Source of the DNA: Alphaproteobacteria bacterium
Lineage (GTDB): Bacteria; Pseudomonadota; Alphaproteobacteria; Bin95
DNA: 64,000 nucleotides
Assembly (NCBI GenBank): GCA_963665325.3
Contig: CAXXWS020000002.1
Span: 736,001-800,000, forward strand
Direction: 5' to 3'
Position numbers and translations under genes: made by a program. Positions 1-64,000 of this stretch are shown piece by piece; positions within the stretch are counted from its first letter, which is position 1; the number at the start of each line of letters is the position of its first letter. A model generated the notes under the pieces. It saw nothing but the letters and a program-made list of their open reading frames with translations, had not been told where the DNA came from and did no database searches.

Positions 1-95
1 CGCTTCCCCCCGGCTCCTCCGGCCGGCCCGGTCCGGCTTCGTCCGTTCGCGTGGGAGTGCTACACTCCCGGCCTCAAGCGGGGAGGGCAGGAGAT

Positions 96-1133
96 ATGGA
101 CCGGATCGTTCTCGCCGGGGCTGCGCAGCCCGGCATGAAGCATCGCCAAGGGCTGTTCCGGCTGGCGGAAGGCGGCTCGGAATGGCAGCGGGTGAGCCAC
201 GGACTGCCGGAGGAGCCGGAAATCCGCGCGCTCGGCTTCGTCGGCGACAAGGCCTATGCGGGCACGCAGGCCGGACCCTATGTCAGCGAGGACGGGGGCG
301 AGAGCTGGCGTTCGCTCAACCTGCCGTCGGAGGAGCGCACCACATGGTCGGTGCTGGCGCGGCCGGGCGACCCGGACACGCTCTATGCCGGCACCACGGG
401 CACTGCGATCTACCGCAGCACCAATGGCGGCGCGCGCTGGGAACGGCTCCGCCCGTCGGTGCCGGAGGGGCATTGCGACATGGGCTTCGCGACCCGCGTC
501 ATTCGCATGACGGCGGACCCGAGCGCGCCCGACGAGATCTATGCGGGCCTGGAAGTCGGCGGCGTGCTGCGTTCGCTCGACGGCGGCGACACATGGGAAA
601 GCTGCAATGCGGACCTGTTGCGGCTCGCCGGCGAGGAGCACCTGAAGAGCGCCATCGGCTCCGACATGGAGAGCGAGGGCATGATGGACTCCCACTCGCT
701 GACCGTCAGCCCCGCGCTGCCGGGCACGGTGTTCCTGGCGACGCGCATGGGCCTCTTCCGCTCCGACGACCGGGGCGAGACCTGGCGCGAGCTCGGCATC
801 GGCAACTACTCGCCGCTCACCTACGCCCGCGACGTCACGGTCTCGCGGCACGACCCGAAGGTGCTGTTCGGCGCATTCAGCAAGGCCGCGACCAGCAATG
901 CCGGCTCGCTCTGGCGCAGCACGGACCTGGGCGAGAGCTGGGAGCGCTTCGACAAGGGCGTCGATGTGAACTCCACGCTGATGATCGTGGCCGAAAGCGC
1001 ATCGGACGCGGACCGCGTCTGGTGCGCGGCGCGCGGCGGGCGCACCTTTGGCACGGAGGACGGCGGCGGGAGCTGGGCGCAGATCGAGTTGCCGGACGAG
1101 GTGAAAGGCGTCTATGCGATGGCGGCCGCCTGA
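96..1133 (+). CDS. BNR/Asp-box repeat beta-propeller protein (Ycf48/sialidase-like fold)
   Basis: Repeated SxDxGxxW Asp boxes (SEDGGESW, STNGGARW, SLDGGDTW, SDDRGETW, STDLGESW, TEDGGGSW); ATG at 96 follows a GGAG RBS. Confidence 0.8.
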   Translation: MDRIVLAGAAQPGMKHRQGLFRLAEGGSEWQRVSHGLPEEPEIRALGFVGDKAYAGTQAGPYVSEDGGESWRSLNLPSEERTTWSVLARPGDPDTLYAGTTGTAIYRSTNGGARWERLRPSVPEGHCDMGFATRVIRMTADPSAPDEIYAGLEVGGVLRSLDGGDTWESCNADLLRLAGEEHLKSAIGSDMESEGMMDSHSLTVSPALPGTVFLATRMGLFRSDDRGETWRELGIGNYSPLTYARDVTVSRHDPKVLFGAFSKAATSNAGSLWRSTDLGESWERFDKGVDVNSTLMIVAESASDADRVWCAARGGRTFGTEDGGGSWAQIELPDEVKGVYAMAAA

Positions 1134-1150
1134 CGGCTGAGCCTGCGCCT

Positions 1151-2143
1151 GTGACGGAAACCGGAGGTACGCAGGCGCTCACCGCCGCGCTGAGGCGCAT
1201 GGGACTCGCCGAACCGGAGGAGCGGCCCTGCTTCGAGCCGCTTGAGGGCGGGGTTTCCTCCGACATCTACCGGGTGGAGACGGCCGCCGGGCCGCTTTGC
1301 GTCAAGCGTGCGCTGGCCCGGCTCAAGGTCGAGGCGGACTGGCGCGCGCCGGTGGAGCGTAACGGCTCAGAGGCGGGCTGGCTCGCAGCCGTGAACGCGC
1401 TGCTGCCCGACGCCGCGCCGCGCCTGTTGGGGCAGGACGAAGAGGCGGGGGCGCTCGCCATGGCGTGGCTGGAGCCCGAAACGCACCCGGTCTGGAAGGC
1501 GGAGCTTGCCGCCGGCCGCGCCGACCCGGCCTTCGCGCGGGAGGTGGGCCGCCGGCTCGCTGTCATCCACCGCGCCCATGAAAGCGATAAAGCGACGGCC
1601 GCCGCCTTCGCCACGGACGCGATCTTCCACGCCATCCGCCTGGAGCCCTACCTGCTGGCGACGGCGGAGCGGCACAAGGACCTTGCGCCCGAGCTGACCG
1701 GGCTCGCCGAGACGACGGCGGCGCGGCGCGAGACGCTGGTCCACGGCGATGTCAGCCCGAAAAATATACTGGTCGGTCGGGCAGGACCGGTCTTCCTCGA
1801 CGCCGAATGCGCCTGGTACGGAGACCCCGCCTTCGATATCGCCTTCTGCCTGAACCACATGCTGCTGAAGAGCGTCTGGAAGCCGTACCACGAACCGGCT
1901 TACCTCGCCTGCTTCCGCGCGCTGGTGGCGGGCTACGGGCCGGACGCGGCGCTGGAGGAGCGCACGGCGCGGCTGCTGCCGGGCCTGTTGCTGGCGCGCA
2001 TCGACGGCAAGTCGCCGGTCGAATATCTCACGCGCGAGGACGAGAAAGCTCGCCCCCGCGCCTTCGCCCGCCGCCTGCTGCAGCGCCCGCCGGCAAGCCT
2101 CGGCGAGATCGCGGCGGCCTGGACTGAGGAGCGTCCGGCATGA
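1151..2143 (+). CDS. Aminoglycoside-phosphotransferase/methylthioribose-kinase-like small-molecule kinase
   Basis: 3' half of ORF 182..2143: LEGGVSSDI loop, CVKRAL, HGDVSPKNIL Brenner motif, LDAE, GDPAFD. GTG start at 1151 is inferred. Confidence 0.8.
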   Translation: MTETGGTQALTAALRRMGLAEPEERPCFEPLEGGVSSDIYRVETAAGPLCVKRALARLKVEADWRAPVERNGSEAGWLAAVNALLPDAAPRLLGQDEEAGALAMAWLEPETHPVWKAELAAGRADPAFAREVGRRLAVIHRAHESDKATAAAFATDAIFHAIRLEPYLLATAERHKDLAPELTGLAETTAARRETLVHGDVSPKNILVGRAGPVFLDAECAWYGDPAFDIAFCLNHMLLKSVWKPYHEPAYLACFRALVAGYGPDAALEERTARLLPGLLLARIDGKSPVEYLTREDEKARPRAFARRLLQRPPASLGEIAAAWTEERPA

Positions 2144-2396
2144 CCGGGCGTCGGAATATCCTTTTCGTCACGTCCGACCACGGCGACTCGCTCAGCGAGC
2201 GCGGGCTGTTCTTCAAGATTTCGTTCTTCCAGTGGTCTGTCCGGGTGCTCGCTCATCCCGCTGGCGGCGGGGCGTGAGTCACGCCGGCCGGACACCGTGC
2301 TCGCGGAATACACCGCCGAGGGCGTGACCGCGCCGTTGCTGACGGTCCGCAAGGGGCCGCATAGGGTGATACCACAGCCGCATACGGCGCAGGTTA
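2140..2396 (+). pseudogene. betC: Collapsed choline-sulfatase (BetC-like) remnant with large internal deletions and a frameshift
   Basis: ATG overlaps the upstream stop (ATGA). Reads MTGRRNILFVT-SDHGDSLSERGLFFKISFFQWSVRV, then after a +1 shift LI...DTVLAEYTAEGVTAPLLTVRKGPHRVI: three non-adjacent sulfatase segments. End coordinate approximate. Confidence 0.65.
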
Positions 2397-3236
2397 GCCT
2401 GCCGGGGGCGACCAGCCGTAGACCCGCTGGAGGGTTCCGCCCATCAGTTCCGCGCGATCGCTCTCCGTCAGCCTGTCCGTCCGGCGGAACGGCTCAACTC
2501 CCTGCTCGTAGTCGAGGAGGTTGACGGCGCGGGTCCAGTCGGTGCCCCAGAGGCATCGGTCGATGCCGAAGCGCTCGAAGATGCGGCAGAGCGGGTCCCA
2601 GATGTCGTCATAGGGATAGGGCCGGTGCGAGAGCGTGCAGGCGCCCGTGATCTTGACGACGACATTCTCGCACTCCGCCAGCGCCAGCAGGGCCGGCAGG
2701 TCGGCGAAGGGCTCCGGCGGCGCGGGCGGCTCGAAAGGCTGCCTCAGGCCGAGATGGTCGATGACGATCCGGGTCCCGGGATGGGCCCGCGCCAGTTCCA
2801 GCGCCCGGTCGAGCAGGCCCCAGCAGAGCAGGTTGACCGGAAGCCCGTTCGCGGCCGCCGCGCGCAGGATACGGGAAACGCCGGCATGGTCCGGGTCGGT
2901 CGACACCCCGTAGGACAGCATGATCCGCACGGCGACCGCGCCCTCCACCCTTGCCCAGTCGGCGACCGTCTCCGCGACGCCGGGGTCGGAGGGATCGACC
3001 GGCTTGACCAGGCAGAAGCGGTCTGGATGGGCGGCATAGGTCTGGAGCGCATAGCTCGCATCGTAGCGGTACATGCTGTAGGGCGAGACGAGCACGGCCC
3101 CATCCACCCCGACCGCATCCATCGCGGCCACCATGTCGCCACCCGTGACCTCCGGCGGACCCGCCAGCGTTCCTGCCCAGGGCCGTCCGGGATGGTCGCG
3201 TTCATAGGCATGCACTTGGGCGTCGATGATCGACAT
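2394..3236 (-). CDS. Amidohydrolase family protein (Amidohydro_2, lactonase-like)
   Basis: IIDAQVH N-terminus, IVIDHLG, VVVKITG, CLWGTDW. Confidence 0.85.
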   Translation of the reverse strand: MSIIDAQVHAYERDHPGRPWAGTLAGPPEVTGGDMVAAMDAVGVDGAVLVSPYSMYRYDASYALQTYAAHPDRFCLVKPVDPSDPGVAETVADWARVEGAVAVRIMLSYGVSTDPDHAGVSRILRAAAANGLPVNLLCWGLLDRALELARAHPGTRIVIDHLGLRQPFEPPAPPEPFADLPALLALAECENVVVKITGACTLSHRPYPYDDIWDPLCRIFERFGIDRCLWGTDWTRAVNLLDYEQGVEPFRRTDRLTESDRAELMGGTLQRVYGWSPPAG

Positions 3237-3275
3237 GGATTGCGTCTCCCTTTACGGCAACGGGTTGGAGGCGCC

Positions 3276-4412
3276 TCAGGCGGCCAGCTCCAGGATTTCC
3301 ACGACCTCTGCCGGGCTCTCTATGGGGCGCGGGTTGCGGGGCACCCAGGGCGTGCCCATCGCCTGCTCCGCGATCCTCTGGAAATGTTCGCGCCCGACGC
3401 CGGCCGCGGAGAGGCTGCGCGGCATGCCGAGGCCGGCGATGAAGCGGTCGAGCAGGTCGCCCGCATCCGCGTCCGGCTGGCCCATCGCCATCGCCACCAG
3501 CTTCTGGCGTTCCGCATTGGCCGAGCGGTTCCAGCGCATCACGAAGGGCAGCATGATGCAGGAGGTATGGCCGTGCGGCGTGTCGAACACCGCGCCCAGC
3601 ACATAGCCGATGCCGTGGCTGGCCCCCATCGGCACGCCCGCCGCAAGCGGCGCCATGGACAGCCAGGAGCCCACCTGGCAATCGAGCCTCGCCTCGATGT
3701 CGGTGGGGTCCGCCTTCACCCGCGCAAGCCCTTGCGTCAGCAGCGTCAGCCCCCTCAGCGCTTGCGCGTCGCCATAGGCATGGGCTTCGCCGGAGCAGAC
3801 ACCCTCGACGCAATGATCCACCGCGCGCACACCGGTCGAGAGGAACAGCCATTCCGGCGTATGCGCCGTCGGCGCCGGATCGAGGATGACCGCGCTCGGA
3901 ATGGCGTCCGGATGGCGGAACAGCTCCTTCAGCTTCACGCGCTCATCCGTCACACCGGCAATGGCGCTGAACTCGCCGGCCGACAGCGTGGTCGGGATGG
4001 AGACCTGCGGGATCGAGGGCCCTGCCGGCGGGTCGCGCAACGCGTCCATCTCCTCGGCTGTGCGGATATCGTTGGCGAGGCACATCCGCACCGCCTTGGC
4101 GCCGTCGGTCAGCGAGCCGCCGCCGAAGGTGACGATGAGGTCAGCGTCGGCGGCCCGGGCGGCCTCCGTTGCAGCGATCACGTCCCCGCGCGGCGTGTGC
4201 GGCGCCATGCGGTCGAACTGGCCGGCGACCTTGTTGCCGAGCGCACGGCGCAGCTTTTCGATCTCGCCGGTCTTGCGGCCGAGCGTGCCGCTAACCATGA
4301 GGAAGATGCGCTCAGCCCCGAGTCGCTCCGCCTCCTCCGCGACGGCCTGTTCCAGCGGCACGCCGAAGCTCACCGCCTCCATCCGCCCGAACGCTACCCG
4401 ACCCGATTTCAT
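3276..4412 (-). CDS. Iron-containing alcohol dehydrogenase (maleylacetate-reductase-like)
   Basis: GGGSLTD, IPTTLSAGE, DHCVE, SHGIG and PHGH metal ligands. Confidence 0.85.
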   Translation of the reverse strand: MKSGRVAFGRMEAVSFGVPLEQAVAEEAERLGAERIFLMVSGTLGRKTGEIEKLRRALGNKVAGQFDRMAPHTPRGDVIAATEAARAADADLIVTFGGGSLTDGAKAVRMCLANDIRTAEEMDALRDPPAGPSIPQVSIPTTLSAGEFSAIAGVTDERVKLKELFRHPDAIPSAVILDPAPTAHTPEWLFLSTGVRAVDHCVEGVCSGEAHAYGDAQALRGLTLLTQGLARVKADPTDIEARLDCQVGSWLSMAPLAAGVPMGASHGIGYVLGAVFDTPHGHTSCIMLPFVMRWNRSANAERQKLVAMAMGQPDADAGDLLDRFIAGLGMPRSLSAAGVGREHFQRIAEQAMGTPWVPRNPRPIESPAEVVEILELAA

Positions 4413-4484
4413 CGCCCGCTCTCCCCGTTTCCTTGCCCGCTTGCAATGTTGCCAGGATTGAGCATATGGCGACCCGTTCCGCCG

Positions 4485-5045
4485 TCAATCGCGCGTCCGG
4501 TCCCGCGGATGCCTGGCAGCCGGGTCGGCACTCATGGACAGGAGGCCCCATCCGGCAAGCGCAAGGGCAATACCGGAAGCCACGGCCCGAACGGTGTTCC
4601 AAACCTGCCACGGGGCGGAGTAATTCCCCCACGCCTCCTGCGCCTGAGCGGTCTCCAGCGGCGTCCCGGCCGAGGCCAGAACCTCGTTCAGGGGGACATT
4701 GACCGCGATCGTCGGGACTAAGGCGCCCAGAACATACAAGAGGCAGGCCAGGGCGAAGAAAATTGCAACGCGCCGTTCCTGGACCTTCAAGGCTGCCAAC
4801 GCGGTCGCCATCGACAGGACGGGGGTACCGAAAAAGGCCGGCGCAAACACCCAGTTGCGCACGCTCGCATTCATGGCCTGCATAGCGGCTATCGCGATTT
4901 CGGGGTCCGCCGCGTCCAAACCCCACATGGTCGAGCAGACCCATGCGAAGAAGAAACCGAACATGGCACCGGAAAACAGTAGAGACAGGATAGCGAGAGG
5001 CTTCAGCACGGGCGCTCCGGATGCAAGACCGCTTGCAGGGCGCAT
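4485..5045 (-). CDS. DUF1772/anthrone-oxygenase family membrane protein
   Basis: Four hydrophobic helices, AMQAMNASVRN, NVPLNEVLA, W..WN.VR; start uncertain (5045 or 5102). Confidence 0.75.
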   Translation of the reverse strand: MRPASGLASGAPVLKPLAILSLLFSGAMFGFFFAWVCSTMWGLDAADPEIAIAAMQAMNASVRNWVFAPAFFGTPVLSMATALAALKVQERRVAIFFALACLLYVLGALVPTIAVNVPLNEVLASAGTPLETAQAQEAWGNYSAPWQVWNTVRAVASGIALALAGWGLLSMSADPAARHPRDRTRD

Positions 5046-5309
5046 TGCGGCAGCGGATTGCCGATTGCGATGAGCACCATGCGGCAAGTCTTCCATCGTC
5101 ATTGGACCAACGTCGTAATCATCCTGTGGTCCCGCCGCCGCGACAATAGTCAGAGCTGGAGCCGGGCAACGAGCTGCCACAAACTCCCGTGGCTCCCAGG
5201 CGTCCGCCCGCGTTCTCACGATCCCCGGGGAATGCGCTCCGCACCCTTTCCATCCCGATGCTACTGCGCTCTACTGTCGAGCTATACCCGGCAGGAAGGG
5301 CGGTATGCC

Positions 5310-5762
5310 ATGACCGCATACAGATTCGACGACCGCGCCATCGAGTGGGCGCCGTTCAACGGTTTCGAGGGCCTCTACTACGCCATACAGAGCGTGGACC
5401 GGGAGCTGAACCGGGTCGATATGCTGATGAAGTTCGACCCGGACACCAACTGCGTGCCGCACACCCATGTCGGCGTCACCAAGACGCTGGTGCTGGAGGG
5501 CGAACACCGCATCTACAAGCCTGGGCCCGACGGCGCGCTCGGGGCACCCGACATCCGCCCGGCGGGCACCTTCTCGGAGAACCGGGGCGACGAGACCCAT
5601 GTCGAGGGCGGCGGGCCGGAGGGCGCGATCATCCTGCTCTCGATGCAGGCAGTGGACGGGGACGTTTACGACATCCTCTGCGAGGACCTGTCGGTCGACC
5701 GCAAGATCACGTTGGACAATTTTACCCGGGGCCTGGAGCGCCAGCGCGCAAGAGCCGCGTGA
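5310..5762 (+). CDS. Cupin-domain protein (ChrR-like cupin)
   Basis: PHTHVG...VLEGEH...DETHVEGGG cupin motifs; ATG 5310 preceded by a purine-rich RBS. Confidence 0.7.
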   Translation: MTAYRFDDRAIEWAPFNGFEGLYYAIQSVDRELNRVDMLMKFDPDTNCVPHTHVGVTKTLVLEGEHRIYKPGPDGALGAPDIRPAGTFSENRGDETHVEGGGPEGAIILLSMQAVDGDVYDILCEDLSVDRKITLDNFTRGLERQRARAA

Positions 5763-5834
5763 GGGCGTGGCTTTGAACCGGTTCCCTGAGGAAGAGCACG
5801 CTACCTATCCCGCTTTCGAGTGAGGCCCACCGAT

Positions 5835-6485
5835 ATGCTTTGCTTTGCCGAAGAGATCATGCTGCTCCTGCTGGACGACCGCGACGGCAGCTTCCTGCCC
5901 GTCCCGAGTTCGTCGATCAGGAGCGCATTGGCCGGCGCGGTGTTGATGGACCTGGCGCTGGCAAACCGGATCGACACCGATCTGCACTCGCTCATCCTCG
6001 TTGACGACAAGCCGACGGGCGACGCATTGCTCGACCCCACACTTGCGCGTATCGCCGAGTCCGAGCAGGCCCACGACGCTCACCACTGGGTGCAGAGGAC
6101 GTCCGACCATGCCGACGAAATCCGCCAGTCCGCACTGGACCGGCTCGTCGAGAGGGGAATCCTGAATCGCGAGGAAGACCGGTTCCTCTGGGTCTTCCGG
6201 TCGCGGCGTTACCCGACCGTGGACGGAACGGCGGAGCGGGAAGTCAAGCTGAGGATCATGGGCGTTCTGCTGTCGGACGAGATACCCGATCCCCGAGACA
6301 TCGCCATCATCGGCCTGAGCGACGCCTGCGGTCTGTTCGACCACATGCTGGCCACGCCCGAACTGGCCCAGGCACGCGGCCGCATCGACCAGGTGCGGAA
6401 ATTCGACCTGATCGGGCAGTCTGTGGCGAACGTGGTCGAGCAGATCGACGAACTGAACAGGTTGCGCGCCCGCTCCGACTTGTAG
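5835..6485 (+). CDS. GOLPH3/VPS74 (GPP34) family protein
   Basis: AEEIMLLLLDD, LAGAVLMDLALANRI, PTGDALLD, LVERGIL...FLWVF..RRYP. Confidence 0.8.
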   Translation: MLCFAEEIMLLLLDDRDGSFLPVPSSSIRSALAGAVLMDLALANRIDTDLHSLILVDDKPTGDALLDPTLARIAESEQAHDAHHWVQRTSDHADEIRQSALDRLVERGILNREEDRFLWVFRSRRYPTVDGTAEREVKLRIMGVLLSDEIPDPRDIAIIGLSDACGLFDHMLATPELAQARGRIDQVRKFDLIGQSVANVVEQIDELNRLRARSDL

Positions 6486-6513
6486 CGGCGATCCCTGAGG
6501 CCGATGGCCGGTC

Positions 6514-6930
6514 CTACCCTCCCGGCATGCCCTTGTCCTTGGGGAGCTCCGGGTGCATCGGGTTCCAGGGCTGCGCGCTGCCGACGAAAATGTCGCGGCT
6601 CGGCCGGTAGCCGCTCGGATCGTCGAGGCTGCCTGCGTAAAGCACCCGCACCGAGTCGGTCGCCCCGTTGATCAGGAATACGGGAGAGCCGCATTCGGAG
6701 CAGAAGCCCCGCCGCATGGGGTGGCCCCTGTCCGCGGGCCTTTCGAACCAGGCCGGCTCGCCGCTGAGCAGCCTGAATTCCCTCTCCCGGACCGCCATGG
6801 CCGGGAAATAGGCGCTGCCGGTCGCCTGCTGGCAATCCCGGCAATGGCAGTTGCCCATATAGACGGGCGCGCCCGTTACCTCATAGCGAATGGCGCCGCA
6901 TGCGCAGCCGCCGCCGAACGGGACTTCCAT
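6514..6930 (-). CDS. GFA/CENP-V family Zn-binding protein
   Basis: [25 protein letters not shown]. Confidence 0.9.
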
Positions 6931-7028
6931 GGCCGTTCTCCCTCTTACATCTCCCTCGGAGTATAGCCGCTCGCCGACCGGCGCACCGGTGCGTTGCAGC
7001 GAAGCGGCCGGCGGGGTATGAGCGCGCC

Positions 7029-8711
7029 ATGGCTTCCTACCAGTATGTCTATGTCATGCACGGCCTCGCCAAGGCTTATCCCGGCGGGCGCAAGGTGCTG
7101 GACAATATCCGCCTCGCCTTCTTGCCCGGCGCCAAGATCGGCGTGCTCGGGCCGAACGGGGCCGGCAAGTCGACGCTCATGCGCATCATGGCCGGCATCG
7201 AGACCGAGTTCGACGGCGAGGCATGGGCCGCCGACGGCGTGCGCGTCGGCTACCTGCCGCAGGAGCCGGAGCTCGATCCGGGGCGGGACGTGATGGGCAA
7301 TGTCATGCAGGGGGTGGCGGAAACGGCGCGGCTTCTGGAACGCTTCAACGAGGTGAGCCTGCGCTTCGCCGAGGACCTGAGCCCCGAGGAGATGGACGCG
7401 CTGATCGAGGAACAGGGCGAGCTCCAGGAGCGGATCGACGCGGCGAACGGCTGGGAGCTGGAACGCACCGTCGAGATCGCCATGGACGCGCTGCGCTGCC
7501 CGCCCGGCGATTCGGACACGGCCACGCTTTCCGGTGGCGAGCGGCGGCGGGTTGCGCTCTGCCGCCTTCTTCTTTCCAGACCGGACCTGCTGCTGCTCGA
7601 CGAGCCGACCAATCATCTCGACGCGGAAAGCGTGGCCTGGCTCGAGCGCTTCCTGGAGCAATATGAAGGCACGGTGGTGGCCGTCACCCACGACCGCTAC
7701 TTCCTCGACAATGTCGCCGGCTGGATCCTGGAGCTCGACCGGGGGCGGGGCGTGCCGTTCGAGGGCAATTATTCCTCCTGGCTGGAGCAGAAGGAGCGCC
7801 GCCTCGCACGGGAGGAGAAGCAGGAAAGCGCCCGACAGAAAGTGCTGCAGCGCGAACTGGAATGGGTCCGCCAGAGCCCGCGCGCTCGGCAGGCCAAGAG
7901 CCGGGCCAGGCTTCGGGCCTATGACGAGCTGCTGGCCGAAGGCGCGCGCCGGGCGCTCGACACGGCGGAGATCGTCATTCCGCCCGGGCCGAGGCTCGGC
8001 GATATCGTGATCGAGGCGAAGGGCGTGGCCAAAGGCTTCGAGGACCGGCTGCTGATGGAGGGGGTCTCATTCCGCCTGCCGCCGGCGGGCATTGTCGGCG
8101 TGATCGGGCCGAATGGCGCCGGCAAGACCACCCTCTTCCGGATGCTGACCGGCGAGGAGACGCCGGACAACGGCGTTCTGCGCGTCGGCGAGACGGTCGA
8201 GATCGGCGCAGTGGACCAGAGCCGCGACGCACTGGCCGCCGACAAGACCGTCTGGGAGGAGATTTCAGGCGGGCTCGACATGATTGCGCTCGGAGCGCAC
8301 GAGGTGGCGAGTCGGGCCTATGTCTCGACCTTCAACTTCAAGGGTCCGGACCAGCAGAAGAAGGTCGGCTCCCTCTCGGGCGGCGAGCGCAACCGGGTCC
8401 ACCTCGCCAAGATGCTCAAGTCCGGCGCCAACCTGCTCCTGCTGGACGAGCCGACCAACGACCTTGACGTCGAGACGCTGCGCTCGCTGGAGGAGGCCCT
8501 GCTGGCTTTCGCCGGCTCCGCGCTGGTCATCAGCCACGACCGCTGGTTCCTTGACCGGATCGCGACACACATCCTCGCCTTCGAGGGCGACAGCCATGTC
8601 GAGTGGTTCGAGGGCAATTACGCCGACTACGAGGCCGACCGCCGCCGCCGCCTCGGCGCCGAGGCCGACCGCCCCCACCGCATTCGCTACAAGCCGCTGA
8701 CGCGCCAGTAG
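7029..8711 (+). CDS. ettA: Energy-dependent translational throttle protein EttA (ABC-F)
   Basis: YQYVYVM start, two ABC domains ([14 protein letters not shown]), [17 protein letters not shown] linker, RIRYKPL C-terminus. Confidence 0.95.
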
Positions 8712-8718
8712 CGCGGTC

Positions 8719-10365
8719 CTACAGCCCCACATCCTCCGGGAAGTATTTCATCGCGCAGCGGAGCGGGTTGGGCGCGGCCTGGCCGAGCCCGCAAATGGAG
8801 GCGTCGGCCATGACGGAGGCCAGGTCTTCCAGCACGTCGCGGTCCCACGTGGGCTCGGCCATCAGGAGGGCGGCCTTTTCCGTGCCGACCCGGCAGGGCG
8901 TGCATTGCCCGCAGCTTTCATAGGCGAAGAAGCGCATCAGGTTGAGCGCGGCTGCACCGATATCGTCGCCATCTGCCAGCACGACCACCGCGCCTGAGCC
9001 CGTGAAGCAGCCATGCGGCTCCAGCTTGCCGAAATCGAGCGGGATGTCGGCGAGGCCGGCCGGCAGGATGCCGCCCGAGGCGCCGCCCGGCAGATAGGCT
9101 TTGAACTCGCAGCCCTCCGCCATGCCGCCGGAGAACTCCTCGATCAGCTCGCGCGCGGTGACGCCGGCGGGCACGATCTTCACGCCTGGCTGCTTCACCC
9201 GGCCGGAGACGGAATAGGCCCGCCAGCCCTTGCCGCCATGCCGCCCGGTTTCCGCAAACCATGCCGCGCCCCGCTCCAGGATCGCCGGCATCCAGTAGAG
9301 CGTCTCGACATTGTGGACGAGCGTCGGCCGGCCGTGGAGGCCCACTTGGGCCACATAGGGCGGGCGGTGGCGCGGCAGGCCCCGCTTGCCCTCGATGCTC
9401 TCGATCATCGCCGACTCTTCGCCGCAGATATAGGCGCCCGCGCCCCGGCGCAGATGTACGCCGCCGGGCGGTGCGAGGTCTCCCAGCCGGGCGATCTCGG
9501 CCGCCATGATTTCCCGCGCATCGGGATATTCATCGCGGAGATAGATCGTGATCGTATCCGCCTCGACCGCCCAGGCGGCGATCAGCGCGCCCTCCAGCAC
9601 GGCGCCGGGCGCGGTCTCCAGGAAATGGCGGTCCTTGAAGGTACCGGGCTCGCCCTCATCGGCATTGACGGTCAGGTGACGCGGTTTCGGCCCGGCGCGT
9701 ACGAAACCCCATTTGCGCGCGCTCGGGAAGCCCGCGCCGCCCATGCCGCGCAGCCCCGATTCCCCGATCTCGCGTGCCACCTCCTCGCGGGTACGCCCGC
9801 CTTCGAGGCAGACGCGATACTGTTCATACCGCCACTCAGGCACCGCCGGAACGGCGTGCTCCGCTTCGTCCGAAACGGCCGCGCGTACGCTTTCGGTCGT
9901 CGCCTCGTCCACATGCCGGTGCCCGGCCTCGACGACCGGCGCGCAGTCGCAGCGGCCCATGCAGGGGGCGGTGACGACCCGCGCGTCCGGGAAAGCGGAT
10001 CGAAGGGCTTCCAGCAGCGCCGGCGCGCCGGCCAGCTCGCAGGAAAGGCTGTCGCAGACGCGCAGGGTGAGCGCCGGCGGCGGCGCCTCGCCCTCCTTCA
10101 CGGTGTCCAGATGCGCGTAGAAGGTCGCGACCTCCCAGACCTCCGCCATGGCAAGGCGCATTTCCTCCGCCAGCGCCGCCAGATGGCGCGCGGAGAGATG
10201 CCCGAAGCGCCCCTGGAGGCTGTGCAGATATTCGATCAGGAACTCGCGCCCGCGCGGCGCATCGCCCAGCACAGCCTGCACTTCCGCCAGCGCCTCCGGC
10301 TCGACCTGCCGGCCTTTGGGCTGCGTGCGCCCCCGACGGCGCTGCTTGACCGCTTCTTCCGGCAC
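8719..10365 (-). CDS. NuoE-NuoF-like fused NAD(P)H oxidoreductase (NAD-dependent formate dehydrogenase beta-subunit type)
   Basis: VCDSLSC/CMGRCD 2Fe-2S ligands, LRGMGGAGFP, NADEGEPGTFKDR, GAGAYICGEE, ESCGQCTPCR..SICGLG 4Fe-4S ligands. Confidence 0.85.
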   Translation of the reverse strand: MPEEAVKQRRRGRTQPKGRQVEPEALAEVQAVLGDAPRGREFLIEYLHSLQGRFGHLSARHLAALAEEMRLAMAEVWEVATFYAHLDTVKEGEAPPPALTLRVCDSLSCELAGAPALLEALRSAFPDARVVTAPCMGRCDCAPVVEAGHRHVDEATTESVRAAVSDEAEHAVPAVPEWRYEQYRVCLEGGRTREEVAREIGESGLRGMGGAGFPSARKWGFVRAGPKPRHLTVNADEGEPGTFKDRHFLETAPGAVLEGALIAAWAVEADTITIYLRDEYPDAREIMAAEIARLGDLAPPGGVHLRRGAGAYICGEESAMIESIEGKRGLPRHRPPYVAQVGLHGRPTLVHNVETLYWMPAILERGAAWFAETGRHGGKGWRAYSVSGRVKQPGVKIVPAGVTARELIEEFSGGMAEGCEFKAYLPGGASGGILPAGLADIPLDFGKLEPHGCFTGSGAVVVLADGDDIGAAALNLMRFFAYESCGQCTPCRVGTEKAALLMAEPTWDRDVLEDLASVMADASICGLGQAAPNPLRCAMKYFPEDVGL

Positions 10366-10463
10366 GTCCCCGCATCCTTCCCGCCGACCCGCTCATCCCG
10401 ATATACAGGCCGCAGGACGCCATGCCCATAGCGTGCCCACGTCCCGAGCCGGGGCGGCGCGCA

Positions 10464-10469
10464 TTGACA
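10464..10469 (+). promoter_or_regulatory. Perfect -35 hexamer upstream of the DEAD-box helicase, followed by a long 5' leader
   Basis: TTGACA at 10464-10469, about 185 bp before the GTG; the -10 is ambiguous. Confidence 0.4.
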
Positions 10470-10653
10470 TTGGCGGGCCGGGAGCGCATGTATCTCCCGT
10501 AAATCGTCTTCCGGGCCCGCGACGCAACGTATTTGCGCGGCATCGAACCCGGAAACCTGCAACTCCACCCGTTCCGGCCGCTCCCGCGGCCGGCATATGC
10601 GCCCGAAACCAGCCGTCCCGACAAGCGGGTCGCGCCGGGCGGCAAGGAACAAT

Positions 10654-11889
10654 GTGACCGAGAAACCCTTTTCCGAATTCGGCCTGGCTGAGACCCTGCA
10701 ACGCGCGCTCGCCGCGCGCAAACACACGATACCGACGCCGATCCAGGCGCAGGCCATCCCGGAGGTCCTGGCCGGGCGGGACCTCATCGCCATCGCCCAG
10801 ACCGGCACCGGCAAGACGGCGGCCTTCGCGCTGCCGATCCTGCACCGGCTCGCCGGCGCAAAAAACAGCGTTCGCGCCCGCGCGCCGCGTGCCCTCGTCT
10901 TGGCACCGACGCGGGAGCTGGCGATCCAGATCGCCGACGAGTTCCGCGCCTATGGCGCCCGGCTTCAGCTGCGGCTTGCGGTCATCTACGGCGGTGTCGG
11001 CCAGCGGCCCCAGGTCGATGCGCTGGCGCGCGGCACCGACATCCTCGTCGCCACGCCCGGACGCCTGCTGGACCTGATGGGACAGCGCCGCGTCAGCCTC
11101 GACCGGATCGAGCATCTCGTTCTCGACGAGGCGGACCGCATGCTCGACATGGGCTTCATCCGCGACGTGCGCCGCATTCTGGCGGCCCTGCCGACGGCGC
11201 GGCAGTCATTGCTGTTCTCCGCCACCATGCCCCGCGATGTGGCGCGTCTGGCGAGCGACTTCCTTCGCGATCCCGTCCGGGTAGCGGTGACGCCGCAGGC
11301 GACGCCGGTGGAGCGGATCCGGCAAAGCGTCTTCCACGTCCCGGCCGGGGACAAGCAGCGCCTGCTGGCCGAGATTCTGGACGACCCCGCGCTCTCGCGG
11401 GTGCTGGTCTTCGCCCGCACCAAGCATCGCGCCAACCGGGTGGCGACCCAGCTGGAGAAGGGTGGCGTCGCCGCCGATGCGATACACGGCAACAAGTCCC
11501 AGGGCGCGCGGCAGCGGGCCCTCGAGCGTTTCCGGCGGGGCGAGGCCCGCGTCCTGGTCGCGACCGACATTGCGGCGCGCGGCATCGATATCGAGGATAT
11601 CAGCCACGTCATCAACTTCGAGTTACCGAACGTGCCGGAAAGCTATGTCCACCGCATCGGCCGCACGGCACGGGCCGGCGCCGACGGCATTGCCTATTCG
11701 TTCTGCGACGCGGCCGAGCGCGACTCGCTCGGCCAGATCGAACGCCTGATCCGGCAAAGGCTGACCGTGGTCGGCGACGACCCCGCCCCGGCATCGGGCG
11801 ACCGCCCCGCGCAAGGCCGGCCGCGGCGCAAGGGCGCCGGAGCCGGCCGAAAGCGCGGAACTCCCCGCTTCGCCGAGGCGCGGCCCTGA
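10654..11889 (+). CDS. rhlE: DEAD-box RNA helicase (RhlE-like)
   Basis: Q motif, [41 protein letters not shown]; GTG 10654 after AAGGA. Confidence 0.9.
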
Positions 11890-11911
11890 ACGCGGGCGCC
11901 GGGACCTTACC

Positions 11912-13792
11912 TCAGCCCATTTCGCCGCCGTCGTCGCGGGTGACGGCGATCACGGTGGAGCGCGGCGTGGTGTCGCCGCCGCCCGGGAAGTGGCCGCCGC
12001 CCTTGTTGCCCGGATGCTGGAGGCCGACGAACATGGTCTTCCGATCCATGGACCAGCAAAGCCCGGTCACCTCGCACTCCTTCGGACCGACCAGGAAGCG
12101 GTGGATTTCGCCGCTGTCGGGGTCGGCATAGAGCATCTGGTTGTTGCCCTGGCCGGCGAAGTCGCCCTCGTTCTTGAAATTGCCGTCGGTCTGGATCCAG
12201 AGGCCGCCCTTGCTGTCGAACACGAGCCCGTCCGGCGAGTTGAACATATTGTCGGGGGTCACATTGGCGGAGCCGGCGCGGTCGTCGTCATGCACCGCCG
12301 GGTTGCCGGCCACCACGAACAGGTCCCACTCGAAACCGGCGGCCGTGTGGTCGCCGCCCGCCGGCCGCCAGCGCACGATCTGGCCGTATATGTTGCCTTT
12401 GCGCGGGTTGGGGCCGCCCACCGGCGTCGGGTCGCCGCCCTTGTTCGGCTTCTTGCCGCGGTTCTTGTTGTTGGTGAGGCAGCAATAGACCTCGGCGCGC
12501 TTCGGATGCGCTGCGACCCATTCGGGCCGGTCCATGGTAGTCGCGCCCACTGCCGATCCGGCCATGCGCGTGAACACGGCAATGTCGGCTATCGAGGCCA
12601 TGCCGGTCGCCTCCGGCGTCAGCGCCATCCACTCGCCGCTGCCGTCCTCGGCGAAGCCCGCCACCGAAAGCGAACCCGACTCCAGCAGGCCGGAATTGTC
12701 CCCGCCTTCGGCATAGCGGCCTGCGGAGATGAAGCGGTAGAGGAACTCGCCGCGCTCGTCGTCGCCCATATAGACGACGACATGGCCGTTGGCCGCGATG
12801 ACGACCTCGGCGTTCTCATGCTTGAAGCGGCCGAGCGCGGTGCGCTTCTTCGGCACCGAATCCGGGTCGAGCGGATCGATCTCGACGACATAGCCCGCCC
12901 GGTTCGGCTCGTTCGGGTGCTTCGAGATGTCGAAGCGCTCGTCCGCGGTGGCCCAGGCATAGCCCCAGTCCTTCAGGCCGACGCCGTAGCGCTTCATCGC
13001 ATCCGACACCCCATAGTCGGGGTCGGACGACGAGAAATAGCCGTTGAAGTTCTCTTCGCAGGCGAGATAGGTGCCCCAGGGCGTCCTGCCGTTGCCGCAA
13101 TTGTTCCAGGTGCCGAGCGACGTCTCGCCTGCCGGGTCGGCGGCCGTCTTCAGCATGTCGTGGCCGCGCGCAGGCCCCGTGATCTCCATCGGAGCGTCGG
13201 CGGTGATGCGCCGGTTGAAGGGCGAATCCAGCACCGGCCGCCAGGCGCCGTCCGTCATCTCGACCTCGAAGACGCTGACGCCGTGGCCGGCCTTGCCCTT
13301 GCGCACGTCGTCGGCGTTCTCGGGCAGGCCGGAAGCGCGGTTGCCGTAGATGACGGACCGGTTCACGAATTCGTTGTTGACGGCAAGCACGGTCCTGCCG
13401 TCGACGAAGAAGGTGGCCATGCCGTCGGTATTGTCGCCGAAGCTGCGCTCCTGGCTGGCGCCGGTGCCGCGCGTCGCGTGGTCGAACGGCGCGCCGTCGG
13501 ACCAGAGCGGGTCGCCCCAGGCGATGACGTTCTGCCACGAGAAGCCCGGCGGCACGGTCACCGTATCCAGGCTGTTGGCGGCCACGGGCTCGAAGCTGAG
13601 AGCGCCCATGCCGCCCGCATGCGCGGGCCGCAACGCGCCTAGGCCGAAAAAGGCGCCGGCTGCGCCGAGGGCCGCCGTGCCGCCAAGAAAGCGGCGTCGC
13701 GACACCACATGCTCGAAGCCGGTCGGCTCGGCGCGCGGGTCGTTCAGTTCGTCGAATTCGTCAAATGAGAGTTCGCTGGCGTGGTCGGGCAT
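11912..13792 (-). CDS. phoX: PhoX family alkaline phosphatase, Tat-exported
   Basis: SRRRFL Tat motif, GDNTDGM, NNCGNGRTPWGTYLACEEN, GRFKHEN, DRPEW, SPDGL, LQHPG. Confidence 0.92.
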   Translation of the reverse strand: MPDHASELSFDEFDELNDPRAEPTGFEHVVSRRRFLGGTAALGAAGAFFGLGALRPAHAGGMGALSFEPVAANSLDTVTVPPGFSWQNVIAWGDPLWSDGAPFDHATRGTGASQERSFGDNTDGMATFFVDGRTVLAVNNEFVNRSVIYGNRASGLPENADDVRKGKAGHGVSVFEVEMTDGAWRPVLDSPFNRRITADAPMEITGPARGHDMLKTAADPAGETSLGTWNNCGNGRTPWGTYLACEENFNGYFSSSDPDYGVSDAMKRYGVGLKDWGYAWATADERFDISKHPNEPNRAGYVVEIDPLDPDSVPKKRTALGRFKHENAEVVIAANGHVVVYMGDDERGEFLYRFISAGRYAEGGDNSGLLESGSLSVAGFAEDGSGEWMALTPEATGMASIADIAVFTRMAGSAVGATTMDRPEWVAAHPKRAEVYCCLTNNKNRGKKPNKGGDPTPVGGPNPRKGNIYGQIVRWRPAGGDHTAAGFEWDLFVVAGNPAVHDDDRAGSANVTPDNMFNSPDGLVFDSKGGLWIQTDGNFKNEGDFAGQGNNQMLYADPDSGEIHRFLVGPKECEVTGLCWSMDRKTMFVGLQHPGNKGGGHFPGGGDTTPRSTVIAVTRDDGGEMG

Positions 13793-13843
13793 GACGCTCC
13801 TCCGTTTTCTTCAACTATGGTCCGATACAAATACAGAAAGCCG

Positions 13844-13872
13844 ATGACTGTCTGTTATCGCTTCGATGACAA
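13844..13872 (-). promoter_or_regulatory. Putative Pho box upstream of phoX
   Basis: Minus strand TTGTCAT-N15-CAGTCAT: two near-consensus CTGTCAT units 22 bp apart with a degenerate middle unit. Confidence 0.55.
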
Positions 13873-15015
13873 CTCCGTTGCACCGACGATCCGCCGCACC
13901 GTCTCGGCCGCGCGGAGGCTGGGCCGCCCGACTCCGCCGAGCTTGGCGGCCAACTCCCGGTAAGCGGACAATTGCGCTGCACGCGCGCTTTCGTCGAACA
14001 AAAGTGGCCTGAGCGCTTGCGCGAGCGGCCCCGGCCGGCAGTCTCCCTGGATCAGTTCCGGCACGACGGGACGGTCGAGCACTATGTTCACCGGGCAGAA
14101 CCGGCGCGTGCGGACCACGACCCGGCCGATCAGCGCCGTCGCCGAATTGAGCCGATAGGCGGTGACCTGCGGCACGCCGGCAAGCGCCAGTTCGAGCGCG
14201 ACCGTGCCGGATGCCCCGAGCGCCGCCCGGCTGGCGGCAAAGGCATCCTGTTTCTCCGTCTCGCCGAGCGTCACCGTGACCGGCCAGGGCCAGCCGGCCA
14301 CCGTCTCCCGCACGCGCTCTGCCACAGTGCCGACGGTCGGCATAGCCAGATGCAGACCGGGCGTCTTGGCTGCCAGGCGCGCCAGCGTTTCCCGGAACAC
14401 CGGCAACAGCCGGCGCACCTCGCCCGACCGGCTGCCGGGCAACACCGCCAGGAGGGTGCTCTCGGGCGCGATCCCGTGCCGAGCCCGGAAGGCATCTCCA
14501 TTGCCCGGCGCCGCTTCGATCAGCGAATGGCCGACGAATGTGCTTGCCAGCCCCTCGCGCTCGAACAGCGCTGGCTCGAACGGCCAGAGGGTCATCAGGT
14601 GGTCGAAGAGCCCGCCCATGCGCCGCGCGCGGCCGGGCGCCCAGACCCAGACCATCGGCGCAACATAGTGGATGCGTGCGGCAGGGCAGCCGGCGCGGAT
14701 CAGCCGCCTCGCAACACCCTTGTTGAAACCGCCTGAGTCGATGGTCACGACCGCATCCGGCCGGAAACGCAGAATGTCGGCGACCGTCTCGTCCATCCGG
14801 CGCAACAGCCTCCGGGCGCGGGGCAGCACCTCGAACAGCCCCATCACGGCCGTTTCGGCCTGCGGGAACAGGCTGGCGACGCCCTCGCCGGCCATGTGCT
14901 CGCCGCCGACGCCGGCCGCCTCCACCGGTCCGCCTTCTCGCAATGCGCCGAGCAGCCGGGCACCGAGCGCGTCGCCGGAGGGCTCGCCGGCAATGATGTA
15001 GATCCGCAGTGTCAT
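13855..15015 (-). CDS. lpxB: Lipid-A-disaccharide synthase
   Basis: IAGEPSGD, VMGLFEVL, TIDSGGF, HYVAPMVWVW, LPGSRSGE, SGTVALE, PELIQ. Confidence 0.92.
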   Translation of the reverse strand: MTLRIYIIAGEPSGDALGARLLGALREGGPVEAAGVGGEHMAGEGVASLFPQAETAVMGLFEVLPRARRLLRRMDETVADILRFRPDAVVTIDSGGFNKGVARRLIRAGCPAARIHYVAPMVWVWAPGRARRMGGLFDHLMTLWPFEPALFEREGLASTFVGHSLIEAAPGNGDAFRARHGIAPESTLLAVLPGSRSGEVRRLLPVFRETLARLAAKTPGLHLAMPTVGTVAERVRETVAGWPWPVTVTLGETEKQDAFAASRAALGASGTVALELALAGVPQVTAYRLNSATALIGRVVVRTRRFCPVNIVLDRPVVPELIQGDCRPGPLAQALRPLLFDESARAAQLSAYRELAAKLGGVGRPSLRAAETVRRIVGATELSSKR

Positions 15016-15111
15016 CGCTATCGACAGCCGCATCCGCCCGGCAGGCTGGACGGAATGGTGGGGTCGTGCCCTAATGCGGCGTTGGCGGCACCGGGGTGGG
15101 GCATGTCGGGT

Positions 15112-16101
15112 ATGGCTCGCATGGTCGGGCAGCGGCTGGCGCTAGGCGTCTTCACGCTTCTCGTCGTCAGCATCGTCATTTTTGCAGCCATCGAATCGCT
15201 GCCGGGAGACTTCGCTCAGGCCATCCTGGGCCAGGGCGCGACTCCCGAAGCTGTCGCCGCCATCCGCGAAAGCCTCGGCATGGACCGCTCAGCGGTCGAA
15301 CGCTACTTAGCATGGCTCGGCGGCGTGTTCAGCGGCGATTTCGGCGTCAGCTTCAACCAGTTGAGCTTCCAGTCCCAATACGGGCAGACCGGCGAACGCG
15401 ACGTGGTGACGGTCGCCGACCAGCTCGCGCCACGCTTCGCGAACACGATTTTCCTTGCCGCCACGGCCGCGGCCGTGGCCGTGCCGCTGTCGCTCGCGCT
15501 CGGCATACTGGCGGCGCTCTACCGGGGTTCGATCTTCGACCGGGCGGCGAATGTCGGCACGCTTACATCCATCTCCAGCCCGGAATTCTTCGTCGCCTAT
15601 ATCCTGATCCTCTTCCTGGCGGCGGCCAATCCGATCTTCCCCTCGATCTCGAAGATCCACGCCGATCTTGACTTCTGGGAACGGCTCTACCGCACCGTGC
15701 TGCCGGCGCTCACGCTCACGCTTGTCGTCACCGCCCACATGATGCGCATGACGCGCGTTGCGATCATCAACCTTCTAGCCTCGCAATATATCGAGATGGC
15801 GCGCCTGAAGGGAGTCCCGCGCTTGCGGGTGATCGTGCGCCATGCGCTGCCCAATGCGCTGGCGCCGATCATCAATGTCATCGCGCTCAACCTCGCCTAT
15901 CTGGTTACCGGCGTGGTGGTGGTGGAGGTTGTGTTCGTCTATCCGGGCATCGGGCAGATGTTCGTGGATGCAGTGAAGCTGCGCGACATGCCGACCGTGC
16001 AGGCCTGCTGCCTGGTCTTCGCCGCCGCCTATATTCTGCTCAACCTACTGGCGGACGTGCTGTCGGTACTGACCAATCCGCGCCTCAGGCACCCTAAATA
16101 G
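15112..16101 (+). CDS. Peptide/nickel-type ABC transporter permease (DppB-like)
   Basis: LPGDFA..ILG, EAA-like YIEMARLKG, HALPNAL, VEVVFVYPGIG; start 15103 or 15112. Confidence 0.9.
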   Translation: MARMVGQRLALGVFTLLVVSIVIFAAIESLPGDFAQAILGQGATPEAVAAIRESLGMDRSAVERYLAWLGGVFSGDFGVSFNQLSFQSQYGQTGERDVVTVADQLAPRFANTIFLAATAAAVAVPLSLALGILAALYRGSIFDRAANVGTLTSISSPEFFVAYILILFLAAANPIFPSISKIHADLDFWERLYRTVLPALTLTLVVTAHMMRMTRVAIINLLASQYIEMARLKGVPRLRVIVRHALPNALAPIINVIALNLAYLVTGVVVVEVVFVYPGIGQMFVDAVKLRDMPTVQACCLVFAAAYILLNLLADVLSVLTNPRLRHPK

Positions 16102-16110
16102 GCGGGTGCG

Positions 16111-17049
16111 ATGGGGTTCCTCACCTATGTCGTCCTGCCTCTGGCGGTCCTGACCGGGTTGGCCTGGACGGGCCGCGCCGGCTTCCGCGGCATCGCTGGC
16201 CCCTTCGGCGCCGTCTTCCGCGCCATGCCGCTGACCGCGGCTTTCGGGCTCACCGTCGTCCTGCTGTACGTTCTGGCGGCGCTGGCCGCGCCCGTGATTG
16301 CGCCCTATGGCGAGTCCCAGATCTTCGACGAGTTCAACCTCTTCCCCGGCGAGAACCCGGATTTCGTGCTTGGCACCGACCAGCTGGGCCGCGACCTGCT
16401 CACGCGCCTGCTTTACGGCGGGCGCAACACCATAGGCATCGCGTTCGTGACGACCGCGCTCGCCTTCCTCATAGGCGCGACCCTGGGCTTTGTCGCGGCG
16501 GTGCTTGGCGGCTGGCTGGACCAGGTCCTGTCGCGCACGGTCGATGTGCTGATGGCGATCCCGCAGCTCATTTTCGCGCTGCTGCTGCTCACCATCTTCG
16601 GGCAGTCCACGATCAACATGATCCTGGTGATCGCCGTGCTGGACTCGACGCGCGTGTTCCGCCTCTCCCGCGCGGTCGGCGGCAATATCGTGGTGATGGA
16701 CTATATCGAGGCCGCGAAGCTGCGCGGCGAAGGGATCGGCTACCTGATCTTCAAGGAAATCCTGCCGAACGCCGCGGCCCCCCTGCTGGCAGAGTTCGGG
16801 CTGCGCTTCTGCTTCGTGTTCCTGCTGATTGCGGCGCTGAGTTTCCTCGGCATCGGCATCCAGCCGCCACTGGCGGACTGGGGCACGATGGTACGCGAGC
16901 TTTCCATCTATATCGGCTATGCGGAATACGGCGACTGGCAGGCGGCTTCCCTGCCGCTGCTGCCGGCGGCGGCTATCGCGCTGCTCACGGTCGCGATCAA
17001 CTTCACCGTGGACTGGATGCTCGACCGCTATTCGGGCCTGAAGGACTGA
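16111..17049 (+). CDS. Peptide/nickel-type ABC transporter permease (DppC-like)
   Basis: LGTDQLGRD, YIEAAKLRGE, EILPN, LSFLGIGIQPP..DWG. Confidence 0.9.
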   Translation: MGFLTYVVLPLAVLTGLAWTGRAGFRGIAGPFGAVFRAMPLTAAFGLTVVLLYVLAALAAPVIAPYGESQIFDEFNLFPGENPDFVLGTDQLGRDLLTRLLYGGRNTIGIAFVTTALAFLIGATLGFVAAVLGGWLDQVLSRTVDVLMAIPQLIFALLLLTIFGQSTINMILVIAVLDSTRVFRLSRAVGGNIVVMDYIEAAKLRGEGIGYLIFKEILPNAAAPLLAEFGLRFCFVFLLIAALSFLGIGIQPPLADWGTMVRELSIYIGYAEYGDWQAASLPLLPAAAIALLTVAINFTVDWMLDRYSGLKD

Positions 17050-17068
17050 GACCGAGGAGACTGGTTCG

Positions 17069-18727
17069 ATGGGCAGCGTCAGCCCCCTGGTGACGATCCG
17101 GGGCCTCAAGATCGAAGGACTGGCGGGAGAGGACTGGCTGCCGATCGTGAACGGCATCGACCTCGATCTTGCCCGCGGCGAGGTGCTCGGCCTCATCGGC
17201 GAGTCGGGCGCCGGAAAATCCACGGTCGGCCTCGCCGCCATGGGCTTCACGCGCGACGGCTGCCACATTGCCGGCGGGTCGATCGAGTTCGACGGCATCG
17301 ACCTGGTGGCGGCGTCCGAGGAAACCAGGCGCGGCCTGCTCGGCCGGCGCATTGCCTATGTCGCGCAATCGGCGGCGGCGAGCTTCAACCCCGCGCACCG
17401 GCTCATCGACCAGCACACCGAGGGGCCGGTGCTCCACGGCGTCTCCTCCCAGCAGGAGAGCCAGGAAGACGCGATGGCTCTCTATGCCCGGCTCCGGCTG
17501 CCGGAGCCGGACAGCATCGGCTTCCGCTATCCGCACCAGGTCTCCGGCGGGCAGTTGCAGCGCGCCATGACCGCGATGGCGATGTCCTGCCGCCCGGACC
17601 TCATCATTTTCGACGAGCCGACCACGGCGCTCGATGTCACCACGCAGATCGAGGTGCTGGCCGCCATCCGCGATATCGTCGAGCAGTTCGGCACGGCCGC
17701 TATCTACATCACCCACGACCTCGCCGTGGTGGCGCAGATGGCGGACCGGATCAAGGTGCTGCTCAAGGGCGACGAGGTGGAGGAGAACGAGACCCGCTCC
17801 ATGCTGTCGGACCCGCAGGAGGACTACACGAAGTCACTCTGGGCGGTCAGGAGCTTCCGGCGGCCGGAGCAGCCGCCGGTGGCAGGAGACGCGCAGCCCG
17901 TCATCGCCGTGTCCGGAGTGACCGCGGGCTACGGCTCGGCCGGCGACGTGCTGCACGAGGTGTCCTTCGACATCCATGTCGGGCGGACGGTAGCGGTGGT
18001 CGGCGAGTCCGGCTCCGGCAAATCCACCGTCGCGCGCTGCATTACCGGCCTGCTGCCGCCGCGCCGCGGGGAGGTGCGGTTCAACGGCGAGGCCCTGCCC
18101 GCCGGCTACCGGGGCCGCAACAAGGACCAGCTGCGCCAAGTCCAGATGATCTACCAGATGGCCGACACGGCATTGAATCCGAAGCTCCGCATACGGGACA
18201 TCATCGGGCGCCCGGTCCGGTTCTACCGGGGGCTCCGGGGGGCCGAACTGCGCCGGCGGGTGGAGGAGTTGCTGGAGCAGATCGAGATGGAGCCCGACCT
18301 CTATATCGACCGCCTGCCGTCGGAACTCTCCGGCGGGCAGAAGCAGCGCGTCGGTATAGCGCGGGCGCTTGCCGCGGATGCGCAATTCATCATCTGCGAC
18401 GAGGTGACATCCGCGCTCGACCAGCTTGTCGCGGAGGGCATCCTGAAACTGCTGGACCGGCTCCAGAACGAGCTGAACCTCGCCTACATGTTCATCACCC
18501 ACGACCTCGCTACAGTGCGCGCCATCGCCGACGAAGTGGTGGTGATGAAGGACGGCAGGGTCGTGGAGGCGGGGCCGAAGACGGAAATGTTCACCCCGCC
18601 GCACCACGATTACACCGACCTGCTGCTGAGCTCGGTGCCCGAGATGGACCCGGACTGGCTCGACCGGCTGTTGCAACAGCGCGGCGTGGACAATATCGGA
18701 GAGGCGGCGCGCGTCAGGCTCGACTAG
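17069..18727 (+). CDS. Fused double-domain ABC ATP-binding protein (DppD/F-like)
   Basis: GESGAGKS and GESGSGKS Walker A motifs, SGGQ signatures, DEPTTALD and DEVTSALD. Confidence 0.92.
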   Translation: MGSVSPLVTIRGLKIEGLAGEDWLPIVNGIDLDLARGEVLGLIGESGAGKSTVGLAAMGFTRDGCHIAGGSIEFDGIDLVAASEETRRGLLGRRIAYVAQSAAASFNPAHRLIDQHTEGPVLHGVSSQQESQEDAMALYARLRLPEPDSIGFRYPHQVSGGQLQRAMTAMAMSCRPDLIIFDEPTTALDVTTQIEVLAAIRDIVEQFGTAAIYITHDLAVVAQMADRIKVLLKGDEVEENETRSMLSDPQEDYTKSLWAVRSFRRPEQPPVAGDAQPVIAVSGVTAGYGSAGDVLHEVSFDIHVGRTVAVVGESGSGKSTVARCITGLLPPRRGEVRFNGEALPAGYRGRNKDQLRQVQMIYQMADTALNPKLRIRDIIGRPVRFYRGLRGAELRRRVEELLEQIEMEPDLYIDRLPSELSGGQKQRVGIARALAADAQFIICDEVTSALDQLVAEGILKLLDRLQNELNLAYMFITHDLATVRAIADEVVVMKDGRVVEAGPKTEMFTPPHHDYTDLLLSSVPEMDPDWLDRLLQQRGVDNIGEAARVRLD

Positions 18728-18784
18728 GATGCGTGGCAAGTTTTGACGAACGATGACCGGAACTACCTGAGGGAGGCTTTCCCC

Positions 18785-20329
18785 GTGAATCTCAAACTGG
18801 ACAGAAGAACGCTGCTCAAGGCAAGCGCCGCCACGGCACTTGCCGCAGGCGTGGGGCCGGGGCCGGCGTTAGCGGCCGGGCCCAGGGCCGGCGGCACCTT
18901 GCGGCTCGGCCTTTCGGGCGGCAACACCACCGACAGCTGGGACGGGCGCACTCATTCCGACGTGTTCATGCAGGTTGCGGCCCAGGGCGCCGTGTTCGAC
19001 TGCATCACCGAGGTTGCCGCCGATGGTTCGCTGGTCGGCGAACTGGCCGAGAGCTGGGAATCCTCGACCGACCTCGTGACCTGGACCTTCAACCTGCGCA
19101 AGGGCGTCGAGTTCCACAACGGCAAGAGCTTCGGCGCCGACGATGTGATCGAATCGCTGCAACTGCATGTGGCGGAAGGCGCGAAGTCGCCGGCCAAGCC
19201 ACTGGTCGAGCCCATCGTCGAGATGAAGAAGATGAACGACCACCAGGTGCAGTTCGTCCTCAACGCCGGCAATGCCGACTTCCCCTACCTGCTCGCCGAC
19301 TACCACATCCTGATCCACCCGGCCGGAATGGTGGACGAGAGCATCCGCGACGGCATCGGCACGGGCGCTTACCGCAATCTCGGCTTCGACCCGGGCGTGC
19401 GCCTGCAGCTCGAGCGCAACCCGAACGCCTACAAGAAAACCTGGTTCGACGAGGTCGAGGCCATCTCGATTACCGACCCGGCGGCGCGCGTCAGTGCGCT
19501 GATGACCGGCGAGGTGGACGCGATCAGCCGCATCGACGCCAAGTCGGTGCGCCTGTTGGACCGCAATCCCGGCGTGGAGGTATCGGAGGTAACCGGAAAC
19601 CAGCACTACACCTTCCCGATGATTACGACGGCGGCGCCCTTCGACAACAACGATGTGCGCCTCGCACTCAAATACCTCTTCGACCGGGAGGACCTGGTCC
19701 GCAAGATCCTGCTGGGGCATGGCAAGGTGGGCAACGACCACCCGATCGGTCCGGCCAACCGCTTCTACCATGCGGACCTGGAGCAGCGTGTTTACGACCC
19801 CGACCGGGCAAAGCACCTGCTCAAGAAGGCCGGGGTGGACAGCCTGCAGCTCGATCTCTCCGCCTCCGACGCGGCTTTCGCGGGTGCGGTGGACGCCTCG
19901 CAGCTCTTCCAGGAATCGGCGAAGGCCGCCGGCGTTTCCATCAATGTCATCAAGGAACCTGCGGACGGCTACTGGTCCAATGTGTGGATGAAGAAGCCGT
20001 TCTGCGCCTGCTTCTGGTCCGGTCGCGCGACCGAGGACATCATGTTCTCGACCGCCTATGCCGCCGGCAAGCCGTGGAACGACAGCTACTGGGAGCATGA
20101 GCGCTTCAACAAGCTGCTCGCCGAGGCCCGGACCGAAGTCGACGAGGCCAGGCGCCGGGAGCTCTATTACGAGATGCAGGTCATCGTCCGCGACGAGGGC
20201 GGCGTGGCCGTGCCGATGTATGCCAACTGGATCGACGCAAAGTCCAAGAAGCTGGCCCACGGCGAGCATGTGGGCAATGTCTGGGCGCTCGACTCAGCGC
20301 GCATCGCGGAGCGCTGGTGGTTCGCCTGA
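18785..20329 (+). CDS. ABC substrate-binding protein, family 5 (DppA/OppA-like), Tat signal
   Basis: DRRTLLK signal, LAESWE..TWTFNLRKGVEFHNG, GTGAY, WW C-terminus; GTG 18785 after GGAGG. Confidence 0.9.
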   Translation: MNLKLDRRTLLKASAATALAAGVGPGPALAAGPRAGGTLRLGLSGGNTTDSWDGRTHSDVFMQVAAQGAVFDCITEVAADGSLVGELAESWESSTDLVTWTFNLRKGVEFHNGKSFGADDVIESLQLHVAEGAKSPAKPLVEPIVEMKKMNDHQVQFVLNAGNADFPYLLADYHILIHPAGMVDESIRDGIGTGAYRNLGFDPGVRLQLERNPNAYKKTWFDEVEAISITDPAARVSALMTGEVDAISRIDAKSVRLLDRNPGVEVSEVTGNQHYTFPMITTAAPFDNNDVRLALKYLFDREDLVRKILLGHGKVGNDHPIGPANRFYHADLEQRVYDPDRAKHLLKKAGVDSLQLDLSASDAAFAGAVDASQLFQESAKAAGVSINVIKEPADGYWSNVWMKKPFCACFWSGRATEDIMFSTAYAAGKPWNDSYWEHERFNKLLAEARTEVDEARRRELYYEMQVIVRDEGGVAVPMYANWIDAKSKKLAHGEHVGNVWALDSARIAERWWFA

Positions 20330-20357
20330 CCGACAAGCCGGACAGCTGCTGACTACA

Positions 20358-20393
20358 GGGGCCGCTGCGCGCTGCGCGGCGGCCCTTCTCTTT
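20358..20393 (+). terminator. Rho-independent terminator of the ABC operon
   Basis: GGGCCGCTGCGC-gct-GCGCGGCGGCCC stem (one G-U pair) followed by TTCTCTTT. Confidence 0.65.
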
Positions 20394-21126
20394 ACCCGTA
20401 GCGTCGCGCAAGGCGGTCGAAAGTGGCGCCGACGATAGCGTCCTGGCGCAGGAAGCGGCGGGCCTCCAGCCCGTGGGCCGGTTCGATGCTGAGCACTGTG
20501 CCGGCGGACTCCGCATCGAGTTGCAGGCGCGCCGCCAGCTCGAAATTGTAGGCGAGGTAGGTCGCCTCCTCGACCGACTTGCCGACGGTCAGGAGCCCGT
20601 GATGCGCGAGCAGGATGGCGCTCTTGTCGCCGAGCGCCTCCGAGATGATCCGCCCTTCCTCATCGGCGACCGGGACACCGGGCCATTCGGGTAGCCAGGC
20701 GCAATCCTCGTACAGCATCATCGCGTCCATATGGCTGCACACCAGCGGCCGCCCGATCATCGACAGGGCCGAAGCGGCCGGCGGGTGGGTGTGTACGATG
20801 CAGTGCGCATCCGGCCGGACACGGTAGATCCATATATGGAAGCGCACGGCGGGATTGGCGATGCCCTCGCCCTCCACGGTCCGGATGTCCTCGTCGACCC
20901 GCAGCAGCGTTTCTTCCGACGCCTCCTCAAAGCCCTCACCCAGCGGCGGGGTCCACCATCCGCCCGGCTCAGCCCGGACCGTCAGCTGTCCCGCAAGGCT
21001 CGTGGCGTGCCCGTTCGCGGCCAGGATGCGAGCCGCCACAGCAAGCTTGGCTTTGTCCGAGCGAACTGCGCGCTTGAGACCGGCCTCAAGCGCATTGTCC
21101 ACTTCGGCGCGAACTTCATCAGGCAT
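20392..21126 (-). CDS. Class II aldolase/adducin family protein
   Basis: LAGQLTVR, NPAVRFH, IVHTHPP, LLAHHGLL, EEA; ATG at 21126. Confidence 0.85.
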   Translation of the reverse strand: MPDEVRAEVDNALEAGLKRAVRSDKAKLAVAARILAANGHATSLAGQLTVRAEPGGWWTPPLGEGFEEASEETLLRVDEDIRTVEGEGIANPAVRFHIWIYRVRPDAHCIVHTHPPAASALSMIGRPLVCSHMDAMMLYEDCAWLPEWPGVPVADEEGRIISEALGDKSAILLAHHGLLTVGKSVEEATYLAYNFELAARLQLDAESAGTVLSIEPAHGLEARRFLRQDAIVGATFDRLARRYG

Positions 21127-21226
21127 GGGTCGCCTCCCGTATTGCCCGGACCTTCGACTTGCAGACGCAGGCCAGTCTGCCATGCCGGCGGGATCCTGTA
21201 TCGGCCGGTTCCAAAAGAACCGCGCT

Positions 21227-22426
21227 TCAGCCTGTATTGCGCCGGGCGGCGAGGACCGCGCCGAAGGAACAGAGAAAGGCGACGACAAGGAACGCGCCGC
21301 AGCCGAGGAACAGGAGCGCCGGCCAGTCCCGGTCCATCGTCCATCCGAACAGCAGCGGCGCCAGGCCGCCGCCGATGGAGAGGCCGACAAATACAAAGCC
21401 GATGACCCGGCCGGTGCTTCCGGGCGGCGTGATCCGCCTGAGCATCAGGTCGCGGGCCGGAAGCACAAGGCCCATCCCGAAGCCGGCGGCGCCCAGCAGT
21501 ACGGCGAGGCCGAGGGTGCCGATATCGGCGAAGGCCGCCAGCGCCGTCAGCACGCCGCCGCCTATCAGCGCCGCGCCGGTGAGCCGCACTTGCAGCCGCT
21601 CGCGGTCGGGCAACTCGCCGCCGGCAAGAATGCCGAAGGCGAGCGCCAGCAGGGCCGTCGTCAGCACCGCGCCGGCCGAGGCCGGGTCGAGGCCGTAGAG
21701 CTTGTCGAGCCCGATCACCGTGAATGCCATGATGCCGCCGCTCGCCATGCCGTATGCCGCGAAGAAACCGAAGAACAGCAGGATCGGCAGGGAAAGGCGC
21801 TGCGCCGGCGCGGCGTTCGGGGTGTCTTTCGGGCGGGGCGGGGAAGCGACGGCTGCGCCGCTCATCGCCATGACCGCCACGGTTGCGATGCCTGCCGCTC
21901 CGACCAGCATGACCGTGCTGCGCCAGCCCATCCATCCGGCCAGTGACGCTACGGTCAGGGGCGCGACCGCAGTCCCGAAGAACCCGAGGAAGGTGTGCAG
22001 GCTGTAGGCGCGCGGCAGGCGCCGTTCGCGGATGCGCGCGGCCAGCACGGCATAGTCGGCTGGATGGAAGACGCTGTTGCCGATGCCGGCCGTTATGGCG
22101 AGCAGCGCCAGCGCCCAATAGCTGGAAACGAACCCGATGGCGGCGATGGCGGCGGCGTTGAGCGCGAGGCCCGCCAGCAGCACCGGCCTGGCGCCCCAGC
22201 GGTCCACCGCCAGCCCGACCGGCGCCTGCAGCACGCCGCCGACCACGGCATAGCCGGTAACCAGCGCCCCTAGCAGGGCATAGCTCGCGCTGAATTCCTC
22301 CCGGAAGAACAGGAAGAGCGGCGGCAGGGTGAGCGCATAGAAATGGCTGAGGAAATGCCCGGCGCCGATCAGCGCAAGCGTCCGGGTTTCCCCGCGCGCC
22401 GCCCCCGCCTCCGCAGTCTGCGCCAT
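21227..22426 (-). CDS. MFS transporter
   Basis: About 12 TM segments, GLAVDRWGAR motif A, GNSVFHPA. Confidence 0.88.
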   Translation of the reverse strand: MAQTAEAGAARGETRTLALIGAGHFLSHFYALTLPPLFLFFREEFSASYALLGALVTGYAVVGGVLQAPVGLAVDRWGARPVLLAGLALNAAAIAAIGFVSSYWALALLAITAGIGNSVFHPADYAVLAARIRERRLPRAYSLHTFLGFFGTAVAPLTVASLAGWMGWRSTVMLVGAAGIATVAVMAMSGAAVASPPRPKDTPNAAPAQRLSLPILLFFGFFAAYGMASGGIMAFTVIGLDKLYGLDPASAGAVLTTALLALAFGILAGGELPDRERLQVRLTGAALIGGGVLTALAAFADIGTLGLAVLLGAAGFGMGLVLPARDLMLRRITPPGSTGRVIGFVFVGLSIGGGLAPLLFGWTMDRDWPALLFLGCGAFLVVAFLCSFGAVLAARRNTG

Positions 22427-22622
22427 CCTGGAATCCTCTCTACGCCGTTGTGCAATATGCCTGCCGGCACCCGGAGACGAAACCGGCGCACCCATCATCC
22501 GTTTGCCGCAGCAATATCATCCCCCTGACACCGCTTTGCAGGGCTTCGCGGCTTGCGCCTCCTCCATTTACGCACTTATGGTTATGCAGGATCGATTCGG
22601 GTCCGGTTGCAGGGAGGGTGTT

Positions 22623-23186
22623 GTGACGCCGCCTGTGGAGAGCGCGCCGACGCTGGTGCTCAATGCGGATTTCCGCCCGTTGAGCTATTTCCCGCTGTCG
22701 CTCTGGTCGTGGCAGGAGAGCATCAAGGCCGTGTTCCTCGACCGGGTGCAGGTGCTGGCGGAATACGAGCGCGAGGTGCGCTCGCCGACGCGCGCCATGC
22801 GGCTGCCCTCCGTCATCGCGCTCCGGGACTATGTAGCGCCGGCCCGCCACCCGGCCTTCACGCGGTTCAACGTGTTCCTGCGCGACCGCTTCGGCTGCCA
22901 GTATTGCGGCTCGCGGCTGCCGCCCGAGGACCTGACCTTCGATCATGTGCTGCCGCGTTCGCGCGGCGGGCGCACGGGCTGGACCAATGTCGTGGCCGCC
23001 TGCGGTCGCTGCAACCGCGCCAAGGGCGACCGGTTGCTCCGCGATTCCGGCATGCGCCTGCAGGCGGAGCCGGTGCGCCCGAGCGTCTGGCGCCTCCAGG
23101 AGAACGGGCGCCGGTTCCCGCCCAATTTCCTGCACGAAAGCTGGTCCGACTTCTTGTACTGGGACAGCGAACTCGAACAGGGCTGA
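22623..23186 (+). CDS. HNH endonuclease (McrA-like, conserved alphaproteobacterial type)
   Basis: LVLNADFRPLS, RDRFGCQYCG, TFDHVLPRSRGG, NVVAACGRCN..KG; GTG after GGGAGG. Confidence 0.88.
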   Translation: MTPPVESAPTLVLNADFRPLSYFPLSLWSWQESIKAVFLDRVQVLAEYEREVRSPTRAMRLPSVIALRDYVAPARHPAFTRFNVFLRDRFGCQYCGSRLPPEDLTFDHVLPRSRGGRTGWTNVVAACGRCNRAKGDRLLRDSGMRLQAEPVRPSVWRLQENGRRFPPNFLHESWSDFLYWDSELEQG

Positions 23187-23208
23187 CGCCTTTCCACCGC
23201 GTGGCCTG

Positions 23209-24450
23209 TCAAGCGAGGCTTTCCTCTATGCGGATGGCCTCGTTCCACTTCGCCATGCGCTCGGACCGGGCGAAGGAGCCGACCTTGAGGCCGGGCGCGC
23301 GCCAGCCGACCGCAAGATGCACAATGGTCACATCCTCGGTCTCGCCGGAGCGCGCCGAAACGATGCCGCCGAAGCCCGCCTGCCGCGCCGCGTCCCAGGC
23401 GGCCTTCGCCTCGGTGAGCGTGCCGCGCTGGTTGGGCTTGATGAGTAGCGTGTTTGCGGCGCCGCGCCGCGCCGCCTCTTCGACGCGCCGGGCGGAGGTC
23501 ACCAGCAGGTCGTCGCCGACCACCTGCACCCGGTCTCCGTGCTCCGCCGTGAACGCGGCGAAGCCTTCCCAGTCATCCTCGCCGAGCGGGTCCTCGACCG
23601 AGACGACGGGATAGCGCGCGAGCCACCCGCCGACCAGGCGGACCATGCCCTCGCTGTCCAGCTCCCGGTCCTCCAGTGCCAGCCGGTAGCGGCCGTTGCG
23701 CCCGAACTCGCTTGCCGCGACATCGAGCGCGATGGCGACCTGCTCGCCCGCGCGGAACCCGGCGCGCTCGATGGCACGGGCCAGCATGTCGAGGGCGGCC
23801 TCGTTGGTGTCGAAGTCGGGCCAGAAGCCGCCCTCGTCCGCCACGCCCCGCAGCCGCCCGGCCTCCGCCATCAGCAGGCCGGCGGTTCGATAGACCTCGG
23901 CGGTCCAGGCGCAGGCCTCTGCGAAACTCGCCGCGCCGGGCGCGGTCACCATGAAGTCCTGGATATCGACCCGCCGGCCCGCATGGGCGCCGCCGCCGAA
24001 AATCTGGATTTCCGGTGCGGGCAGCGAGACGGGCCCCTCGCCCGCAAGCCGGCGCCAGAGCGGCATGCCGGCCGCGTTTGCCGCCGCCCAGGCCGCCGCC
24101 ATCGACACCGCAACGCTGGCATTGGCGCCGAGCCGGGACTTGTCCTCCGTGCCGTCGAGCCCGATCAGCAGCGCGTCCAGCGCCTCCTGGTCCTCCACGC
24201 TCGCGCCCTGGAGCGCGGCGGCAATCTCGCCCTCGACGGCCGCCACGGCCTGCATGACGTCGAGCCCGCCGAAAGCCTGGCCGCCGTCGCGCCGGTCCAG
24301 CGCCTCGCCCGAGCCGGTCGAGGTCCCGGCGGGTGCAATCGCGCGGCCCGTCGCCCCGCCCGCCAGATGCACCTCGGCCTCCACCGTCGGCCGCCCGCGC
24401 GAGTCCCACACCCGGCGCCCGCGTACCCTCTCGATCTCGAACGCTCTCAC
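23209..24450 (-). CDS. eno: Enolase paralog with atypical active-site residues
   Basis: DSRGRPTVE, DEGGF, LDVAASE, VEDP, GDDL, LIKPNQ, RSERMAKWN; SARSGETED replaces SHRSGETED and IQDFM replaces IQEFM. Confidence 0.85.
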   Translation of the reverse strand: MRAFEIERVRGRRVWDSRGRPTVEAEVHLAGGATGRAIAPAGTSTGSGEALDRRDGGQAFGGLDVMQAVAAVEGEIAAALQGASVEDQEALDALLIGLDGTEDKSRLGANASVAVSMAAAWAAANAAGMPLWRRLAGEGPVSLPAPEIQIFGGGAHAGRRVDIQDFMVTAPGAASFAEACAWTAEVYRTAGLLMAEAGRLRGVADEGGFWPDFDTNEAALDMLARAIERAGFRAGEQVAIALDVAASEFGRNGRYRLALEDRELDSEGMVRLVGGWLARYPVVSVEDPLGEDDWEGFAAFTAEHGDRVQVVGDDLLVTSARRVEEAARRGAANTLLIKPNQRGTLTEAKAAWDAARQAGFGGIVSARSGETEDVTIVHLAVGWRAPGLKVGSFARSERMAKWNEAIRIEESLA

Positions 24451-24532
24451 TGTGCCGCTCCCTCTGCCGGGTCCGCATGAAAGACCGTCGTCTTCCTCGG
24501 GGAAAGGGTCGGGCGGCAGTACCCCTGCGATG

Positions 24533-24630
24533 TGTCATGAATTGTCATGTTTCGTTATGCGATGTCATGGGGCTGCCTGCGCAGGGCGCGTGTCCCGCGT
24601 CCGTTTTCGACATGCCATTCCTGCTCCTTC
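24533..24630 (-). repeat. Short copy of the CATGACA 10-bp-period element with RBS and 22-aa micro-ORF (24545..24613)
   Basis: Plus strand TGTCATG at 24533, 24543 and 24563, CGTTATG at 24553, TGCGCAGGG at 24578; minus-strand AAGGAG/AGGA then MSKTDAGHAPCAGSPMTSHNET*. Confidence 0.7.
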
Positions 24631-24644
24631 GCCTTCCGGAATCG

Positions 24645-24670
24645 AAAAGGCGGCCCCGAAGCCGCCTTTC
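24645..24670 (-). terminator. Rho-independent terminator downstream of the epimerase gene
   Basis: AAAGGCGGC-cccgaa-GCCGCCTTT inverted repeat; T-run on the minus strand. Confidence 0.7.
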
Positions 24671-24720
24671 CCCCGTTCCGGGCCTGACGCGCACCGGACG
24701 CCTTTTCGGGACCGCCGGTA

Positions 24721-25626
24721 TCAGCCCTCGGCCTGCACCGCCTCGATGATCTGGCGCACGCGGTCCCGGAAGGGTGCGTATTGGAGGCCGAACTCCTCTA
24801 CCAGCCTGCGGTTGTCGATCAGGAAATTACCGGAGCCGTCGCGGCCGCCGGTCTCGCTGTCGAACGAGATATCCGCGTCCGGCAGGAACTCGCGCACCAG
24901 CGCCGCGAGATTGCCCATCGAGATGGCGTGGCCGCCTGTGTTGTAGACCTGGTGGCGCGGCGCTTCGGCGAGCGTAACGCGCGCGAACGCCTCCGCCACG
25001 TCATCCACATGGATGGGCGCGCGCATCGCATCCGCATGGGGGAAGCTCACGGGCTCGCCGCGGGCCGGGAAGGTGACGCAGCGCACATGGTCGATGGAGC
25101 CGTAGATCTTGTCAGGTCCGGTCACGTTCGCCGGTCTGATCCCGGTGATCCTCATGCCGTACTTCCCGGTGTAGTCGCGCGCCTGCCACTCGTTGAAAAT
25201 CTTGTGCATGGCATACTGGTTGTCGCCGTAGCGATGGTCGTCCTCATCCGCCGCGCGCTCGCCGAAATGGCTCTGAAAGCCGCTGACGGCCAGAGAACTG
25301 GCATAGACAGTGTGCGCGACGCCGGCGAGCCGGGCGGCCTCGAAGCAGTTGCCCATGCCCAGAATGTCTAGCTTGAGCGCGATGCGCGGCGGCAGCTCGC
25401 CGATGAAATAGGCGAGGTTGACCAGCCGGTCGGGCTTCGTCTCCGCGACGAGCGCCATCACCTGGTCGAATTGGGTCACGTCCCCGCGCCGCGTCTCGGC
25501 CATATCGCCGAAGTCCGCCGCATCGGGGGCGATGTCCATCGCGATGACCTCCGCGCCCTGCGCCGCCAGCAGCGGCACCAGCCGGCGCCCGATAAAGCCG
25601 GTCCCCCCGACCACCAGAACCTTCAT
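24721..25626 (-). CDS. NAD-dependent epimerase/dehydratase (extended SDR)
   Basis: GGTGFIG, YASSLAV, YAMHK catalytic YxxxK. Confidence 0.88.
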   Translation of the reverse strand: MKVLVVGGTGFIGRRLVPLLAAQGAEVIAMDIAPDAADFGDMAETRRGDVTQFDQVMALVAETKPDRLVNLAYFIGELPPRIALKLDILGMGNCFEAARLAGVAHTVYASSLAVSGFQSHFGERAADEDDHRYGDNQYAMHKIFNEWQARDYTGKYGMRITGIRPANVTGPDKIYGSIDHVRCVTFPARGEPVSFPHADAMRAPIHVDDVAEAFARVTLAEAPRHQVYNTGGHAISMGNLAALVREFLPDADISFDSETGGRDGSGNFLIDNRRLVEEFGLQYAPFRDRVRQIIEAVQAEG

Positions 25627-25684
25627 GTCCTGTCCTCTCCCGTTCGAGCCGCCCCCTGAGCGGCAACCGTTTCGATAGAAGCAC

Positions 25685-25705
25685 ATTTCGATTCAGGCTC
25701 GAAAT
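25685..25705. promoter_or_regulatory. Palindromic operator candidate upstream of the epimerase
   Basis: ATTTCGA-N7-TCGAAAT perfect inverted repeat about 60 bp upstream of the ATG. Confidence 0.45.
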
Positions 25706-25753
25706 CCCCGCCCCGGCCCCGGCCTGCCGCCGAGCGGGGAAGCCCTCCGGATA

Positions 25754-26182
25754 TGTCATGGGATGTCATGTTTTGTCATGCGCAGGGTTCGTATGCTGCG
25801 GCCGGGCCGGGCCTGCAGCGGCCGTTTCGGTCCGGTGCTCCGGGTATTTGGTCCGGTTTTTCCGGCTTCCGGTTTCCGGCATCGGTCTCTCCTTTCGATC
25901 CGTCTTCGCTCCGTTTTCCCTGTGCCGGATGGGCCAGGCGGCGGGACCCTATTTTCGCGCGCAATCGCGCGCGGGCGGGCGGGTGCGTTGGCGCCGGCGC
26001 GGTTCGCGCGCCTGATTGCGCCTGTGTGCCCCCGCGCGCGAACCCGAGCGCAGGGCGCACCTTTCCTGTCCGCCCCCTCGGTGGTTTTTCGCGCCGGCGC
26101 CGGTGCGGGAGTGAGCGGCCTCCGGAAACCGCTCCCGGTCATTTGTTCTGGCTTTATTCTAACATACTTTGGCGAAACACAA
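25754..26182 (-). other. Long copy of the element: SOS-box promoter, structured leader, RBS, 38-aa micro-ORF (25766..25882), three CATGACA repeats
   Basis: TGTCATG at 25754, 25764 and 25774 with TGCGCAGGG at 25779; AAGGAG-N6-ATG at 25882; multiple inverted repeats in 25959-26134; TGT-TAGAAT extended -10. Confidence 0.6.
26145..26182 (-). promoter_or_regulatory. Extended -10 promoter overlapped by an alphaproteobacterial LexA-like box
   Basis: Plus strand GTTC-tggcttt-ATTC at 26145-26159 (consensus GTTC-N7-GTTC); minus strand TGn-TAGAAT at 26164-26156; weak -35 TTGTGT with a 15-bp spacer. Confidence 0.55.
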
Positions 26183-26251
26183 GTCCTTCGCCGGCATTTT
26201 TCAAGAATTTTGGGGCTTATATATCAGTTTACCCGGACCGCCTCTCCGCGA

Positions 26252-26440
26252 TTACTCCCACGGGCGATGAATTGGTGGCAGGCGTCGGGTGTCGCCGTGT
26301 GCCGCACGCCAGGTGTTCACCGCCCAGCGAAAGCAGACGTCGATGGGCCGCCCAGCCCACGGCATGAGCACTTTCACTAGAAACATGAACCACGCCAGCG
26401 CCAGCAGCAGGATGAGCGCCATCCATAGGAGGTCGGCCAT
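26252..26440 (-). CDS. Small hypothetical membrane protein (62 aa)
   Basis: N-terminal TM helix LLWMALILLLALAWFMFLV; starts 10 bp after the upstream micro-gene stop. Confidence 0.45.
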   Translation of the reverse strand: MADLLWMALILLLALAWFMFLVKVLMPWAGRPIDVCFRWAVNTWRAAHGDTRRLPPIHRPWE

Positions 26441-26449
26441 GCCGGTGGT

Positions 26450-26614
26450 CTATTCCACCTCCCCCTCGCGCCTGAGGTAGTCCCACTCCACCTTCGGCGG
26501 CCCGGCCATGATGGCGCGGGCGATATTCTCCGGGCTGTCCGGGATCGACTCCGGCATCCGCCGCGTCACGGGGCGTCCGCGCGGGCGCTTCGGCTGGTCC
26601 CGATGGTCGGTCAC
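26450..26614 (-). CDS. 54-aa basic protein with an AT-hook-like RPRGRP motif (not in ORF track)
   Basis: Manual translation MTDHRDQPKRPRGRPVTRRMPESIPDSPENIARAIMAGPPKVEWDYLRREGEVE*; GTG start with GAGGGAG RBS. Confidence 0.7.
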   Translation of the reverse strand: MTDHRDQPKRPRGRPVTRRMPESIPDSPENIARAIMAGPPKVEWDYLRREGEVE

Positions 26615-26704
26615 ATGCTGGGCTCCCTCGCTGCCTGCTCGGACGATACGCCCGCGCCGGGGAGGGCGGCGTGGGTGGGCCTCTCACCGTAGCCGCGTCC
26701 CCGG

Positions 26705-27289
26705 CTACCGGTTCCGCCGCATCCACCGCTCCCATTGCCGCTCTACCTTTCGCCGCTGCTGCAGCTTCCGCGCCTCGGGCAGCGGCAAGCCCCTCGCCTC
26801 GAACGTCCCCCTGCACCAGCGGGCTCTCGAATCTGCCCCGCAGCACCCGGCCCCACTGCGTCACCCGCCCCACTGCGTCACCCGCCCTTCCAGTCGGGCG
26901 GGCTCCCAGTGGGGCGAGCCGCCGAACGGAGGAGACAGGGACATGCGGGCGGTGACGAACCGCCCGTCCTCGCCTATCGCCACCCAGGGCGTCCGGTGCG
27001 GGTAGACTGGGCGCAGGTAGGGTCGGTGCGTCGGGCACGGCCAGTCCAGTCCCGACAGGGTGACGATCACGCGGGCTGGCTTGCCGTGGTAGCCGTCGAA
27101 ATGGAGCAGAGCCGCGACGAGCCCATCAGTCACCGGCAGTCCGGACGGGACGTGGATCGCCTCTACCCTGCCGTCCACGTAGGTCCGGGGCTTGCCGTCG
27201 AGCGGGAGATCGCGCGCCGCTAGAGGGGCCGCGAGCGCGCCCAATAAGCCCGCCGAAAGCGTGGTCAGGACGCGCCTCCTGGTCACCAC
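26705..27289 (-). pseudogene. Tat-signal hypothetical protein disrupted by a 17-bp tandem duplication and a probable +1 G
   Basis: TRRRVL signal; TGA at 26861 lies inside the duplication; the original frame resumes as GTFEARGLPLPEARKLQQRRKVERQWERWMRRNR* to TAG at 26705. Confidence 0.55.
26851..26884. repeat. Perfect 17-bp tandem duplication
   Basis: CCCCACTGCGTCACCCG at 26851-26867 and 26868-26884. Confidence 0.95.
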
Positions 27290-27564
27290 GGCCGGCTACG
27301 CCCACCTTGCGGACGGGCACCTTGTCGCGGCGGCAGAACAGGTTGGCTCGATCATTGCAGCGGCTATGGAATAAGCCCAACCACGTGGTCGCAGCAGTCT
27401 CCTTGCAATTCCAGACTGAAAAACATGAAACATTTATATAATTTAATACAATTATCACAATAAATATACACTATCTGCCGATGATCGGTGTTATGGTCGG
27501 TTGAGCCGAAGGCTTCGTTCTGGGCGGTTGATATTGCCCAGTGCTAATCAGGAGAGAGAGACGC

Positions 27565-28860
27565 ATGACATCCTTAGATGATCGATTGGCCCGAACTGCG
27601 ACTCTAGGCGTTGCTGCCGCATTCGCCCTGCTGACTCTTGCAGCCTGCGGTGGAGGCGGTGGAGGCGGACCCTCGTCGATGATGCCGCCCGGCGGTGGTG
27701 GCGGGAGTCAAACGATTCCGACGCGCGCTGTGGCCCTGACAGATTCGGTGACGGCGACCAACGCGGCCGCCGCAATCGCTCGGGCGGCCGAAGCCCAGCC
27801 TAGCGCCGGCAGCGTCACGCAGTCATCGAATGTCGACAGCAATAACATCACAACCGACGAGGTAGATATCACCGCGCAGTACGGGTCAGGCGGCCCCAGC
27901 TTCTCCATTCGTAACGGAACCGCGTGGTCTATCGGCACGAGCGACGGCAATCCCCGCCGGATCTCCGGTACCTCGCCGCCGTGGCAAGGCGACGAGTTGA
28001 GCAAGCGCATTAGCGGCGGCACGCTATACGTCGACGCTTATACGGACGTAGAGGCCCCCACTCAGGTCACGTCGGGCGGAACCTACGCGTTTACGTTTCC
28101 GACCATTACCGTTGGAGGTCAATTTACTAATCAAAACAGCAATATAGCCCTCCCTGCCACGCTGGATGGCGTTGCCGGCAGAGCGGCATGCACCGGTTGT
28201 TCGTTCGTATACACGACCGGACAACTTCAAATGGCGGCGGGGACGATGACGTTCACGCCCACAGATGGCTCCACTCCTACGACCCTCACGTCCGGAACGG
28301 TTACCAGCATGGTGGCGGATGCCGACTATTTGGCGGGCGGCGTGTGGCTGATTGTCCCCGACGATGCAACCAGCGCTGCCGACTTCGAGTTCGGTGCGTT
28401 CGCTGACGGCAACGATCCGTTTATGCAAAGCAACCTTGCCGCCGTCAGCGGCACCGCAACCTACGATGGGGATGCGACCGGCGTGTTTTCGGAGACCTCG
28501 GGTGGCTCCACCGAGATCGGGTACTTCGATGGCGATGTCCGGCTGACCGCGAATTTCGGAGACCCAAGCGGCCTCGGCACGATCAGCGGGTCGATCACCA
28601 ATTTCGAAGTCGACGGCTCTCCGGCAGACGGTACGTTGAATCTGGGAACCGCCGGCATCGGCTCGCAGGACAGCGGCTTCTTCAGAGGAGCGGTCACCGG
28701 TTCTGGCGATGGGCGCAGCTACACCGGCCACTGGGGCGGCCAGTTCTACGGAAACGGCGAGGCCGACGGCCGGCCGGGATCGGTTGCCGGGACGTTTGGC
28801 GGGCATTCCACGGACGATGCGGTGAACTTCGTCGGTGCCTTCGGCGCTCATAAGCAATAG
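27565..28860 (+). CDS. Surface lipoprotein with transferrin-binding-protein-like (TbpB/HpuA) C-terminal beta-barrel
   Basis: Lipobox LAAC plus poly-Gly linker; SGTATYDGDATG, LTANFG..GTISGSITNF, WGGQFYGN..PGSVAGTF..FVGAFGA terminal strands; atypical codon usage and AT-rich upstream region. Confidence 0.8.
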   Translation: MTSLDDRLARTATLGVAAAFALLTLAACGGGGGGGPSSMMPPGGGGGSQTIPTRAVALTDSVTATNAAAAIARAAEAQPSAGSVTQSSNVDSNNITTDEVDITAQYGSGGPSFSIRNGTAWSIGTSDGNPRRISGTSPPWQGDELSKRISGGTLYVDAYTDVEAPTQVTSGGTYAFTFPTITVGGQFTNQNSNIALPATLDGVAGRAACTGCSFVYTTGQLQMAAGTMTFTPTDGSTPTTLTSGTVTSMVADADYLAGGVWLIVPDDATSAADFEFGAFADGNDPFMQSNLAAVSGTATYDGDATGVFSETSGGSTEIGYFDGDVRLTANFGDPSGLGTISGSITNFEVDGSPADGTLNLGTAGIGSQDSGFFRGAVTGSGDGRSYTGHWGGQFYGNGEADGRPGSVAGTFGGHSTDDAVNFVGAFGAHKQ

Positions 28861-28885
28861 ACTGACCAACACGCTCCACAGACGT

Positions 28886-28920
28886 AGAAGGGCAGCCAGA
28901 CGGCTGCCCTTCTCATTTTT
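28886..28920 (+). terminator. Rho-independent terminator
   Basis: AGAAGGGCAGCC-agac-GGCTGCCCTTCT 12-bp stem then CATTTTT. Confidence 0.85.
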
Positions 28921-29219
28921 CCTCCAGCATCGAATCGTACACCAGCGTCCGCACTACCCGCAGCACCGCCGTCGGCATTGGTGTACACGCCGCTGCCGAC
29001 GGCACTGGCGGCCACAGCACGGAATTGCCGACAATGTGCGCGTTTCAGAAAGTTCCGGCCGGCAATTTCAGTAAGTCCCGGTCCGGGATGATGGGCGTAG
29101 GTGTAGGGTATCCTCGCCACTCGCCGCCCCGGCCGCCGCCTGTCCCCGCCCTCGAAGCGGGGCAGGCTGCCGGCGCGCCGTCCGGGCCCGCGAGCGGGGC
29201 CCTTACGGGCGAATTCGCT

Positions 29220-30476
29220 TCAACCCGGACAGGTCATGCTCCGGCGCAAACCGTTCGGCCGGTCCGTCTTCCGTATCAGCACGATCCGGTTGGTGTTGGT
29301 GCCCTTGCGGTTGTTGGCGACGCCCCAGCAATTCGCCGTCTTGGTGAAGCTCTGCTCGTTCACCATGACGCCCTCGACCGCGAGCGGCAGGCCGCCTGCG
29401 GCCGCCACGACATGGTCTTCGAGCAGCACCGTGCCGCCCCGAACCTCGCCGACTTCGAAAGCGAGGTAGCCGCCGGGCCGGAGCGTGCGCGCGATGTCCC
29501 GGAGGCTGGTATGGACGAAGGCCCGCCACGCTTCCGGCGTCCTGTGGGCGGCAATCGGCACCGTCTCCAGGTCGATGGCGGCGAACCAGCAGCGCAGCCA
29601 GTTGTCCGTGCGGTAGTCCACCACGTCGAGGAAAGGCGGGGAGGTGACGACGAGATCGACCGAACCGTCAGGCACGAACACCGCGTTCTGCGCCGGCGCC
29701 GTGCCGAGCAGCGCCAGCGGGTGCGGCGGCGGCTTGCCCTGGGACAGGAGCGCCCGACTCTTGCGCAGGATGAGTGCGTCCACGTCGCGCAGGGGCGGCA
29801 TCTGCTTCCGCTTCGCATTGATGAGGCGCTGGCGGTCCGCCCCCACCGCCTGGTTGGGCGGCATCGTATAGACCGAGAAGAAGCCGGGGGAATGGCCGGT
29901 CAGCCGGTTGAGGCAGACCATGCGCAGCCACCCGTCCACGGGGTCGAGCGCGCCGGACCGTTCCCGTGCGGCGAACCATGCGCGCAGCGCGGCGAGGCGG
30001 GCGAGCACCGAGTCGTGGAAGAAGGCGCGCAGGTCGTCGAACAGCGGACCTTCCGGCAGGGGAGCGGACGGCGGAATCTCGGCCAGCCGCGCGGCGACCT
30101 CCTCGAGCGGGGGCGGCGCGAGGCGCGGAGCGAGCAGCATGGCGGAGAGCGGATTGATGTCGGAGCCGACCGGCCGGCGGCCCATCAGCGCGGCCTGCAA
30201 CGGCGTCGTGCCGCGTCCCATGAAGGGGTCGTAAACCGCGTCGCCCGGCCGGGTCAGCCGCTCGATGAAGAAGGCCGGAAGCTGCGGCTTGAAGCAGGCC
30301 CGGTAGCTGACCTCATGCAACCGGCTCGCCTTCCGCTGGCCCGAGGTCCAGAACTCGTTGGTGAAACAGGGGATGCCGCTTCGCTCGTCGATGCGGGTGG
30401 TGCGTCCCCGATAGCTGAATGCGGCGAGGAGGTCGGGGAACGCCTGAGGCGGGTCCGGCGGCAAGGCCGGGACCAT
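29220..30476 (-). CDS. Orphan amino (N4-C/N6-A) DNA methyltransferase
   Basis: YDPFMGRGTT SAM-binding motif I precedes VTSPPF motif IV; start uncertain. Confidence 0.85.
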   Translation of the reverse strand: MVPALPPDPPQAFPDLLAAFSYRGRTTRIDERSGIPCFTNEFWTSGQRKASRLHEVSYRACFKPQLPAFFIERLTRPGDAVYDPFMGRGTTPLQAALMGRRPVGSDINPLSAMLLAPRLAPPPLEEVAARLAEIPPSAPLPEGPLFDDLRAFFHDSVLARLAALRAWFAARERSGALDPVDGWLRMVCLNRLTGHSPGFFSVYTMPPNQAVGADRQRLINAKRKQMPPLRDVDALILRKSRALLSQGKPPPHPLALLGTAPAQNAVFVPDGSVDLVVTSPPFLDVVDYRTDNWLRCWFAAIDLETVPIAAHRTPEAWRAFVHTSLRDIARTLRPGGYLAFEVGEVRGGTVLLEDHVVAAAGGLPLAVEGVMVNEQSFTKTANCWGVANNRKGTNTNRIVLIRKTDRPNGLRRSMTCPG

Positions 30477-30654
30477 GCCCTCATTCGTCACCCCGGACGG
30501 CGCGCCAGCGGCGATCCGGGGTCCATCTTCCACGCTTTCAGCCCGCTTCGGGAGGCAGGGCTGGGCCCCGGCTCGGGGACCGGGGCGACGCTCTATGGTG
30601 ACCGCCGCGTTCGGTTCAGGCTGATAGGACAAGGCTTAGAAAGGGCCGCTTCCG

Positions 30655-31287
30655 TCAAGTGTCCCCGGGCGCCCGCGCCAGGGCCGTGCCGATCAGGGCG
30701 TCGCGGGTGACGAGGGCGGCCAGCGCGTCTTCGTCCATGTCCTCGGTGCCTTCCGGGCGGCGGGGCAGCACGATGTAGCGAAGGTCGGCCGTGCTGTCGT
30801 GGACCCGGACCTCGACATTGGCCGGCAGTTGGGTGCCGAACTCGGCCAGCACGGCGCGCGGCTCGCGGACGACGCGGGAGCGGTAGGCCTTCTTCTTGTA
30901 CCAGGCGGGCGGCAGGCCCAGCACCATGCGCGGATAGCAGGAGCAGAGCGTGCAGACGACGACATTATGGACGCTCTCGGTGTTCTCGACGACGCGCACG
31001 GTGGGGCTGTGCTCAAGCTCGTAGCCCTCCTCCGCCAGCAGGCCGGCCGCATCCTGCATCAGCCGGGCCTTGTAGTCCGGGTCCGTCCACGCGCGGGCGA
31101 CGAGGCGGGAGCCGTTCGCCGGCGTCAGGCTGTCCATCGCCTCGATCCGGCGCTGGATGGCTTCGGCGGTGAAGACGCCTTTCTCCACCAGCAGCTCGCG
31201 AATCGCGCGCTCCAGCGGCTCGTAACCGCTCGACGGGTCGTCGGCGGCATGGGTATGGCGGTGCGCGTGAACATGGGGGTCGTTCAT
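30655..31287 (-). CDS. Co-type nitrile hydratase alpha / thiocyanate hydrolase gamma (ScnC-like) subunit
   Basis: VVCTLCSCYP metallocentre, VARAWTDP, WYKKKAYRSRVVREPR, VRVHDSTA..RYIVLP.RP; His-rich N-terminus. Confidence 0.9.
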   Translation of the reverse strand: MNDPHVHAHRHTHAADDPSSGYEPLERAIRELLVEKGVFTAEAIQRRIEAMDSLTPANGSRLVARAWTDPDYKARLMQDAAGLLAEEGYELEHSPTVRVVENTESVHNVVVCTLCSCYPRMVLGLPPAWYKKKAYRSRVVREPRAVLAEFGTQLPANVEVRVHDSTADLRYIVLPRRPEGTEDMDEDALAALVTRDALIGTALARAPGDT

Positions 31288-31571
31288 GGCTTGTCCTTCA
31301 GCGGCTGCAGCCAGTGTTCGTAAATGTCGGCCTCGAGCGTGTCCGCCGGCCCGCCGGCATACTCGCTCCAGAGATCGGCCTGCCGGAACTGGACCTGGTA
31401 TAGCGCCAGCGGCGGGTCGCCCGGCCTGAAATAGGCGAGCGCCTCCGGGTTCGGAAAGCGGCCGAGACAGGCGGTCACCACGCCTTCGCGGCCCTTCAGA
31501 TAGCCGGGCACGCGGTGATGGCCCGCATGGAAGCGGTCGTCCACCCGCACTTTCGTGCCGTTCTCGATCAC
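31284..31571 (-). CDS. NHase beta C-terminal SH3-like subunit (ScnA-like)
   Basis: VRV..GHHRVPGYLKGREG..FPNPE..LYQVQF...LW...D..EHWL; coupled to both neighbours by GTGA/ATGA overlaps. Confidence 0.85.
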   Translation of the reverse strand: MIENGTKVRVDDRFHAGHHRVPGYLKGREGVVTACLGRFPNPEALAYFRPGDPPLALYQVQFRQADLWSEYAGGPADTLEADIYEHWLQPLKDKP

Positions 31572-31852
31572 GGCGGCGGTTCTCCTTCGCTCGCGAGCCG
31601 CGCCTCGATATCGGCGCGGTCCAGAATGTTCAGCGACTCCAGTTCGCGACGCAACGCCGCCAGCCGGCGGTCGTACCAGGCGGCGCCCTCGGAGGAGTCG
31701 TCGCGCAATGCCTCCATCGTCCGGCGGTGCGCCTCGACAAGCTCCGCCTCGCCGCTGTCCGCAAGCAGGGAAAGCAAAGCCTCCACCCGCCGCTCGTAAA
31801 GCGTCGGCTGGCGCGGCATCGCCGCCGCGTCGATTTCGGCCGAACCGTGCAT
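31568..31852 (-). CDS. NHase beta N-terminal helical subunit (ScnB-like)
   Basis: YERRVEAL...HRRTMEAL....WYDRRLAAL...L....I..RL resembles the NHase beta N-terminal helices. Confidence 0.7.
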   Translation of the reverse strand: MHGSAEIDAAAMPRQPTLYERRVEALLSLLADSGEAELVEAHRRTMEALRDDSSEGAAWYDRRLAALRRELESLNILDRADIEARLASEGEPPP

Positions 31853-31935
31853 GGCGGCAATCATAGCCGCGCCTATGCGCCCGGAACAGACTGTGCAAAA
31901 CTGCGCCCGCGTGAGTTTTTCGAGGAGGAATGCCG

Positions 31936-32829
31936 ATGTCCGAGCGCCACACCACCCGCCTGAAACGCCTTGTGCAGGCGCCCGAAATCCTGGTCGCGCC
32001 GGGCGTGGTGGACGGGATCGGCGCGCGCCTTGTGGCGAAGGCCGGCTTCGACGCCATCTACATGACAGGCGCGGGGACCACGGCCAGCCGCCTCGGTATG
32101 CCGGATGTCGGCCTGCTGACGATGACCGAGATGGCCGACAATGCCGGGCGCATCGCCGACGCCTCCGGCCTGCCACTGGTCGCCGACGCCGACACGGGCT
32201 ACGGAGGGCCGGTGAATGTGCGCCGCACCGTCCAGGCCTATGAACGCGCGGGTGTGGCCGGGCTGCATATCGAAGACCAGGGCTGGCCGAAGCGCTGCGG
32301 GCACCTGGCCGGCAAGAGCGTGATCCCGAAGGCCGAAATGGTCGCCAAGATCAAGGCCGCGTGCGATGCGCGCATCGACCCCGACTTCCAGATCATCGCG
32401 CGTTGCGACGCCATTGCGGTGGAAGGCTGGGAGCCGGCTATCGAGCGCGTGGAGGCCTATGAGGAAGCGGGCGCCGACATCCTCTTCGTCGAGGCGATGA
32501 CCACGATGGAGCAGCTCGCCTTCGCGCCGAAACATTTCGGCGTGCCGTGCCTGTTCAACATGGCCGGCAGCGGCAAGACGCCGGACCTTTCGGCGGCGGA
32601 GATGGAGGCGCTCGGCTTCGGCATCGCGATCTTCCCCGGCATCACGATGTCGGCGGCCGTTCCCGCCATGACCCGCGCCCTCGACATGCTGAAGGAAACC
32701 GGCGACGTCCGCCCGATGCGCAACGAGTTCATCCCGTTCCGGGAATATTTCGACCTGATGGGCATGGCCGAGGTCCAGGCGCTGGAAGACCGCTATGCGG
32801 TCGATGAAACAACCCGCGTCGGCTATTGA
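31936..32829 (+). CDS. ICL/PEP-mutase family lyase (PrpB/2,3-dimethylmalate lyase-like)
   Basis: PDVGLL, ADADTGYG, HIEDQ..PKRCGH, IIARCDA, GADILFVEA. Confidence 0.9.
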   Translation: MSERHTTRLKRLVQAPEILVAPGVVDGIGARLVAKAGFDAIYMTGAGTTASRLGMPDVGLLTMTEMADNAGRIADASGLPLVADADTGYGGPVNVRRTVQAYERAGVAGLHIEDQGWPKRCGHLAGKSVIPKAEMVAKIKAACDARIDPDFQIIARCDAIAVEGWEPAIERVEAYEEAGADILFVEAMTTMEQLAFAPKHFGVPCLFNMAGSGKTPDLSAAEMEALGFGIAIFPGITMSAAVPAMTRALDMLKETGDVRPMRNEFIPFREYFDLMGMAEVQALEDRYAVDETTRVGY

Positions 32830-32841
32830 GGACGCGCGCCC

Positions 32842-34236
32842 ATGCCAGCCACGATGTTCGACAAGATCTGGGATGCGCACACGATCCTGGAGCGTGAGGG
32901 CAACACCCTCCTGCATGTCGCTTTCCACCTCTGCCATGACGGCTCGGCGGGAGGCTTCGCGAAGCTGAAGGAGCGCGGCATCGAGGTGCGCCGCCCGGAC
33001 CGCATGGCCGGCACGCCGGACCATTATGTGCCGACCACCAGCCGGCGCATCGAGGACCTCGCGACCGAGGACATGAAGCGCATCTTCCGCGCCTTCGGCG
33101 AGAACTTCTCCGCCAACGGGATCACGCATTTCCCGGTGGAGGATGCGCGCCAGGGCATCATCCATGTCGTGGGCCCCGAGCAGGGCTTCACGCAGCCGGG
33201 GCTGGTGATCGTCTGCGGCGACAGCCACACCTCGACGCATGGCGCGGTCGGGGCCATCGCCTTCGGCATCGGCTCGTCCGAGGTCGCCCATGTGATGGCG
33301 ACGCAGGCGCTCTGGCAGAAGCGGCCGAAGACGATGCGCGTCAACATCAACGGCGAGCGTCCCTTCGGCGTGACGGGCAAGGACGCGATCCTGGCCGTCA
33401 TCGCCCATATCGGAGCGGTCGGCGGCACGGGCTATGCCGTCGAATATGCGGGCTCGCTCATCCGCGCCTTCTCGATGGAGGAGCGGCTGACGGTCTGCAA
33501 CATGTCGATCGAGGCGGGCGCGCGCTGCGGCATGATCGCGCCCGACGAGAAGACCTTCGACTATCTGAAGGGCCGGCCGTTCGCGCCCGCCGGCGCCGAA
33601 TGGGACAAGGCCGTGGCCCACTGGCGCAGCCTGCCTTCCGACCCCGGTGCGGCGTTCGACCGCGAGGAGGCGCTGGACGGGGCCGCGCTTGCGCCGATGG
33701 TGACCTGGGGCACGAGCCCGGAGAACGCCGTCGCGGTGACGGGACAGGTGCCGGACCCGGTGGACGAGGCGGATGACGAGCGCCGCGCCGCGCTTGAGGG
33801 CGCCATCGACTATATGGGGCTCAGCGCCGGCCAGGCGATTACCGACATCGAAGTGGACCGGGTGTTCATCGGGTCGTGCACCAACAGCCGCATCGAGGAT
33901 CTGCGCGCCGCCGCGAAGGTTGTCGAGGGGCGCAAGGTCAGGGTCGGGCACGCCTTCGTGTCGCCCGGCTCCGGCCTCATCAAGAAGCAGGCCGAGGAAG
34001 AGGGCCTCGACCGCATCTTCACCGAGGCGGGCTTCGAGTGGCGGGAAAGCGCGTGTTCGATGTGCGTCGGCATGAACGGCGACATTGCGCGCCCCGGCGA
34101 GCGGACCGCGTCCACCTCCAACCGCAACTTCCGCGGCCGGCAGGGGCCGGGCGTGCGCACGCATCTGGTGAGCCCGGCAATGGCGGCCGCTGCCGCTGTC
34201 AGTGGGCGGTTCGCCGATGTGCGCGAATTCGGCTGA
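32842..34236 (+). CDS. leuC: Isopropylmalate-dehydratase-like large subunit (probably a catabolic paralog)
   Basis: CGDSHTSTHGA, IGSCTNSRIEDL, CSMCVGMN, STSNRNF.GRQG; HLCHDGS replaces canonical HLVHEVTS. Confidence 0.85.
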   Translation: MPATMFDKIWDAHTILEREGNTLLHVAFHLCHDGSAGGFAKLKERGIEVRRPDRMAGTPDHYVPTTSRRIEDLATEDMKRIFRAFGENFSANGITHFPVEDARQGIIHVVGPEQGFTQPGLVIVCGDSHTSTHGAVGAIAFGIGSSEVAHVMATQALWQKRPKTMRVNINGERPFGVTGKDAILAVIAHIGAVGGTGYAVEYAGSLIRAFSMEERLTVCNMSIEAGARCGMIAPDEKTFDYLKGRPFAPAGAEWDKAVAHWRSLPSDPGAAFDREEALDGAALAPMVTWGTSPENAVAVTGQVPDPVDEADDERRAALEGAIDYMGLSAGQAITDIEVDRVFIGSCTNSRIEDLRAAAKVVEGRKVRVGHAFVSPGSGLIKKQAEEEGLDRIFTEAGFEWRESACSMCVGMNGDIARPGERTASTSNRNFRGRQGPGVRTHLVSPAMAAAAAVSGRFADVREFG

Positions 34237-34252
34237 GCGGAGGGAGAGGCAG

Positions 34253-34882
34253 ATGGAACCCTTCAAGACCTTCTCCGCCGTCGGCGTGCCGCTCGACATG
34301 CTCAATGTCGATACCGACCAGGTGATCCCGGCGCGCTTCCTCAGCCGCCCGCTGGATGAGCGCTACGGCAGCTACCTCTTCCACGACCTGCGCTTCGATG
34401 CGGACGGCGCGGAAAGGCCGGACTTCGTGCTGAACCGGGCGGGCTTCCGGGATGCCGAAGTGCTGGTCGCCGACAGGAATTTCGGCTGCGGCTCCTCGCG
34501 CGAAAACGCGGTGACGGCGCTGGTGGAGGCGGGCTTCCGCACGGTGATTGCGCCGTCCTTCGGCGACATCTTCTACAGCAACTCGCTGAAGAACGGTTTC
34601 CTGCCGGTGCGGCTGCCTGACGAGACCTGCCGACGGCTGCGCGAGATGCTGCACGAAGGGCCGGGCGGTGAGATCACCGTCGATCTGGACAGTCAGACTG
34701 TCACCGCGCCAGACCAGTCCACCTACAGCTTCGAGATCGATCCGTTCCAGAAGAACAAGGTCATGCAGGGCCTCGACGACATCGACTTCACCATGCAGTT
34801 CCTCGGCGAAATCGAAGCCTTCGAGCAGGACTACGACACCCGCATGACCTGGGTCACGACCCGGCCGGTCCAGGGGGTCTGA
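34253..34882 (+). CDS. leuD: Isopropylmalate-dehydratase-like small subunit
   Basis: NVDTDQVIPARFL, NFGCGSSRENA, APSFGDIFYSN..KNG, GLDDI. Confidence 0.85.
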   Translation: MEPFKTFSAVGVPLDMLNVDTDQVIPARFLSRPLDERYGSYLFHDLRFDADGAERPDFVLNRAGFRDAEVLVADRNFGCGSSRENAVTALVEAGFRTVIAPSFGDIFYSNSLKNGFLPVRLPDETCRRLREMLHEGPGGEITVDLDSQTVTAPDQSTYSFEIDPFQKNKVMQGLDDIDFTMQFLGEIEAFEQDYDTRMTWVTTRPVQGV

Positions 34883-34934
34883 CGGCGGGAACATCGCGAA
34901 TGAGGTTGCGCACACGGCTTTATACGCAAGAAAG

Positions 34935-34998
34935 TTTGCGTCTATGTTGATATTTGCGCATAGTCGGTTTATTTTGCGCGTAAGGTACTGCGCGCAAA
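34935..34998. promoter_or_regulatory. AT-rich promoter region with TTTGCG repeats and an inverted repeat upstream of the Fic gene
   Basis: TTTGCG at 34935, 34953 and 34973; TTTGCGCG-N10-CGCGCAAA at 34973-34998. Confidence 0.45.
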
Positions 34999-35011
34999 CT
35001 GGAGCGGCAAG

Positions 35012-36415
35012 GTGCAAAGGCGCACTCGGGAAGAGAATCTACAAGCGATAGAGCAGGCCATACAGAGCCGTTCCGAAGGCGTGACCATGCAGGAAATCGC
35101 GGGAGCGCTGGAAACCGCGCCGCCGCGCCGGACCCTGCAATACCGCCTCAAGACGCTCGTCGACAGCGGACGCCTCGTCATGGAGGGCTCGGGCCGGTGG
35201 GCGCGCTACCGTGTGCCCCAGAAATTCAGCGTGAATGCACAACCTTCATCATTCGTTTTCTCTACCGGCTCCGTTCAAGTAGAGGTATTGCCGCCGCTTT
35301 CGGACGCCGGTGCAGAGATACGGAAATATGTCCGCCAGCCCATAGGCGCGCGTCAGCCGGTCGGTTACGACTTGGACTTCCTGTTCTCATACCGGCCCAA
35401 TGAGAGCTTCTACCTCTCGCAGGACGAGCGGGCGCAGCTTCGGGACGTCGGCCGGGCGGGCATCGCGGAACAGCCTGCCGGCACCTATGCCAAGCAGATA
35501 CTGAACCGGCTGCTGATCGACCTTTCGTGGAACTCGAGCCGCCTCGAGGGCAACACCTATTCGCTGCTCGATACCCTGCGCCTGATCGAGGCCGGCGAGG
35601 CGGCGGAGGGGAAAGACCGGCGCGATGCGCAGATGATCCTCAACCACAAGAGCGCCATCGAGTTTCTCGTCGATGCGGCGGAGGACACAGGCTTCGACCG
35701 TTACACGATTCTCAACCTGCATGCAGCGCTGGCGGAGAATCTGCTGCCAGACCCGGATGCGCCCGGCCGTCTGCGGCGGTTCGGCGTGGGCATCCACGGC
35801 TCGGTCTTCCATCCGCTGGAAGCGCCGCAGCTTGTCGAAGAGTGTTTCGACCGGATTCTCGCGACCGCAGCTGCTATCGAGAACCCGTTCGAGCGGGCCT
35901 TCTTCGCGATGGTGCAGATTCCTTGCTTGCAGCCCTTCGACGATGTGAACAAGCGGGTGTCCCGCCTCGCCGCGAACATCCCACTCATCGGGGCGAACCT
36001 GGCGCCCCTGTCCTTCGAAGACGTGCCGCGGGATCTCTACACGGAAGCTGTCCTGGGGGTTTACGAACTGAGGCGCGTCGAACTGTTGCGCGATGTGTTC
36101 CTGTGGGCCTACAGCCGCTCCGCCGCCCGCTATGGAGCGGTGCGGCAGTCGCTCGGCGAGCCGGATCCGTTCCGGCTGCGGCACCGGGCGGCGCTGCACG
36201 AAGTCGTCGGCGCCGTTATCCGCGGCCGTATGGACAAGGCGCAGGCCAACGCTCATGTCGAGGGCTGGACCGCCCGGCATATCGACGAGCCGGAACGCGG
36301 ACGCTTCTGCGAGATCGCCGAGCGTGAACTCCTCGGCCTGCATGAGGGCAATTTCGCGCGCTACCGGGTCAGGCCGTCCGAGTTCTCGGCCTGGCAAGGG
36401 GCTTGGCGCGGATAA
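35012..36415 (+). CDS. Fic family protein with N-terminal wHTH and non-canonical Fic motif
   Basis: N-terminal HTH (RRTLQYRLKTLV..G.GRWARY), inhibitory SSRLEGN, motif QPFDDVNKRVSR. Confidence 0.85.
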   Translation: MQRRTREENLQAIEQAIQSRSEGVTMQEIAGALETAPPRRTLQYRLKTLVDSGRLVMEGSGRWARYRVPQKFSVNAQPSSFVFSTGSVQVEVLPPLSDAGAEIRKYVRQPIGARQPVGYDLDFLFSYRPNESFYLSQDERAQLRDVGRAGIAEQPAGTYAKQILNRLLIDLSWNSSRLEGNTYSLLDTLRLIEAGEAAEGKDRRDAQMILNHKSAIEFLVDAAEDTGFDRYTILNLHAALAENLLPDPDAPGRLRRFGVGIHGSVFHPLEAPQLVEECFDRILATAAAIENPFERAFFAMVQIPCLQPFDDVNKRVSRLAANIPLIGANLAPLSFEDVPRDLYTEAVLGVYELRRVELLRDVFLWAYSRSAARYGAVRQSLGEPDPFRLRHRAALHEVVGAVIRGRMDKAQANAHVEGWTARHIDEPERGRFCEIAERELLGLHEGNFARYRVRPSEFSAWQGAWRG

Positions 36416-36419
36416 GGGA

Positions 36420-37631
36420 TTAACCCCGCCGCCGTTCCGTCAACGCGACGCCGGTTTCGATGAGGCTCTCGACTTCGGTTGCCGTATAGCCGGTTTCGAC
36501 CAGTACCTCGCGGGTGGCGTTGCCGAAGCGCGGCGGTGCGGTGCGCACGGTGCCCGGCGTGCGGGAGAGCTTGGCGGCGATACCGGGCGCTTCCCACTCG
36601 TCGCCCTTAACCGAAGCGCGCATGCCACGGTGCAGCGTGTGCGGATGGGTGAACACCTCGGGGATCGCGTTGACGGGGCCTGCCGGCACGCCCTGCCGGA
36701 GCAGTGTGTCGCAGAGCGCGTCGCACTCGAAATCCGCGAGCTTTGCCTCCAGCAGCGGTTTCAGTTCGGCGCGGTTGCGCGAGCGGGCGGCGTTGTCGGC
36801 GAATCGCGCGTCCTCCGCGAGGTCGCTTGCGCCGATGGCGTTGCAGAAGCGCGCCCACTGGCCGTTGTTTCCGATGGCGAGGAAGGCCTGCTTGTCCTGT
36901 GTGCGGAAGGCGTCATAGGGGTAGATGTTGGGGTGGGCATTGCCGGTGATCGCCGGCGCCTTGCCCGACATGAGCCAGTTGGGGGCCTGCGGGTGCAGCA
37001 GGGCGACCGCACAGTCGTAGAGCGTGAGGTCGAGGAACTGGCCGCGGCCGGAGCGCTCGCGCTCCAGCAGCGCCATCAAAATGGCAATGACTGCGTTGAG
37101 GCCGGTGCCCATATCCACCATCGGCGTGCCGACCCGGACGGGACCGCTCTCGGGCGAGCCGTTGACGCTCATCATGCCGGACATCGCCTGGATCACGGCG
37201 TCGTAGCCGGGGAAGCCGCCGAGCGGCCCGTCGGCGCCGAAGCCGGTGATGCGGCAATGCACAAGGCGGGGAAAGCGTTGGCTCAGCACGTCGTCGTAAC
37301 CGAGGCCCCATTTCTCCAGCGTGCCGGGCTTGAAGTTCTCGGCGATGACATCCGCGCCTTCCAGCAGGCGCATCAGCACCGCCTTGCCGTCATCCTTCGA
37401 GAGGTCGAGGCCGATGGACCGCTTGTTCCGGTTGACGCCCTGAAAATAGGCAGCCTCGCCGTCGGCGCGGAAGGGCGGCCCCCAGTCCCGCGTCTCGTCG
37501 CCCTGCGGCGGCTCGACCTTGACGACCTCGGCGCCGTGGTCGGCGAGGATCATGGTGCAATAGGGGCCGCCGAGCACCCGCGTGCAGTCGATCACACGGT
37601 AGCCGGCGAGCGCACCTCCAGAATGCGGCAT
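36420..37631 (-). CDS. CaiB/BaiF family III CoA-transferase
   Basis: LAGYRVID..GP..T..LADHGAEVVKVEPP.GD, NRNKRS, ENFKPG, GYD..IQA.SG. Confidence 0.92.
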   Translation of the reverse strand: MPHSGGALAGYRVIDCTRVLGGPYCTMILADHGAEVVKVEPPQGDETRDWGPPFRADGEAAYFQGVNRNKRSIGLDLSKDDGKAVLMRLLEGADVIAENFKPGTLEKWGLGYDDVLSQRFPRLVHCRITGFGADGPLGGFPGYDAVIQAMSGMMSVNGSPESGPVRVGTPMVDMGTGLNAVIAILMALLERERSGRGQFLDLTLYDCAVALLHPQAPNWLMSGKAPAITGNAHPNIYPYDAFRTQDKQAFLAIGNNGQWARFCNAIGASDLAEDARFADNAARSRNRAELKPLLEAKLADFECDALCDTLLRQGVPAGPVNAIPEVFTHPHTLHRGMRASVKGDEWEAPGIAAKLSRTPGTVRTAPPRFGNATREVLVETGYTATEVESLIETGVALTERRRG

Positions 37632-37786
37632 GGGAGCGGGACTCCTCAAGAAACGGAGGGGAAGGCCGGGAACCTAGCGGGTGCAGCGGCTGCGCGAAAG
37701 CGGCGGACCCCGAAGTGTGCCTTGATGCTGTTTGGCTCGTCCGCTAGCTACAGGACGCCGGATGGCGGCGAAGCGGGGAGAAGACG

Positions 37787-39127
37787 ATGAATCTGTCCAG
37801 AATGCTGGCGGCGCGGGCCGCCGAGGGGCGGCCGGTGCGGGTCGGGTTGATCGGCTGCGGCAAGTTCGGCGCGATGTTCCTCGCCCAGGCGGGCCGGACA
37901 ACGGGAATGCATGTCGTCGGCATAGCCGATCTGGACCTTGAGCGGGCGCGCTCGCAACTGGCGCGCATCAATTGGCAGGCCGAACGCTACGCCGCCGCAT
38001 CCTTCGCCGATGCCTTCGGGGACGGCACGACATTTCTCACCGAGGATGCCCACGCGCTCATCGGGGCCGACGGTGTCGAGGTGATCGTGGAAGCCACCGG
38101 CAACCCGGCCGCCGGCATCCGCCATGCGCTCGCCTGTTTCGAGGCCGGCCGCCACATCGTCATGGTCAATGTCGAGGCGGATGTGCTGGCCGGACCGCTG
38201 CTCGCGCGCAGGGCGGAGGAAGCGGGCGTGGCCTGCGCCATGGCCTATGGCGACCAGCCGGCGCTGATCTACGAAATGGTGGACTGGGCGCGCACCTGCG
38301 GGCTGGAGGTCGTGGCGGCCGGCAAGGGCACCAAGCATATGGCGCACTACCACCAGTCCACGCCTGAGACCGTATGGGACTATTACGGCATCGACGCCGA
38401 GCGGGCGGCACTGGGAGGCATGAACGCGCAGATGTTCAACTCCTTCGTGGACGGCACCAAGTCCGGCATCGAGATGGCGGCGGTCGCGAATGCCACGGGT
38501 CTGAATGTGCCCCGCAAGGGCCTGTCCTTCCGCCCGGCCTCCGTTTACGAGCTCGCGGACCTGCTGAAGCCGGAAGCCGACGGCGGCACGCTGGAAGGCC
38601 GCGGCGGCTATGTGGAGGTGATCTCCTGCTTCGGCGCCAACGGGCAGGAAGTGCCGAACCATCTGCGCCAGGGGGTCTATGTCACCTTTGCGGGCGCGGA
38701 CGAATATGTGCAGCGCTGTTTCGCCGAATACCACGTCTCGACCGATGAGAGCGGCGAATATGCGGCGCTCTGGCGGCCGTCGCACCTGATCGGCCTTGAA
38801 CTCGGTGTGTCGGTGGCGACGGCCGCGCTGCGCGGCGAATCCACCGGCCATGCCGAAGGCTGGGCCGGCGATGTCGTCGCCACGGCTAAGCGCGACCTCC
38901 GCAGCGGCGAGACGCTGGACGGGGAGGGCGGCTATTGCGTCTGGGGCAAGCTGATGCCGGCGGCCGACTCGCTGGCGCTGGGAGGGTTGCCCATCGGCCT
39001 TTCCCACGGCGTGCGGCTTCGCAACGCCATACCCGTCGGCCGTCCCGTGACCTGGGACGATGTGGAGTTCGACCCGAACGATTCGACGGTCGCCTTCCGG
39101 CGCGAGATGGAGCGCGCCTTCGCTTGA
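37787..39127 (+). CDS. NAD(P)-dependent oxidoreductase, homoserine-dehydrogenase-like with C-terminal SAF domain
   Basis: GCGKFG, EATG, MVNVEAD, YGDQP, FNSFVDGTKS..EM, AKRDL..GE.LDGEGG. Confidence 0.85.
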   Translation: MNLSRMLAARAAEGRPVRVGLIGCGKFGAMFLAQAGRTTGMHVVGIADLDLERARSQLARINWQAERYAAASFADAFGDGTTFLTEDAHALIGADGVEVIVEATGNPAAGIRHALACFEAGRHIVMVNVEADVLAGPLLARRAEEAGVACAMAYGDQPALIYEMVDWARTCGLEVVAAGKGTKHMAHYHQSTPETVWDYYGIDAERAALGGMNAQMFNSFVDGTKSGIEMAAVANATGLNVPRKGLSFRPASVYELADLLKPEADGGTLEGRGGYVEVISCFGANGQEVPNHLRQGVYVTFAGADEYVQRCFAEYHVSTDESGEYAALWRPSHLIGLELGVSVATAALRGESTGHAEGWAGDVVATAKRDLRSGETLDGEGGYCVWGKLMPAADSLALGGLPIGLSHGVRLRNAIPVGRPVTWDDVEFDPNDSTVAFRREMERAFA

Positions 39128-40263
39128 CGGGAGCCGTCGTATCGGGGGCCGCAGGAGGGCCGCTGCCCGCCTGGCGCGCGCAGGTCGAAGCTCAGGCGCT
39201 GAGCGGTGACCCCGACCAGGAGGTCTGCGCGCGGGCCCTTCAGGACCTGCATGAAGCGCTGAAGTCGCCTGCCGCCGCGAGAACGGGCGGGCTGCTGGGC
39301 CGGCTGGGTCTGACACGCCGGCCGGAACCGGCGGCGGATGGGCCGCAGGGCATCTACATCCACGGAGCGGTCGGGCGCGGCAAGTCCATGCTGATGGACC
39401 TGTTCTTCGAAACCGCGCCGGTCAAGCGCAAGCGGCGCGTGCATTTCCACGCCTTCATGGCGGAAGTCCATGACCGCGCGCACCGTATGCGTAAGCGGGC
39501 AGGCGATCCGATACCGGGACTTGCCTCCGCTGTTGCCGCGGAGGCGACGTTGCTCTGTTTCGACGAGTTCCAAGTGGACAACATCGCCGATGCAATGATC
39601 CTCGGGCGGCTGTTCGAGGCGCTGCTGGCGCGAGGGGTCACCGTGGTCGCGACCTCCAACACGGCGCCGGCAGACCTCTACCGCAACGGCCTGCAGCGCG
39701 AGCGTTTCCTTCCCTTTGTCGACATTCTGCAGCAGCGCCTGCACGTGCTCGAACTGGCCGGCGGGGACGACCACAGACTGGCGCGGCTGAAGGGCAGGCA
39801 GGTCTATCACGCACCGCTCGACGCCGCCGCGGCAGCTGAACTCGACCGGGCTTTCCACGACCTCACCGACATGGAGCGGGGTGCGCCGGATACCGTCTCG
39901 GTCCGAGGGCGAGAGGTCGCCGTGCCGGAGGCCGCGCGCGGCGTGGCGCGCTTCCATTTCGACGACCTTTGCCGCAAGCCGCTCGGTGCCGGCGACTATC
40001 TGGCACTCGCCGAGAGGTTCCACACCTTCATCCTCTCCGGCGTGCCGGCCATGCGCCCGGAAGACCGCAACGAGGCCCGCCGCTTCATCAACCTGATAGA
40101 CGCTCTTTACGAAGCACGCTGCAACCTCGTGTTGTCGGCCGCGAGCGGCCCCGACAAGCTCTATCCCCTGGGCCTTGGAGCCGACATATTTCGCCGCACG
40201 ACATCGCGCTTGATCGAGATGCAGGCGGAGGACTATATCGCGCGCCGCCATATGGCTGCCTGA
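39124..40263 (+). CDS. zapE: AFG1/ZapE family ATPase
   Basis: GAVGRGKSMLMDLF, RVHFHAFM, LCFDEF, TSN..P.DLY.NGLQR, RRFINLIDALY, RT.SRL.EM; start uncertain. Confidence 0.9.
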   Translation: MTGAVVSGAAGGPLPAWRAQVEAQALSGDPDQEVCARALQDLHEALKSPAAARTGGLLGRLGLTRRPEPAADGPQGIYIHGAVGRGKSMLMDLFFETAPVKRKRRVHFHAFMAEVHDRAHRMRKRAGDPIPGLASAVAAEATLLCFDEFQVDNIADAMILGRLFEALLARGVTVVATSNTAPADLYRNGLQRERFLPFVDILQQRLHVLELAGGDDHRLARLKGRQVYHAPLDAAAAAELDRAFHDLTDMERGAPDTVSVRGREVAVPEAARGVARFHFDDLCRKPLGAGDYLALAERFHTFILSGVPAMRPEDRNEARRFINLIDALYEARCNLVLSAASGPDKLYPLGLGADIFRRTTSRLIEMQAEDYIARRHMAA

Positions 40264-40305
40264 ACCGCGCGGCCCTGTCGCCGTCCTCCCCCGCGAGGTG
40301 TCCTA

Positions 40306-41574
40306 ATGCCCGCTTATCTGGGGCCTATCCTGCCGATTCTGGCAGCGGCGGCATTGCTGCAACTCGGCAACGGGTTGCTCGCCACCCTTATCGGCGTGCG
40401 GCTGGAGAGCGCCGGTTTCGCCGCTTCCGTGGCGGGCCTGGTAACGACCGCCTATTTCGCAGGCCTGCTCGCCGGGTCCAGCCTGTCGGGCCACGTCATC
40501 AATCGCGTGGGTCACATTCGCGCATTCGCGAGCTTCGCGACTGTGCTCTCCGCAGCGGCGTTGATCTATGCCCTGTCCGGCGGGCCGTTCGTCTGGTCGG
40601 CCGTCCGGTTCGCCAACGGTTTTGCAATGGCGGGCGTTCTGCTGGCTATGGAGAGCTGGCTGAACCATGTCTCCGGCAATGCCCGACGGGGCTCCGCGCT
40701 CTCGGTCTATATGGCGGTGTGCTATGCGGCTCTGAGCGTCGGTCCGCTGCTGATGACGATCGAGGAACCGGGCGGCTTCGCGCTCTTCAGCATCGCGTCG
40801 ATACTGATGGGCCTGTCGCTGCTGCCGATGTCGCTCTCGAACCGCGCCCAGCCCGGCGTCACCCAACCCTCCCGGCTGCGGTTCCGGGACCTTGTCCGCA
40901 TCTCCCCGCTCGGGATTGTCGGCGCCATCCTGGCCGGTGCAATGATCGCGCCGCTGGTCGGCTTGACATCGGTCTATGCAGTATCCGTCGGCCACGGCGT
41001 TTCCGGCGCGGCGGCGTTCTGGCTTGCGCTTATCGGCGGCGGCTTCGCGCTTTCCTTTCCGATAGGCCGGCTTTCGGATCGTATCGAGCGGCGGCTGGTC
41101 CTGTCCGGCATCGGCTTTGCGGCGCTCGCGACCGCGCTGGTGTTCAGGGCGGCCGGGGACGGATCGCTTGAGGTGCTGATGCTCTTCGGTGCCGTCTTCG
41201 GCGGCCTCGTCTTTGCCGCATATCCTCTTTCCGCGGCGCATACCAACGACCATCTCCCGCCCGAGGACAGCGTGCCGGCAGCGGCGGGACTGCTGATCGC
41301 TTTCGGGGCGGGTGCGGTGGCCGGCCCCCCCGTCGCAGCGCTCGCGATGGACCTTGCCGGGCCGGGAGCGCTGTTCGACAGCGTGGCCGCGATCGCAGCC
41401 GGGCTCGGACTGTTCGCCCTCTACCGGCGCACTCGCCGGCCGGACGTGGATGAGGCCGAGAAAGGCGCCTTCATCGTACTGCCCCGTACCTCGCCTGCGG
41501 CCTATGAAATGGACCCTTGGACGGGCGATGCGACCGCAGGCGAACCGCTTGTCGGAGACGATGAAAGCCATTAG
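40306..41574 (+). CDS. MFS transporter (YcaD-like)
   Basis: RVGHIRAF, MESWLN, GRLSDRIERR, YPLSAAHTND; about 12 TM segments. Confidence 0.85.
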   Translation: MPAYLGPILPILAAAALLQLGNGLLATLIGVRLESAGFAASVAGLVTTAYFAGLLAGSSLSGHVINRVGHIRAFASFATVLSAAALIYALSGGPFVWSAVRFANGFAMAGVLLAMESWLNHVSGNARRGSALSVYMAVCYAALSVGPLLMTIEEPGGFALFSIASILMGLSLLPMSLSNRAQPGVTQPSRLRFRDLVRISPLGIVGAILAGAMIAPLVGLTSVYAVSVGHGVSGAAAFWLALIGGGFALSFPIGRLSDRIERRLVLSGIGFAALATALVFRAAGDGSLEVLMLFGAVFGGLVFAAYPLSAAHTNDHLPPEDSVPAAAGLLIAFGAGAVAGPPVAALAMDLAGPGALFDSVAAIAAGLGLFALYRRTRRPDVDEAEKGAFIVLPRTSPAAYEMDPWTGDATAGEPLVGDDESH

Positions 41575-41616
41575 GTTGCGGCCGGCAGTGGCGTCGTGGC
41601 GATTGGGGTGATTTGA

Positions 41617-42582
<966 letters not shown>

Positions 42583-42697
42583 CGTGGGTGTTTGGGGCCG
42601 GTTTCCCCGATGGGGCCGATCGCCCTGCCGTCGCTGCGGCAGGAAAGAATGACGGAGCGGGTCGCATGGCAATAGGGCGCGCGCGGCGCAGCCTCGG

Positions 42698-43864
42698 ATG
42701 AATATCCACGAATACCAGGCGAAGACGGTGCTCGCACGGTTCGACGTGCCGGTGCCGCGCGGCCATGTGGCCTACACGGTGGATGAGGTCGTCGAGGGCG
42801 CGGAGAAGCTCGGCGGGCCGGTCTGGGTGGTCAAGGCGCAGATCCACGCCGGCGGGCGCGGCAAGGCCGGTGGCGTCAGGGTGGTGCGCTCGGTCCCCGA
42901 AGTGCGCGACGCGGCGGCCGGCCTGCTGGGCCGAACGCTCGTCACACACCAGACGGGACCGGAGGGGCAGACGGTCAAGCGCATCTATGTGGAAGAAGGC
43001 TGCGACATTGCCCGCGAGCTTTACCTCTCCATGCTCGTGGACCGGACGATCGGGCGCGTGACCGTGGTCGCATCTACCGAAGGCGGCATGAATATCGAGG
43101 AGGTGGCCGAGACGACGCCGGAGAAGATCGTCACCTTTTCGATCGACCCCGCGACGGGCGTGCAGGCGCATCACGGGCGCCGCCTTGCATCCGCCTTCGG
43201 GCTCGGGGCGGCGGAGGTGCGCGGGGCGGCAGGACTGCTCGCCAATCTCTACAGGGCATTCACGGAGCTCGATGCCAGCCTGATCGAGATCAACCCGCTA
43301 GTCGCAACCGGCGGCGGTGCGTTGCTTGCGCTGGATGCGAAGATGAGCTTCGACGACAATGCGCTCTTCCGCCAGCCCGGCGTCGAGGAACTGCGCGACG
43401 AGGACGAGGAAACGCCTGTGGAGCGACAGGCGGAGGCCCTCGGTTTCAGCTATGTCAAGCTGGACGGCAATATCGGTTGCATGGTGAATGGCGCGGGCCT
43501 CGCCATGGCGACGATGGACATCATAAAATTGCAGGGTGCGGAGCCGGCCAACTTCCTCGATGTCGGTGGCGGGGCCGACAAGGAGCGCGTCATCAGCGCG
43601 TTCAAGATCATCCTGTCCGATCCCAATGTCGAGGCGATCCTGGTCAATATTTTCGGCGGCATCATGCAGTGCGACGTGATTGCCGCAGGGGTCGTGGAAG
43701 CCGCTCGCGAGGTCAGCCTCGACGTGCCGCTGGTGGTGCGTCTGGAAGGCACCAATGTGGAGCAGGGCAAGCGCATCCTCGCTCGTTCCGGGCTGCCGAT
43801 CACCGCTGCGGACGACCTGGGCGAGGCGGCGGCCAAGGTCGTCGCCGCGGTCGGGGAGGGCTGA
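42698..43864 (+). CDS. sucC: Succinyl-CoA ligase beta subunit
   Basis: [49 protein letters not shown]. Confidence 0.97.
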
Positions 43865-43868
43865 GGTC

Positions 43869-44744
43869 ATGGCGGTGCTGATCGACGAGCACACCCGCGT
43901 GATCTGCCAGGGGATCACGGGCAAGCAGGGCACCTTCCATTCGGAGCAGGCGATCGACTACGGCACGCAGATGGTCGGCGGGGTGGCGCCCGGCAAGGGC
44001 GGCCGCCGCCATCTCGGGCTGCCGGTGTTCGACACCGTGGCCGAGGCGAAGGCGGAAACCGGGGCCGACGCGACGGTGATCTATGTGCCGCCGCCCTTTG
44101 CAGCCGACGCGATGCTGGAGGCGGCGGCGGCGGAAATCCCGCTCATCGTCTGCATTACCGAGGGCGTGCCGGTGGTCGATATGGTGCGTGTCAAGCGGGC
44201 CGTTGCTGGCTCGGGCTCCCGGCTGATCGGGCCGAATTGTCCGGGCGCGATCACACCCGATGCCTGCAAGATCGGCATCATGCCGGGGCATATCCACCGT
44301 CGCGGCCGCATCGGGATCGTCTCGCGCTCCGGCACGCTGACCTATGAGGCCGTCGCGCAGACCACCGCTGCCGGCCTCGGCCAGTCCACCTGCATCGGGA
44401 TCGGCGGCGACCCGGTAAACGGCACCAATTTCATCGACTGCCTGAAGCTCTTCCACGACGACCCCGAAACCGAGGGCATCGTCATCATCGGCGAGATCGG
44501 CGGCAGTGCGGAAGAAGATGCGGCGGCGTTTTACGCCACCCTGCCGAACTGCAAGCCCGCCGTGGGCTTCATCGCAGGGGCATCGGCGCCGCCCGGCAAG
44601 CGCATGGGCCATGCCGGGGCCATCGTTTCCGGCGGCAAGGGCACGGCAGAGAACAAGATCGACGCCTTCGCCGAGGCGGGTATTCTGGTCAGCCGGTCGC
44701 CGGCCGCGCTGGGAGAAACCATGCTTGAGGCCCTGGGCCGCTAA
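43869..44744 (+). CDS. sucD: Succinyl-CoA ligase alpha subunit
   Basis: [37 protein letters not shown]. Confidence 0.97.
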
Positions 44745-44781
44745 CGTGCGGGCAGGGAGGCAGGAAGGAGGTAACCAGACA

Positions 44782-47637
44782 ATGGCGGTATCTTCTGAAG
44801 CGGACGATTTCCTGCATGGCGGCAATGCCGTCTTCATCGCCGAACTCTACGAACAATATCTGCGCGATCCGGGCTCGGTGGACGAGAGCTGGACAGGTTT
44901 CTTTGCCGAGTTGAAATCGAACGGGCGCGCGGACCAGGCTCCAGCGCCCGCCGCCTGGGGCCGGATGCGCCCGCAAGTGATCGCCAACGGCCACGATGCG
45001 GCCGAGACACTCAATGGCGCTGCCCTTGCCGGGATGGATGAAGGCGACCGGCAGACCACCCTGGACTCGATCCGCGCGCTGATGCTGATCCGGGCCTACA
45101 GGGTGCGTGGCCACCTTTATGCCAGGCTCGATCCGCTGGGCCTGCACGAACCGGAGCACCATCCCGAACTCGATCCTGCAACTTACGGTTTCGGCGAGGA
45201 CGACTGGGACCGCCCGATCTTCATCGACGGCGTGCTGGGCCGCGAGCGCGCCAGCATGCGCGAAATCATTGAGGCCCTGCACGACATCTACAGTTCGAGC
45301 ATCGGCGTCGAGTTCATGCATATCCAGGACCCCGACCAGAAGGCCTGGATCCAGAAGCGCATCGAGCGGCCGCTGAACCGCACGGAGTTCACCAAACGCG
45401 GCCGCCGCGCCATTCTCGAGCGGCTGACGGAGGCCGAGGTCTTCGAGCATTTCCTGGACCGGAAATATATCGGCACCAAGCGCTTCGGCCTCGAAGGCGG
45501 CGAGGCGCTCATCCCGGCGCTGGAGCAGATTATCAAGCGCGGCGGCGAGATAGGCCTGGAAGAAGCCGTGGTCGGCATGGCCCATCGAGGACGCCTGAAT
45601 GTGCTCGCCAATTTCATGGGCAAGCCCTTCCAGGCGATCTTCTCGGAGTTCCAGGGCCAGCCCGCGAACCCTGAGGACGTGCAGGGTTCGGGCGATGTGA
45701 AATACCATCTGGGCACCTCGTCGGACCGCGAGTTCGACGGCAATGTCGTCCATCTGTCGCTCTGCCCGAATCCCAGCCATCTCGAGATCGTCAACCCGGT
45801 CGTCATCGGGCGGGCGCGGGCCAAGCAGGAACAGCGCGGGGACCACGAGCGCGACAAGGTGATGACGATCCTGCTGCACGGCGATGCGGCGTTTATCGGG
45901 CAGGGCCTCGTGGCCGAGACCTTCGAGCTCTCCGAGCTCAAGGGTTACCGTGTCGGCGGCACCATACACATCGTCATCAACAACCAGATCGGTTTCACCA
46001 CCTCGCCGACGGACTCGCGCTCCAGCCCCTACTGCTCCGGCATGGCGCAGATCGTCCAGGCGCCCGTCTTCCATGTGAACGGGGACGATCCCGAGGCGGT
46101 GGTGCATGTGGCGCGGATCGCCACCGAATTCCGCTTCCGCTTCAAGCGCGATGTCGTCATCGACATGTACTGCTATCGCCGCCAGGGCCATAACGAGGCG
46201 GACGAGCCGGCTTTCACCCAGCCGCTCATGTACGATGCCATCGACAAGCATGCGACTACCCGGGCCATCTATGCCGACCGGCTGGCGGCGGAGGGGCTCA
46301 TTTCGCCGGAGGAGGCAGACGGCATCGTCGAAAGCTTCCGTGCGCAGCTTGAGCACGATTTCGAGGCCTCCAGCAGCTACAAGCCCAACAAGGCGGACTG
46401 GCTCGAAGGCGCATGGAGCGGTATCGAGGTCGCCGCGGAAGGCGACCGGCGCGGCTCGACCGCCGTGCCGCTCGATCAGTTGAAGGCTGTCGGCAGCCGT
46501 TTGGCGACCGTGCCCGAAGGCTTCGACCTCAATTCCAAGATCGCCCGCCAGTTCCGGCAGCGGGCGCGCGTATTCGAGACCGGCGAGGGGTTGGACTGGG
46601 CCAACGCGGAGTCGCTGGCCTTCGGAACGCTCGCCGCGGAAGGCATTGCGATACGCCTCTCCGGCCAGGACTGCGGGCGCGGCACCTTCTCGCAGCGTCA
46701 TGCCGTGTTGCGCGACCAGACGGATGAGAGCCAATACATCCCGCTCCAGCATGTCGGCCCGGGGCAGGGGCGGGTCGAGATCATCGACAGCCCGCTCGCC
46801 GAAGCCTCCGTGCTCGGCTTCGAATACGGCTATTCGCAGAGCGAGCCGCATGCGCTGGTGATGTGGGAAGCGCAGTTCGGAGACTTCGCCAATGGCGCGC
46901 AGGTGGTGATGGACCAGTTCATCTCCTCCGGCGAGTCCAAATGGCTGCGCATGTCGGGTCTGGTCGTGCTGTTGCCGCACGGCTATGAGGGCCAGGGCCC
47001 CGAGCATTCCTCCGCCCGGCTGGAGCGCTATCTCCAGCTTTGCGCAGAGGACAACATGCAGGTCGTCTATCCGACCACGCCGGCCAACTACTTTCACGCG
47101 CTCCGCCGCCAATTGAGGCGCGAGTTCCGCAAGCCGTTGATCGTGATGACGCCGAAATCGCTCTTGCGCCACAGGCTTTGCGTTTCCGGCCTCGACGAGC
47201 TTGCCGACGGCAGCTCCTTCCACCGGGTCATGCCCGAGATCGATGAAGTCGCGGCGGGCAAGTCGATTCGCCGTGTCGTGCTTTGCACAGGCAAGGTCTA
47301 TTACGACCTGTTGCAGCAGCGTCGCGAGGACGGGATTTCGGATGTGGCGCTGCTGCGTGTCGAGCAGCTCTATCCGTTCCCTGAGGGAACGCTTGCGGAG
47401 GAACTCGCGCGCTATCCCGAGGCCGAGATCGTCTGGTGCCAGGAAGAGCCGGCGAACATGGGAGCCTGGACCTTTGTGGACCGGCGCATCGAGGCGGTGC
47501 TGGAGGAACTCGGCGGCAAGGCGCGCCGGCCCTGCTATGTGGGCCGGCCGGCAGCGGCATCTCCTGCCACCGGCCTCCTGAAGCGGCATAATTTCGAGCA
47601 GAAGGCGCTGGTCGCCGAGGCGCTTGCCGCAGACTGA
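44782..47637 (+). CDS. sucA: 2-oxoglutarate dehydrogenase E1
   Basis: [55 protein letters not shown]; ATG after AGGAGG. Confidence 0.97.
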
Positions 47638-47656
47638 CACGAGGGAACGCAAGGCG

Positions 47657-48859
47657 ATGGCGATCGAGATACAGGTGCCGCAACTCGGCGAAAGCATCAG
47701 CGAGGCGACGGTCGCCCGCTGGATGAAGGCGCCCGGCGACGCGGTGGAAGCGGACGAGCCGCTGGTCGAACTCGAAACCGACAAGGTCACCATCGAGGTG
47801 CCGGCGCCCCGGAGCGGCGTGCTTGAAGAGATTCTCGCGGGCGAGGGCGAGGAGGTGGAGGTAGGCGCCGTGCTGGGGCGCATGGCGGCCGGCGCCGTTG
47901 CTGCAAAGACCGCTCCCGCGCCGAAGGCGAAGGAGCAGGCGCCGGCGCCGTCCGATGCATCGGCGCCGCTCTCGCCGGCGGTCCGCAAGCTGCTGGCGGA
48001 CAACGCTCTCCCGCCTGAGGTTGTCGCCGGCACCGGCAAGGACGGCCGGATCACCAAGGCCGATGTGCTGGGCCATCTGGAAGCCGCGGCCGCAGCGCCA
48101 CTTGCGCCGGCCCCGGTCTCCGCCGCGCCCGCGCCGCCGCGTCCTCCCCGCCCGGACCATCCGCGCGAGGAGCGGGTGCGGATGTCGCGCTTGCGCCGGC
48201 GTGTCGCCGAGCGGCTGAAGGACGCGCAGAACACCGCCGCCATGCTCACCACCTTCAACGAGGCGGATATGAGCGGCGTGGTGGCGCTGCGCCGGCGCTA
48301 CCGCGAGGCGTTCGAGAACCGCCACGGCGTGCGCCTCGGCTTCATGTCCTTCTTCGTCAAGGCCTGCATCGGCGCGCTCAAGGAAATCCCGGCGGTCAAT
48401 GCCGAGATCGACGGCGGCGACATCATCTACAAGAACCACTACGACATCGGCGTCGCGGTCGGCACGGCGCAGGGACTCGTCGTTCCGGTGCTGAAGGACG
48501 CCGACGCGATGAGCTTCGCCGAGGTCGAGCGCAGCATCGCCGATCTGGGTGCGAGGGCTCGTGACGGCAAGCTCTCCATGGAAGACCTGACAGGCGGCAC
48601 CTTCACGATCTCCAACGGTGGCGTTTACGGCTCGCTCATGTCGGCGCCGATCCTCAATCCTCCGCAATCCGGCATTCTCGGCATGCACAAGATCGAGGAC
48701 CGGCCGGTCGCCGTGGACGGCAAGGTGGAAATCCGGCCGATGATGTATCTGGCGCTTTCCTACGACCACCGGATCATCGACGGGTCCGAATCGGTGACTT
48801 TCCTGGTGCGCGTCAAGGAAGCGATCGAGAATCCCGAGCGGGTCCTGCTCGACGTCTGA
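47657..48859 (+). CDS. sucB: Dihydrolipoamide succinyltransferase E2
   Basis: ETDKV lipoyl site, [24 protein letters not shown]. Confidence 0.97.
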
Positions 48860-48874
48860 GGAACGGGGAACTCC

Positions 48875-50284
48875 ATGACCGACAGTTTCGATGTCGTCGT
48901 CATCGGCGGCGGGCCGGGCGGCTATGTGGCGGCGATTCGGGCCGCACAGCTAGGCCTGAGCACCGCATGCGTCGAGAAGCGGGCGACGCTCGGCGGCACA
49001 TGCCTGAATGTCGGCTGCATACCGTCGAAGGAGCTGCTGCACAGCACGCATCTGTTCGAGCAGGCGCAGCACGGCTTTGCGAAGCGGGGTATCAAGGTTC
49101 CCGGCGGCGTCGAGGTCGATCTTGCGGCCATGATGGCCGGCAAGGACAAGGTGGTGCGCGACCTGACGCGCGGCATCGGCTTCCTGTTCCGCAAGAACGA
49201 GGTGGAGCACGTTTCGGGCGAGGGGCGCATCGCCGGACCGGGCCGTGTAGAGGTTGCTTCCGAGAAGGGGGAGACCCGCATTCTCGAAGCCCGCAATATC
49301 GTCATCGCGACGGGCTCCGAGCCTGCAGGTCTGCCGGGCATCGAGATCGACGAGAAGCGCATCCTCTCCTCCACCGGCGCGCTGGCGTTGGAGACGGTAC
49401 CGGAGCGGCTGGCGGTTATCGGCGGCGGCTATATCGGGCTGGAGATGGCAGTCGTCTGGAGCCGGCTCGGCGCGAAGGTGACTGTGATCGAGTTCCTCGA
49501 CCGCATCCTTCCCAACATGGACGGAGACGTTGCCAAGGGGATGCACCGCATCCTGAAGAAGAAGGGCTTTTCCTTCATGCTGGGCCACAAGGTGACGGGC
49601 GCGAAGACCGGCAGGAACGGCGTGACGCTCTCGGTCGAGAAAATGGCCTCGGGTGAGGCCGCGACCGTCGAGGCGGATGCCGTGCTCGTCGCGGTGGGGC
49701 GGCGGCCCTATACGGCGGGGCTCGGCCTCGAGACCGTCGGCATAGAGACGGATGCCCAGGGCCGCATCGGGATAGACGAACATTTCCGCACGGGCGCAGC
49801 GGGCGTCTATGCCATCGGCGATGTCGTGCGGGGACCGATGCTGGCCCACAAGGCGGAGGACGAAGGCGCGGTCTGTGCCGAGATCGTCGCCGGGCAGTCC
49901 GGCCACATCGACTACGACGCGATTCCGGGCGTGGTCTACACATGGCCGGAAGCGGCGGCCGTGGGCCGGACGGAGGAAGAGTTGAAGGAGGCGGGCGTCG
50001 AATACGCCGCCGGGCGCTTCCCGTTCCAGGCCAACAGCCGGGCCCGGTGCAGCGGCGAGACCGAGGGCTTCGTGAAGATCCTGGCCGACAAGCGCACAGA
50101 CCGCGTGCTCGGCGTGCATATCCTGGGCGCGGATGCGGGCACGATGATTGCCGAAGCGGCGCTGGCGATGGAGTTCGGCGCTTCGGCGGAGGACATCGCG
50201 CGCACTTGCCATGCCCATCCGACTCTCAACGAAGCGGTCAAGGAAGCGGCGCTCGCCGTGGACGGCCGCCCGATCCACGTCTGA
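48875..50284 (+). CDS. lpdA: Dihydrolipoamide dehydrogenase
   Basis: GGGPGGY, GGTCLNVGCIPSK, MLAHKA, HAHPTLNE. Confidence 0.97.
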   Translation: MTDSFDVVVIGGGPGGYVAAIRAAQLGLSTACVEKRATLGGTCLNVGCIPSKELLHSTHLFEQAQHGFAKRGIKVPGGVEVDLAAMMAGKDKVVRDLTRGIGFLFRKNEVEHVSGEGRIAGPGRVEVASEKGETRILEARNIVIATGSEPAGLPGIEIDEKRILSSTGALALETVPERLAVIGGGYIGLEMAVVWSRLGAKVTVIEFLDRILPNMDGDVAKGMHRILKKKGFSFMLGHKVTGAKTGRNGVTLSVEKMASGEAATVEADAVLVAVGRRPYTAGLGLETVGIETDAQGRIGIDEHFRTGAAGVYAIGDVVRGPMLAHKAEDEGAVCAEIVAGQSGHIDYDAIPGVVYTWPEAAAVGRTEEELKEAGVEYAAGRFPFQANSRARCSGETEGFVKILADKRTDRVLGVHILGADAGTMIAEAALAMEFGASAEDIARTCHAHPTLNEAVKEAALAVDGRPIHV

Positions 50285-50317
50285 ACGGCGCACACTCCCG
50301 AAGGAAGGATACTCCAA

Positions 50318-50926
50318 ATGAAGCTCTACACATCCATCGGCCCGAACCCGCACGTCGTGCGCATGTTCATGGCCGAGACCGGCATCGAACTGCCCGAGGA
50401 GACCGTCGATATCCGCAAGGCCGTGAACCGGGAAAGCGAATACCTGTCGAAGAATCCGTCCGGCCAGAGCCCCTGCCTGGAGCTCGACGACGGCAGCCAT
50501 ATCGCCGAGATCACCGCGATCTGCGAATATCTGGCGGACAAGCAGGGCGGCTCGCCGCTGATCGGCTCGACGCCGGAGGAGCGCGGCGAGACGCGGATGT
50601 GGACCCGCCGGGTCGATCTCAATATCTGCGAACCGCTTACGAGCGGTTTCCGCTACGGCGAGGGGCTGAAAATGTTCCAGAGCCGGATGCGCTGTCTTCC
50701 GGAGGCATCCGACGGCTTGAAGGCCATCGCGCAGGACAAGATCGCCTGGCTGGACGGGCTCATGGACGGCAAGCAGTTCCTCTGCGGCGACCGCATCAGC
50801 CTCGCCGACATCCTGCTCTACTGCTTCCTTGCTTTCGGCAAGCAGGTCGGCCAGGACATCGCGCCCGAGAACAAGAACATGACCGCTTGGTTCGAGCGCA
50901 TGAAGGCGCGTCCCACCTCCGCCTGA
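50318..50926 (+). CDS. Glutathione S-transferase family protein
   Basis: GPNP..V, NPSGQSP.LELDDG..I.E..AI.EYL, GDRISLADI. Confidence 0.9.
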   Translation: MKLYTSIGPNPHVVRMFMAETGIELPEETVDIRKAVNRESEYLSKNPSGQSPCLELDDGSHIAEITAICEYLADKQGGSPLIGSTPEERGETRMWTRRVDLNICEPLTSGFRYGEGLKMFQSRMRCLPEASDGLKAIAQDKIAWLDGLMDGKQFLCGDRISLADILLYCFLAFGKQVGQDIAPENKNMTAWFERMKARPTSA

Positions 50927-51013
50927 CGGGAGCCCGCGAGCCCCGGCCGCGGGCGGGGTAACCGTCGCCGCAGGCGAGCTTGCCGGTTCGCTTGCGGGCC
51001 GCCGGGCGCTGCG

Positions 51014-51052
51014 TGTCGGAAATCGGCAAGTGTCCGGTCGGTCACGGACAAA
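51014..51052 (+). promoter_or_regulatory. Candidate AraC/GbdR-type tandem binding site upstream of the Rieske oxygenase
   Basis: TGTCGGAAATCGGCAA and GGTCGGTCACGGACAA repeated at a 22-bp offset. Confidence 0.35.
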
Positions 51053-51152
51053 TTTGGCCGGCGGACCGGTGTGATCGTTGGCGCCCTGTAAGGCTGTACG
51101 TTGAGGGTATGGGCAAGGCCGCCCTGTTCTCGCGCAGCGTCGTGGGGTTGCC

Positions 51153-52268
51153 ATGGACTCATCCCTGCAGAGCGTCATTGGGGCGCAAACGCTTGCGGCG
51201 TTTGAGGCGACGGTCCCCGTAGCCCACGGACTGCCTGCGGCGACCTATACCAGCGAAGCCTTCTTCGCGCTGGAAAACGAGCGGATTTTCACGTCCTCGT
51301 GGGTGCTCGCCGGTTTCAAGCACGAGCTGGCACGGCCGGGCGACGCTATGCCCGCAACCGTGGCAGGCCGGCCGGTCCTGCTGCTACGCGATACGGCAGG
51401 CCAGATCAGGGCATTCCATAATGTGTGCCGCCACCGTTGCCTCAAGCTTGTGGATGAGCCGGGCAATGTCGGGCGGGCGATCCGCTGCCCTTACCATTCC
51501 TGGACCTACGGCCTCGACGGTGCGCTTCGCGCCGCGCCCTATTTCGGCGGTCGCGAGCCGCGTGCGGCGCCCGCCGGCTTCGACCGCTCGCAGCACGGGC
51601 TGGTGCCGGTGCGCTCGGCGGTCTGGCACGACTGGATATTCGTGAACCTGGATGGCGGCGCGCCGCCGTTCGAGGAGTTCGTCGCTCCGCTCCGAAAGCG
51701 GCTTCACGGGCTCGACCTCGACCGGCTGCAGCATCTCTCCACCATCGACTTCGGGGAGGTCGCTGCGAACTGGAAGCTCCTGATGGAGAACTTCATCGAG
51801 CCTTATCATGTGCAATTCGTCCATTCCCGCACCACCGACCAGCCCCTTGCCGACCACTACACGGTAAATGAGCAAGGTTGCCTTGGCTGCGCCGTCGACG
51901 TCTCCCGCGAGGTGAGGAAGATGGATGTCCTGTCCGAGGACTCGCGTTTCCTGACGCTTTTTCCGAATTTCGCCTTCGGGCTCTACCTGCCGGACCAGGT
52001 GGGCGTGCATCTCGACACGCCGCTCGCGCCTGGCCGCACCCTGCAAAGGCGCGCAATCTACAGCCTGAACCCGACGCAGGAATCGAGCGGGCGGGCCGAG
52101 CGGCTAACGGCGCTTTGGCGGGACGTGCATCGCGAGGACCACGCCATGTGCGAGCGGCTCCAGCAGGGGCGCGCCAGCGATGTGGCTGCCGGCGGCGGCG
52201 TCCTGTCGCCGGTCTGGGAAGACTCGGTGCGGAACTTCCAGGAACTCGTGATCGAACGCTTGCGGTAG
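51153..52268 (+). CDS. Rieske non-heme iron oxygenase alpha subunit (choline/carnitine/betaine monooxygenase-like)
   Basis: NVCRHR..CPYHSWTY Rieske site, NWKLLMENFIEPYHVQFVH mononuclear Fe site, EDHAMCE.LQ.G. Confidence 0.88.
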   Translation: MDSSLQSVIGAQTLAAFEATVPVAHGLPAATYTSEAFFALENERIFTSSWVLAGFKHELARPGDAMPATVAGRPVLLLRDTAGQIRAFHNVCRHRCLKLVDEPGNVGRAIRCPYHSWTYGLDGALRAAPYFGGREPRAAPAGFDRSQHGLVPVRSAVWHDWIFVNLDGGAPPFEEFVAPLRKRLHGLDLDRLQHLSTIDFGEVAANWKLLMENFIEPYHVQFVHSRTTDQPLADHYTVNEQGCLGCAVDVSREVRKMDVLSEDSRFLTLFPNFAFGLYLPDQVGVHLDTPLAPGRTLQRRAIYSLNPTQESSGRAERLTALWRDVHREDHAMCERLQQGRASDVAAGGGVLSPVWEDSVRNFQELVIERLR

Positions 52269-52422
52269 CCGGACCGGAGCTTTCCCCAGCCGGTGGAACC
52301 GGAGATATCGGGGCTCGGCGCCGATTTACAATCTTCAACGTTGATCGGAGCGTAGCGGAGCCAGGCGGCCAGCTTGGCCGGAAAGCTGTCAATACGCCAA
52401 CACTGAAGCTGGACCAGTCGCC

Positions 52423-52434
52423 GGGGGGGGGGGG
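52423..52434 (+). repeat. G12 homopolymer tract
   Basis: 12 consecutive G in the intergenic region. Confidence 0.9.
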
Positions 52435-52448
52435 CAGCACGGAAAGGC

Positions 52449-52476
52449 TTGTCAAGCAAAGCAAGTGCGCTAAAGT
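52449..52476 (+). promoter_or_regulatory. Sigma70-like promoter for the TAXI-TRAP genes
   Basis: TTGTCA-N16-TAAAGT, 60 bp upstream of the ATG. Confidence 0.5.
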
Positions 52477-52535
52477 GTCCCAAGTATGCAAAGACTATTG
52501 TGCGCCTGCAGAAATGCATTCTTGGGAGGAAAACC

Positions 52536-53495
52536 ATGTTCCAGAGAGTTTTCGCCACGGGCCTTGCCGCCGCGATCCTGTCGCTTGGCATGGCGCAACC
52601 GGTCGTCGCGCAGGACAGCTTCGTCCGGATTGCCACTGCCGGATCGGGCGGTAACTACTACCGGTTAGGCGGCGGGCTGGCCGCGATCTACAACGACACC
52701 GTCGACGGCATTCAGGCCTCGATCCAGGCCACTGGCGGGTCGGTGGAAAATCTCGATTTACTCGCCGACAAGGAGGTCGAGGTCTCGTATCTCTCGGGCA
52801 GCGTAGGCCAGCAGGCCTTTACCAATACCGGCCGGTTCAAGGACCGCCCGGCGGACCGCTACAAGGGTCTGCGCGCGATCGCCACGGTCTATCCCAACCC
52901 GCAATGGTTCATCGCGATGGATGAGGACATCCAGTCGCTCGACGATCTCAAGGGCAAGCGCGTCTCGGTCGGCATGCAAGGCAGTTCCGGCGAAGCATGG
53001 TGGCGGATGATCATGGAGTACAAGGGCTGGACCTATGCCGACATCCAACCGGAATTCACTGTGCACCAGGCCGCCATCGACCAGGTCCGCAACCGCCAGA
53101 TCGACGCGATAGTGTGGCCCGACGCGCCGGGTTCGGCCTCGATCCAGCAGGTCGCCGATACCGGGCTCGCCCGTCCGCTCGATATCGACGCCGATTTGAT
53201 CGAGTTCATGGATGGCGAGGGGCTCGACTATGCATACACGATCCCTCCAGCGGCCAACCCGTTCGGCGATTTCTCGGTGGAATCCTTCGCCTCGCCGATC
53301 ACCTTCGCGACCCATACGGGCATGTCCGAGGACATGATCTATGAGCTCACCAAGGCGATGTTCGAGAACAAGGAGCGCTTGATCCGGGTGCATCCGCTGG
53401 CCGAATTCATGACGCTCGAAAACGCCATGAGCGGGCTGCCCTTTCCGCTGCATCCGGGCGCCGAGCGCTACTATCGCGAACAGGGCCTGATGTAG
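52536..53495 (+). CDS. TAXI family TRAP transporter solute-binding subunit
   Basis: Signal peptide, IATAGSGGNYY, ATGGSVEN, DLKGKRVSVG..GS, PLHPGA.RYY.E; ATG after GGAGG. Confidence 0.92.
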   Translation: MFQRVFATGLAAAILSLGMAQPVVAQDSFVRIATAGSGGNYYRLGGGLAAIYNDTVDGIQASIQATGGSVENLDLLADKEVEVSYLSGSVGQQAFTNTGRFKDRPADRYKGLRAIATVYPNPQWFIAMDEDIQSLDDLKGKRVSVGMQGSSGEAWWRMIMEYKGWTYADIQPEFTVHQAAIDQVRNRQIDAIVWPDAPGSASIQQVADTGLARPLDIDADLIEFMDGEGLDYAYTIPPAANPFGDFSVESFASPITFATHTGMSEDMIYELTKAMFENKERLIRVHPLAEFMTLENAMSGLPFPLHPGAERYYREQGLM

Positions 53496-53579
53496 CACAC
53501 GCCCCTGCGTCGATCCCTCACCGGAGTGCCGCGACAGTCGCGGCGCTCCGGTTGGCGTTGCATATCCGGACGGTGACAA

Positions 53580-55595
53580 TTGGCCCAGCGAGAGTCCGAA
53601 AAGGCGCAGGGAAGCGCCGGCGAATGGCAGCGCCCGGAACTCGAGGGCGAGGGCGTCATCGACATCGACGCGCTACAGGTCCAGAGCGACGTCCCCTCGA
53701 CGACGCGACAGTTGACGGCGCATTGGGCCTTCATCTTTGCCGCTGTCGCGGTGGTGGCCTCGCTCTTTCACCTCTACACCGCCGGATACCGGCCGTTGCC
53801 CGCTATGGAGCAGCGCCCGATCCATATGGCGTCCATGCTCTTTCTGGGCTTCCTGATCTATCCGGCGGCGAAGTCGCGGCTGGCGGGCAATCCGGGTATC
53901 GCCGATGTAATCCTTGCTCTGGTGGGCGCGGGATCGGCCTACTACCTCGCCTATAACTACCTCGACATCGTGATGCGCGGCGGGTATCCCACCGAGGTCG
54001 ATATCGTGGTGGGCACGATCTTCTGTCTCGTCGTGCTCGAGGCCGCGCGCCGGACCATCGGGATGTTCCTTGTGGTGCTGTCGGCGCTCTTCCTGGCTTA
54101 TCTCTTCTTCGGGCCGAGCCTACCGGGCGTGCTGGCTCATGGCGGGTTCAGCTACGAGCGGATCATCCGCCAGATGTACATGTCGACCGAGGGGATCTTC
54201 GGCGTCGCGGTGGGCGTGTCGGCGACCTATGTCTATCTCTTCATCCTCTTCGGCGCCTTTCTGCAGAAATCGGGCACCACGACCTTCTTCACCAACCTCG
54301 CCTTCGCTGCGGCCGGCCACAGCCCCGGTGGACCGGCCAAAGTCGGCATCCTCGCCAGCGGCATGATGGGCATGATCCAGGGATCGTCCGCGGCCAACGT
54401 CGCCTCTACCGGCGTCTTCACGATCCCGCTGATGAAGCGCCTGGGCTTCAGGGGGTATTTCGCCGCCGCAGTCGAGGCTGTGGCCTCCTGCGGCGGGCAG
54501 TTCCTGCCGCCGGTCATGGGGGCGTCGGCCTTCATCATGGCCGAATACCTGCAGGTGCCGTACGCGCAGGTCGCCCTCGGCGCGATCCTGCCCGCGGTGC
54601 TCTACTATGCCGCGGTCTATCTTCAGGTGCATCTGAGAGCGCGCAAGCTCGGGATGCAAGGCCTGCCGCGCGACCGGTTGCCCATCGTCCGCCATGTGGT
54701 GCTGTCTCACGGTCATCTGGTGCTGCCGATCTTCCTGCTCATCGGGATGCTGCTTTTCGGCTTTACGCCGCTTTTCGCCGCCTTCTTCTCGATCATCAGC
54801 GTGATCTTCATCAGCGCGCTGCGCGCGCATACGCGGATGGGGCTTCGGGACATTATCGATGCTCTGGTGCTGGGTGCACGCAACACGATCTCGACCGCAA
54901 TCGCCTGCGCGGCGGTAGGGTTCATTGTGGGTGCCGCGGCGCTTTCCGGTATCGGCCTTCTGATGACGCAATCCATCATCGGCATCGCGGACGGCAATCT
55001 GCTGCCCGCGCTCCTGCTCGCGGCGGGAGCATCGCTCTTTCTCAGTTTCGGCCTGCCCACGACATCGGTCTATATCATCACCGCGACGCTGGCGGCGCCG
55101 AGCCTTGTCGAGATGGGATTGCCGCCGCTCGTAGCGCATCTCTTCTGCTATTACTGGGGCGGGGTCTCGGCGATCACGCCACCCGTGGCGCTCGCGGCCT
55201 ATGTCGGGGCGGGGATCGCCAATGCGCCATTGATGAAAACGGGCTTCACTGCGATGCGCCTCGGCATGGCGGCCTATATCGTGCCTTTCGTCTTCGTCTA
55301 TGCCCCGGCGCTCGTGCTCTGGCAGAGCGCGCCGCTCTGGCAGGTGGCGGTCGCCGCAGCAAGTGGTGTTGTGGCCGTGATCTGCATGGCTGCCCTCGGC
55401 GAGCAGTATGCATTCCGTGCCCTGTCCCTGCCCAAATTGGGACTGTTGCTCGTGGCGGTTATCCTGATCGTGGCGCCGGCGCTTTGGACCTCGGTGATCG
55501 CTGTCCTTATCGTGTGCGGCCTGTTGGGCTTCGAGTATTCCCGTACCCGAAGCAAGACGTCCGAGCCGGCGACAAACACCCATACCACGGACTGA
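53580..55595 (+). CDS. TRAP transporter fused 4TM/12TM permease
   Basis: EGIFG, GGPAKV, GSSAANV..TG.FTIPLMK, ASCGGQ.LPPVMG, GLPTT..Y, ITPPVALAAY. Confidence 0.92.
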   Translation: MAQRESEKAQGSAGEWQRPELEGEGVIDIDALQVQSDVPSTTRQLTAHWAFIFAAVAVVASLFHLYTAGYRPLPAMEQRPIHMASMLFLGFLIYPAAKSRLAGNPGIADVILALVGAGSAYYLAYNYLDIVMRGGYPTEVDIVVGTIFCLVVLEAARRTIGMFLVVLSALFLAYLFFGPSLPGVLAHGGFSYERIIRQMYMSTEGIFGVAVGVSATYVYLFILFGAFLQKSGTTTFFTNLAFAAAGHSPGGPAKVGILASGMMGMIQGSSAANVASTGVFTIPLMKRLGFRGYFAAAVEAVASCGGQFLPPVMGASAFIMAEYLQVPYAQVALGAILPAVLYYAAVYLQVHLRARKLGMQGLPRDRLPIVRHVVLSHGHLVLPIFLLIGMLLFGFTPLFAAFFSIISVIFISALRAHTRMGLRDIIDALVLGARNTISTAIACAAVGFIVGAAALSGIGLLMTQSIIGIADGNLLPALLLAAGASLFLSFGLPTTSVYIITATLAAPSLVEMGLPPLVAHLFCYYWGGVSAITPPVALAAYVGAGIANAPLMKTGFTAMRLGMAAYIVPFVFVYAPALVLWQSAPLWQVAVAAASGVVAVICMAALGEQYAFRALSLPKLGLLLVAVILIVAPALWTSVIAVLIVCGLLGFEYSRTRSKTSEPATNTHTTD

Positions 55596-56013
55596 CGGTC
55601 ATGCGGGGAGGCAGCTACCGTCCCGTCTTGAAGCGGTTGCGTTGTGTGCGCGCGACAGCACGTTGCTAGCACGCCCGGCGACGGTCTATGCCTCGGGCGC
55701 CAAGACCTGCGGCTCCGTCCTCGGCCTCGATATCTTCGAGGGGGTGCAGGAGGTCAGAGCCGAATTGATGGCGATCGCCTCATTCCCCGGCGCGCTCGAT
55801 CAGGTGATAGTGGCCAATCCCGGAGGAAGTCACGCCCGGAAACTGCCAGCCACTGGCGTGATGGGCTCTGTCGAGCGCGAAGGGAGCCGGCTGCGACTTC
55901 ACGCAGCCGGGAACCCAGGGACATGAAAAAGGGGCGATATGCCGTGTTGTCCAAACAGATATGACAATTGTGTATAAGATGCCGTCGAAGCTCAATTTCA
56001 AGGGTGCGGCGGC

Positions 56014-56511
56014 ATGGGAGCCAACGCACAAGGGGCACCGAAGAAGGAAAGAGGCATCCGGCTTTCGAAGGCGGTGGCAGTCGCGACTGTCTTTGCAGCC
56101 GCCTTGCTGGCTCCGCATGTGCAAGCCGCCGACTATTCTTGGCCCGTGGTTCGCGTTGTCGACGGCGATACGGTGAAGGTCGATGCGAGCGCGGACCTGC
56201 CGCCCGAGCTTGCTTCCCTCTCCATCCGGCTGCGCGGCGTCGACACGCCCGAAAAGGGTGGGCGGGCGAAATGCGAGACCGAGCGCCAGGCCGGCCGCGC
56301 CGCAACCGCCTTCACCGAGGCGGCGGTCGGGAAAGCGAAGACCGCCGTCGTCCGCGACCCCGCTTGGGGAAAATGGGGCGGGCGGGTCGTCGCGGGCCTG
56401 ATTCTGGACGGCAAGCCGCTTTCCTCGACCCTGATCGAGGCGGGTCACGGCCGGGCTTATGACGGCGGCCGGCGCAAGGCCTGGTGCCCGAACGAACCGC
56501 GCAGGAACTGA
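56014..56511 (+). CDS. Thermonuclease (SNase) family secreted nuclease
   Basis: Signal peptide, VVDGDTV, IRLRGVDTPE, GKWGGRV, GRAYDGG; start uncertain. Confidence 0.85.
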   Translation: MGANAQGAPKKERGIRLSKAVAVATVFAAALLAPHVQAADYSWPVVRVVDGDTVKVDASADLPPELASLSIRLRGVDTPEKGGRAKCETERQAGRAATAFTEAAVGKAKTAVVRDPAWGKWGGRVVAGLILDGKPLSSTLIEAGHGRAYDGGRRKAWCPNEPRRN

Positions 56512-56769
56512 CGCACGACCCGTTCGAGTTGCAACGAAGTCGAAACCGCAGCCTCAATCGTCGCCCCGGACGGAGCAAAGCGGAGATCCGCGGCCCAGCC
56601 TGCCGAGGTCCGAGCGGGCTGCGCTGGCAGTTCTGGACTCCGGCGCGGGGGCCGGGGCGACGATTGTGGGTTCGGTTCCAATTACCGTCCAGCCCGCTCG
56701 AATTCCTGTAGTTCGTATATGAGTCACAGGTAAAATCTCTCTATAGACACGGTGAAGGACTCTGCCCCG

Positions 56770-57567
56770 ATGGCTCGGAGACGAGACAGGAAGCGCCGGG
56801 CCGGCGCGGACCGGGCGCGCCGGCCGACCTCCTCGTCGAGCGCGATCCCCCGCATCGCGCTCGTCGATTTCCTCCGGGGCGCGGCTCTCCTCGGCATGAC
56901 CGTCTTCCACTTCGTTTACGACCTCGAATTTTTCGGTCTGGAAGAGCGCGGTTACGCGGACCGCCTTCATTGGTGGACGCTTGCCACCGTCGTCGCCGGA
57001 AGCTTCCTCTTTCTCTCAGGCGTGAGCCTCTATTTCGCGCACAGCGGCGGGGTTCGATGGAGGCGGTGGGGACAGCGCGTCGTCATCGTCATGCTCGCTG
57101 CGCTTGCGATCACCGTCGTGACCCGGTTCGTGACCCCGGAGAGCTACGTCTTCTTCGGAATCCTGCACATTATCGCCTTTGCAAGCGTAGTCGGGCTCAT
57201 GTTTCTTAGGGGTCCGTGGTGGCTGGCCGTAGCCGCGGCGGCCGCGGTCTTCGCGGTCGATGGATTCGTTGCGATCGAGTGGCTGAATGCATCCGCCATG
57301 AGCTGGCTCGGTCTCGGAACTGTGGTTCCTGTGGCCAGCGATTTCCGACCGGTCTTTCCTTGGCTCGCACCGGCGCTTCTCGGTGTTGGGGCGGCGAAAA
57401 TGTGTCATAGAGCCGGCTGGTTGCACGTTCTGGCGACGCCGAAGCTCGATAGCCGATCGGGAAACGTTCTTCGTTTCCTCGGCCGCCACAGCCTCATCTA
57501 CTACCTGCTGCACCAACCCGTGCTCTTCGCCCTCTTCTGGATATGGCTCCAGCTCGCAGGGCGCTAA
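56770..57567 (+). CDS. DUF1624 / heparan-alpha-glucosaminide N-acetyltransferase-like membrane protein
   Basis: RIALVDFLRG.A..GM..FH..YDL, FLFLSGVSL, FGILH.I, D..P.FPW, LGRHSL..YLLHQP. Confidence 0.85.
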   Translation: MARRRDRKRRAGADRARRPTSSSSAIPRIALVDFLRGAALLGMTVFHFVYDLEFFGLEERGYADRLHWWTLATVVAGSFLFLSGVSLYFAHSGGVRWRRWGQRVVIVMLAALAITVVTRFVTPESYVFFGILHIIAFASVVGLMFLRGPWWLAVAAAAAVFAVDGFVAIEWLNASAMSWLGLGTVVPVASDFRPVFPWLAPALLGVGAAKMCHRAGWLHVLATPKLDSRSGNVLRFLGRHSLIYYLLHQPVLFALFWIWLQLAGR

Positions 57568-57616
57568 GACGAGGTCCTTTCCGCGTGGACCGCGCTTCGG
57601 GCTGAACCCGACATCT

Positions 57617-60034
57617 TCACCCCCGCAGCACGGCCCCCGTCGCCTTGGCGACGGCGGTGACGATGCGGGTGGAGGCGGCTTCCAGGTCGGTGTCGGTCAG
57701 GGTGGCGTCCTGCGGTTGCAGGGTGACCGCGACGGCGAGCGACTTGCTGCCCGGCTCGATGCCCTTGCCGCGATAGATGTCGAAGACCGCGGCATCGGCA
57801 ATCAGCTTCTTGTCGGCGCCGAGCACGGCTCTCAGCACGCTGTCGGCATCGACCTCCTCGGAAACGACGAAGGCGAAATCGCGTTCCACTGGCTGGAAGG
57901 CGGAGCGGTTGAGCGCCGGGCGGAGCTTGCCGCCGGCTTTCGCTCTAGGCGTCGGCGCGGCGGCCGGGAAGGACTCGAAGGCGGCCATCGGACCGGATGC
58001 ATCGAAGGCTTCCAGCACGCGGGGATGCAATTCGCCGAAATGGGCCAGCGCGACCGCGCCGAGCCTGAGCACCCCGGAGCGGCCAGGATGGAACCAGGCG
58101 GGAGCGTCGGCGGTCACGCGCAGCTTGTCCACGGGGGCGGCCACCGCCGCCAGCGCGGCAAGCGCATCGGCCTTGGCGTCCAGTGCGTCCACAGGGCGCG
58201 GGCGCTCGCTCCAGTGGCGGGGCGTCGTTCCCCAACGGATACCGCCTGCGGCCTGCAGCTGACCGTCCGGCTCGATCGCTGCTGCGCCCGGACGGAACAC
58301 GGGGCCGACCTCGAACAGCGCGCCCGTGGCGCGCCCGCCATCGGCATTGCGCCGCGCCGCGTCGAGCAGGTTCGCCAGGATCGAGGGGCGCATGCAGTCG
58401 AGGTCGCTGCTGATCGGGTTGTCGAGGCGCAACACCGCCTCCCCGCCGCCGAACAGCGACGCCTGCCGCGCCGGCATGAAGGAGAAAGTGACCGCTTCCG
58501 CCATGCCGTGCGCTGCAAGTCCGCGGCGCAGCTTCGCCGCCCGCAACGCGGCGCGTGTGAGCGCCGGCGCCGGCAACACCGTCGGCGCGGGAAAATCCGC
58601 CACCGGGATATGCTCGAAGCCGTGGACCCTGAGCACTTCTTCCACCAGGTCGGCCTCGCCCAGAATGTCCGGCCGCCAGGGCGGCGGGGCGGCCGATATA
58701 TCGTCACCTTCGACCTCGACCTCGAACCCGAGTCCCTGCAAAATTTCGACGCTGCGCTCCGCGGGGACGGCGACGCCGCCCAGGCTCTCGACCCGTCCGG
58801 CGCGCAGGCGGTAGCTCCGCCGCCATTCCGGTTCCCCGCCGGCAATGACCGGCTCGCTCGCCTCGCCACCACAGAAGTCGAGGATCATGCGCGTGGCGGC
58901 TTCCATGCCTGCCACGGCCGAAGTCGGGTCGACGCCGCGCTCGAAGCGGTAGCGTGCGTCGCTCAACACGCCGATCTTGCGGCCCGTAGCCGCCGTGCGG
59001 ACGGGGTCGAACAGCGCGCTTTCCAGGAAGACATTGACGGTGTCTTCCGTGCAGCCGGTCGCCTCGCCGCCGATGATCCCGCCGAACGCATTGCCTTTGG
59101 CTTCGTCGCAGATCAGCGTCATCGTGCCGTCGGCCGTGTAGCTGCGGCCGTCGAGAGTGGCGATTTCCTCACCGTCGCGGCCCATGCGCACCACGACATC
59201 GCCTTCGAGCTTGTCGGCATCGAAGACGTGCAGCGGGCGGCCCATGTCCATGGTGAAATAGTTGGTGATATCGACGAGCGCGGAGATCGGGCGCAGGCCG
59301 ACCGCGCGCAGGCGGTCCTGGACCCATTTCGGCGACGGGCCGTTGCGTATGCCGCGGACATAGCGCCCCGCGAAGAGCGGACAGGCGTCGGGCCAATCGC
59401 CGAGTTCGAGGCGCACGGCGACGGGACTTTCGAAGGCGCCGGGCACGGCCTCGCCCCAGCCCGGCACGCCCTTCAGCCGGCCGAGGCCGCGGGCGGCCAG
59501 GTCGCGGGCGATGCCGCGGATACCCGCGCAGTCGCTGCGATTGGGCGTGAGGCCGATCTCGATCACCGGGTCGTCGAGCCCGGCAACCCGTGCATAGGGC
59601 GCGCCGAGAGGCGTGCCGGCCGGCAGCTCGACGATGCCTTCATGCTCGTCGGAGATGCCGAGTTCGCGCTCCGAAAGCAGCATGCCGTTGCTCTCGACGC
59701 CGCGAATGGCTGCCTTCTTCAGCCGGAGCGCCGAGCCCGGTATCCAGCTCCCCGACGGCGCGAACACGCCCATCATGCCGGCCCGGGCATTCGGCGCGCC
59801 GCACACCACCTGCACCTCTTCGGTGCCGGTATCCACCACGCAGACGCGCAGGCGGTCGGCCTGCGGATGAGGCTCGGCGGAGAGCACGCGGCCGGCCAGG
59901 AAGGGCGCGAAGTCCTTGGCGCGGTCCTCGACGCCGTCCACCTCCAGGCCGAGCATGGAGAGCGCCTCGCAGACCTCTTCGAGCGACGCTTCGGTGTCGA
60001 GATGGTCCTTTAGCCAGGAGAAGGTGAACTTCAC
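57617..60034 (-). CDS. pheT: Phenylalanine--tRNA ligase beta subunit
   Basis: [52 protein letters not shown] end. Confidence 0.97.
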
Positions 60035-61110
60035 TCTGCCGCCTCCGCAATCAGGCCCGGAATGTCCAGCGGCCGGAAGCCGTAATGCCGGAGCCAGCGC
60101 AGGTCCGAGTCATACATCGTGCGCAGGTCCGGAATGCCGTATTTCAGCATGGCGATCCGCTCGATGCCCATGCCGAAGGCGAAGCCCTGCCACTCTTCCG
60201 GGTCCAGGCCGCAATTGGCGATCACCTTCGGGTGCACCATGCCGGATCCGAGGATTTCCAGCCAGTCGCCGCCCGCGCCGATGCGCAGCTGCCCGCCCTC
60301 GCGCGTGCAGCCGATATCGACTTCCGCAGAGGGCTCCGTGAACGGGAAATGGCTCGGGCGGAAGCGCACGGGCAGGTCCGCCACGCCGAAGAACGCCCGG
60401 CAGAAGGCGATCAGGCAGCCCTTGAGATGGCCCATATGGATCGACCTGCCGATGGCCAACCCCTCCACCTGGTGGAACATGGGCGAGTGGGTGGCGTCGT
60501 GGTCGGAACGGTAGGTCCGCCCCGGAACGATGACGCGCAGCGGCGGCGGCTCGGATAGCATCGTGCGGATCTGGACCGGGCTGGTATGCGTGCGCAGCAC
60601 CGGCCGTGCGTGTCCCTCTTCAGCCGCCAGATAGAAGGTATCCATCTCCTGGCGCGCGGGGTGTTCGGGCGGGATGTTGAGGGCTGTGAAATTGTACCAG
60701 TCGTCCTCGATGTCCGGCCCTTCGGCCCAGCGGAAACCCATCTCGCCGAAGATCTGGGTGATCTCGTCAATGGTCTGGGAGATCGGGTGCAGACTGCCCT
60801 CGGGCGCCGGCCGGACAGGCAGGGTGATGTCGATGCGCTCCGATGCCAGACGCCGCTCGAGCTCGACATCCGCGAGCGCCGCCTTGCGGGCGTCTATGGC
60901 GTCCGATACTGCCTGTTTCAGCCGGTTGAGGGCCTGTCCGCGCTCGCGCCGTTCTTCGGGCGCGGCCTTGCCCAGGCTCTTCATCAACTCTGTGACGGCG
61001 CCGCGGCGGCCAAGCGCGCGCACCCTCACATCTTCCAATGCCTCCAGGCTGCCGGCCGCCAGAACGGCGCCCTCCAGCTCGTCCCGGAGCGCCGTCAATT
61101 CGTCCGACAT
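60031..61110 (-). CDS. pheS: Phenylalanine--tRNA ligase alpha subunit
   Basis: [48 protein letters not shown]. Confidence 0.97.
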
Positions 61111-61168
61111 GGAAGGCCCTCTCTTCCGACTGTCGCCTTTGGCGCCGTTGTGGCGGCGGGCATCGCGC

Positions 61169-61525
61169 TCAGGCGCGTGCGTCCCGCGCCTGCTCCACCA
61201 GCGCCTTGAAGGAGTCCGGCTCGCTGACGGCGAGGTCGGCCAACACTTTACGGTCCACCTCGATCCCGGCCTTGGCAATACCGTCCATGAAGGCGGAATA
61301 GGTCAGGCCGTGCTCGCGGGCGGCGGCGTTAATGCGCTGGATCCAGAGCGAGCGGAAGTTGCGTTTGCGCGTCCGCCGGTCCCGGTAGGCGTATTGCAGC
61401 CCGCGCTCGACGCGCTCGATGGCGATACGGAAATTGTTTTTGGCGCGGCCCCGATAGCCCTTTGCCTGCGCCAGAACCTTCTTGTGCCGGCGGCGGTTGC
61501 CGGCGCCTCCCCTGATTCGGGACAT
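61169..61525 (-). CDS. rplT: 50S ribosomal protein L20
   Basis: [36 protein letters not shown]. Confidence 0.96.
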
Positions 61526-61543
61526 GCTCTGCGACCTCCCGGT

Positions 61544-61741
61544 TCAGGCGTAAGGCATGAAGCGGAGCACGATCCTCGCGTCCGGCTTCGACATCGTCGT
61601 GGTGCCGCGCGACTGGCGCCTCATCCGCTTCGTCTTGTTGGCGAGGCAATGGCGCTTGTAGGCGTGGTTCATCAGCACCTTGCCGGAGCCGGTCTTCTTG
61701 AACCGGCCTTTCGTGCTGCTCTTCGTCTTGAGCTTGGGCAT
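61544..61741 (-). CDS. rpmI: 50S ribosomal protein L35
   Basis: MPKLKTKS...RFK.TGSGK...H...K; ends FMPYA. Confidence 0.96.
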   Translation of the reverse strand: MPKLKTKSSTKGRFKKTGSGKVLMNHAYKRHCLANKTKRMRRQSRGTTTMSKPDARIVLRFMPYA

Positions 61742-61917
61742 TTTCCTGTCCTTCGAGCAAAGGCGGATTCGGGACGGCCGGGCATGCCCTCATTCGCGCC
61801 GGGCCGTCCGTCTATAGAGGCGCGCGGTATAGCCGGCCCCGAGGCCGCGCGCAAGGGCGGGGCTGCGACGGCGCCGTCGCATTCGCAGTGGGTCGAATAT
61901 GCGGCTGCCTCAGGCGG

Positions 61918-62454
61918 TCAGCGCGGCGACATCACCATGACCATCTGCCGCCCTTCCATCTTCGGGAACTGCTCGACCTTGACGGCCTCGCCCAGTTCCG
62001 TCTGGACGCGTTGCAGGACGGCGCGGCCGACTTCCTGGTGAGCCAGTTCCCGTCCGCGGAAGCGCAGGGTCACCTTTACCTTGTCGCCTTCTTCGAGGAA
62101 CCGTCGGACCGAGCGCATCTTGGTGTCGTAATCGTGCTGCTCGATCCCGGGGCGCATCTTGATTTCCTTGACCTCAATGATCTTCTGCTTCTTGCGCGCT
62201 TCGTTCTTCTTTTTTTGAGCTTCGTATTTGAAGCGTCCGTAGTCGAGGACCTTGCAAACCGGCGGCTCCGCATTCGGCGAGACCTCGACCAGGTCGAGGC
62301 CTGCTGCCTGGGCTTCACCCATGGCCTCGTGGATTCCCACAACACCGAGCATGCTGCCGTCAGCGCCGACTAGGCGGACCGACCGCGCCTCGATGTCCTG
62401 ATTCACGCGCGGCCCTTCCTTTTTGGGCGGCACTGTAGACGTGTGTCGAACTAT
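61918..62454 (-). CDS. infC: Translation initiation factor IF-3, probable non-canonical ATA start
   Basis: GPRVN..I, LDLVEVSP.AEPPVCK.LDYG, VKEIKMRP, GDKVK..RFRGRE; AAGGAG-N7-ATA in frame at 62454. Confidence 0.95.
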   Translation of the reverse strand: MVRHTSTVPPKKEGPRVNQDIEARSVRLVGADGSMLGVVGIHEAMGEAQAAGLDLVEVSPNAEPPVCKVLDYGRFKYEAQKKKNEARKKQKIIEVKEIKMRPGIEQHDYDTKMRSVRRFLEEGDKVKVTLRFRGRELAHQEVGRAVLQRVQTELGEAVKVEQFPKMEGRQMVMVMSPR

Positions 62455-62475
62455 GGACCGTCTCCTTCTTGTTCG

Positions 62476-63999
62476 CTAGCGGCCCCGGCTCGGGACCGCC
62501 GCTTCTTCGCACAGGGTATGAATCGAGTCGACAACTGCAAGTATTTCTTGCTGCTGCGAGCCGAGCCGGCGCAATGCGACCGTTCCCTGCTCCGCCTCGC
62601 GCCGCCCTACAACCAGCAGAACCGGCACCTTGGCGACGGAATGTTCGCGCACCTTGAACCCGATCTTCTCGTTGCGCAAATCGAGCTCCACGCGCAGCCC
62701 GGCCGCCCGCAAACGGTCGAAAACCTCGCGCGCGTAAGCGTCGCCGTCGCTCGTGATCGTCGCCACCACCGCCTGCACCGGCGCCAGCCAGAGCGGGAAC
62801 CGCCCCGCATAGTGTTCGATGAGCACGCCGATGAAACGCTCGAACGAGCCGAGGATGGCCCGGTGCAGCATCACCGGCCTGCGCTTCTCGCCGCTTTCGT
62901 CCACATAGCTGGCGTTCAGCCGCTCGGGCAGCACGAAATCGACCTGGAACGTGCCGCATTGCCAGTCCCGGCCGATGGCGTCGCGCAGCACGAACTCGAG
63001 CTTGGGGCCGTAGAACGCACCCTCGCCGGGGTTCAGCTCGACCTCCAGCCCGGTGGCGCGCACGGCGTCCATCAGCGCGGTTTCCGCCTTGTCCCAGACG
63101 TCGTCCTCGCCCGCGCGGACCTCGGGGCGGTCGGAAAATTTGACCAGCACGTCCTCGAAGCCGAAATCCGCATAGATGCTCTGGAGAAGGGTGCAGAATC
63201 GCTCCGTCTCCGCCGTCACTTGGTCCTCGGTCGAGAAGATGTGGGCGTCGTCCTGCGTGAAGGCGCGCACCCGCATGATGCCGTGTAGCGCGCCCGAGGG
63301 CTCATTGCGGTGGCAGGCGCCGAACTCCGCCATACGCAGCGGCAGGTCGCGATAGCTCTTGATGCCCTGTTTGAAGATCTGCACATGGCCGGGGCAGTTC
63401 ATCGGCTTCAGCGCGAACAGCCGGTCCTCCGCCGCCTCGGCCACGAACATGTGCTCGCGGAATTTCTCCCAGTGGCCCGAGGCCTCCCAGAGCGCGCGGT
63501 CGAGAAGCTGCGGCGTCTTCACCTCGACATAGCCGTTCGTGTCGAGGCGCATGCGCATATAGTCCTCGCAGACGCGGAACAGCGTCCAACCCTTGGGCAT
63601 CCAGAAGACCGACCCGGCAGCCTCTTCCTGCAGGTGGAACAGGCCCATCTCGCGTCCGATGCGGCGGTGGTCGCGCCGTTCCGCCTCCTCCAAACGCTCC
63701 AAATAGGCCTTGAGCTCCCTCTCGTCCCGCCAGGCCGTGCCATAGATGCGTTGCAGCATCTCGTTGCGGTGGTCGCCGCGCCAATAGGCCCCGGCGACGC
63801 TCATCAGCTTGAACGCCTTGCCGAGCTTGCCGGTGGAGGGCAGGTGCGGCCCCCGGCAGAGATCGAGGAAGCTGCCCTGCCGGTAGAGCGTGATCGGCTC
63901 TTCCGACGGGATCGAGCGGATGATCTCGGCCTTGTAGTGCTCGCCCTCGCTTTCGAAGAAGCGCGCCGCCTCGTCGCGGTCCCAGACCTCGCGGCCGAT
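62476..63999 (-). CDS. thrS: Threonine--tRNA ligase (5' end outside window)
   Basis: [55 protein letters not shown]; frame open to the window edge. Confidence 0.97.
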
Positions 64000-64000
64000 C

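Follow-up and report, generated by a model that had tools for sequence, protein, structure and literature searches.

The window examined here, a 64,000-nt stretch of DNA from an alphaproteobacterium, contains two related intergenic elements on the minus strand: a long copy with its own promoter and GC-rich leader, and a short leaderless copy. Between the two lies an epimerase gene with orthologues in L011-L018, which is host cargo or a downstream gene, and an enolase-family gene follows the short form (Table 1). The sequence features that the initial annotation had read in both copies were all recovered, on the minus strand and at the same coordinates. The gap from the array to the downstream gene is 127 nt for the long copy and 82 nt for the short one. 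Both copies share CCCTGCGCA directly 5′ of the array; the 22-codon ORF of the short copy ends in HNET-stop, and one of its four array units reads CATAACG. The 38-codon micro-ORF of the long copy had no Pfam match. Across the window, we found five CATGACA-N3-CATGACA matches (at most two mismatches) where 0.23 were expected, a number reached in none of 100 shuffled sequences. A generic promoter scan did not call the promoter of the long copy because its −35 (TTGTGT) is weak, and a pattern scan did not report the terminator-like hairpin that we read by eye. The long copy sits at a synteny breakpoint. The short form has a paralogue at C1:2517057-2517198 (79.7% identity over 143 nt) and further ones at C3:66368, C1:1301693 and C1:661578, and it is conserved in the orthologous locus L015.

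Table 1. Features of the two element copies and of the genes beside them in the window.
Feature	Position	Strand	Details
Long-copy promoter	26156..26183	-	Weak -35 CTTGTGT and extended -10 TGTTAGAAT (26164-26156); aligns with the family promoter columns
LexA-type box variant	26146..26160	-	GAATAAAGCCAGAAC; overlaps the -10 and the likely start site
GC-rich leader	25895..26149	-	5′ end placed from the promoter; homologous to 65-68 genomic copies
5′ hairpin P1	26113..26134	-	GAGCGG ... CCGCTC
Near-invariant 31-nt block	25991..26021	-	GCGCAATCAGGCGCGCGAACCGCGCCGGCGC
Second conserved block	25940..25970	-	GCGAT(A/T)(C/G)GCGCGAAA-AGGGTCCCGCC; family alignment
Element RBS	25889..25894	-	AAGGAG
38-codon micro-ORF	25766..25882	-	Ends HDKT-stop within the array; also in the program-made ORF list
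Three-unit CATGACA array and 3′ flank	25743..25780	-	10-bp spacing; units at 25780-25754; flank tatCCGGAGGG; 3′ end of long element
NAD-dependent epimerase/dehydratase gene	24721..25626	-	Pfam PF01370, E = 2.7e-31; between the two copies
Terminator-like hairpin	24644..24669	-	AAAGGCGGC-TTCG-GGGCCGCCTTTT; 3′ of the epimerase gene; read by eye
Short leaderless form	24520..24665	-	AAGGAG 24629-24624; 22-codon ORF 24613-24545; four-unit array 24569-24533; flank catCGCAGGGG
Enolase-family gene	23209..24450	-	Pfam PF00113 and PF03952; downstream of the short form

The element had been described as two-copy, with a proposal to look for more copies by BLASTN and motif search; in the whole genome there are many. 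Promoter and GC-rich leader occur 65 times by blastn and 68 times by nhmmer, and 99 CATGACA arrays lie at 78 loci distributed over all four large replicons. Same-strand CATGACA pairs at a distance of exactly 10 bp numbered 119 genome-wide, whereas each of 40 permuted heptamers gave none. Nearly all arrays (97/99) fall outside gene calls. A same-strand array follows 65 of the 68 leaders at a median distance of 172 nt, and for 69 of the 78 array loci a leader lies no more than 3 kb upstream. A full unit measures 0.4 to 1.4 kb and reads, 5′ to 3′, as an AT-rich operator-like stretch (TTGTTC ... GAAATAATTCC), a promoter of sigma-70 type (TTGAC-type −35, extended −10), a 5′ hairpin, a leader of ~190 nt, an RBS-ATG, and an ORF whose content varies between copies and which is terminated by two to four CATGACA units at exact 10-bp spacing, one per helical turn, then C-SS-NGGGG. 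Median pairwise identity of the leaders is 0.74 across the family, which indicates that most of them are old. The element had no match in PLSDB plasmids by distant blastn, and literature searches (supplementary files lay outside their scope) for CATGACA intergenic repeats or TGTCATG direct-repeat binding sites returned nothing relevant and no description of the family. The family has the look of a hitherto undescribed element that spreads and, in doing so, places promoters ahead of ordinary genes. Assembly contigs from four runs in Logan were fragmentary, breaking at the repeats with a ~70-fold pile-up on the element core, and contained no usable empty-site joint.

The array follows the family consensus CATGAC(a/g)-aAA-CATGACA-ttT-CATGACA-yyyC-ss-nGGgG, in which the A/T-rich spacers and the 3′ flank are ordered rather than random. 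As the initial annotation had correctly calculated, three units at 10-bp spacing place a TGA in every frame; all three frames are closed at 60 of the 78 array loci, and at the other 18 at least one frame is open. Its proposal of a translational stop/restart module fared less well. In the unit not selected by the search, C1 was kept in 84/99 and C6 in 90/99 arrays, compared with 70-77/99 for T3, G4 and A5 of the ATGA, and co-oriented downstream genes begin further on, at a median of 55 nt past the array, with an RBS of their own. This suggests that the heptamer is recognised as a whole, which makes the array a candidate protein-binding terminus, and the three-frame stops are probably a by-product that offers useful insulation at most. 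Units are co-oriented with the downstream gene in 46 of 65 cases and face a convergent gene in 19. The sequence GGAGTGGGCCCC has 29 genomic copies, 13 after arrays and 16 running into a different short repeat; no transposase lies beside the two loci checked. It was rejected as an insertion-sequence end and is taken as a separate repeat.

In an alignment-based tabulation of 65 promoters, the −35 reads TTGACC in 19, TTGACT in 14 and TTGACA in 11, giving TTGAC(C/T/A) in 44/65; the −10 is TAGAAT in 18/65 and is preceded by TG in 49/65. The element promoter also holds a GGAATTAATTCC-like stretch. The consensus of the alphaproteobacterial LexA box is GAAC-N7-GAAC. A perfect box of this form lies upstream of the organism's lexA gene, and recA carries GAAT-N7-GAAC, the same variant, one mismatch from consensus, that is present in the window copy. 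The window box is kept with a different N7 in two paralogues (C4_243246 and C5_45967) and in the orthologue L015, and LexA-type boxes are enriched 8.4-fold in element promoters relative to other intergenic DNA (0.65 versus 0.077 per kb). A perfect or one-mismatch box is present in only 8 of the 65 copies, leaving 57 without one, and where it lies with respect to the promoter differs between subfamilies, with three placements in all. The SOS-box promoter of the initial annotation may hold for the window copy, which shares the recA variant and has three related copies with the box, but not for the bulk of the family; an SOS reading would be valid only for a subfamily that includes the window copy.

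The leader of the window copy has a minimum free energy of −182.5 kcal/mol (z = −2.15). In the family-wide alignment, hairpin P1 shows 88% canonical cells, compared with 35-65% when the partner strand is slid, and one of its pairs covaries, reading AU in 44, GC in 17 and GU in 11 copies. The 31-nt block has a column entropy near zero over 92 distinct copies and no 3-nt periodicity. In this block, 97.8% of cells show pairing between GGCGCGC and a GUGCGCC located upstream, with CGCGCC as an alternative partner, and the one-sided changes in GUGCGCC:GGCGCGC comprise 41 G.U versus 4 A.C, a substitution pattern that would fit a helix in the sense-strand RNA. Two checks had been proposed for a structured RNA. 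RNAalifold on the family leaders predicted 12 pairs, none of them compensatory, and shuffled controls equalled the observed alignment; Rfam 15 gave no match at the gathering score in the whole window and only noise at E up to 10 in 24400-26400. Mutual information over the 92 leaders was discarded as a guide to structure, its top pairs being subfamily signal and not base pairs. The leader may still act as a regulatory RNA, although neither an Rfam match nor compensatory changes back this option. A simple mobile-DNA model does not account for the near-invariant leader blocks.

Five units encode an intact 326-aa protein, 92-100% identical among the copies, composed of a small-terminase-type helix-turn-helix (HTH), helical segments and a basic tail. 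It matches Pfam Terminase_2 (PF03592, E = 4.7e-12, 47.2 bits against a cut-off of 26.1, residues 11-80) and the small-terminase family PHROG 51 (E = 8e-14). Its ORF always ends in the array, and among 33 aligned homologues 29 end in HDxx-stop, that is, inside an array; at least 120 homologues with 64-100% identity occur in related MAGs. The AF2 model has a mean pLDDT of 56.6 and is confident for the HTH alone. Pfam, AF2, ESM Atlas and NCBIfam revealed no recognisable catalytic domain and no transposase or recombinase fold, and neither NCBIfam nor PADLOC holds a family for the protein; the best ESM Atlas score for residues 85-326 was 0.88, to viral hypothetical proteins, which we take as a lead only. 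Matches in 41 phage records are confined to residues ~7-122, and none covers at least 80% of the protein. Among 49 proteins neighbouring the five units there was no phage structural gene and no recombinase common to the neighbourhoods, and the genome yielded a single large terminase, located elsewhere in a Mu-like prophage that is not related to the units. These five TerS-type copies share sharp boundaries, at TTGTTC and ~12 nt past the last array unit, in otherwise unrelated neighbourhoods. One of them is located at a synteny breakpoint. Most other units carry unrelated micro-ORFs, of at least five unrelated peptide types family-wide. These encode hydrophilic, basic peptides (such as MPETGSRKNRTKYPEHRTE...) that are not conserved and lack Pfam matches, and on this character the analogy to tisB/dinQ-type systems drawn in the initial annotation fails. 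In a frame test for selection on the small ORFs, restricted to five copies, the TEYPE motif kept the same frame in four. A second, unrelated multi-copy solo terminase-like unit is present in a genome of another alphaproteobacterial family (G027), which hints that solo terminase-like units may be a wider phenomenon.

Across 16 congeneric genomes, the leader and three-unit arrays were found together in 13 (7-129 arrays per positive genome; a reversed-pattern control gave 0) and the protein in 12, with 5-17 solo copies of its gene per genome. In one congener (G009), leaders and 7 arrays are present without any match to the 326-aa protein, and three congeners lack leader, arrays and protein altogether. 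No arrays were detected in 20 genomes from the two sister genera or among 12 further families; by this sampling the family is genus-restricted. At the epimerase locus, the window, L015 and L002 all contain the element. In L014 and L013 its RBS-ATG is fused to the epimerase start codon, so that the leader is a direct 5′ UTR, and in L012, L016 and L017 it is absent, with the same upstream neighbour as in L014. At other sites compared between species, four were conserved and five were not. Site occupancy thus differs between species. No filled/empty pair with identical flanks and a clean junction was found, and neither terminal inverted repeats nor target-site duplications were seen at the ends of the five near-identical TerS-type copies. 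The 5′ boundaries of nine relatives' copies have no common terminal motif other than TTGTTC. CATGAC as a 5′ terminal repeat or target was dropped, as it occurred at three of five TerS-type copies here and at none of the nine from relatives.

Among the options that the initial annotation had offered, a non-autonomous mobile element with helically phased protein-binding repeats fits best, as regards dispersal, varying occupancy and the whole-heptamer motif. We give about even weight for and against a model in which the window contains a long and a short representative of a duplicative mosaic family confined to the genus, with a mobile promoter-leader and a phased array terminus. From the parts and copy numbers present in the genomes, we infer how the element might work. 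A full unit would be a self-contained expression cassette. The minority of units with the intact 326-aa protein would, by appearance, be master copies, and the remainder deletion or mosaic derivatives that retain both ends. The family would spread by duplication or transposition through some enzyme. The array would serve as the cis-acting site at the 3′ end, where the element's HTH protein would bind as an oligomer along a single face of the DNA, and the TGA/ATG content of its heptamers would shut all frames entering the terminus. The promoter would drive the element ORF and, by read-through, the downstream gene, such that insertions may rewire host expression; in some species the element's RBS-ATG has been fused onto a host gene. 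The subfamily that includes the window copy may additionally be under LexA-type control. Against this model stand the lack of terminal inverted repeats and target-site duplications, of a catalytic domain, of a recombinase common to the five neighbourhoods and of a clean filled/empty pair, the age of the leaders, the protein-less congener G009, the near-invariant leader blocks, and a co-orientation with 46 of 65 downstream genes that a regulon would produce as well.

The pronounced conservation within the leader could instead reflect a lineage-specific regulon, in which promoter, operator and leader form a cis-regulatory module for ~70 operons and the array acts as an operator or roadblock; variants would make the leader an attenuator, a riboswitch-like RNA, or the target of an sRNA or a protein. 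Two leader blocks that are near-invariant over 92 copies, the excess of G.U over A.C changes with the alternative CGCGCC pairing, the four sites conserved between species and the use of the leader as 5′ UTR by the L014 and L013 epimerase genes all favour such a module, and the 46/65 co-orientation would be equally expected from it. However, neither Rfam nor compensatory pairs (0/12, with shuffles doing equally well) lend support, 19 of the 65 units are oriented against the next gene, and the downstream functions, as named from sequence with only epimerase and enolase checked against Pfam, are diverse (epimerase, transporter-binding protein, CoA ligase/transferase types, tRNA synthetase). Moreover, the units bring ORFs with them, a multi-copy protein gene among these, three congeners do entirely without the family, and units mark synteny breakpoints. 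We regard a regulon as rather unlikely on balance.

Because no protein catalyst is encoded, we also considered that the leader RNA itself takes part in mobility. The family would then be a new class of mobile element whose sole protein is a small-terminase-family HTH, with a phased-array 3′ end and a near-invariant leader RNA used in mobility or targeting, possibly as a guide, scaffold or template. This is a speculative proposal that we think improbable.

The protein's only recognisable domain, the small-terminase HTH, brings DNA packaging into consideration. Arrays would then be pac-like sites at which the small-terminase-like protein recruits the large terminase of a phage or satellite, leading to transduction of adjoining chromosomal DNA. 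Pac sites lie in or beside terS in several phages, P22 and Sf6 among them. The gene here similarly overlaps its putative site, an arrangement also described for SPP1 (PMC4737164), and all four large replicons carry arrays. Nonetheless, the genome's only large terminase found is that of the unrelated Mu-like prophage, phage structural genes are absent beside all five units, 0/41 matching phage records cover at least 80% of the protein, and the promoter, the leader and the many protein-less units are left unexplained. Packaging is accordingly a doubtful explanation, which we would not expect to hold.

The cassette put forward in the initial annotation, a damage-inducible small ORF whose ATGA three-frame stop/restart couples or uncouples the downstream gene, or a type I toxin-like system, draws on the LexA-type box at the window −10 with its recA counterpart and three related copies, on the 8.4-fold enrichment, and on the 60/78 loci with all frames shut. 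It also has a precedent in MIRU, where small ORFs of the repeat overlap neighbouring genes (PMC3184786). We consider it very unlikely, in view of the box being missing from 57/65 copies, ATGA letters conserved less than C1 and C6, at least one open frame at 18/78 loci, downstream starts a median of 55 nt past the array with their own RBS, hydrophilic, basic peptides of several unrelated types, and a convergent gene faced by 19/65 arrays. The Pho box consists of direct CTGTCAT heptamer repeats with an 11-bp period. Host response-regulator sites, read on the opposite strand as Pho-box-like TGTCATG-N3 and consistent with the half-site, the A/T-rich spacers and the position of arrays shortly upstream of many genes, can be dismissed almost entirely: all 119 pairs are spaced by exactly 10 bp and none by 11, the arrays are tightly linked to an upstream leader whose ORF they terminate, and three congeners and the sister genera lack arrays, which would be odd for a core regulon.

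If the mosaic-family model holds, a single uncultured alphaproteobacterial genus carries tens to more than 100 ready-made expression cassettes per genome, which insert before ordinary metabolic genes, are sometimes fused to the start codon and mark reshuffled gene order. This would be a natural, analysable case of promoter and 5′-UTR propagation at scale, and it raises the question of how an element spreads whose only product is a terminase-like DNA-binding protein. In practical terms, the family fragments assemblies, with contigs breaking and piling up ~70-fold on its core, and it produces spurious small-ORF and start-codon calls, since an ATG within the array is in many cases the earliest in-frame start available to the following gene; recognising the family improves annotation of these MAGs.

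Several known systems share parts of this architecture. Like members of the alphaproteobacterial LexA regulon, the window copy and seven others have, at or close to the promoter, a box with no more than one mismatch; unlike them, 57/65 element copies are boxless and the position of the box varies among subfamilies. The small, hydrophobic, membrane-active peptide of type I toxin-antitoxin systems, conserved among copies, has no counterpart here. MIRU is an intergenic repeat of 40-50 copies, transcribed within operons and with filled and empty sites known, whose small ORFs have ends overlapping the flanking genes (PMC3184786). Both families are thus multi-copy intergenic repeats containing small ORFs, although MIRUs are 40-100-bp units with no promoter or leader of their own. 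Here, the upstream ORF ends in the array and the downstream gene usually begins tens of nucleotides later (median 55 nt past the array) rather than overlapping it at its start.

For the SPP1 and SF6 small terminases, PMC4737164 describes direct repeats in the SPP1 pac region that span promoters and the start of the small-terminase gene, a precedent for the mosaic-family model, and little preference of the SF6 DNA-binding domain for pac repeats in vitro. The resemblance lies in an N-terminal Terminase_2-type HTH followed by helices, in direct repeats at the gene, and in one-face phasing that would suit a ring or oligomer of HTH motifs; given the weak pac preference of the SF6 domain in vitro, HTH-array binding cannot be assumed. 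The differences are a phage match limited to residues ~7-122, the lack of adjoining large-terminase or virion genes, 5-17 solo gene copies per genome and repeats at the 3′ end of the gene.

The general model of insertion sequences with MITE derivatives is matched by a few protein-coding copies alongside many shorter ones that keep both ends, by multi-copy occurrence on all large replicons with presence/absence differences at orthologous sites between species, and by rearrangement breakpoints nearby. In contrast to that model, inverted repeats, target duplications, a transposase or recombinase fold and a transposase-coding partner are all missing here, and the ends are asymmetric, with a promoter on one side and a direct-repeat array on the other. 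Correia elements have terminal inverted repeats, which the present unit does not. Correia elements are among the promoter-bearing repeats treated as putative mobile promoters by Nijveen, Matus-Garcia and van Passel 2012 (PMC3575422). The present unit is much larger than these (0.4 to 1.4 kb), with a ~190-nt leader, its own RBS and ORF, a phased-heptamer 3′ terminus and some protein-coding copies; how they move is not known in either case. As in the definition of that class (PMC3575422), homologous promoter-bearing upstream sequence lies ahead of non-homologous genes, and both consist of highly similar promoter-bearing intergenic DNA before unrelated genes of one genome that can hold RNA motifs.

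The initial annotation read the sequence as a two-copy element, and all the parts it listed (promoter, box, GC-rich leader, RBS, ORFs and repeats) were found on the minus strand at window coordinates (see table). The count of two did not hold. Instead, the element belongs to a genus-restricted mosaic family of ~70 copies, with conserved promoter, leader, RBS-ORF and phased heptamer terminus. Within the window, the tandem heptamer pattern has 5 matches versus 0.23 expected. In the genome (5.58 Mb, five contigs, 67% G+C), CATGACA occurs 710 times; 119 pairs of same-strand neighbours are spaced at exactly 10 bp and none at 11 bp, and 40 permuted heptamers gave zero pairs at 10-bp spacing. Tolerating one mismatch per unit, we counted 99 arrays of two (33), three (59) or four (7) units, 97 of them outside crude gene calls; they make up 78 loci, spread over all contigs but one. 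The leader is repeated too (65 copies by blastn, 68 by profile search; median pairwise identity 0.74). A same-strand array lies downstream of 65/68 leaders at a median distance of 172 nt, and 69 of the 78 array loci have a leader at most 3 kb upstream. The short copy represents a short version of the element that lacks the leader and has separate paralogues in the genome.

Features of the two element copies and adjacent genes in the window
Feature	Position	Strand	Basis
-10 of long copy, TGTTAGAAT	26164-26156	minus	read from sequence
LexA-type box of long copy, GAATAAAGCCAGAAC, overlapping -10	26160-26146	minus	read from sequence
GC-rich stretch of long copy, down to AAGGAG	AAGGAG 25894-25889	minus	read from sequence
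38-codon ORF of long copy, ending HDKT*	25882-25766	minus	sequence and ORF listing
Three CATGACA units, long copy	25780-25754	minus	read from sequence
NAD-dependent epimerase gene between long and short copies	25626-24721	minus	Pfam
AAGGAG of short copy	24629-24624	minus	read from sequence
22-codon ORF of short copy, ending HNET*	24613-24545	minus	read from sequence
Four-unit array of short copy, one unit CATAACG	24569-24533	minus	read from sequence
Enolase-family gene downstream of short copy	24450-23209	minus	Pfam

Homology among copies starts ~45-50 nt 5' of the -35 at TTGTTC (exact in 31/65), followed by a GAAATAATTCC-like stretch (within two substitutions in 40/65) that in some copies is the palindrome GGAATTAATTCC. 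By alignment tabulation, the -35 is TTGACC, TTGACT or TTGACA in 44/65 copies. The -10 matches at least four positions of TATAAT in 45/65 and is TAGAAT in 18/65, with TG before it in 49/65; the spacer, read by eye, is ~15-16 nt. The long copy in the window has a weak -35, TTGTGT, and its promoter was not called by a generic promoter scan. After the promoter come a 5' hairpin, a hairpin region that varies among copies and then A-rich sequence. Towards its 3' end the unit has another variable hairpin, an RBS of the GGAG type with its ATG, the ORF, and finally the array and its ordered flank (consensus CATGAC(a/g)-aAA-CATGACA-ttT-CATGACA-yyyC-ss-nGGgG). Two leader blocks are nearly invariant among 92 distinct copies and lack three-base periodicity, which argues against coding. 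Two elements (C3:374100-374330, L093; C3:1199000-1199200, L096) carry 2-3 tandem ~55-nt units (ggcggcgtcaacgccgccatctgcaatgttcgccgcgttcg...) between leader and RBS, which add one more module to the interior of the mosaic.

A DNA-damage-inducible cassette had been proposed from the LexA-type box. GAACTAATGTAGAAC precedes lexA, and recA is preceded by the GAAT-N7-GAAC variant that the window copy, two paralogues and the orthologue L015 keep at the -10 with differing N7. In three further copies a perfect box lies at a different place in the promoter, and another two carry ATTC-N7-GTTC. In total only 8/65 copies have a box, which makes boxes 8.4-fold enriched relative to the remaining intergenic DNA, and the box is not a family trait.

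A structured leader had been proposed as well. Folding of the window leader gave z = -2.15, and the 5' hairpin is backed by pair counts and one AU/GC covarying pair. Rfam gave no match in the window, and none of 12 pairs predicted by RNAalifold was compensatory, with a shuffle control no worse. In 97.8% of cells GUGCGCC is paired to the GGCGCGC that lies in the invariant block. Changes on one side of this helix gave 41 G.U versus 4 A.C, and four G-to-A changes leave it U-A matched while breaking an alternative hairpin. The bias would fit a sense-strand RNA with competing helices, and is not proof of one.

The ORF between element ATG and array varies among copies. Most carry micro-ORFs of several unrelated types, ending HDKT*, HDIS* or GP* because their frames run into the array; an unrelated 150-190-aa protein, with no family match, occurs in at least three copies. 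Five copies encode a 326-aa protein (92-100% identity) whose residues 11-80 match Pfam Terminase_2 and small-terminase PHROGs, making this multi-copy terminase-like gene one cargo of the family. These five units have sharp common boundaries and ordinary metabolic genes as neighbours. In phage genomes, the match to annotated small terminases is limited to residues ~7-122, and 0/41 matching phage records cover 80% of the protein; AlphaFold2 confidence is limited to the HTH, with other helices and disorder predicted. There are at least 120 homologues (64-100% identity), and 29/33 of those aligned end HDxx*, that is, the ORF stops inside the array. The sole large terminase found in the genome sits in a Mu-like prophage (C1:472001-490000, L177) with portal_Mu, Mu F, gpT and GemA genes; its Mu F-like protein has a C-terminal ADP-ribosyltransferase domain match. 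In a genome of another alphaproteobacterial family (G027; L170-L176), nine matches to a ~290-aa protein are 32-34% identical at the N-terminus to the terminase-like protein. The seven copies compared share a ~900-nt block with a promoter (aCTTGTATTCCTAGGACTATAAG) exactly at its start and the stop codon at its end, and no CATGACA arrays were found in these units. The block makes up another multi-copy solo terminase-like unit, independent of the first.

What does the array do? With three units spaced 10 bp apart, every frame is bound to be closed, and closure at 60/78 loci agrees with the suggested three-frame stop/restart module. However, in the unit left unselected by the search, C1 (84/99) and C6 (90/99) outlast T3, G4 and A5 (70-77/99), co-oriented downstream genes begin a median of 55 nt past the array, and 19/65 arrays face a convergent gene. 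Spacers and flank are also position-specific. What is conserved thus suggests that the heptamer matters as a whole. In 24/99 arrays, an array ATG is the first in-frame start of the next called ORF (distances -16 or -6), so automatic annotation likely over-extends N-termini downstream of arrays. According to PMC4737164, small terminases act as oligomers on repeats near their own gene, and the SF6 domain has a weak sequence preference. One repeat per helical turn, a site at the end of an HTH-protein gene and an oligomeric family make the encoded protein the obvious candidate ligand, and the array its putative binding site.

Within the genus, the leader and perfect three-unit arrays (7-129 per genome; reversed-pattern control 0 in every genome) occur in the same 13/16 genomes, and the 326-aa protein in 12/16 (6-17 matches each, many with open frames). 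All three are missing from three smaller congeners. No arrays were found in 20 genomes of the two sister genera and 12 of other families, and leader matches beyond the genus were single and marginal.

Comparison of loci revealed site turnover, host-gene fusions and association with breakpoints. At the epimerase gene, L015 and L002 carry the element as in the window, and window-L015 synteny begins at its 5' end; L012, L016 and L017 carry none, and a methyltransferase gene abuts the epimerase gene. In L014, with the same gene pair, promoter and leader join the epimerase ATG via the element's own RBS, with neither micro-ORF nor array; L013 has a shorter form of this fusion. tttcgagcctgaatcgaaatgtgcttctatc, between array and epimerase RBS (window 25743-25626; L011, L018), is kept at element-free orthologous loci and is therefore part of the gene's upstream region, not of the element. 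For relatives' copies at other sites, the counterpart of the downstream gene in the window's genome also has an element four times and lacks one five times. One terminase-like unit lies at the junction of two flanks, each of which every one of the 16 congeners has in single copy, though in none of them are the two adjacent.

Other repeats were noticed too. A 282-nt segment beside a terminase-like unit (C3:84280-84561; L165:8280-8561) has at least ten copies (90-91% identity) in the congener G012; its reverse translation presumably resembles, by eye, an IS3-type transposase C-terminus. GGAGTGGGCCC occurs 29 times in the window's genome (for example C1:1560828 and C4:114322; L178, L179): 13 copies directly follow CATGACA arrays, and the remaining 16 run on as CTGGGTCGGACAG...TTTGAC, another short repeat. 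No transposase adjoined it at the two loci checked. A palindromic CCCCGGATCGGGGTCCGGGG-like repeat has 30 copies (for example C1:521191 and C1:2298119), with related copies next to a number of the elements and also 5' of the epimerase gene in L011.

Overall, the family may spread as a unit, and its promoter would drive downstream genes. Among the closest concepts are an insertion sequence/MITE relationship and a small terminase with pac, whose defining features do not fit. Nor do those of putative mobile promoters (PMC3575422) or of MIRUs (PMC3184786). We place the family among promoter-bearing interspersed repeats as a new form, and the chance that a new mobility mechanism lies behind it is modest.
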